Virus record (IMG/VR): IMGVR_UViG_3300046007_001549
Reading direction: 5' to 3' (one strand)
Source: an uncultured virus (IMG/VR IMGVR_UViG_3300046007_001549)
Taxonomy: Duplodnaviria; Heunggongvirae; Uroviricota; Caudoviricetes
Length of the DNA stretch: 20,000 nucleotides
In this document: positions 1 through 20,000 of the stretch, one piece after another
How the letters are laid out: every line of letters begins with the position of its first letter
Position numbering within the stretch: position 1 is the stretch's first letter
Position numbers and translations under genes: made by a program
The notes under the pieces: generated by a model
Databases searched by the model: none
What the model was told of the DNA's origin: nothing
The model's input: only the letters and a program-made list of their open reading frames with translations

Positions 1-309
1 CAGCATGAATCCGAAGAGCTAGCCAACAAGATTGAGGCTGGCGATAAGGATTATAATGAAGTGTTCCACTATGTGATTAAGAATGAAGGTACTCTTGAGG
101 AATACAAAACAAAGTGTACTAATAGATTTGAAGAGTGGTTCCATATAACTGCTGAATCCCTTCTTGATACTCTATGTACATGTGAGCTTTGTACTTCATC
201 TAGAGATGACCGAGAGCCAGACCCAGAGACTATCATCAAACAGATTATTGACATGATTATTAACCAAGGAGATGATAATGACAACACTAAGCAGCACAAA
301 AAGACCTGA
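1..309 (+). CDS. C-terminal part of a probable deoxynucleoside monophosphate kinase (5' truncated by window edge)
   Basis: Frame 1 is open from position 1 (QHESEELANKIEAGDKDYNEVFHYVIKNEGTLEEY...). H-x-SE followed by (D/H)YVIxNxGTLE resembles the C-terminal motif of phage dNMP kinases, and the ORF lies in a nucleotide-metabolism cluster. The N-terminal P-loop is outside the window. Confidence 0.55.
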   Translation, partial: QHESEELANKIEAGDKDYNEVFHYVIKNEGTLEEYKTKCTNRFEEWFHITAESLLDTLCTCELCTSSRDDREPDPETIIKQIIDMIINQGDDNDNTKQHKKT

Positions 310-1066
310 GACTGCAATCCTAGACGGAGATATTATTTGTTATCGTGCTGCTTTCTGGGCCGATCAAGAGGGAGTGGATGAGTTACCCATGCGTATTGAG
401 CATGACATTCAGGCATGGACACCAGTAGGTGTTAAGAAAGTGTTCATTGCTATGTCTTGTTCCCGTAAGGATAACTTCCGCAGGACATTCTGGGAATCTT
501 ATAAGGCCCACCGGGATGTTAAGAAGCAGACTCCAGACTGCATGGACTACGCCCTAGAGCTTATTAGGAAGCATGATATCGTGGAGATCCCTACCCTAGA
601 GGCGGATGATATCATGGGTATGGGGGCTTCCTCCGGTAAGTCTTTGGCTGTAACCATCGACAAGGATCTACGGTCTGTCCCCGGATGGCATTGGAACCCC
701 GATAAGGAAGCCGACCCTACCTTTGTGGATGACTATACGGCGGATCTAAACTTCCATAAGCAATGGATTACCGGGGATACGACCGATAATATCCCCGGTA
801 TCTGGAAGTGGGGGCCAGCCAAGGCGGATAAATGGCTAAAGCATATACCCCAATACAACTGGACGGCTGCTGTTTTGGCAGCTTATGACCAAGCTAAGCC
901 CCAAGATGGTAGTAAGTACGACTACGAGTACTGCTTAGCTATGGCTAGATGTGTGCGTATTCTACGCCACAATGAGTTCGATAAGAAAACTAAAACAGTT
1001 CGACTATTCAGCCCAATAGTTGGAGCTACTAAGACTGATAACCAAGGAGATACTAATGGAGACTAA
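278..1066 (+). CDS. 5'-3' exonuclease, T7 gp6 / FEN-like
   Basis: Motifs ILDGDIICY, YKAHR, LEADD, TIDKDL and GDTTDNIPG..GPAKA (H3TH). SD AAGGAG at 266-271 favours ATG 278 over 272. Confidence 0.93.
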   Translation: MTTLSSTKRPETAILDGDIICYRAAFWADQEGVDELPMRIEHDIQAWTPVGVKKVFIAMSCSRKDNFRRTFWESYKAHRDVKKQTPDCMDYALELIRKHDIVEIPTLEADDIMGMGASSGKSLAVTIDKDLRSVPGWHWNPDKEADPTFVDDYTADLNFHKQWITGDTTDNIPGIWKWGPAKADKWLKHIPQYNWTAAVLAAYDQAKPQDGSKYDYEYCLAMARCVRILRHNEFDKKTKTVRLFSPIVGATKTDNQGDTNGD

Positions 1067-1568
1067 TGTTACTTGCTATGATGCTGAGTCAGGAACCTAT
1101 ACTGATCCTAATCAATACAATATTCAATCCTATAACCACAGCCCACAGGGTATACCTATGGTATCCCATGATCCCCGCTGTAAACCAGAGTACAAGACTA
1201 CTGGTGCTGCGGGTGCTGATCTAAAGGTGGCTTGTGATGTACTGCTAAGTGCCAAAAGTGTCCACTTAGTTTCGACAGGAATTAGTATTGCCATTCCTTC
1301 TGGTTATGTTGGTCTTGTCTTTCCACGATCCGGCTTGGCAAACAAGGGTGTTACCTTAAGTAACTCCGTTGGTGTCATTGACTCTGATTACCGTGGTGAG
1401 ATTCTTGTATCACTTGTCAACAATAGTGCTATGACTGTCGCTCTAAATAAGGGTGATCGTGTTGCACAGATTGTGTTTATTCCAGTAACTCAGTTCCCTT
1501 TCATCTCTGTCGATAAACTCCCAGAGACTACAAGAGGAACTGGTGGTTTTGGAAGTACAGGTTTATAA
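1056..1568 (+). CDS. dut: Trimeric dUTPase
   Basis: All five motifs are present: AGADL, PRSGLA, GVIDSDYRGE, GDRVAQ and RGTGGFGSTG. SD AAGGAG at 1044-1049 favours ATG 1056. Confidence 0.95.
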   Translation: METNVTCYDAESGTYTDPNQYNIQSYNHSPQGIPMVSHDPRCKPEYKTTGAAGADLKVACDVLLSAKSVHLVSTGISIAIPSGYVGLVFPRSGLANKGVTLSNSVGVIDSDYRGEILVSLVNNSAMTVALNKGDRVAQIVFIPVTQFPFISVDKLPETTRGTGGFGSTGL

Positions 1569-1595
1569 GAATCTAGCCGTTTAAGAAGGACAGAT

Positions 1596-3476
1596 ATGGA
1601 TACATTCCAACAATTCATTGCAGTCAGCCGATATAGTCGCTGGCTACCAGAATCAAATAGACGAGAGACTTGGGACGAGACAGTAGATCGGTGGTGGAAC
1701 TACTTCACTACGAAGGTTCCCTTCCTATCAGAGCGCCCAGACATTCGGGATGCAATTCTAAATCTAGAAGTGCTGCCTAGTATGCGTGGTCTTATGACCG
1801 CAGGGCCAGCTCTTGATAGAGATCATACTGCTCTGTACAATTGCTCTTATCTGGAGATTGATTCAATCCAATCATTCTCCAACCTAATGTATATTCTAAT
1901 GTGCGGTACAGGTGTAGGCTATAGTGTCGAACGCCGCTGCACAGATAAGTTATCTACTATCCCAACAATCAACAAGCAGTTTGATACTGTGATGTATGTT
2001 GAGGATAGCCGTGAGGGATGGTGCGATGCGCTTTATCAGCTCATCGACAACCTCTACAAGGGTAATCATTATAAGTGGGACACAAGTAAGGTGCGTAAGT
2101 CTGGCGAAAGACTTAAGACATTCGGTGGTCGTGCAAGCGGCCCCGCTCCACTTGAAGAAGTGTTCCGCTTTGTTACTCAGACATTTTACAAGGCACAAGG
2201 CAGGAGACTATCTCCGCTAGAGTGCCACGATATCTGCTGCAAGATTGCACAGTCAGTCATTGTGGGTGGTGTACGCCGCTCTGCCATGATTAGCCTAAGT
2301 GATCTAGCCGACAGAGAGATGGCTACTTGCAAGAGTGGTGCGTGGTGGGAACAATCAAACCACCGCGCTTTAGCGAACAACTCAGCTGTCTACAATGGTA
2401 GACCATGCATGGGTCAGTTCCTAGAAGAATGGACAGACTTGTTCAACTCACACAGTGGAGAGCGTGGTATCTGCAATAGAGATGCCATGAAGGAGATTGC
2501 AAAGAAGGCAGAGCGAGATCCTGATATCATGTATGGCACAAACCCATGCAGTGAAATCATCCTACGCCCCAATCAATTCTGTAATCTATCTACTGTTGTT
2601 GTCCGCGCAAGCGATACACCAGAGACTCTTGCTAAAAAGATTGAGATGGCAACAATCATTGGTACAGTACAAAGCATGTTCACTCACTACCCCTATCTGT
2701 CGAAGATGGATAGTTCGTGGGAGAAGAACTGCACAGAGGAACGACTCCTTGGTGTATCAATGACAGGTATCTTTGACAACAAGCTTATGTCTGGTCTACT
2801 AGGCCACGGCAAACTAAAGCATGTTCTCAGTAACCTGAAAGAAACAGCCATCAAGACAAACCTTGATTGGGCTAAGAAGCTTGGCATTAATCCAAGTAAG
2901 TCAATCACTTGTATCAAGCCAGAAGGAACTACTTCATGCTTGGCTAACTCAGCTAGTGGGCTTCATCCACGATACTCTGACTATTACTATCGTCGGGTTC
3001 GTATTGACAAAAAAGATCCACTATATACAATGATGCGAGATGCTCAGGTTCCAGTAGAAGATTGCGTAATGAATTCCGCATCGACTGCTGTGTTCACCTT
3101 TGTTCAACGATCCCCTGCAGGATCGCTAACCCAAGACGAGCTGCTTGCTATTGACCATCTTGATTTATGGCTTGCTTATCAAGAATACTACTGTCAGCAT
3201 AAGCCAAGCATTACTGTCAATTACTCAGATAATGAGTTCCTTCCAATCGGTCAATGGGTTTGGGATAACTTTGATAAGATCTCAGGCATCTCATTCCTAC
3301 CTAAGTCTGATCATGTATATGCTCAGGCTCCGTTTGAAAGAATTGACGAAACTACTTTTAAAGCATACACCCATGTTGATGTTGACTTTAATCTTTTATC
3401 TCTATACGAGAAAGAAGATATGACAACCAGCTCACATGAGATGGCTTGCACTGCTGGAGGATGTGAAATCAAATGA
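1596..3476 (+). CDS. nrdJ: Class II (adenosylcobalamin-dependent) ribonucleotide reductase, monomeric RTPR-like
   Basis: SRYSRW...RRETW N-terminus, YNCSY, GGVRRSA, TNPCSE (thiyl Cys), FCNL, KPEGTTS and a C-terminal CTAGGC redox pair. There is no ATP-cone and no adjacent small subunit. Confidence 0.92.
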   Translation: MDTFQQFIAVSRYSRWLPESNRRETWDETVDRWWNYFTTKVPFLSERPDIRDAILNLEVLPSMRGLMTAGPALDRDHTALYNCSYLEIDSIQSFSNLMYILMCGTGVGYSVERRCTDKLSTIPTINKQFDTVMYVEDSREGWCDALYQLIDNLYKGNHYKWDTSKVRKSGERLKTFGGRASGPAPLEEVFRFVTQTFYKAQGRRLSPLECHDICCKIAQSVIVGGVRRSAMISLSDLADREMATCKSGAWWEQSNHRALANNSAVYNGRPCMGQFLEEWTDLFNSHSGERGICNRDAMKEIAKKAERDPDIMYGTNPCSEIILRPNQFCNLSTVVVRASDTPETLAKKIEMATIIGTVQSMFTHYPYLSKMDSSWEKNCTEERLLGVSMTGIFDNKLMSGLLGHGKLKHVLSNLKETAIKTNLDWAKKLGINPSKSITCIKPEGTTSCLANSASGLHPRYSDYYYRRVRIDKKDPLYTMMRDAQVPVEDCVMNSASTAVFTFVQRSPAGSLTQDELLAIDHLDLWLAYQEYYCQHKPSITVNYSDNEFLPIGQWVWDNFDKISGISFLPKSDHVYAQAPFERIDETTFKAYTHVDVDFNLLSLYEKEDMTTSSHEMACTAGGCEIK

Positions 3477-3667
3477 CAAAAGATACTGCTAAAGCAAAGC
3501 TTGAATATCCAACGGGGTTATCCCCCTTGGATATCAAGCTGCTGCTGAAAGATTTATACAATGAAATCGAACAACTCAAGATTGAAATCCGAAAACTTTC
3601 CTCGGATAGACCCAAAGTTGGTAGACCTTCTAGAGAGAATATACCCCCCTCTGGACTACAACCCTGA
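3473..3667 (+). CDS. Hypothetical 64-aa coiled-coil protein
   Basis: ATGA overlap with the nrdJ stop, GGAGG upstream and a heptad-like segment LLLKDLYNEIEQLKIEIRKL. Overlaps the next ORF by 107 nt. Confidence 0.5.
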   Translation: MTKDTAKAKLEYPTGLSPLDIKLLLKDLYNEIEQLKIEIRKLSSDRPKVGRPSRENIPPSGLQP

Positions 3668-3779
3668 TATTTCTTCTGAAGCTTTTGCACGACAAGCTGC
3701 CTTCAGAGCAGGCCAACTAGAGGTCGTTAGAAAACTAAAGGCTGTCGTACAAAGACAGAAGGAGGAACTATATGGGTAG
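3561..3779 (+). CDS. T7 gp6.5-like hypothetical protein
   Basis: Pattern P.I...LV..LE..YP ... FRAGQ.EVV..L is typical of the small gene preceding the virion/portal genes of T7-like phages. Start is uncertain (ATG 3561 or TTG 3582). Confidence 0.7.
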   Translation: MKSNNSRLKSENFPRIDPKLVDLLERIYPPLDYNPDISSEAFARQAAFRAGQLEVVRKLKAVVQRQKEELYG

Positions 3780-4095
3780 TCCAAAGATCGCTGGTGGTAT
3801 GACATATGCCGAACAGCAAAAACTGATGGAAGAAGAGCGCGAGTTTCAGGCAACACAAGAGCGTGAGCGTAGAGCATCGTCTGAAGCTGCTGAGGCTCGT
3901 CGTATTAGCCGTGAAAAGGAAGAGCGCGCACAGATGAAACTCATGGAAGAGCAGGCCATTGTCGAATCAACCAAGGCGGAAGAGGAAGCAATGAAGGAAG
4001 CCGAAGCTCAGGCTCAGTCTGCATCGGATATGAGAACAACAGATCGCAAAGCTATTGATTTCTATTCATCACTATACTCAGGCATAAGCCTTTAA
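3772..4095 (+). CDS. Small helical virion protein (gp6.7/gp7.3-like position)
   Basis: Strong SD AAGGAGG, MGSPK N-terminus, E/R/A-rich helix, directly upstream of the portal. Confidence 0.6.
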   Translation: MGSPKIAGGMTYAEQQKLMEEEREFQATQERERRASSEAAEARRISREKEERAQMKLMEEQAIVESTKAEEEAMKEAEAQAQSASDMRTTDRKAIDFYSSLYSGISL

Positions 4096-4105
4096 GGAGT
4101 AACCT

Positions 4106-5680
4106 ATGGAATCACTAGCAGATCGTTTTAATCTGCTGCATGGACAGAGGCAATCTAAACTGACAATCGGACGGGCTTGTGCTTCATTGACAATCCCATC
4201 TCTTCTTCCCCCAGAAGGATGGACCGAAGACCAGCAACTGCCTCAGCCTCATTCATCAGTCGGTTCGCGTGGAACTACAGCATTGGCAAGTCGAATGCTG
4301 TCTGCTATGATTCCACTAAATGATACTCCCTTCTTTAAGTTTACCTTACGGAATGGTGCAGAACCCACTACTGAAATTCAGCAGTATCTAGAAACAATGA
4401 GCTATCAGGTCTTTAGAAAACTGATGGCTACTAATTTAAGAGAAACAACTTATCAAGTTCTCCAATCACTAATCGTTGTTGGAGATGCTTTGGTTCATGT
4501 TGAAGATGATTTTAAACTACGCACTTCTCGTCTGGATCATTATGTTATTCAGCGTACAGTAGAAGGTGATGTACAAGAAATTATTACTGTAGAGTATGAG
4601 CTTAAAGATCCCACGGTTGCGAGTTATCCAGCTTCAGTTCCTGTTTCTGAAAAGGCAGGATATGAAAAGGTCTACTGTCAGTACATGTACGACAAAGACA
4701 ACAAGCTATGGATGTACCGCAAGGAAGATTCTGATGGCGAAGTAATTGCAGAGGGACAGTACGAAGTACTTCCTGTTGCGGTTGTTCGTTGGTATGGAAT
4801 CCCCGGTGAGAACTATGGACGCTCTCACTGTGAAGATAACTTTGGTGATCTTCAGAGTTTAGATGCTTATACTAAGTGCCTTATTGATGGCATGGCAGCT
4901 AGCACAGCTTTCTGGATGGGACTAGATCCAAGTGGTATTACTGAGATAGATGATATCTCAGATCAGCCAAATGGTTCTTGGGTTCCTGCCCGATCACAAG
5001 ACATTGCTGTAATATCACCCAGTCAAACCATGAACCCACAGGTATCGTCAGCACAGGTAGCTGTGCAGACAATGCGACAGGAGTTAGGTAATTCATTCCT
5101 AATGACAGGCGCATCTCTACCTACTGGAGATCGTGTTACAGCCACAGCAGTACGAATGATCGGATCAGAACTAGAAACAATTCTAGGTGGCGCATTCAGC
5201 GCCATTGCCAGAGATCTTATGTCTCCAATCCTACGAAGATTCGTCTTCCTTATGATTGAGAATGAAGACTTAGACAAGAGAATGTATGAGCAGTTCTTTG
5301 ACAAGGATGGCACTCTTAGTGTTGAGATTGTCACAGGATTGCAGGCATTGTCCCGTGATACTGATCTTCAGCGACTACTCCAGATGGGTGAAATGGTTCG
5401 CAACCTACCACCAGAAGCACAGGCTGCATTTAAATGGAGCGAATACGCTAAGGCTTTAGTAACTGCATTAGGATTTGACTCACGCAATTGGGTTATCTCT
5501 GAGCAAGAAGCTATGGCTATGCAGCAACAGCAGCAGATGGCACAACAACAGCAAATGATGCAGCAGCAAATGATGCAACAGGCTGGCAATGTTGCTGGTC
5601 AAGCCGCTATGCAGGATGTGCAGCAAACAGGTGGGCAAGGTATTGCAGAAGTACTTGGCAACCTAGGAGTACAAGCATGA
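4106..5680 (+). CDS. Portal (head-to-tail connector, T7 gp8-like)
   Basis: LTIPSLLP, S.G.RG...LASRML, P..PFF, RWY.IPGE.YGRS, RVTAT.VR, LETILGG and EIVTGLQALSR motifs, 524 aa, Q/M-rich tail. Confidence 0.95.
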   Translation: MESLADRFNLLHGQRQSKLTIGRACASLTIPSLLPPEGWTEDQQLPQPHSSVGSRGTTALASRMLSAMIPLNDTPFFKFTLRNGAEPTTEIQQYLETMSYQVFRKLMATNLRETTYQVLQSLIVVGDALVHVEDDFKLRTSRLDHYVIQRTVEGDVQEIITVEYELKDPTVASYPASVPVSEKAGYEKVYCQYMYDKDNKLWMYRKEDSDGEVIAEGQYEVLPVAVVRWYGIPGENYGRSHCEDNFGDLQSLDAYTKCLIDGMAASTAFWMGLDPSGITEIDDISDQPNGSWVPARSQDIAVISPSQTMNPQVSSAQVAVQTMRQELGNSFLMTGASLPTGDRVTATAVRMIGSELETILGGAFSAIARDLMSPILRRFVFLMIENEDLDKRMYEQFFDKDGTLSVEIVTGLQALSRDTDLQRLLQMGEMVRNLPPEAQAAFKWSEYAKALVTALGFDSRNWVISEQEAMAMQQQQQMAQQQQMMQQQMMQQAGNVAGQAAMQDVQQTGGQGIAEVLGNLGVQA

Positions 5681-5982
5681 AGAAGCGATTAGATAAAAGC
5701 AAGATGGCTTGTAATCGACCACAAAAGTCTCCCAAGGCTGGCAAAAAGAAAGTCGTTAAGGCTTGTGCCAATGGTCAGGAAAAGATTATTCATTACGGAG
5801 CAACTGGCTACGGTCACAACTATAGTGCTGCTGCTCGTAAGTCTTTCCGTGCAAGACATGGATGCGATAAAGCCAAGAACAAACTAACCGCTAAGTATTG
5901 GGCTTGCAAGAATCTTTGGGCTGGTCCCGGTGGTTCAACTGCAAGCTGTCCCAAGGGACGCAAGTGCAAGAAAGGTAAGTAA
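5677..5982 (+). CDS. Lysine-rich, Cys-containing 101-aa protein with RKSFRARH.C...A.YW.C motif
   Basis: ATGA overlap with the portal stop and SD AGGAG. 22 K + 6 R against 3 acidic residues, 6 Cys. Resembles an uncharacterised small basic viral protein family (from recall, not searched). Confidence 0.85.
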   Translation: MKKRLDKSKMACNRPQKSPKAGKKKVVKACANGQEKIIHYGATGYGHNYSAAARKSFRARHGCDKAKNKLTAKYWACKNLWAGPGGSTASCPKGRKCKKGK

Positions 5983-6113
5983 TGCCTTTTAAATCACAAC
6001 AGCAACGCAAATATATGTTTGCTACCCATCCGAAGATGGCGAAGAAGTGGGCAGCTGAAACCCCAAAGGGTAAGAAGCTTCCCAAGTATGCCAAGAAAAA
6101 GAAAAAGAAGTAA
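5982..6113 (+). CDS. 43-aa lysine-rich protein MPFKSQQQRKYMFATHPKMAKKWAAETPKGKKLPKYAKKKKKK (absent from ORF track)
   Basis: TAATG coupling with the previous stop and SD AGAAAGGT. The MPFKS..Q...M.A.HP..A..W..ETP pattern is one I recall from uncharacterised phage proteins. Confidence 0.8.
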   Translation: MPFKSQQQRKYMFATHPKMAKKWAAETPKGKKLPKYAKKKKKK

Positions 6114-6208
6114 TGGCAAAGCAAACATTCAAATGTAACTGTGGCAAGACCACACGACTAACAGGTAAGGACGCTACTAAAGTAGTGAAACCCAAGAAAG
6201 GTAAATAA
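6113..6208 (+). CDS. 31-aa basic protein MAKQTFKCNCGKTTRLTGKDATKVVKPKKGK (absent from ORF track)
   Basis: TAATG coupling, fills the gap to the scaffold gene exactly, carries a CxCG knuckle. Confidence 0.6.
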   Translation: MAKQTFKCNCGKTTRLTGKDATKVVKPKKGK

Positions 6209-6211
6209 CAA

Positions 6212-7153
6212 ATGACAGATGAGACTCCAGAATTGGACATGCAGGAACAAGTCGAACAGACTGAGGCTGCGGTCAATGCGGAACAATCTCCAACTGCTAG
6301 TGAGCAGGATATTGTAACTGCGAGAGAACGAGCAGCCTTTGAGACTTATGTAAAATCTCAAGGTGTTGCTATTCCAGAAAACTTCAAGGATGTTGGATCA
6401 TGGTTCGACTCACTTAAAAATGCACAGAAAGCATATACACAGTCGCGTCAAGAAATCGCGGATCTTAAAAAGAAGTATGAGAAGTCAGGCGACAATCCAA
6501 ACTTCAAAGCTCCGACAGAAGATCCAAAGCCAGCAGCCAAAGAAGAAGAAGTAATCGCAGTCGATAAGCTGCAGATTCCTAAGCAACCAGAAAAGACAGA
6601 GCAAGCTCCCGTTGAGTACGCTGTTACTCAGGATGATTGGAAGTCTTGGACTGTTGAGTTTGCTACCAAGGGAGAACTGTCTGCTGAAACCAAGGAACAG
6701 ATCAAGCAAAAGACAAAGCTTCCTGATTATGTAATTGATGATTATATGACAGGTCAGAAAGCAAAGCTTGAGGTTGCCTATAAAAAGGCAGCAGATCTAA
6801 TTGGTGGTAATGACAAACTCAATAAGGTCTTTACTTGGGCTAGCAAGAATCTTTCTCAGACTGAGCAAGATGGAATTAACTCTGCACTAGCAACACCCAA
6901 TTGGGAAATTGCTTTGTTAGGACTAACGACTAAATACGAAAAGGCTAATGGAACTACAACTAAGACTAATGAGCCACCAGCAACAGGTAAGAAAGTTCCT
7001 GTATCTGCAACTCAGGTTCCAGCAACTGCTTATAAAACTAAGCGGGAATTCCAAGTCGAACGAAACAACCCACGCTTTATGACAGATGCCAAATATAGGG
7101 CAGCTGTTGAGAAGCGTATGTTAATGACGGACTTCACAAAACTAACTCCTTGA
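6212..7153 (+). CDS. Capsid scaffolding protein (T7 gp9-like)
   Basis: Acidic N-terminus, IPENFKD, GG......WA..NL and C-terminal NPRF..D..YR..V motifs, located between portal and capsid. Confidence 0.9.
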   Translation: MTDETPELDMQEQVEQTEAAVNAEQSPTASEQDIVTARERAAFETYVKSQGVAIPENFKDVGSWFDSLKNAQKAYTQSRQEIADLKKKYEKSGDNPNFKAPTEDPKPAAKEEEVIAVDKLQIPKQPEKTEQAPVEYAVTQDDWKSWTVEFATKGELSAETKEQIKQKTKLPDYVIDDYMTGQKAKLEVAYKKAADLIGGNDKLNKVFTWASKNLSQTEQDGINSALATPNWEIALLGLTTKYEKANGTTTKTNEPPATGKKVPVSATQVPATAYKTKREFQVERNNPRFMTDAKYRAAVEKRMLMTDFTKLTP

Positions 7154-7289
7154 GACAGGATTAGTTCTAATCTATTTTGTTATATGGATTAGCAAAACCC
7201 CCGGAAGGCAATGGTTGGCTTTCCATATAACAACTTAACTTAAAGACTCCAGAGGAATAATCTAATGGTTAAGCAATTTAATTGTCTCA
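7151..7289 (+). promoter_or_regulatory. Predicted structured RNA leader (multi-arm junction) upstream of the capsid gene
   Basis: Nested inverted repeats: TGAGACA 7151-57/TGTCTCA 7283-89; GATTA/TAATC 7159-72; perfect 12-bp TTGTTATATGGA 7177-88/TCCATATAACAA 7222-33; CTTAAC 7234-39/GTTAAG 7268-73. Confidence 0.65.
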
Positions 7290-7322
7290 TTTTTAACTCA
7301 TTCCTTTTTAGGAGAAAACACA

Positions 7323-8489
7323 ATGCCCGATAATTTAACAGCAGCTGATCTTGTAATGCGTACAGATGTAGCTGCAGCCACCACAGGTGGCGCTGCTGGA
7401 GCTAACAAGCTTTGGCTCCCACTTTGGTCTGGTGAAGTAATCAATGCTTACGATCACTACAATGTATTTGAGAATGTCATCACTGCCAAGACCCTCACCG
7501 GAGGTTTTTCTTGGGAATTCCCCGTCACCGGAACCATCGCTCTAAAGGCTGCATGGAACGCTGGTGAGGAACTCGTTGGTGGCGACTCCTCAAGCACCAC
7601 CTTCAAGGTAAACCTTGACCCACGCCCAATGGCTGCTCACTTTGAGACTGACAATGTAGACCTACTCATTACTCAGTGGGACTACCGCTCAGAGCTAGCT
7701 CGTCAGGCTGGTATGACTCTTGCTAACACCCGTGATACACAGGTTGCAGTATCCCTACTCGCTGCTTGCGCCGTAGGTCCACTCGCTTCTGATCCACGCG
7801 GTCTAACCAATGCTGAATTCCCACAGCCAGTTGAAGTTTCAACAGGCGCTCCAAGCGCGGCTGATGATTCAGTTGGTCTAAAGATTCTCAAGGCCATTGA
7901 AGATTACTTTGTATTCATGCAGGAGAACAACTATCCAGCAGCTAGTGTCTACTGCGTAGTAACTCCAAAGGTATTCCAAGTTATCCGCGCTCTCGGTATT
8001 ACCCGCGCTGGTGACACCAATGCCTTTGAGAAGGTTCCTCTGTTTGGTGGCGGTCAGGAGTACGGTGGTATCGGTGCTGCTCTCAGCATGGGCATGAACA
8101 GCCTCACTGATTCACTGGAGTACATGGGTTGCCGCATCATCAAGAGCAACCACCTACCAAAGACCAACCTTGGCTCCGCTTCAATCGGTGCTTCCAAGTA
8201 TAACCTCAACTGCTCTGCTATCAACCTACACGGTATGATCTTCCAGCCAGAAGCCGTTGCTGGTCTATCACTTATGGGCATGAAGGTTGACACCGTACAG
8301 GATGTACGACGCAACACTCAGTTCACCGTTGCTAGCATGCAGAAGGGTACAGGCGTTCTCCGTCCAGAACTATGTCAGGCACTAGTCGGCGCTGCCGCTG
8401 GTACTCTTGACGCTCGTTCTGAGCTACGCACTGCCCTCGGTGCTAACCTCACAAGCGGCTTCGCTGCAGAGTATGCAGTAACCGCGTAA
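7323..8489 (+). CDS. Major capsid protein (T7 gp10-like, HK97 fold)
   Basis: LWSGEV (FSGEV-like), G.S..FP..G, D.RSELARQAG..LA and G.GVLRPE motifs, SD AGGAG, codon bias of a highly expressed gene. Confidence 0.95.
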   Translation: MPDNLTAADLVMRTDVAAATTGGAAGANKLWLPLWSGEVINAYDHYNVFENVITAKTLTGGFSWEFPVTGTIALKAAWNAGEELVGGDSSSTTFKVNLDPRPMAAHFETDNVDLLITQWDYRSELARQAGMTLANTRDTQVAVSLLAACAVGPLASDPRGLTNAEFPQPVEVSTGAPSAADDSVGLKILKAIEDYFVFMQENNYPAASVYCVVTPKVFQVIRALGITRAGDTNAFEKVPLFGGGQEYGGIGAALSMGMNSLTDSLEYMGCRIIKSNHLPKTNLGSASIGASKYNLNCSAINLHGMIFQPEAVAGLSLMGMKVDTVQDVRRNTQFTVASMQKGTGVLRPELCQALVGAAAGTLDARSELRTALGANLTSGFAAEYAVTA

Positions 8490-8499
8490 TAGAAACTAC

Positions 8500-8558
8500 A
8501 TCACCTTTGCAAGAAAGGAGGATAACATTGTTTATTCTTTCTTAAGGAGGTGATCCAA
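8500..8558 (+). promoter_or_regulatory. Hairpin containing two SD motifs, a 5-codon minigene and an extended 16S 3'-end complement
   Basis: ATCACCTTT 8500-08 pairs with GGAGGTGAT 8546-54 (two G-U) and AAGAAAG 8511-17 pairs with CTTTCTT 8537-43. AGAAAGGAGG 8512-21, TTG-TTT-ATT-CTT-TCT-TAA 8528-45, TAAGGAGGTGATCCAA 8543-58. Confidence 0.6.
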
Positions 8559-8565
8559 TATCTAG

Positions 8566-8603
8566 CCCTCCGTCCCTTAAGTGGGACGGAGGGTTTTCTT
8601 TCT
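8566..8603 (+). terminator. Intrinsic terminator after the capsid gene (T-phi position)
   Basis: Perfect 11-bp stem CCCTCCGTCCC/GGGACGGAGGG, loop TTAAGT, followed by TTTTCTTTCT. Confidence 0.9.
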
Positions 8604-8617
8604 AAAAGGAGGCTACT

Positions 8618-9301
8618 ATGGGATTCATTACAAAACTACAAGCAGTTAATCAGATGCTGTTGGCCGCTGGTGAAAACCTAGTAGCTGACCTTGTTAATGA
8701 CAGCGGTGTCGATACAGGCATTGCTGAAACACTGCTAGATCAAATCTCTCTTGACTTTCAAATGAGAGGGATGGCAAACAACAAGTACATTAGAGAAGTA
8801 ATTCCTGATCCAATCTCACGCAAGATTTACCTACCTTATGGTAATGATGATGATGAGCAAGGAGTTATTTCTGCTGAGTTGGTTTCACTACATTATAATG
8901 AGAAGGGGCAAATCATTGTTGCCCGTATCAATTATGAGGGTAATAAACCTATTCTTTGGAATATCACGGATGATACTGGTATTTGGTCAACCACACCAAA
9001 GTATTATCTTGAAATGATTATGAAACTTCCTTGGGAACTTCTGGATACACCAGCACAAAGAGCTATTCTTGCCACAGCAATGCGGCATTATCAGGCTATT
9101 ACCCAAGGCGATCCTGCAACCGACCAGTTCCTAGCCCATCAAGAGGCTTTGTTTGGAGCTAAGGGTCGCGCTGCAGACATCAACGATAAGAAACGAAACA
9201 TCTTTGAATCAGGAGACTCTGCCGTTAAAGCAGCAGTCAGAAGAAATCCATATATCAACGACCCTAATAGGTTTAGATTCTGGAGAACAAGAGGTATCTA
9301 A
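8618..9301 (+). CDS. Tail tubular protein A (T7 gp11-like adaptor)
   Basis: T.L.AVN.ML.A.GE N-terminus, LPWE.L..PAQ motif, SD AAGGAGG, position after the capsid. Confidence 0.9.
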   Translation: MGFITKLQAVNQMLLAAGENLVADLVNDSGVDTGIAETLLDQISLDFQMRGMANNKYIREVIPDPISRKIYLPYGNDDDEQGVISAELVSLHYNEKGQIIVARINYEGNKPILWNITDDTGIWSTTPKYYLEMIMKLPWELLDTPAQRAILATAMRHYQAITQGDPATDQFLAHQEALFGAKGRAADINDKKRNIFESGDSAVKAAVRRNPYINDPNRFRFWRTRGI

Positions 9302-12300
9302 TGGCAATAAGAAGAACAAGCCCACGCGCTGGTCTGATAAACACCCGTTTACCAGTACCAACCATTAATAGTGTTGGTCGTAACGCACCAAACAAGAGAG
9401 CTGCTTATGAAGCACAGAACCTTGACAATTGTTTTGTATCATTAGAGCGAAACTTTGAAAAGCGTCCCGGTTTTGAAGTTGTACCACAGTACACAATTCC
9501 CGACATTACCGATTGGGATTTTAACCAGCCTCAAACAAGAGTGGATTTGTTCCCATTAGATGGATTAGTTGCTCTTAACCACGATCTATGGTACTACTGG
9601 CACAACATTAACGAAGAGACTAGGTTCTTGATCGTCGTAGATTACTCTGCACGAACCAATGAACACAATCTTTATTATGTATTTCAGTTACTTCCTAATG
9701 GAACATGGAAAGACCGAAGCCCCCAAGGTCAATCAGCTGATGCAATCAATGGAAGCTTTCCAGAAACCACAGTTCCTGCTAAGACCAGAGCTTATCTAAC
9801 CTTTGGATCTGATACTAGTGATCTAGGTACAGCAAAGACTGCTAAAGAATCCTTGCAAGCGGTATCATTAGGAACAAACATTATCATTCTAAACAAGAAT
9901 GTATATGCTGGTTTTTCTTCAGATGATGATGGCTTGTTATTTAATCTAGATGGCACTAAGGGAACCGAAGAAGATGTAGCTGGTAAGAAGGTTACTTATT
10001 ATTCATCAGCTCAGGTTATTCCAATCTATGCTAGTGGTTCGGATTACAAGACTAAAGAAGACGATGTGTTCCTTGGTTATAAGCCAGCGACTACTGCTGT
10101 TGGTGGTAGTATTAAATCTACTACAGTTTTCTCTGAGTCACCTCTTGTTGTTGACTTTGAACTGCAGCCAAGCCCTTCTGAAGTTTCTGGAACCAATCCA
10201 ATCTCTGCTATCTCTTCTACCTATAACGGATATAAGCTAGAGATTCCAGAGATTAATGCATCAGGAACTGTTCAGCAATACTTTGGAGATACAAAGATTG
10301 CAAGAGTTTTATGGACAGGCCAACTTCCACAGGATAACGCAACTATTGTTACTGCTCCAACTAGAGTTGATGCTGTTACTTATGAACTAGTTCCAACAGT
10401 TCATACTTCTTATGAGTTTGAATTAGGAACTAATGCTTCTACTACAGCTAACTTTTACCGTAACCAAACCATTGAAATAATGAATGGTTCTACTGTCGTT
10501 GGAACAGCTACAATCTATTCCTACAATAGTGTTACCAAAAAGATCAGAATTAAAAACTGGAGTGGTCCTAGTAATATTGTATCTGGAACTGCTTATCGTA
10601 TTAAAATTGTTACTACAATAACTTTTATGGGCCGGACTTCTGTACAAACTACTTATTATCATGGTAATATTCCTGCTACTCTTACTTACATTAACCCAAC
10701 AAACGATAAACCTTATAACCTAACTCCAGTTACTTACTCTGTAACTCTAGATTCAAGTGCTTCAAGCACCAATGATTTCTATAAGAACTATCAGCTTGAT
10801 GTGTTATTTGTAGCAACTCCCGGTTCTGGTTCTGTAATTAAATACACTGGTTCAACTAAGCAAGCTATCGTTACTGATTGGACAGGAAGCGCCCCATTAA
10901 ACGGTAATGCTGTTAACATATCAATTAAAAGCTATGCCTTCTCATTAAGTTCGACTGTCACAGCAAAGCATATTCCTGTTGAAGATTATAAATACTTCCA
11001 GAATTCTCTCGCTTATCTTGGACAAAGACTTAATGATGCAAGTGAAATCCGTCTTCCACCTGAAGTAGATGATTGGTACAACACCAATAGTAACGGCAGT
11101 AACAGCGTGGCTGATGTTTCAGCACAGCGCATGCTTGAATTGCTATATGATCCTTTCCATCCCTATGGAAACTACAATGGAAAGAATCTCGTTGGTGGTC
11201 GTGGTAAAGTTTATTACTGTCAGAACCCCTTCCTAAACCTAACAAGTGGATACTATCGTGTGATTTCATGGAGAGAAGACACACCAGCACAGTACTACAA
11301 CTTTACTCTACCTCCCAAGATCACTGCTACTGGTGTAGAAGCTAATAAGATTATTCCATTTGGCAGACCATATCTTCAAAAGATTCGTACTCCAGATAAG
11401 TGGTCATACATAGACCCCAATAGAATGCCTCAGAAGATTTCTCTACTGCTTGGCGCTAACTCTTTAGAGTGGTCTATCGGTCCTGTTCGCTGGACTCCAC
11501 GGCAGTCTGGTACTAATGATACCAATCCCGGTCCTTCTGTATTCAGAACGACAGATCGAAAGCAAATCAAGCAGACTCCTCTTACTAGCATCTGTGTATT
11601 TAAAGACAGACTATGGTTTGCGGCTGATGATGTTGCATTCTCTTCTCAAATTGGTAAGTACGAGAGCTTCTTTATTGAAGACCCTGCCAACATTATTGCT
11701 ACAGATCCTATTGATATCCGTGCTTCTTCAAATGCATTTGCTCAGATTACTCACATGACACCATTTGAAGACTATATCTTTATCAATACAAAAGCAAACA
11801 TTCAGTTCCAGCTCACAGCTGGCTCTAAGGATGCCAACGATCTTGTGCTTACACCCTTCAATGTCATGTTGTCTCCAACAACTTACTATGCTGCGGTGTC
11901 CTTTGTTGATCCTCAGACCATTGGATCACAGCTTTACTTCTTTGACCGCCGAAAACTATATCTATTTACAGGTAAGAACAACCTTGGATATAGTTCAGCA
12001 GTTGAGGTTTCAAGCCAAGCCCAAGACTATCTGCCTGAAAACTTTGGATTTGCCTGCACAGGGCCAGCTCAGAACACAATCTTTGTGACTGATGCTGATA
12101 ATGAAAACATGATTTATATGTACACGGTTCGCTTTAGTGGTGAGCGTGTAATCCAAAGTTCATTCTATCGCTATGTTCTGGATTCAGAGTCTCTAGTAAA
12201 CAGCATGCAAGTTTACAGTAACTACTTGTATGTCATTATTGCTAGAAACAATAAGGTTGTTATTGAGCGCACTCTACTTCAGAATGAAAAGAATGATGTA

Positions 12301-13377
12301 CCACGAATGGATCATATGTTTAAGATCAAACTTAACTCTGACATTGGTGGTGAAGAACTAAATGTAACTTATTCAGATAGTTCTAACATTAGTTATGTTG
12401 CTTTGAATCCAACCACAAGCAAGGTTCACAGCGCACAGGTCGAAGTGGAGCGTATCTTTACCGCAGATAGAGATGGCGATTCAACTATCATTACAGATTT
12501 CTTAAACGATCCTAATGTAAGCATTGCCGATAAAGCAGCTTTGTTTATCATTCCTAATGATCGTCTATTCTTTAATGAACTAGCAAAAGAAATAACCAGC
12601 ATTAATCTACCAGCTACTGGTGATGTGTATGACTTTGTTTACACTCCAATTGGTGGGCCAAATACTGGAATACAACAAACAATTAAAGTTCCCGGTCTAA
12701 GTAATGGTCAGTCCCTTACTTTACGCCGCTTGAATGAACCTAATGTAACTTACAATCCCGGTCTACATGAAACAACCTTTAGACTACCAGCAGCAAACTA
12801 TGGTGTTAACGACACCTTTAGGGTTGTTGTTGCTAAGCCTTGGGTAAACGACCCCAACTATCTTGCTCAAGAAGGACTACAGCCTGAAGATCTGGTCGGA
12901 ACAGCGTTCCCTCCTCTTGTATCTATCAGTTCAGATGGTAACTATCTGAATGTAGTCGTGCTAGGCAAGTATGATTTTGATGACAACTATGTTTATATCG
13001 GCAATCCATTCACAATGACTGTCGAATTAAGCCCCTTGTTTGTCCGAGATCAAAATGGCGGTATTGTAGATGGTGTACTTAAGTTACGAACAGGTGTCTT
13101 CCGGCATTTCAACACAGGTAATTATGATATTGTAGTTACTCATAGAGGTCGAAACCCATTAGTTTCTTCCTTTACTGCCATTAGACCAGATTTCACCCTT
13201 GCTGAAGATAGCCTTCCACTAGAACCCTATGAAGGCCAAGGAGAATTTGTTGCCAAGGTTTTTGGTAACTCAGATTCAACCAATATAAAGATTGTATCTG
13301 ACTACATTACTCCTGTAAACATCTCAACAATGGAATTCAAAGGTACATTCAAACAGAAATACTCTACAATTAATTAA
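9301..13377 (+). CDS. Tail tubular protein B (T7 gp12-like nozzle), enlarged by insertions
   Basis: NC...LE....KRPG N-terminus, W..R..G....NP.PS, FKDRLWF, DPIDI and YIG.PF.M.VELSP motifs. 1358 aa against about 800 aa for T7 gp12. Confidence 0.9.
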   Translation: MAIRRTSPRAGLINTRLPVPTINSVGRNAPNKRAAYEAQNLDNCFVSLERNFEKRPGFEVVPQYTIPDITDWDFNQPQTRVDLFPLDGLVALNHDLWYYWHNINEETRFLIVVDYSARTNEHNLYYVFQLLPNGTWKDRSPQGQSADAINGSFPETTVPAKTRAYLTFGSDTSDLGTAKTAKESLQAVSLGTNIIILNKNVYAGFSSDDDGLLFNLDGTKGTEEDVAGKKVTYYSSAQVIPIYASGSDYKTKEDDVFLGYKPATTAVGGSIKSTTVFSESPLVVDFELQPSPSEVSGTNPISAISSTYNGYKLEIPEINASGTVQQYFGDTKIARVLWTGQLPQDNATIVTAPTRVDAVTYELVPTVHTSYEFELGTNASTTANFYRNQTIEIMNGSTVVGTATIYSYNSVTKKIRIKNWSGPSNIVSGTAYRIKIVTTITFMGRTSVQTTYYHGNIPATLTYINPTNDKPYNLTPVTYSVTLDSSASSTNDFYKNYQLDVLFVATPGSGSVIKYTGSTKQAIVTDWTGSAPLNGNAVNISIKSYAFSLSSTVTAKHIPVEDYKYFQNSLAYLGQRLNDASEIRLPPEVDDWYNTNSNGSNSVADVSAQRMLELLYDPFHPYGNYNGKNLVGGRGKVYYCQNPFLNLTSGYYRVISWREDTPAQYYNFTLPPKITATGVEANKIIPFGRPYLQKIRTPDKWSYIDPNRMPQKISLLLGANSLEWSIGPVRWTPRQSGTNDTNPGPSVFRTTDRKQIKQTPLTSICVFKDRLWFAADDVAFSSQIGKYESFFIEDPANIIATDPIDIRASSNAFAQITHMTPFEDYIFINTKANIQFQLTAGSKDANDLVLTPFNVMLSPTTYYAAVSFVDPQTIGSQLYFFDRRKLYLFTGKNNLGYSSAVEVSSQAQDYLPENFGFACTGPAQNTIFVTDADNENMIYMYTVRFSGERVIQSSFYRYVLDSESLVNSMQVYSNYLYVIIARNNKVVIERTLLQNEKNDVPRMDHMFKIKLNSDIGGEELNVTYSDSSNISYVALNPTTSKVHSAQVEVERIFTADRDGDSTIITDFLNDPNVSIADKAALFIIPNDRLFFNELAKEITSINLPATGDVYDFVYTPIGGPNTGIQQTIKVPGLSNGQSLTLRRLNEPNVTYNPGLHETTFRLPAANYGVNDTFRVVVAKPWVNDPNYLAQEGLQPEDLVGTAFPPLVSISSDGNYLNVVVLGKYDFDDNYVYIGNPFTMTVELSPLFVRDQNGGIVDGVLKLRTGVFRHFNTGNYDIVVTHRGRNPLVSSFTAIRPDFTLAEDSLPLEPYEGQGEFVAKVFGNSDSTNIKIVSDYITPVNISTMEFKGTFKQKYSTIN
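10150..10930 (+). repeat. Three degenerate ~60-aa beta-domain repeats inserted in tail tubular B
   Basis: L....S.....Y.(G/N)..(L/I)(E/D).......G.(V/I)..Y.G.TK.A.V..W.G pattern at about 10150-10350, 10411-10605 and 10735-10930. Confidence 0.7.
12361..12752 (+). repeat. 381-nt in-frame insertion bounded by direct repeat AATGTAACTTA, paralogous to the fiber N-terminus
   Basis: Repeat copies at 12361-71 and 12742-52. The encoded segment aligns with 13509-13814 at about 55/102 identities (hand alignment). Confidence 0.85.
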
Positions 13378-13391
13378 TAAATGGAGACACC

Positions 13392-16300
13392 ATGAGTTAT
13401 TCCAACATAACTGTTGTCACTTCGCAAGGTACTTATGGCTATTCTGTAGGAGCTACCACCTTCAATCCAATTCTTTATAACACATTGGATTTGATTCCCG
13501 GTATTCCTCACAATGCCCAATTAGAAGTTGAGCGAATCTTTTCTATTGATAGAAACGGCGTAACCGCCACGATTCCTGACTTCCTAAACGACACCAATGT
13601 ATCCGTAGTTGATAAACAGAATGTGTTTATTATTCCAAGTGATCGTATTACTTATGATACTACTGGAAACCGAATCGTAAATGTAAACCTACCCGCCTCT
13701 GGACCTGATGTATATAACTTTAGTTATGTACCAATCAGTGGACCAAATGCTGGTACTACTCAGACAATTGCTGTACCACAACTACGAGAAGGCGATAATA
13801 TTATTGTTCGCCGTAAGACTGTCAGTAATACTTCTTTAGTTCTTTGGACTCCCGGTAGCAAGCTAACAACTGCTCAGCTAAACCTGAACACAACACAGCT
13901 TCTATTCCTAGTTCAAGAAATTCTAAACAAGGTAACTATTGTCAGCGTCAGCACCGAACAGATTCTAGACAATGCAATTACTAGTCCTAAGATTCTAAAC
14001 AAGGCAGTAACTTTTGCCAAACTTCAGGATCTTAGTGGTCCACTAAAGCTTCTTGGTTCAGGTTCTGATCCTATTAACTTCCGCGATGTACGCGAGATGT
14101 CCGTAGGTCCGGGCTTTGATGTAACTGGTAACACTATTGATGTAAAGCCACTACCAGCTGGACAGAGAAACGATATTGAAGTCGTATCTCCACTTACAGA
14201 CTGGCGTATTAATCCCAATGCTGTTACTTATAGTAAGATGCAGGATGTCACCGCAGCCTCACGCCTTATTGGTCGTGGCTCTGCAGCTGGCTCAGGCGAC
14301 CCACAGGAACTTACTGTAGGCTCCAGCCTATCTATGGTTGGTACTCAGCTCAATGTAACTACGCCACTTACAGATGGTAACAAAGGCGACCTAACCGTTG
14401 GAAGCAATGGTACGACATTTACAATTAATACTGGTGCTGTAATTACTGCAGATCTAGCAGACCATGCTGTAACTTATGCTAAGATGCAGCTATCACTTAC
14501 TGGTAATCGTGTACTAGGCACAACAACCGCAGATAGTCATATCTCAGAAGTACAAATTAATGCTGATATGATTGCAACTGCGGCAGTAACCAATGCTAAG
14601 TTAGCAAATGGTTCTGTAAGTTCTTCAAATCTTCAGGCAGGGTCTGTCCTAACTAATGCTATTAACAACAACGCTGTAACTTACGATAAGCTACAGACAG
14701 TCGTAACAGCAAACCGTGTTCTTGGTTCTACCGCAGCAAACGGAACAGTATCTGAAGTACAGGTAAACACTAATATGGTTGTGGATAATGCCGTATCTTT
14801 CCCCAAGATGCAGCAGATTCCAAGCAATACATTATTAGGAAGAGCAGCATCTGGTACAGGCAATGTAGAAACCATTGCTATTACTGCTGCTGGTAGAGAG
14901 CTAATTGACGAAAACAGCGTAGCTGATATGCGTCAGTATCTCCAGTTAGGGACCGCAGCTTTAGAAGCTGTAGCTTTCTTTGCACCAGCTGTTCACAGCC
15001 ACGGCTCCATCAATAGTGCAGGACAGATTGGTACAACACCAAACCTTCCTCTCATTACTAGTTCTAATGGATTGATTTCTACTGGTACATTCGGCACAAC
15101 TGTAAGTACTTTCTGTCAGGGTAATGATGCTCGTCTAAGCGATGCTCGTACACCACTTGCCCATATCCATCCAATCTCAGATGTAACTAACTTACAGACT
15201 GAGCTAAATGCTAAGGCTCTTGTTGGACATACCCATGTTATTGCAGATGTAGCAAACCTACAGACAAACCTTGATAATAAGGCTGCTATTGCACATACCC
15301 ATACAATCGCTGAAGTAACAAATCTTCAGTCATCATTAGATGGTAAAGCAGCAACAAGCCATACGCATACTATCTCTCAGGTTACTAACCTACAGACAGA
15401 GCTAGATAATAAAGCCGCTGTAAGCCACACCCATACTATTGCCAATGTAACTGGTTTACAGACTGCACTAGATGGCAAGGCAGCTAGCAGCCATACCCAC
15501 GCAATGAGTGATATCACTAATCTTGATACCACCCTTGCTGGCAAGGCAAATACCACACATACCCACGCTATTGGTGATGTCACTGGTCTTCAAACCGCTC
15601 TAGACGCTAAGATTGATGACTCTCAAATCAGTGCGTTTGGTCTAACTCTTATTGATGATACAACCGCTGCTGCAGCCAGAACAACTTTAGAGCTAGGCTC
15701 TGCCGCTACACAGGCTTCTTCAGCCTTTGCAGCAGCTAGCCATACCCACACATTAGCAGCTATTACAGATGCCGGAACAGCAGCATCTAAATTTGCTCCT
15801 GCTATTGGAGTAAACGCAACCACTACTCAAGTTGTTATGGGTGATGATACTCGTTTAACAAATGCTAGAACTCCAACTGCTCACACACATGTTCTTGCTG
15901 ATATTACAGATGCTGGAACAGCAGCAGCTAAGTTTGCTCCAGCTGTTGGTGTAAATGCCACAACAACTCAGGTTGTAATGGGTGATGATACCCGTCTAAC
16001 AAATGCACGAACACCCACAGCTCATATCCATGTAATTGGTGATATCACTAATTTACAAACAACACTAGATGGCAAGGCAGCAACAAGCCATACACACTCA
16101 ACTACTGATATTACTTCAGGTACACTATCAGTTGCAAGAGGTGGTACTGGTGTTTCAACAACACCAACGGCTGGTCAGATTCTTATTGGTAATAACACAG
16201 GATTTACTTTAGCTAATATTCTTGGTGGTTCTAATATTGCAATTAGCAATACTCCCGGTGGTATTACAATTAGTCAGGTTGGTGAGCCAGTAGCACCTTC

Positions 16301-19300
16301 TGCAATTCTTGCGGATGGTACTTATGGTGATATTACAATTGCTGGCAATACTTGGACAGTTGTAAACAATGCTATTAGCGGTGCTAAGATTGCAAACGAT
16401 GCTGTCACATTTGGTAAAATTCAGAATATTAATACCAATACCGTACTAGGTAGAGCGACTGCAGGAACTGGCGATGTCGAAGAAATCACAGTAACCGCTG
16501 CTGGTCGTGCCTTGCTGGATGATGCTGATGCCGCCGCACAGAGGACTACCCTTGGTGCTGCTGCGGCCTCACATACTCATGCAATCAGTGATGTCACAAA
16601 TCTACAAGCATCACTAGATGCTAAGGTAGATGATTCGCAGATTTCTGCGTTTGCACTGACTTTACTTGATGATGCATCTGCTGGAACAGCTAGAGCAACT
16701 CTTGGTTTAGGTTCTTCTGCTACTCTAAATATTTCTGCACTAGGAGATGCTGCTAGTGGTGAGGTTGTTACTGGTTCCGATAGCCGTCTAACTAACGCTA
16801 GAACTCCAGTTGCACATACCCACGCAATTAGTGATGTTACAAACCTACAGGCTTCGCTTGATGCTAAGGTTGATGATTCCCAAATCAGTAGCTTTGCTCT
16901 AACTATTTTAGATGATACAGACGCTGCTAGCATGAGAGTAACTCTTGGTCTTGGTACAGCTGCTACTCAGGCTTCTACAGCCTTTGCTGCAGCTAGCCAT
17001 ACTCATACCATTTCACAGGTTACAAACCTACAGACAAGTCTTGATGGCAAGGCCAACACAGTACATAGCCATGCTATCTCTGATGTTACCAACCTTCAGA
17101 CAACCCTTGATGGTAAGACCAATGTTGGTCACACTCATGGTATTTCAAATGTAACTAACCTACAGACAGAACTAAACAACAAGGCCGCGCTATCCCATAC
17201 TCATGCTATCTCAGATGTAACTAATCTACAGACAGCTCTGGATGGTAAAGCAGCCAGTAGTCACACACATGTTATTAATGATGTAACTGGTCTACAGACT
17301 GCCCTCAACGGCAAAGTCAATACAAGTTCTGTAAGCACCTTTGGTGCAAGTCTTATTGATGATGCTACTGCAGCTGATGCCAGAACAACTCTTGGCTTAG
17401 GTACTGCAGCTACTCAGCCATCCACAGCTTTTGCTTCTGCTTCTCACACCCATAGCACTTCTGGTTATGATAATAACTCAGTAACCTATGCAAAGATTCA
17501 GAAGGTAGCCACAGCCAATCGGTTGCTTGGTTCTACTACAGCCAATGCTGATGTTGCTGAAGTACAGGTTGCCACAGACATGGTTGCAAACTTGGCAATC
17601 ACTGCTGGTAAGATTGCTGCTAGTGCTGTCGAAACCGCTAAGATTAATAACCTTGCCGTAACAAGTGATAAACTTGCAGACGGTGCTGTAACAAGTAATA
17701 AACTTGCAAACGGTGTAGTAACCTATAACAAGTTACAAACCGTTGCTACAGCCAACCGTGTACTGGGTTCTACAGTTGCTGGTGGTATTGTTGCTGAAGT
17801 TCAGATCAATGCCAACATGCTTGCTGATGGTCTAGTCACTACAGCTAAAATTGCTGATGGCAATGTCACAGCAGCTAAGCTAGCTTCTGGAGCAGCCGTA
17901 GCAAACATTGGTAACGGAAACATCACAACCGCATTGCTTGCGGATGCCAATGTAACCACAGCCAAGATTGCGAACCTTGCTATTACCACAGGGCTACTAG
18001 CCAATAATGCAGTAACCTATGGTAAGATGCAGGCTGTCGCTACCGCAAACAGACTCCTTGGTTCTACCACAGCTGGCGGTGCAGTTAGCGAAGTACAGGT
18101 TGCTACAGATATGGTTGTTGACTCTGCAATTACCGCAGATAAGTTAGCTACTAATGCCGTAACAAATGCTAAGATTGCCAGTAATGCTGTAACTACAGCT
18201 AAGATTGCTGATGGCAATGTAACACTTGCTAAGCTTCCACTAAGTACTACTGCTAACCGTGTACTTGGTACAACAACCGCTGGTTCTGCTTATACCGAAG
18301 TTCAGATTCAGACCAATATGATTGCCGATGGTGCAGTAACTGCAGCTAAGCTAGGTACACTCAGCATTGGAAACAGTCAGCTTCTTGACGATGCTGTCTC
18401 AACCAGTAAGATTGTAAACCTTGCGGTCACTGGTGCTAAGCTTGCAGACAATGCAGTAACCGATGCCAAGCTAAGAACAGGTGCAGCAACCTCCGTAATC
18501 GGTCGGTCTGCTAACACCGTAGGTAATGTTGCTGATATTGTTGCTTCTGTTGATGGACAAGTTCTCCATCGTACAGGCGGTACACTACAATTTGGTACAC
18601 TAGGTACTGGAAGTATTTCTGATGGTGCTATTACTCCTGCTAAGATTGCTAACATTGCTGCTAATCGTGTACTTGGTACAACATCAGGGACCGTAGAAGC
18701 TGTTCAGGTTTCTACAAACATGATTGCTGATGGAGCAGTAACTGCTGCTAAAACAAATTTTAAAGTTAAAAAAGTTACACAAGTTTTAACTGCTAGTTCT
18801 GGTACATGGACTGTTCCTAATAATATAACAAATATTACAGTTACGGTTTTTGGTGGAGGCGGTGGCGGTAGTCGCGGCGATCAAACTAACGGATTTCCAG
18901 TCTATCAACTTCCCGGTAAAAATGGTGGTTCTGGTGGCTTTGGTATTGTACAACTATCAGTAATACCCGGAAACAGTTATTCTTATACCATTGGTAGTGG
19001 CGGCACAGGTTCAAATTCAGGTACTGGTACTAATGGAGGAAGTACAACTTTCTTAGGTTTAACAGCAACAGGAGGGCTTGGTGCGTACGGCAGCGGTTCT
19101 TTTTCAATCGGATCTTTACCTTCTGGTGTAACTTTAGATCTAAATTTAACTTTATTTAGTAGTGCACCTAATACAGATATAGTCATACCAAATGCTCCTT
19201 CTGGTACTGCTCCTTCTACTTTTTCTCTAAGCAGCCTTTATCCACCCGGAGTTGGTGGTGCTGCTGAAAGTGGGCGGGATGCAAATAATGCCAGAGGTGG

Positions 19301-19343
19301 TATGGGTGGCGCTATTTGCATTGAGTATTTTGTAATAGAATAA
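13392..19343 (+). CDS. Long tail fiber (T7 gp17-type N-terminal anchor, repetitive shaft, glycine-rich C-terminal domain)
   Basis: IVRRKT....V.WTPGS.LT..QLN....QLLF.VQE anchor signature, AVTxAK and HTH repeats, and C-terminal SGTWTVP...ITVTVFGGGGGG glycine-rich domain. Confidence 0.92.
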   Translation: MSYSNITVVTSQGTYGYSVGATTFNPILYNTLDLIPGIPHNAQLEVERIFSIDRNGVTATIPDFLNDTNVSVVDKQNVFIIPSDRITYDTTGNRIVNVNLPASGPDVYNFSYVPISGPNAGTTQTIAVPQLREGDNIIVRRKTVSNTSLVLWTPGSKLTTAQLNLNTTQLLFLVQEILNKVTIVSVSTEQILDNAITSPKILNKAVTFAKLQDLSGPLKLLGSGSDPINFRDVREMSVGPGFDVTGNTIDVKPLPAGQRNDIEVVSPLTDWRINPNAVTYSKMQDVTAASRLIGRGSAAGSGDPQELTVGSSLSMVGTQLNVTTPLTDGNKGDLTVGSNGTTFTINTGAVITADLADHAVTYAKMQLSLTGNRVLGTTTADSHISEVQINADMIATAAVTNAKLANGSVSSSNLQAGSVLTNAINNNAVTYDKLQTVVTANRVLGSTAANGTVSEVQVNTNMVVDNAVSFPKMQQIPSNTLLGRAASGTGNVETIAITAAGRELIDENSVADMRQYLQLGTAALEAVAFFAPAVHSHGSINSAGQIGTTPNLPLITSSNGLISTGTFGTTVSTFCQGNDARLSDARTPLAHIHPISDVTNLQTELNAKALVGHTHVIADVANLQTNLDNKAAIAHTHTIAEVTNLQSSLDGKAATSHTHTISQVTNLQTELDNKAAVSHTHTIANVTGLQTALDGKAASSHTHAMSDITNLDTTLAGKANTTHTHAIGDVTGLQTALDAKIDDSQISAFGLTLIDDTTAAAARTTLELGSAATQASSAFAAASHTHTLAAITDAGTAASKFAPAIGVNATTTQVVMGDDTRLTNARTPTAHTHVLADITDAGTAAAKFAPAVGVNATTTQVVMGDDTRLTNARTPTAHIHVIGDITNLQTTLDGKAATSHTHSTTDITSGTLSVARGGTGVSTTPTAGQILIGNNTGFTLANILGGSNIAISNTPGGITISQVGEPVAPSAILADGTYGDITIAGNTWTVVNNAISGAKIANDAVTFGKIQNINTNTVLGRATAGTGDVEEITVTAAGRALLDDADAAAQRTTLGAAAASHTHAISDVTNLQASLDAKVDDSQISAFALTLLDDASAGTARATLGLGSSATLNISALGDAASGEVVTGSDSRLTNARTPVAHTHAISDVTNLQASLDAKVDDSQISSFALTILDDTDAASMRVTLGLGTAATQASTAFAAASHTHTISQVTNLQTSLDGKANTVHSHAISDVTNLQTTLDGKTNVGHTHGISNVTNLQTELNNKAALSHTHAISDVTNLQTALDGKAASSHTHVINDVTGLQTALNGKVNTSSVSTFGASLIDDATAADARTTLGLGTAATQPSTAFASASHTHSTSGYDNNSVTYAKIQKVATANRLLGSTTANADVAEVQVATDMVANLAITAGKIAASAVETAKINNLAVTSDKLADGAVTSNKLANGVVTYNKLQTVATANRVLGSTVAGGIVAEVQINANMLADGLVTTAKIADGNVTAAKLASGAAVANIGNGNITTALLADANVTTAKIANLAITTGLLANNAVTYGKMQAVATANRLLGSTTAGGAVSEVQVATDMVVDSAITADKLATNAVTNAKIASNAVTTAKIADGNVTLAKLPLSTTANRVLGTTTAGSAYTEVQIQTNMIADGAVTAAKLGTLSIGNSQLLDDAVSTSKIVNLAVTGAKLADNAVTDAKLRTGAATSVIGRSANTVGNVADIVASVDGQVLHRTGGTLQFGTLGTGSISDGAITPAKIANIAANRVLGTTSGTVEAVQVSTNMIADGAVTAAKTNFKVKKVTQVLTASSGTWTVPNNITNITVTVFGGGGGGSRGDQTNGFPVYQLPGKNGGSGGFGIVQLSVIPGNSYSYTIGSGGTGSNSGTGTNGGSTTFLGLTATGGLGAYGSGSFSIGSLPSGVTLDLNLTLFSSAPNTDIVIPNAPSGTAPSTFSLSSLYPPGVGGAAESGRDANNARGGMGGAICIEYFVIE
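14994..17453 (+). repeat. Coding repeats: 22-aa HxH units (SHTHxISxVTNLQxxLDGKA) and interspersed AARTTLGLG and DxRLTNARTP modules
   Basis: 66-nt periodic arrays at about 15160-15610 and 16990-17320. 20 HxH motifs counted (12 + 8). Confidence 0.9.
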
Positions 19344-19347
19344 TCCC

Positions 19348-19593
19348 ATGTCATCCTTCTATACCGACACAAGTTTAACTAGTCTCGGATATAGAGTCAA
19401 TTCTCAAAACTCAGATTTCTTCCTGAATCTTCAGGTCGATAATCCAAAGAAAAACGATCTATTAATGTTCAATGGATTGGTATGGAAACCAATCAACTTG
19501 ATAGATCTTCGTCCAGTTCTGGTACTTGAGGGTGGCTCTGCCTCCTCAAGCATACCAGCGGATACATTAATATTTGATGCAGAGGGGGCATAA
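19348..19593 (+). CDS. Small fiber-associated protein (81 aa)
   Basis: Fills the gap between two fiber genes. P...DLL.FNG..W motif of fiber shafts and EGGSAS/DAEGA C-terminal motifs. No clear SD. Confidence 0.6.
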   Translation: MSSFYTDTSLTSLGYRVNSQNSDFFLNLQVDNPKKNDLLMFNGLVWKPINLIDLRPVLVLEGGSASSSIPADTLIFDAEGA

Positions 19594-19595
19594 CA

Positions 19596-20000
19596 ATGTC
19601 AATACTGCTACAGATCCGCATTAGGCGGGATACATCAGCCAACTGGACTGCTCAAAACCCAATCCTTGGATCGGGTGAGCTAGGTTTAGATACGACTCTC
19701 AATATCCTGAAAGTTGGTGATGGAACTACAGCATGGTCTACTTTGCCTGCTGTAGTTGGAGGTTCCGGTGGAGCCTCAGATCACGGAACCCTTAGTGGAC
19801 TGTTAGATGATGATCATCCACAATACCTTACTCAAGGTCGTGGCGATTTAAGATACTCACTATTGGGTCATACACACGGCACAGGTAGCATTCTAGACAA
19901 TGCAATTACCTATGCTAAGCTGCAGGATACTACAGCTGCCTCTGTCCTATTGGGCAGAGGTAGCACTGCAGCGGGTGATCCACAAGAAATAACTTTGTTT
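19596..20000 (+). CDS. Second fiber protein with Mtd_N-like N-terminal domain (3' truncated; absent from ORF track)
   Basis: MSILLQIRIRRDTSANWTAQNPILGSGELGLDTTLNILKVGDGTTAWSTLP matches the major tropism determinant N-terminal pattern. It continues with DHG.L.GL.DDDHPQY, HTH and an AITYAKLQD...LLGRG...GDPQEIT repeat shared with fiber 1. Open to the window end. Confidence 0.88.
   Translation, partial: MSILLQIRIRRDTSANWTAQNPILGSGELGLDTTLNILKVGDGTTAWSTLPAVVGGSGGASDHGTLSGLLDDDHPQYLTQGRGDLRYSLLGHTHGTGSILDNAITYAKLQDTTAASVLLGRGSTAAGDPQEITLF

Follow-up and report, generated by a model that had tools for sequence, protein, structure and literature searches.

The scaffolding protein of phage P22, gp8, is said to regulate its own translation, a finding credited to Casjens & Adams (1985) and Wyckoff & Casjens (1985), and scaffold autoregulation has reportedly been known from this one phage since 1985. 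Our literature searches found no defined RNA site for scaffold autoregulation and no description of the motif reported here. One preprint implicates the N terminus of the P22 scaffold in translational autoregulation (bioRxiv 10.1101/2022.12.13.520362). The locus described below, in a 20,000-nucleotide stretch of an uncultured virus (IMG/VR IMGVR_UViG_3300046007_001549; herein the window), would resemble P22 in having a signal where the scaffold gene begins, in feeding back on head assembly post-transcriptionally, and in the role proposed for the scaffold N terminus. It differs in that a defined RNA motif can be recognized, which covaries and recurs on the capsid message; in P22 the scaffold and capsid genes overlap, there is no capsid leader, and the loop has no copy.

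The MS2 coat operator likewise places a small hairpin containing unpaired bases at a start region, and in the T4 gene 32 leader a pseudoknot likewise precedes a U/A-rich stretch and then the Shine-Dalgarno (SD) sequence; the loop of the window phage differs from these operators in sequence and geometry, its site is common to two genes, and its capsid copy lies far from the ribosome binding site (RBS). The T7 gene 10 leader is also a T7-like scaffold-capsid spacer with a strong SD, and it carries a phage promoter; unlike the window phage, which has the loop and no promoter there, it holds no stable copy of the loop.

Among predicted RNAs, Fremin et al. 2023 (PMC10690425) place the candidates DNAVirus_231, _3706, _3823, _3864, and _5397 upstream of PHA00201 capsid genes. 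Like the leader studied here, these 43- to 80-nt RNAs were predicted from IMG/VR, lie upstream of T7-like capsid genes, and come from freshwater and marine samples; compared by description only, they are shorter than the ∼150-nt leader and cover intergenic DNA only. One of them may be the arm-3 hairpin described below. The word “scaffold” is absent from the main text of Fremin et al. 2023, and the main text of Weinberg 2017 (PMC5737381) mentions neither capsid nor scaffold. No Rfam 15 family reached its gathering score in the window (0) or in 20 related loci (0), a search that the first-pass annotation of this DNA had proposed; the best sub-threshold match in the window (freshwater-2; 19.7 vs. 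49.9 bits, E 0.83) is driven by the RBS. The matches across 12 T7-like loci were limited to one tRNA and one glutamine-II aptamer, both away from the motif. The RNA leader is real and uncatalogued.

The head genes and their transcript

The window phage is an uncultured T7-like phage with its genes in T7 order (exonuclease, dUTPase, ribonucleotide reductase, portal, scaffold, major capsid, and tail genes). It is Autographiviridae-like in combining a T7-like head and tail module with, in its relatives, a single-subunit RNA polymerase: PF00940 (T7-type RNA polymerase) is present in 5/5 near-complete relatives of 62 to 67 kb and was not found in the nearest record, which is 63% complete. No cultured phage comes closer than 29% at the window capsid, which is <30% identical to those of cultured Autographiviridae; a prophage search in GTDB for the host returned a single 34-residue match (E 4e-5). 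The scaffold assignment rests on PHROGs and tblastn, the Pfam PF05396 match falling under its cutoff. The transcription unit is bounded as follows:

1018 through 1033, + strand: candidate phage RNA-polymerase promoter, the last copy upstream of the head genes (putative function)
6212 through 7153, + strand: head scaffolding protein gene, 313 aa, T7 gp9-like (PHROGs 1052/1018; tblastn to T7 and relatives)
7323 through 8489, + strand: major capsid protein gene, 388 aa (PHROGs 267)
8564 through 8603, + strand: intrinsic terminator-like hairpin closing the unit (fold; a similar one follows the capsid gene in the 42 clusters listed)

The promoter-like motif (consensus ∼AATAGTTGGGGCTAYWGAWA; window 1018 through 1033 and G002 through G006) is kept across a family with 60 to 70% capsid identity. 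It occurs in three to five + strand copies (at most two mismatches) in each of five near-complete related records and lies 33 to 38 nt 5′ of the dUTPase gene in the window, G004, G005, and G006. There are zero copies at the scaffold or capsid gene, the scaffold-capsid spacer included; since the repeated motif differs from that of the spacer and is missing there, a phage RNA-polymerase promoter was rejected as the identity of the spacer motif. If the promoter-like motif is the late promoter, portal, scaffold, and capsid would lie on one transcript. The copy numbers of these three proteins differ greatly, and on a single transcript the levels of head proteins would therefore have to be set post-transcriptionally. 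Metatranscriptome contigs overlap the spacer in 3/4 RNA runs (as contigs only, showing neither ends nor strands), and one of them, X1, spans scaffold, spacer, and capsid at a depth unable to rank the genes; neither observation was used as evidence.

Several neighboring features were recorded in passing. The G004 record holds two slightly differing scaffold-capsid copies (L027 and L032), one at each end, and may be a chimeric or over-assembled contig. Three small lysine-rich ORFs lie 5′ of the scaffold gene (window 5677 through 6208; 101, 43, and 31 aa); one of them has a C-x-C motif, and the interval they occupy is a cassette whose content varies among relatives. A long hairpin in the 3′ UTR of the capsid gene (window 8490 through 8563) ends in AAGGAGGTGATCC, which we take to be the complement of the 16S rRNA 3′ end, with no start codon afterwards; ATCTA and the terminator follow, and the hairpin, seen in 14/42 clusters, often sits just behind a mini-ORF of five to six codons. 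The 1983-aa tail fiber gene (window 13392 through 19343) contains many internal repeats of the H-T-H and K-I/L-A-D-G-A-V-T types.

A pseudoknotted capsid leader

A search for homologous spacers gave 265 capsid hits, from which a scaffold-capsid spacer was obtained at 225 loci; 94 of the spacers are distinct, and they fall into 46 clusters. The clades used here derive from the spacers, because the capsid tree is unfinished and discordant with the spacer groups; this departure of capsid relationships from both spacer and scaffold groups suggests that capsid genes have been exchanged behind a retained leader. In the window, the interval 7140 through 7330 folds at −45.1 kcal/mol (z = −3.1), a value that 0/200 shuffles equal. 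Its parts are:

7140 through 7166, + strand: P1 hairpin spanning the scaffold stop codon (7151 through 7153), its loop carrying a pseudoknot strand (pair probability 0.69)
7151 through 7157, + strand: pseudoknot 5′ strand, in the P1 loop, pairing with 7283 through 7289
7177 through 7233, + strand: arm 2, with a 12-bp base, an AA/G loop, and a tip (7196 through 7216) with a C/CAAU 1x4 loop (C7200; 7209 through 7212); tip pair probability 0.99
7234 through 7273, + strand: arm 3, with a tip (7244 through 7263) bearing a C/AUAA 1x4 loop (C7247; 7257 through 7260); probability 0.64
7283 through 7289, + strand: pseudoknot 3′ strand, pairing with the P1 loop
7290 through 7314, + strand: U-rich linker and capsid SD (7310 through 7314), with a local hairpin at 7302 through 7313; in the MFE fold of the window, 7146 through 7150 of P1 is an alternative partner for the SD

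The first-pass annotation had read this region as three arms enclosed by a 7-bp closing stem. Every string that it quoted is present where it was placed, and arms 2 and 3 with both of their 1x4 tips are borne out, being formed in the window and both conserved and covarying in relatives. The closing helix pairs and covaries as well, in a topology other than the one proposed: because its 5′ strand lies in the loop of hairpin 7140 through 7166, the helix is a pseudoknot. The capsid leader is a pseudoknot enclosing two arms. Two further elements proved to be lineage-specific, namely arm 1 (7158 through 7173 in the MFE fold), which is lost already in the nearest distinct relative (L003), and the SD hairpin (7302 through 7313), found by eye in 3/18 aligned clusters. 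P1 spans or begins at the scaffold stop and is rebuilt from different sequence across clades. A nested model of the window, which cannot hold both elements, gives probabilities of 0.69 for P1 and 0.27 for the closing helix; in a window fold lacking P1, 7146 through 7150 pairs with the capsid SD at nearly equal energy.

Covariation in homologous spacers, whose absence had been named as a refutation, was assessed on an alignment of 18 clusters hand-picked as pseudoknot-bearing, in which the window row and two others are misregistered at the arm-3 tip. In these hand-picked clusters 86.9% of the cells are paired (79.6% in shuffles; ≤47% in slid controls), and double changes occur at 16/27 pairs vs. 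8.3 in shuffles, including 4/6 pairs of the pseudoknot helix. Across the wider set, the pseudoknot was seen by eye in ∼23/45 clusters and is absent from about half; an automated count gives 28/45, to be read against a permissive control of 37 to 38%. Another large group of clusters closes around arm 3 only.

The arm-2 tip forms (pair probability ≥0.1) in 26/46 spacer clusters and in 0% of shuffles. By a sequence rule, the arm-3 tip is present in 38/46 clusters vs. 24/2300 shuffles, and at a pair probability of ≥0.1 in just 13/46, as computed for the unbound ensemble. An independent DNA pattern for the arm-2 tip matched 118 stretches: 29 have arm 3 and a downstream capsid gene, 1 has arm 3 but could not be scored for want of flanking sequence, 1 has a capsid gene without arm 3, and 87 have neither. 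The two tips had been described as the same shape in different sequence. Their shape is indeed common, a long strand R-H-A-A-Y opposite N-C, and they are not two copies of one sequence: the arm-2 consensus is C/YAAU between G-C pairs, the arm-3 consensus is C/AHAA, and each is conserved separately.

Individual spacers depart from this plan. Six (L343, L341, L336, L338, L337, and L335) have unrelated sequence in place of arm 2 and retain arm 3, L182 retains arm 2 alone, and the spacer of L345 is 19 nt long. In L021, the arm-3 loop is replaced by an arm-2-like loop. In L015 (588 through 772) and its group, arm 3 bears an AGUA/GAA internal loop, presumably of the sarcin-ricin (loop E) type; the loop strand can alternatively form an 8- to 9-bp helix with a conserved stretch just 5′ of the SD, which excludes the site.

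The arm-3 loop at scaffold starts and in other phages

C7247 of arm 3 lies 76 nt 5′ of the capsid AUG, and its loop is the same module as one found at the start of the scaffold gene, where only the arm-3-type loop recurs:

6221 through 6290, + strand: scaffold-start hairpin, GAGA-C-UCC (6221 through 6228) with GGA-ACAA-UCUC (6280 through 6290), from the MFE fold
6245 through 6262, + strand: second, inner loop copy in inverted orientation (ACAA bulge), degenerate and lying inside this hairpin, seen by eye and of low confidence in the window

The window site has a C/ACAA 1x4 loop 10 to 17 nt inside the coding sequence; the closing-pair probabilities are 0.93/0.90 in G001. A second, inverted inner copy is present in many scaffold-start hairpins and is clear in L037, L239, L154, L010, L151, and others. 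The module occurs at the scaffold start in 38/42 clusters (the exceptions being L044, L338, L319, and L389) vs. 30/167 internal windows, and with a folding criterion in 31/42 clusters vs. 1.2% of shuffled sequences. It is found in either orientation, with inserts of 3 to 80 nt; one cluster carries a loop copy over the scaffold SD, and one keeps the scaffold site although its spacer is 19 nt. A scan of six records placed well-folded copies at the scaffold start in 6/6 (12 to 46 nt into the coding sequence) and in the capsid leader in 3/6, with seven others scattered; in two records a motif-like match also fell within the RNA-polymerase gene, and we attribute it to chance in the coding sequence.

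An alignment of 25 sequences shows 96.6% pairing at the scaffold start, and in 8 of them a C-G pair has become A-U. The peptide EQS is encoded as GAA CAA TC in 49/49 cases (EQ background in the same genes, 41/92) and ET[PQ] as GAG ACT in 40/43 (background in the same genes, 16/99), both sets of cases being related by descent. The synonymous codons are thus frozen, and the constraint acts on nucleotides. A conserved RNA structure in the scaffold initiation region, a feature expected of a P22-type operator, is present here.

A pattern written for the scaffold site matched 120 stretches, 68 of them within the scaffold family of the window phage. Six matches from outside it were checked, and lie in scaffold-like genes between the portal and capsid genes of a second podovirus group. 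A T7-type polymerase was found in 0/5 near-complete records of this group, and BLAST detected no similarity between its scaffolds and the scaffold family of the window phage. Here, the scaffold SD itself forms the 3′ arm of the loop hairpin, in 51/59 clusters vs. 14/1180 shuffles; 98% of the cells are paired, with 31 double changes vs. 7.4 expected from shuffling (28 sequences). The scaffold-capsid spacer of the second group is ∼20 to 30 nt long at five loci.

A third set comprises more distant T7-like phages. The pattern for the T7-like form matched 119 stretches, of which 83 lie upstream of a T7-like capsid gene at a median of −82, compared with a median loop-to-AUG distance of −83 in the family of the window phage. 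An inner stem of at least 4 bp is present in 52/52 capsid-linked matches vs. 2/23 others (75 with long flanks), and the 49 capsid genes long enough for comparison form 30 clusters at 70%. The loop lies 68 to 89 nt 5′ of the capsid AUG in 7 of the 12 named phage records whose capsid leader was inspected (HTVC309P, P-PSG-11, CRP-125, RHEph01, P-SCSP1d [a variant], SS120-1, and S30-C28), where its predicted pair probabilities are ≤0.02 for three and 0.7 for RHEph01. HTVC011P has a weaker form by eye, and T7, A7, P22, and Pf-WMP3 have no convincing loop. Ten cultured T7-like scaffold starts likewise lack a convincing loop, metagenomic T7-like scaffold starts have it in 3/16 vs. 6/64 controls (some starts being miscalled), and the P22 gene 8 start has no such loop with a pair probability >0.01. 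In the cyanophage SS120-1 (L724, 1497 through 1548), the long scaffold-capsid spacer contains a glutamine-II riboswitch aptamer above its gathering score.

Carriers of the motif span phages of alpha- and betaproteobacteria and cyanobacteria. To judge from the sequences compared, the arm-3 loop is a mobile module, widespread across phage groups, and probably a common control site balancing two head-building proteins. This provides a candidate, strongly covarying operator site in three phage groups, among whose cultured members are a pelagiphage, a roseophage, a rhizobiophage, and cyanophages, together with a candidate binding region in the scaffold protein.

Candidate readers of the loop

Tandem protein-binding sites for control of capsid/scaffold stoichiometry had been suggested for the two tips. 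Their being tandem copies of one sequence did not hold, as described above; a protein-binding site tied to the scaffold/capsid balance is strongly supported, on comparative grounds, by the recurrence of the loop at scaffold starts in two unrelated families. We read the loop as a putative translational operator because it is fixed on freely changing stems, occurs in both orientations, and is placed on the SD, as would be expected from known operators. Our main reading, to which we give a probability of about 45%, is that this operator is read by free scaffold protein, which would repress scaffold and tune capsid translation and, by analogy, generalize the autoregulation of P22. The scaffold is proposed as the reader because it would account for both positions of the site, through self-repression at its own start and a favoring of coat when scaffold is unassembled.

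The candidate binding region is an N-terminal block of the scaffold, P/A-x-K-F/Y...Y-x-x-L-E. By HMM score or pattern it is present in 7/7 site-bearing named phages and absent from T7, A7, P22, and Pf-WMP3 (0/4), which also lack the site; these 11 phages are non-independent. It is the sole region that aligns between the two scaffold families, weakly so (hhalign probability 5%, E 0.008), and four clusters keep the block while lacking the scaffold-start site. In an AlphaFold model of the scaffold (pLDDT 71, pTM 0.34), the block is a helical hairpin and coiled coil; Foldseek with this model gave no match at E ≤0.001, and the block has no recognizable RNA-binding fold.

In the scheme we propose for the scaffold as reader, the leader, an mRNA structure of two arms closed by a pseudoknot, would present its modular 1x4 loop to free, unassembled scaffold protein. 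At the scaffold start, binding would stabilize the hairpin inside the 30S footprint (window phage) or on the SD (second group), and scaffold would be repressed. At the capsid leader, we infer that binding would more likely favor capsid output, since the site, ∼80 nt from the AUG, is too far away for a ribosome block; the effect could come from holding arm 3 and the pseudoknot in a fold in which the linker and SD stay accessible, or from protection of the message. P1 would be melted by ribosomes completing the scaffold gene, which would add another input with the same sign. The net result would be a feedback matching coat to scaffold on one long transcript, with neither gene having a promoter of its own. 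The full generalization, that across T7-like and other podoviruses an RNA-binding element in the scaffold N terminus reads one C/AHAA loop, represses scaffold, and raises or localizes capsid through a pseudoknotted leader sensing the ribosomes that end the scaffold gene, is doubtful as a whole. If true, it would amount to a two-way post-transcriptional thermostat for head assembly and a new protein-RNA code. Control of the coat-to-scaffold ratio on a shared transcript in tailed phages becomes directly testable, and a small orthogonal protein-RNA pair would serve as a tool.

The predicted link between site and capsid RBS varies among clusters. Forcing the arm-3 site opens the capsid RBS by >0.5 kcal/mol in 14/38 clusters, closes it in 6, and leaves the window unchanged. 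In the family of the window phage, the 5′ strand of the tip pairs with its own RBS better than with those of others (p 0.0025 over 20 clades, 0.02 over 14; reversed control, ∼0.5), and tip:RBS complementarity is not above chance in 34 other T7-like leaders (p 0.40). A universal anti-SD switch was rejected on the absence of the signal from those 34 leaders; such a switch is at best a lineage-specific addition.

The module might instead work without any protein, as an architectural element, and here its resemblance to a known loop class matters. Its general form is 5′-R C N-3′ opposite 5′-N′ A H A A Y-3′; in C-loop register, the window has ACAAU*AC at the scaffold site, GCAAU*CC in arm 2, and AUAAU*AC in arm 3. 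According to PMC4551918, C-loops are architectural motifs, and the C-loop of 16S helix 15 (IL_73276.5) likewise sets R-[C/U]-A-A-U on its long strand against a short strand whose last base is C; the helix-15 sequences given there include ACAAU*AU and GCAAU*AC, and both tips are one or two substitutions away from those listed. Unlike C-loops, the phage sites keep one flanking Watson-Crick pair open (A.C in arm 3 and the scaffold sites, U.C in arm 2), which makes the loop 1x4, and their position 2 tolerates U and A. A C-loop is also marked by crossing non-Watson-Crick pairs (2/6 and 4/7). Its long strand N-C-A-(A/C)-U fits two sites of the window, arm 2 and the scaffold site, whereas position 2 is U in arm 3 and varies among C, U, and A in relatives; no site class has three extra long-strand bases between two Watson-Crick flanks. 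The tips are therefore C-loop-like and not members of the class, one flank being always open.

In such a protein-free module, the loop would tune helix twist or dock the arms, and the leader would act as a 5′ stabilizer, a processing boundary, or a ribosome standby platform; as a boundary or stabilizer, it would let capsid mRNA outlast scaffold mRNA. The nearness of both tips to helix-15 sequences fits this, as do a pseudoknot that starts exactly at the scaffold stop and a capsid gene without a promoter of its own. We consider it unlikely, because the module also sits in stand-alone hairpins of 7 to 10 bp, on the SD or in coding sequence and in both orientations, with no partner available for docking, and because it keeps unpaired a flank that canonical C-loops close. 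The specific suggestion of a processing signal fares poorly for RNase III. In sites of the T7 R1.1 type the duplex surrounding the loop extends over about two helical turns, and since many copies lie in 7- to 10-bp hairpins, an RNase III site is unlikely; only arm 2 of the window and the long scaffold hairpins have duplex enough.

Another phage protein could take the place of the scaffold as reader, most probably free major capsid protein damping translation of the head genes when unassembled coat builds up. The capsids of all three groups fall in PHROG 267 or are annotated as T7-like, the site is most widespread in capsid leaders, and in RNA phages the coat protein binds an operator. This is distinctly unlikely: repressing scaffold under a coat surplus would worsen the imbalance, and the capsid-leader site lies 60 to 108 nt from the AUG. 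The small basic proteins encoded 5′ of the scaffold gene, which had been put forward as binders, are unlikely readers because they are patchy: many clusters retain the site and yet lack them in the 1 kb preceding the scaffold gene.

A conserved host factor, such as a ribosomal protein or the 30S surface, would be an alternative reader if the loop mimics the helix-15 C-loop and thereby adjusts initiation at the head genes. The scaffold site and arm 2 of the window are each one base from a helix-15 sequence (ACAAU*AC from ACAAU*AU, GCAAU*CC from GCAAU*AC), and the breadth of hosts noted above would suit a conserved factor. It is improbable nonetheless, given that within a genome the motif is limited to two head genes, that it is absent from T7, A7, and P22, and that a host reader offers no feedback from head assembly.

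Scaffold protein might also bind the capsid leader for tethering, parked beside coat-making ribosomes for co-translational assembly of the procapsid. The fixed distance of ∼−80 in distant T7-like phages without an anti-SD relation and the display of the site at an arm tip speak for this; we hold it to be quite improbable, as the second podovirus group does without a capsid-leader copy, its spacer being ∼20 to 30 nt. A DNA-level signal (promoter or operator) or a peptide by-product has negligible probability, despite one sigma-70-like match at 7150 through 7178 and the recurrence of ETP and EQS in scaffold N termini, because sigma-70 matches are at chance level (4 vs. 3.6 shuffled) and a sigma-70 promoter was rejected on that count, the phage promoter is a different motif, and the halves of the module swap order and spacing, covary as base pairs, and have frozen synonymous positions.

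In four spacers (L367, L372, L387, and L393), the leader is reduced to a single hairpin that holds the loop twice, head to head, accompanied by an inverted copy at the scaffold start; this arrangement suggests a dimeric reader.

Follow-up and report, generated by a model that had tools for sequence, protein, structure and literature searches.

In the T-phi region of phage T7, the capsid gene is followed by a terminator and by gene 11, and RNase III sites of the T7 type consist of about two helical turns of stem with an internal loop. To our knowledge, neither an extended Shine-Dalgarno (SD) sequence without a start codon nor an AUCU word is known from T7. A strong start-less SD, STAB-SD, has been described in the 5' untranslated region of cryIIIA of Bacillus thuringiensis (Agaisse and Lereclus 1996, cited in PMC3997798). 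According to the available part of PMC3997798, a ribosome roadblock that alters RNA stability has been proposed for STAB-SD, and start-less strong SDs stabilise the downstream RNA in Bacilli. Extended SDs with the non-canonical start codons AUU and AUA are reported for infC, cvfC1, ccpN and citZ of Staphylococcus aureus in the accessible text of PMC13009471. In translational coupling of the rplK-rplA type, translation up to a stop codon melts the structure over a downstream SD; in E. coli, unwinding is the favoured route, ahead of re-initiation by the same ribosome (PMC7538156, part available). The CreT toxins of Acinetobacter are small RNAs with an SD, a mini-ORF and a hairpin whose action is independent of the peptide (PMC10097628, part available). 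The small RNA CC2171 of Caulobacter (Rfam RF01867) is a 159-nt multi-stem RNA with the 5' consensus GAAAGGAGGUGAUCCAGUGUCUC.

The window (the whole 20,000-nucleotide stretch analysed here) contains the late region of an uncultured T7-like phage, as judged from the list of open reading frames and PHROG profiles. The genes include exonuclease, dUTPase, ribonucleotide reductase, head-tail adaptor, scaffold, major capsid, gp11-like, gp12-like and tail fibre. The major capsid protein gene (7323..8489, + strand) matches PHROG 267 (major head, E 5.6e-30), and its stop codon TAA (8487-8489) opens the region of the element. The gp11-like gene (8618-9301, + strand) matches PHROG 446 (tail protein, E 7.4e-20), is similar to tail tubular protein A and has its own ribosome-binding site (RBS), AAGGAGG, which together with the ATG occupies 8606..8620 (+ strand). 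The closest cultured capsid match shows 28.9% identity. The window capsid was not found among 401 genomes of one guessed host phylum, and a 16S gene was not found in five MAG-linked genomes. A T7-type RNA polymerase is encoded in 5/5 near-complete relatives of 62-66 kb; in the nearest record (63% complete), the core described below is present once and the polymerase was not found in that fragment.

SD-like motifs, a minigene, an anti-16S stretch and a terminator are all present where the initial annotation had placed them, between the capsid and gp11-like genes. SD1 (AGAAAGGAGG, 8512..8521, + strand) is separated by 6 nt from the TTG of the mini-ORF TTG...TAA (8528..8545, + strand; MFILS*) that it would load, and the stop codon of this mini-ORF abuts the extended SD. 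The anti-16S stretch TAAGGAGGTGATCCAA (8543-8558, + strand) is indeed an exact 16-nt complement of positions 1527-1542 of E. coli 16S rRNA (MG1655), and a 14-mer of it occurs once in the window. The conserved extended SD core GGAGGTGATC (8546..8555, + strand) is the complement of positions 1530-1539. ATG, GTG and TTG are absent at normal spacing, in agreement with the claim of a start-less SD, and ATA (8558) and ATC (8560) are present instead. The latter belongs to an invariant ATCTA (8560..8564, + strand) located 3-5 nt past the core, which reads ATC-TAG in the window lineage. An intrinsic T-phi-like terminator follows (8564..8603, + strand; stem 8564-8595, apex CCC-TTAAGT-GGG, U tract). The putative gating hairpin (8500..8554, + strand) pairs a 5' arm (8500-8508) with 8546-8554 and an upper stem (8511-8519) with 8535-8543. 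The long hairpin that had been proposed is reproduced as a predicted fold of 9 bp, a 2x2 GC/AA loop, 9 bp, a 1x2 loop and 4 bp, with a minimum free energy (MFE) of -21.3 kcal/mol and z of -4.5 (0/200 shuffles as good).

On the + strand of the window, no other site matches the anti-SD as strongly as the element (-22.0 kcal/mol; next best -13.4); the gp11 RBS reaches -11.6 kcal/mol and the capsid RBS, which is weak beside this capsid 3' element, -7.3 kcal/mol. The duplex of the extended SD with the E. coli 16S tail is calculated at about -21.8 to -22.0 kcal/mol, and freeing the SD from the hairpin at a cost of about 12.8 kcal/mol. The order capsid, terminator, gp11 is that of T7, and the stem of 22 bp with 2x2 and 1x2 internal loops, carried on the late transcript, has the size of a T7-type RNase III site. 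No Rfam family reaches its own cut-off at the element. The PyrR family (33 versus 54 bits) was rejected, the score reflecting the hairpin and terminator. Contigs from four RNA sequencing runs were compared with the window, and none of them extends over 8458-8605, which speaks neither for nor against the element.

Searches with gp11 and capsid yielded 159 loci, among which a given contig may count twice; 147 sequences, the window included, contain both genes and give 73 distinct capsid-gp11 spacers. The core GGAGGUGAUC is kept in 58 of these spacers, as GGAGGTGATC in 53, GGGGGTGATC in four and GGAGGTGGTC in one. The five non-exact cores carry an A-to-G change facing U in 16S rRNA, which preserves a G-U pair, and no other variants occur. 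ATCTA follows the core in 58/58 spacers, at offsets of 3, 4 and 5 nt in 13, 32 and 13 of them, respectively, with the terminator next, and this invariance spans capsids about 45-100% identical to the query. The CAA that ends the 16-mer is found in 4/58 spacers and its TAA in 5/58, and the selected part is therefore the 10-nt core. The full 16-nt E. coli-type match (4/58) is not supported as an essential part, and neither are the double SD (19/58) and the ATCACCT arm (4/58); this arm, which had been taken for a mimic of the anti-SD, is simply the pairing partner of the SD. Because they are not conserved, the 16-nt match, the ATCACCT arm and the MFILS peptide are regarded as incidental.

The initial annotation had named a lack of conservation of the anti-16S stretch or of the pairing in relatives among the points that would count against its proposal. 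The core is retained as above, and in 42 distinct 5' parts the SD is predicted to be paired with a mean P of 0.86, within a hairpin whose sequence differs between lineages. These results support the interpretation of this locus as a conserved functional RNA element. In 14 lineage representatives, the predicted fold is more stable than controls in which only the 5' part was shuffled (z -1.6 to -4.4). The partner strand of the hairpin swaps C and U between lineages while the SD strand is fixed, which indicates an outside partner for the SD. Two-sided compensatory changes were found by RNAalifold in 0/16 pairs (10 sequences of one lineage), and the upper stems align poorly across lineages. AUCU is predicted to be mostly unpaired in this clade (mean P 0.38).

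A loadable mini-ORF is present in 42/42 distinct 5' parts. It is putatively loaded either at an ATG that lies no more than 10 nt from the capsid stop (giving 14-17 codons) or from an internal SD with TTG (giving 5-8 codons), and some 5' parts combine the two in one frame; SD1 with TTG is lineage-specific (19/58 spacers), and other lineages use the ATG beside the capsid stop. The mini-ORF stop lies 0-3 nt before GGAGG in 41/42 of these 5' parts and inside the SD in the remaining one (L085). All three remainders modulo 3 occur for the distance from start to SD, and the stop tracks this distance in four registers (0-3 nt); in view of the variable spacing, read-through across the mini-ORF stop was rejected. 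Ten of 11 lineage representatives pass a stop-position test, with shuffle P of 0.03-0.15 for nine and 0.54 for the short frame of the window; these trials are not independent, as the lineages are related. Some of the ATGs can also be taken for tandem stops (TAA-TGA). The peptides have nothing in common between lineages, and selection therefore appears to act on translation as far as the SD. The minigene of the initial annotation thus stands as a frame whose stop tracks the SD but not as a peptide, since MFILS is not conserved and the peptides are unrelated. The frame opened by ATC comprises one codon in the window and six codons in 39/42 5' parts and has no constant frame relation to gp11. A phage promoter was rejected for this region (core single-copy in 4/5 genomes, spacer variable), as was a sigma-70 promoter (-35 box TTGACA in one lineage only, without a -10 box).

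Fifteen of the 73 spacers, one of them from a distant outgroup, lack the core and keep only a terminator, and the T-phi-like terminator also occurs in some element-less relatives (L028, L032, L058, L059 and L066). A quick capsid tree of 70 rows, with three sequences left out for short capsids, places seven changes of presence or absence of the element, at least six of them on well-supported branches. It follows that the element is accessory, with several losses or exchanges in its history. In spacers L043, L044 and L045, the element is absent and a remnant, CCCTTAAGTGGG or CCTTAAATGG, precedes a different terminator with a CTAACGG loop, which suggests that the terminator was replaced after loss of the element. 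Near-identical spacers on separate capsid branches (L012 and L075 versus L052, L053 and L054) suggest spacer exchange by recombination.

Viral contigs were also scanned for AAGGAGGTGATCCA, a search blind to the downstream bases, which gave at least 111 distinct sites. AUCU follows AAGGAGGUGAUCCA at offsets of 2-6 in 28/111 viral sites among the matches listed, whereas 2.36 are expected (p 4e-22), and these 28 listed sites represent 27 unrelated contexts. A control motif ending in GATAAA is followed by AUCU in 1/111 sites. A normal start with an ORF is found at 26/111 GAUCC-type sites (among the matches listed) versus 75/111 control sites; AUCU goes with the GAUCC extension and with the loss of a normal start. 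ATCA, ATCC and ATCG are not enriched (2, 1 and 2 among the matches listed versus about 2-3 expected), whereas GTCT is (8 versus 0.7 among the matches listed, in part ordinary Met-Ser starts). The fourth base thus matters as much as the codon, since AUCU and GUCU are enriched and AUCA, AUCC and AUCG are not. A simple optimisation of anti-SD pairing was rejected as an explanation of AUCU, as the better-pairing ACCU is not enriched (1 versus 1.95 expected, among the matches listed).

Outside the T7-like clade, 80 unrelated non-coding sites with core and ATCT were compared. The stop codon of a long ORF ends at -1 to 3 nt in 32/80 and at 4-12 nt in 6/80. The core is followed by C in 60/80, and conservation stops at GAUC. 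A hairpin begins within 6 nt past AUCU in 69/80 (MFE folds; z < -2 in only 13/80), and many unrelated sites lack an adjoining terminator. Pairing of the SD with upstream sequence is seen in 13/80, so the gating hairpin is not general, and the ATC frame has a median of eight codons. Among 93 ATCTA sites, chance coding matches included, 51 have no adjacent stop. In a strict set of 35 sites, each beside the stop of a long ORF, a pyrimidine precedes ATCT in 33. The upstream genes of this set include six holins, two hemolysin-labelled genes, two endolysins and one gene each for a neck protein and a minor head protein, and most of the remainder have no known function or no assignment. The unit also occurs in the cultured phages SM1 of Streptococcus, BCE1 of Bacillus (whose core has one mismatch) and YPHTV-1 of Halomonas, at or just after a stop codon within the head cluster, and in BCE1 and YPHTV-1 it lies upstream of scaffold or portal genes. 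Of 120 matches sampled from cellular genomes, 107 fall within open frames and are apparently chance hits, and the unit therefore looks phage-linked in this sample; four of the 13 non-coding cellular matches follow a long-ORF stop. The element of the window is a putatively gated form of a widespread late-mRNA unit of phages, composed of a stop codon, 0-3 nt, GGAGGUGAUC(C), 2-5 nt, (Y)AUCU and a hairpin.

Two further features were seen among the unrelated sites. After AUCU, many strict sites (for example L165, L192, L232, L235, L272 and L362) have a 3-bp stem (CCC/GGG, CGG/CCG, CGT/ACG or CGA/TCG) with UUA, UGA or UAA behind it. The stem seems to covary and may be a second conserved part of the unit. 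A subfamily comprising L529, L575, L580, L593 and L607 has the core after a short hairpin, a terminator next and no adjacent stop codon, and in most members the core lies in a CCGG...CCGG mini-stem.

The element resembles STAB-SD in being a strong SD (-21.8 kcal/mol duplex) without an associated start codon. It differs in position, lying 3' of a stop codon and before a terminator, within a hairpin with a mini-ORF, and it extends to GAUC and has the invariant AUCU. With respect to the genes, it is 3' of capsid and 5' of the terminator, and upstream of gp11 only on read-through RNA. STAB-SD would presumably have to be accessible without prior translation, whereas the SD of the element is predicted to be paired. 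Since this accessibility is lacking and AUCU is added, the element is not filed as a STAB-SD, and it would act like one only if the following reading holds.

The element may tentatively be explained as a translation-gated, non-productive docking site for 30S subunits that acts as a roadblock on late RNA, a reading that is favoured here and is given somewhat less than an even chance. Complementarity to 16S rRNA, conservation of the core, sequestration of the SD in the predicted fold, tracking of the SD by the stop codon and the lack of a conserved product are evident in the sequences compared. A ribosome translating the mini-ORF (from SD1 and UUG here, from the AUG beside the capsid stop elsewhere) would melt the hairpin. 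A 30S subunit, the same or a free one, would then pair at least 10 bases with the core through the 16S tail, and AUCU would land in the E/P-site region, giving a non-productive, long-lived complex. The parked subunit would form a roadblock, and the fate of the late RNA would follow active translation, as with a switchable STAB-SD. Candidate affected RNAs are the end of the capsid mRNA, a short SD-to-terminator piece and the read-through gp11-gp12 message; the terminator directly after the element in the window is a point against a roadblock. Coupling by unwinding (PMC7538156, part available) fits a mini-ORF that opens the hairpin, and re-initiation by the same ribosome is disfavoured. The element differs from such coupling in that a dedicated mini-ORF would do the unwinding and the exposed SD leads to no gene. 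The idea of a start-less 30S dock, already contained in the initial annotation, fits the conserved core and the paired SD; AUCUA and the occurrence in unrelated phages had been missed there.

A possible but unlikely alternative is that the extended SD places AUC in the P site as a near-cognate start, with a stop-coupled, IF3-sensitive minigene of 1-6 codons in which initiation itself is the signal. AUC lies at P-site spacing, at an offset of 3-5 in 58/58 spacers, and CC2171 carries GUG-UCU in the corresponding region; the infC gene of Myxococcus xanthus starts with AUC. The AUC is located 4-5 nt past the core, slightly beyond normal starts (1-4 nt). As in the extended SDs that direct AUU and AUA starts in S. 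aureus (PMC13009471, part available), the pairing reaches the start-proximal AU of the 16S tail and a near-cognate codon stands at longer spacing. Those codons open real proteins, whereas the element has no conserved ORF downstream and requires the fourth U. This fixed U is unexplained by a start at AUC (AUCU 28, AUCA, AUCC and AUCG 2, 1 and 2 among the matches listed), and the product differs (one versus six codons) with no fixed frame relative to gp11. An excess of start-stop minigenes at AUC was not seen, the base after AUCUA being C in 54/103 sites.

It is also unlikely that RNase III-like cleavage or trimming frees a high-copy RNA of about 55-60 nt, from SD to terminator, that holds 30S subunits and dampens host or late translation, possibly as a clamp on the 790 loop. 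The idea is attractive because AUCU complements AGAU at positions 790-793 of 16S rRNA, the site of IF3C and bridge B2b. An oligonucleotide against the 790 loop blocks subunit joining, and G1530 and A1531 affect IF3 function. The 790 region is described as the IF3C and bridge B2b site in the accessible text of PMC3130014. In the window, UAUCUAG could pair over 7 bp at the 790 loop (-4.9 kcal/mol); AUCUA is invariant in 58/58 spacers, and AUCUAAUCC, a 9-nt complement of 785-793, is found in 3/93 other sites and in YPHTV-1. Most sites, however, allow only 4-5 bp at this loop (C after AUCU in 21/35 and before it in 8/35), AGAU occurs at six sites in 16S rRNA, and the four AUCUAAUCC sites have additional flanking sequence in common and may represent a single subfamily. 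A ribosome trap would also come at the expense of late translation by the phage itself.

Two small RNAs offer precedents for a released form. CC2171 is a Northern-validated sRNA (10.1101/2022.01.24.477521, part available), and in its Rfam model the 5' end lies some 10 nt ahead of the same SD core. It shares with the element this core, RUCU at the same offset and a 3' hairpin, and the window sequence matches its 5' motif GGAGGUGAUCC-N-RUCU; it differs in its 159-nt multi-stem structure and in having GUG before UCU. The window scores 21.8 bits (E 0.55) against the CC2171 model, below the gathering threshold of 75. As an orphan sRNA, CC2171 explains nothing yet about the element, and no statement on its translation was found in PMC4117421. 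Full-length CC2171-like RNAs were seen on two viral contigs, L329 (167-323) and L337 (29-197), with 45 and 52 bits, below the cut-off; each has a GUG-UCU frame of 14-16 codons, and that of L329 is next to a tRNA. The CreT toxins indicate that SD-bearing RNAs can poison initiation and resemble the element in being small RNAs with an SD, a mini-ORF, a hairpin and peptide-independent action (PMC10097628, part available). CreT needs AUG, GUG or UUG, none of which follows the conserved SD of the element at normal spacing, it is made as a separate CRISPR-repressed transcript, and its toxicity has been demonstrated. Membership in CreT is ruled out, as the conserved SD has no canonical start, and the available part of 10.1101/2023.03.10.532045 adds nothing to this comparison. 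No cas genes were found among the 15 window ORFs scanned against PHROGs.

A broader version combines two 30S contacts, the extended SD with the 16S 3' tail and (U)AUCU(A) with the 790 loop, armed by translation of the mini-ORF in the T7-like clade. The element would then be an RNA mimic of initiation-blocking antibiotics by which phages of several phyla hold or ration ribosomes at late stages of infection, with CC2171 as a cellular relative; this proposal is distinctly unlikely.

It is improbable that a ribosome docked at the SD and AUCU covers the 5' arm of the terminator and so adjusts the level of read-through to the tail genes. AUCUA and the terminator stem are contiguous in 58/58 spacers, and at the 69/80 unrelated sites mentioned above a hairpin likewise begins within 6 nt of AUCU in MFE folds (z < -2 in 13/80). 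In E. coli, ribosomes near terminators suppress them when transcription is by the host RNA polymerase (PMC4824070, part available). Many unrelated sites, however, have no adjoining terminator, and the same terminator occurs without the element. T7-type RNA polymerase runs far ahead of ribosomes, and since it is encoded in 5/5 relatives (not found in the 63%-complete nearest record), the suggestion of the initial annotation that the element tunes read-through is weakened.

A protein or nuclease that reads AUCU or a GGAGGUG/YAUCU(CC) mini-hairpin, with the 16S match being secondary, has an equally small probability. The pyrimidine before AUCU in 33/35 strict sites and the frequent C or U after it are as expected for pairing back on GGAGGUG, and the lack of enrichment of the better-pairing ACCU (1 versus 1.95 among the matches listed) implies a sequence-specific word. 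In the T7-like clade, however, A follows AUCU in 58/58 spacers and AUCU is mostly unpaired, and the stop adjacency, frame tracking and 16S-tail extension are left unexplained. A relic RBS of a lost gene, a chance match or a gp10B-like -1 frameshift end is very improbable: presence is patchy and in 44/58 spacers an open -1 frame runs from within the capsid gene to the stop, but the core is invariant across capsids about 45-100% identical and recurs in 27 unrelated contexts for 28 listed sites, 14/58 spacers use another frame, and an XXXYYYZ slippery site was found in none of the 44 open-frame spacers.

The favoured docking site is apparently a real, conserved and uncatalogued ribosome-docking RNA unit of phages, provided here with a translation-opened gate. 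The unit is not described in the literature searched, mainly open papers, and PMC5737381 (224 motifs) or other catalogues of phage motifs may list it. About a quarter (28/111) of the viral AAGGAGGUGAUCCA sites among the matches listed would belong to this one uncatalogued unit. Its carriers are phages of Bacillota, of Gammaproteobacteria and of uncultured freshwater hosts, and the genes that it follows belong to the capsid, to lysis and to the head cluster. Should it park ribosomes, phages would have a new level at which to control the fate of late RNA or the translation of the host. With this unit, the behaviour of a 30S subunit on a maximal SD that lacks a start codon can be tested directly, and it provides a clue to what the orphan sRNA CC2171 does. 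The unit can be tested now because cultured phages carry it. The T7-like form, with its mini-ORF, hairpin and two loading routes, would amount to a built-in switch and could be a portable part for translation-dependent RNA stability.

Several other features of the window were noted. The 172-nt spacer between scaffold and capsid (7150-7322) is the likely site of the capsid promoter and leader. Between portal and scaffold, two small lysine-rich ORFs of 43 and 31 aa (5982-6113 and 6113-6208) overlap at TAATG; both (5982-6208) fall below the cut-off of the ORF list. The stretch 5677-5982 is likewise very basic. The gp12-like protein (9301-13377) has 1358 aa compared with 793 positions in the family profile, which implies several hundred inserted residues. 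Directly after gp12, where the internal virion genes stand in T7, the window has a tail fibre-like protein of 1983 aa (13392-19343) made of arrays of 66-nt and 30-nt repeats.

Follow-up and report, generated by a model that had tools for sequence, protein, structure and literature searches.

The locus studied here raises the question of how a domain of the tail-fibre anchor came to lie inside the tail nozzle of a T7-like podophage, and what it may do there. The window, i.e., the whole stretch of 20,000 nucleotides that we analyzed (IMG/VR record IMGVR_UViG_3300046007_001549), is the structural region of such a phage, with portal, scaffold, capsid, adaptor, nozzle, fibre and a second fibre-type gene. 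The last four, and all features located within them, are on the plus strand. The adaptor, similar to T7 gp11 (8618..9301; PF17212, 43 bits against a cut-off of 22.3), is the candidate contact of the inserted domain. The nozzle gene, similar to T7 gp12 and carrying the insertion, codes for 1358 amino acids (9301..13377; PF25675, 182 bits against a cut-off of 27; phrog_457). It is followed by the main tail-fibre gene, of 1983 amino acids (13392..19343; Pfam and PHROGs), and by the second fibre-type gene, with an Mtd_N domain (Pfam), that continues past the window end (19596..20000). A small Lys/Cys-rich protein is coded between portal and scaffold (5677-5982; phrog_7595, resembling also part of phrog_220). 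Directly upstream of the structural module there is a class II (B12-dependent) ribonucleotide reductase (Pfam) with a second gene beside it (1596-3476 and 1059-1568), which we take from its motif to be dUTPase-like. No tRNA and no Rfam match were found.

A fibre-anchor barrel inside the nozzle

The original prediction was that a copy of the tail-fibre anchor domain is grafted into the nozzle protein, and the comparisons bear this out. The nozzle gene carries an in-frame insertion at 12361..12741 (381 nt between two short repeats, a net gain of ~129 amino acids over the sister clade), located at the start of the fibre-dock domain. It matches the N-terminus of the neighbouring fibre with 59 identities in 116 residues (51%, E 1e-38, BLASTP). 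The alignment first proposed ran from HSAQ (start 12427) to the last RR (end 12729), with its fibre counterpart at 13509-13814; these coordinates were rechecked and are right, and segment counts over its 101 residues sum to the ~54% identity claimed. It was too short, the homology to the fibre extending ~20 residues further upstream, so that the insertion is the whole barrel: a complete fibre-anchor-type beta-barrel with a helical subdomain, the barrel ending at 12729. Aligned with 31 fibres, it covers everything from the first to the last barrel strand and stops at the RR before the linker. It thus lacks the linker, the GS.LT loop and the helix, the last two as predicted.

The fibre itself (13392-13961) has the N-terminal barrel, GS.LT loop and helix of a T7 gp17-type anchor. 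Its barrel, the homologue of the insertion, was located at 13413..13814 by structural matches of a model of residues 1-190, and the linker, the loop (13851-13871) and the trimer helix occupy 13815..13937 (PF03906, 27.0 bits against a cut-off of 25.2, residues 132-181). The model of the fibre N-terminus (pLDDT 79.9, helix at 160-182) found T7-like tail entries, T7 gp17 included, as its ten best matches among 48161 chains, with Z between 6.6 and 8.7 and the next at 4.5; Foldseek put the same entries first, none at E 0.001. The insertion is homologous to the barrel of the T7 gp17-type anchor (PF03906) and differs from that anchor in being internal, in one copy per nozzle subunit, and in ending before the linker. 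The barrel of the fibre family of the window differs too, in its added helical subdomain. In this family (13392-13814 and relatives) the anchor barrel, at ~130 residues, includes a long hairpin and two extra helices, and the anchor escapes PF03906 except for loop and helix.

Some other features of the fibres in this group may be mentioned. In carriers of the insertion (13392-19343 in the window, and loci L001 and L002) they have 1898-2163+ amino acids, with His-rich PTR and DUF5907 repeats whose number and order vary between close relatives. Some relatives (loci L014, L015, L017, L023 and L029) have at least two other fibre-like genes between the nozzle and the anchor-bearing fibre. In L025 and P0180 the fibre gene has only ~158-160 codons and ends soon after the barrel, possibly by a frameshift or sequencing error; if real, it would be a free barrel.

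The protein that received the barrel has the propeller, fibre dock and platform of a T7 gp12-like nozzle, in this order, and its gene lies between those of adaptor and fibre. T7 gp12 chains match it at E 7e-19, with ~170 residues here against ~25 in gp12 between propeller and fibre dock, where the extra stretch is found. Behind the insertion the native fibre dock is intact (12742..13008, from the gp12 alignment and the model, with the domain order after the available part of PMC6702177), followed by the platform or C-terminal part (13009..13374, from the gp12 alignment and structural matches). Removal of the insertion restores a normal-looking nozzle segment, as had been claimed: a spacer of 159 residues minus 127 codons leaves 32, inside the normal range. 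The structural comparison of the nozzle covered a model of the C-terminal 426 residues, of which the part outside the insertion aligns to solved nozzles with Z up to 15.0 over 254 residues. Propeller, dock and platform align with those of T7 gp12 and P-SCSP1u gp23 (PF25675; Z 14.3-15.0, 240-254 residues, rmsd 3.7-4.0), and the adaptor-nozzle-fibre gene order is common to all. Compared with these proteins, the nozzle of the window is ~560 residues longer and adds the fibre-type barrel before the dock and an accessory region in the N-terminal half.

A search of 1.84 billion representative sequences with the C-terminal 426 residues of the nozzle gave 350 matches at E 0.001. Among the best 150 of the 350, 27 run through the insertion, each at the N-terminus of another protein, and the 25 with sequences retrieved are fibre-like. 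Otherwise, in the loci and proteins compared, the barrel matched only protein N-termini or cut fragments. The insertion has no Pfam or PHROGs family at E 0.1. An intein or other mobile in-frame element was considered and rejected, there being no splicing or endonuclease domain and the fibre barrel accounting for the whole length of the insertion. We conclude that the graft of a fibre-anchor barrel inside the nozzle is real and recent.

Junctions, donor and distribution

The 17-nt direct repeats that flank the insertion, 381 nt apart and alike at 15 of 17 positions (88%), were confirmed as originally described. As DNA they add little to the match in amino acids, since that identity is reached in 8% of synonymous recodings (p ~0.08). 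The 3' copy (12736..12752) is the native first strand of the fibre-dock domain, aligning with the strand of empty-site nozzles (E217-220 in the model). The 5' copy (12355..12371), changed or decayed in L002 and L003, is nozzle-like in sequence and forms the first strand of the inserted barrel in the model (E87-91). Scored against 33 empty-site nozzles, its nine residues reach 12.2, compared to 12.1 for the 3' copy, and against the first strand of 30 fibres -2.4; they are joint top of the 77 Tyr-ending 9-mers in the protein, of which two unrelated ones reach 11.5-11.9. We take the nozzle-like scores as moderate evidence for a short duplication of nozzle strand. We infer that a staggered crossover doubled the strand, its 5' copy having since become the first strand of the barrel.

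Two other explanations of the NVTY strands were tried and rejected. In the alignment with the fibres the 5' strand does fall opposite the T-[YW] of their first strand, but since it scores as nozzle-like we do not take it to be simply that strand. Homology of the nozzle fibre dock to the fibre barrel, which would make both NVTY strands equivalent, obtained a profile-profile probability of 0.1-0.2%, not above 13 control windows; sequence lends this homology no support, and the fold leaves room for it.

As to the donor, the insertion is 33-50% identical to all fibres compared, own-type fibres being marginally ahead, and its best BLAST identity is 55%, to P0236. In trees (one fragment was left out of one, five rows out of the other) the inserted barrels have a long stem of 0.68-0.72 that branches outside the own-type clade, either weakly beside it (85/72) or with no clear position. 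AU tests reject none of three placements, with the own fibre (p 0.117) or with two other fibre clades (p 0.157 and 0.311). Segment-wise identities favour own-type fibres in the last third only, and the loop before the fifth strand has a length and motif common to the insertion and own-type fibres. What was described as a copy of the fibre is, by these comparisons, a homologue from the same fibre family, not necessarily from the phage's own fibre. The donor may be another fibre, and the claim that this phage's own was copied is not established, trees and AU tests fitting more than one source.

Nozzles with the barrel are rare. Two of the 88 nozzle clusters found with residues 900-1358 have it (P0001 and P0003), and nozzle domains occur in 2 of the 43 proteins found with the barrel profile. 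The spacer from PRxD to TTFRLP has 159 residues in the window and 158 in P0003, against 30 in P0004-P0008 and 33 in P0009; in some distant rows the right anchor was misplaced, and none combined a long spacer with a barrel match. The insertion reads in frame in loci L001, L002 and L003, and in frame in five distinct sequences. Empty-site alleles, proposed as a check on the original prediction, are present in the sister clade, with a core 77-79% identical; in L007 the empty site stands beside a fibre 77% identical in its N-terminus. A quick tree of 40 nozzle cores, with the dock left out, put the 3 carriers in one clade (support 98-99); their sister group has 7 rows, all of them empty-site, and is nested among further empty-site nozzles. 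Since the sister clade has empty-site alleles, the phylogeny shows that the insertion is derived, with one gain as the simplest reading. Run X1, the possible source of the window, has, besides, a diverged relative that is 384 bases shorter across the region.

A region search for further nozzles with the barrel gave 2 matches in 930 candidates, a weak negative because the search missed long fibres too. A metagenome scan with the insert region gave none in 128 stretches. Scans with the barrel profile gave 18 loci in viral contigs, 13 in metagenome contigs and 1 in genomes, all of them fibres except L003; the single genome match is a 3.9-kb contig in a metagenome-assembled genome. No match was found in 50,697 cultured phage records, nor any fibre-anchor family in long nozzles (Pfam on 30, PHROGs on 11). 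The window or part of it is contained in 20 of the 23 runs listed, most of them labelled lake water metagenome.

Fold, selection and the tolerance of the dock

The model of the nozzle C-terminus has a pLDDT of 78.4 and a pTM of 0.56, so low that it does not fix the position of the barrel relative to the dock. A check of the predicted fold, also proposed at the outset, found in this model that the insertion repeats the element order of the fibre barrel (pLDDT 71-92 per block), a result that is not independent, fibre barrels being among the alignment rows. The insertion alone matches several small barrels at Z 5.5-6.8; one match is chain A of the E1004 tail entry, which matches the fibre model too (residues 2-73, Z 5.7). 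The barrel is predicted to fold by itself with the dock intact beside it and its ends close together, which would leave the nozzle core undisturbed. A complex prediction with the adaptor (9-row alignment) and the insertion (19-row alignment) scored 0.02 and 0.00 against a mark of 0.32, in a setting where the controls did not fold, and bears on binding in neither direction.

The insertion is under purifying but relaxed selection. Over six pairs its dN/dS was 0.11-0.23; the flanks had 0.03-0.09 and the fibre barrel 0-0.04, and bootstrap intervals exclude neutrality (pN/pS CI 0.15-0.34). Between the window and L002 the dN of the insertion was 0.175 (95% CI 0.113-0.243), that of the fibre barrel 0.037 (0.016-0.067) and that of dock plus platform 0.043 (0.022-0.069); the interval of the insertion overlaps that of the upstream propeller stretch (0.065-0.153), so that the relaxation is clear only against fibre barrel and dock. 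Of 29 columns conserved in 39 fibres, 24 are kept in all 5 inserted barrels, and four of the five lost are clustered just before and in the third strand. Among the five carriers the C-terminal third is nearly invariant, and variation is clustered in the first strand region, the helical subdomain and the hairpin. At a near-saturated dS of ~1.5, the insertion is present in all sequences of the carrier lineage that span the site, as far as contigs, which drop rare variants, can tell. In an essential protein, such purifying selection reflects the need to fold and is no proof of a partner.

The dock has also received other domains. Its median length is 90 in the 178 nozzles with both anchors, and 11 of the 178 exceed 165 residues; a twelfth long row (P0163) was dropped as mis-anchored. 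The 11 long docks make up five mutually dissimilar families, and the barrel profile matches only that of the window. The four other insertions, unrelated and of 75-275 residues, are those of P0191, P0165/P0176, P0197 and P0037/P0040/P0041/P0042/P0047 (L038:719-4990). P0191 has, in the same loop as our insertion, ~275 extra residues that by eye resemble Ig-like structural repeats. P0165 and P0176 have ~190-230 in the next turn, presumably, again by eye, similar to a carbohydrate-binding jelly-roll. A second, unrelated accessory region of ~290 amino acids in the nozzle of the window (10102..10965) is absent from compact relatives and varies in length in the sister clade. It consists of a weakly repeated unit, with extra units in sister nozzles (1374-1475 aa); no Pfam family matched it, and its ESM Atlas leads were all below 0.9. 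From the alignments, the entrance of the fibre dock appears as an insertion-tolerant site. Given the five dock-insert families and the variable second region, domain gain is a habit of these nozzles.

Possible roles of the inserted barrel

We propose that the barrel of a tail-fibre anchor, from the fibre pool of the phage family, entered the loop that opens the fibre-dock domain of the nozzle by one recombination event, which took place in the common ancestor of the carriers, a small T7-like lineage of lake phages. A staggered microhomology crossover would have duplicated about six codons of nozzle strand at the junction. By the stoichiometry of T7-like tails, six extra barrels would then stand on the outer tail surface beside the 18 fibre barrels. 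Most probably each would serve as an accessory domain on the surface, one among several gained and lost by the nozzles of this clade. It would stay folded because it lies within an essential protein, it drifts ~2-5 times faster than the adjoining parts, and its influence on the posture of the fibre would be steric and loose at most. We give an even chance to the insertion being an accessory surface domain at an insertion-tolerant site. This agrees with its single derivation, with a dock that tolerates five unrelated families, with the relaxed constraint, and with a fold that is kept beside an intact core. Nozzle extras of this sort are known, as in PhiXacm4-11, where the extra domains have no apparent mutual contacts (10.64898/2026.02.16.706137; this and the papers on tails cited below are cited for their available parts). 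Other data speak against it. The insertion has persisted through all that synonymous divergence, although the flanking repeats could allow its clean loss, and its C-terminal third hardly varies; both would suit a useful contact. The overlap of its dN with the propeller stretch tempers the relaxation. Moreover, among the domains inserted in the dock only the barrel has its normal home at the adaptor-nozzle junction, and in cyanophage A4 one barrel does bind the dock (PMC12002296).

In solved tails the fibre is attached to both nozzle and adaptor through helices and a D-G-S-T-L loop (PMC10575957; 10.64898/2026.08.19.745834). Co-assembly with the fibre trimer, suggested in the original prediction, is not supported, because the trimerising helix and the nozzle-binding loop are the missing parts; lacking both, the barrel cannot join the fibre or bind like one by the known route, though a barrel site would still be open to it. 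A possible, if clearly less probable, alternative to the accessory domain is that the barrel keeps its inherited binding face and fills a barrel site at the junction as a fourth petal or brace, at the weakly used second adaptor dock, at the nozzle's own dock or at the side of the free third fibre barrel. It would clamp nozzle to adaptor, or control at which angle the very long fibre stands and how it is released. In P-SSP7 and P-SCSP1u it is the barrels, not the helices, that bind the adaptor; two are on adaptor docks, the second by a small, weak contact, and the third is free (PMC10575957; 10.64898/2026.08.19.745834). In A4 one barrel is on the adaptor, one on the nozzle dock and one points outward (PMC12002296). 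The fibre dock joins propeller and platform on the outer surface of the tail, where fibres fit between nozzle and adaptor docks (PMC6702177), and the insertion is right at its start. The conserved columns and the purifying selection also suit a brace, with the reservation that these columns include the fold core, so that their retention does not prove binding. Against a brace stand the rate of the insertion, which is 4-5 times that of the fibre barrel, the unrelated domains found in the same loop of the dock, and the sister clade (L007), which assembles similar long fibres with no insertion. A slightly less probable version is that the nozzle captured its own ligand, the graft standing as a fourth petal beside each fibre trimer and displacing or bracing a fibre barrel. 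If true, this petal would reset fibre posture or the fibre-to-nozzle trigger of DNA ejection, and one virion subunit would control by mimicry the partner with which it assembles.

A role as dock for a second fibre set, which the original prediction also considered, or for receptor-binding proteins, in the manner of the jelly-roll branching domains of CBA120 TSP4, we regard as improbable. The model of the insertion does align with TSP4 187-250, an XD jelly-roll (Z 5.5, rmsd 2.8, 63 aligned), a middling score that several other barrels equal. The A4 fibre barrel has been likened to the XD2 domain of TSP4 (PMC12002296), and SU10 docks its short fibres on a single nozzle loop (PMC9509320). XD2 and XD3 (CBA120 TSP4, G7C gp66) are small jelly-rolls with adjacent ends, used at attachment points, and the insertion matches their fold weakly. 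They are found in trimeric spikes, bind across the three-fold axis and dock their partners as trimers (PMC8825819), and the insertion, which has no sequence match to them, is in a six-fold nozzle whose one barrel per subunit would offer no trimer. A second fibre-type gene does exist in the window, but an Mtd_N homologue follows the fibre in the empty-site L007 as well (34/53 identities), so that this gene does not need the insertion; in carriers the genes behind the fibre were covered in part (window, L001), which leaves room for a further, carrier-specific fibre elsewhere.

Still more improbable is a role at the host surface, in which the barrel, freed from anchoring, would help adsorption as carbohydrate-binding-like or Ig-like nozzle domains would. 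The clustered variation among carriers would suit it, and an extra nozzle domain of P-SSP7 has been reported to contact host receptors. There is no sign of positive selection, with upper bounds of pN/pS at 0.34 and 0.51; the dock lies towards the head and not at the tail tip (PMC6702177); and no cell-surface binding activity was found for the barrel fold. An assembly chimera or non-coding relic, in favour of which nothing was found, is refuted by two copies ~50% different in protein, by the five in-frame sequences and by contigs of two runs, X6 and X8, each of which spans both junctions in one piece and neither of which belongs to the study of X1. Hence, of the original interpretation, the derived graft with its fold kept and no chimera stands, and co-assembly and the second dock are not supported.

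Decorated nozzles are known in SU10 (PMC9509320), A4 (PMC12002296), PhiXacm4-11 (10.64898/2026.02.16.706137), A1002 (PMC13730344) and also P-SSP7. Like that of the window, they have extra domains inside a T7-like nozzle, and SU10 and A1002 hold fibres with an extended fibre dock; in the available parts of these papers the extra domains are never described as fibre-anchor homologues. The literature searched, mostly non-subscription papers in their main text, describes no nozzle with a fibre-anchor homologue, nor do the available parts of 10.64898/2026.05.18.726046, PMC12407071 and 10.64898/2026.04.10.717836. The graft is apparently undescribed so far, a variant of the known decorated nozzle.

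The locus shows, in a clean and recent form, how a domain has passed from one tail gene to another, and both the filled and the empty allele survive, each in its own sister clade. With such a natural pair one can ask what role the fibre barrels have at the adaptor-nozzle junction, where in solved tails one of them hangs free. In nature the dock entrance has taken up several unrelated domains of 75-275 residues, which makes it a candidate site for displaying domains when the tails of laboratory phages are engineered. A defined partner of the barrel would mean a new way to tune fibre posture; if it has none, it is one more nozzle decoration, with an origin that is unusually traceable.
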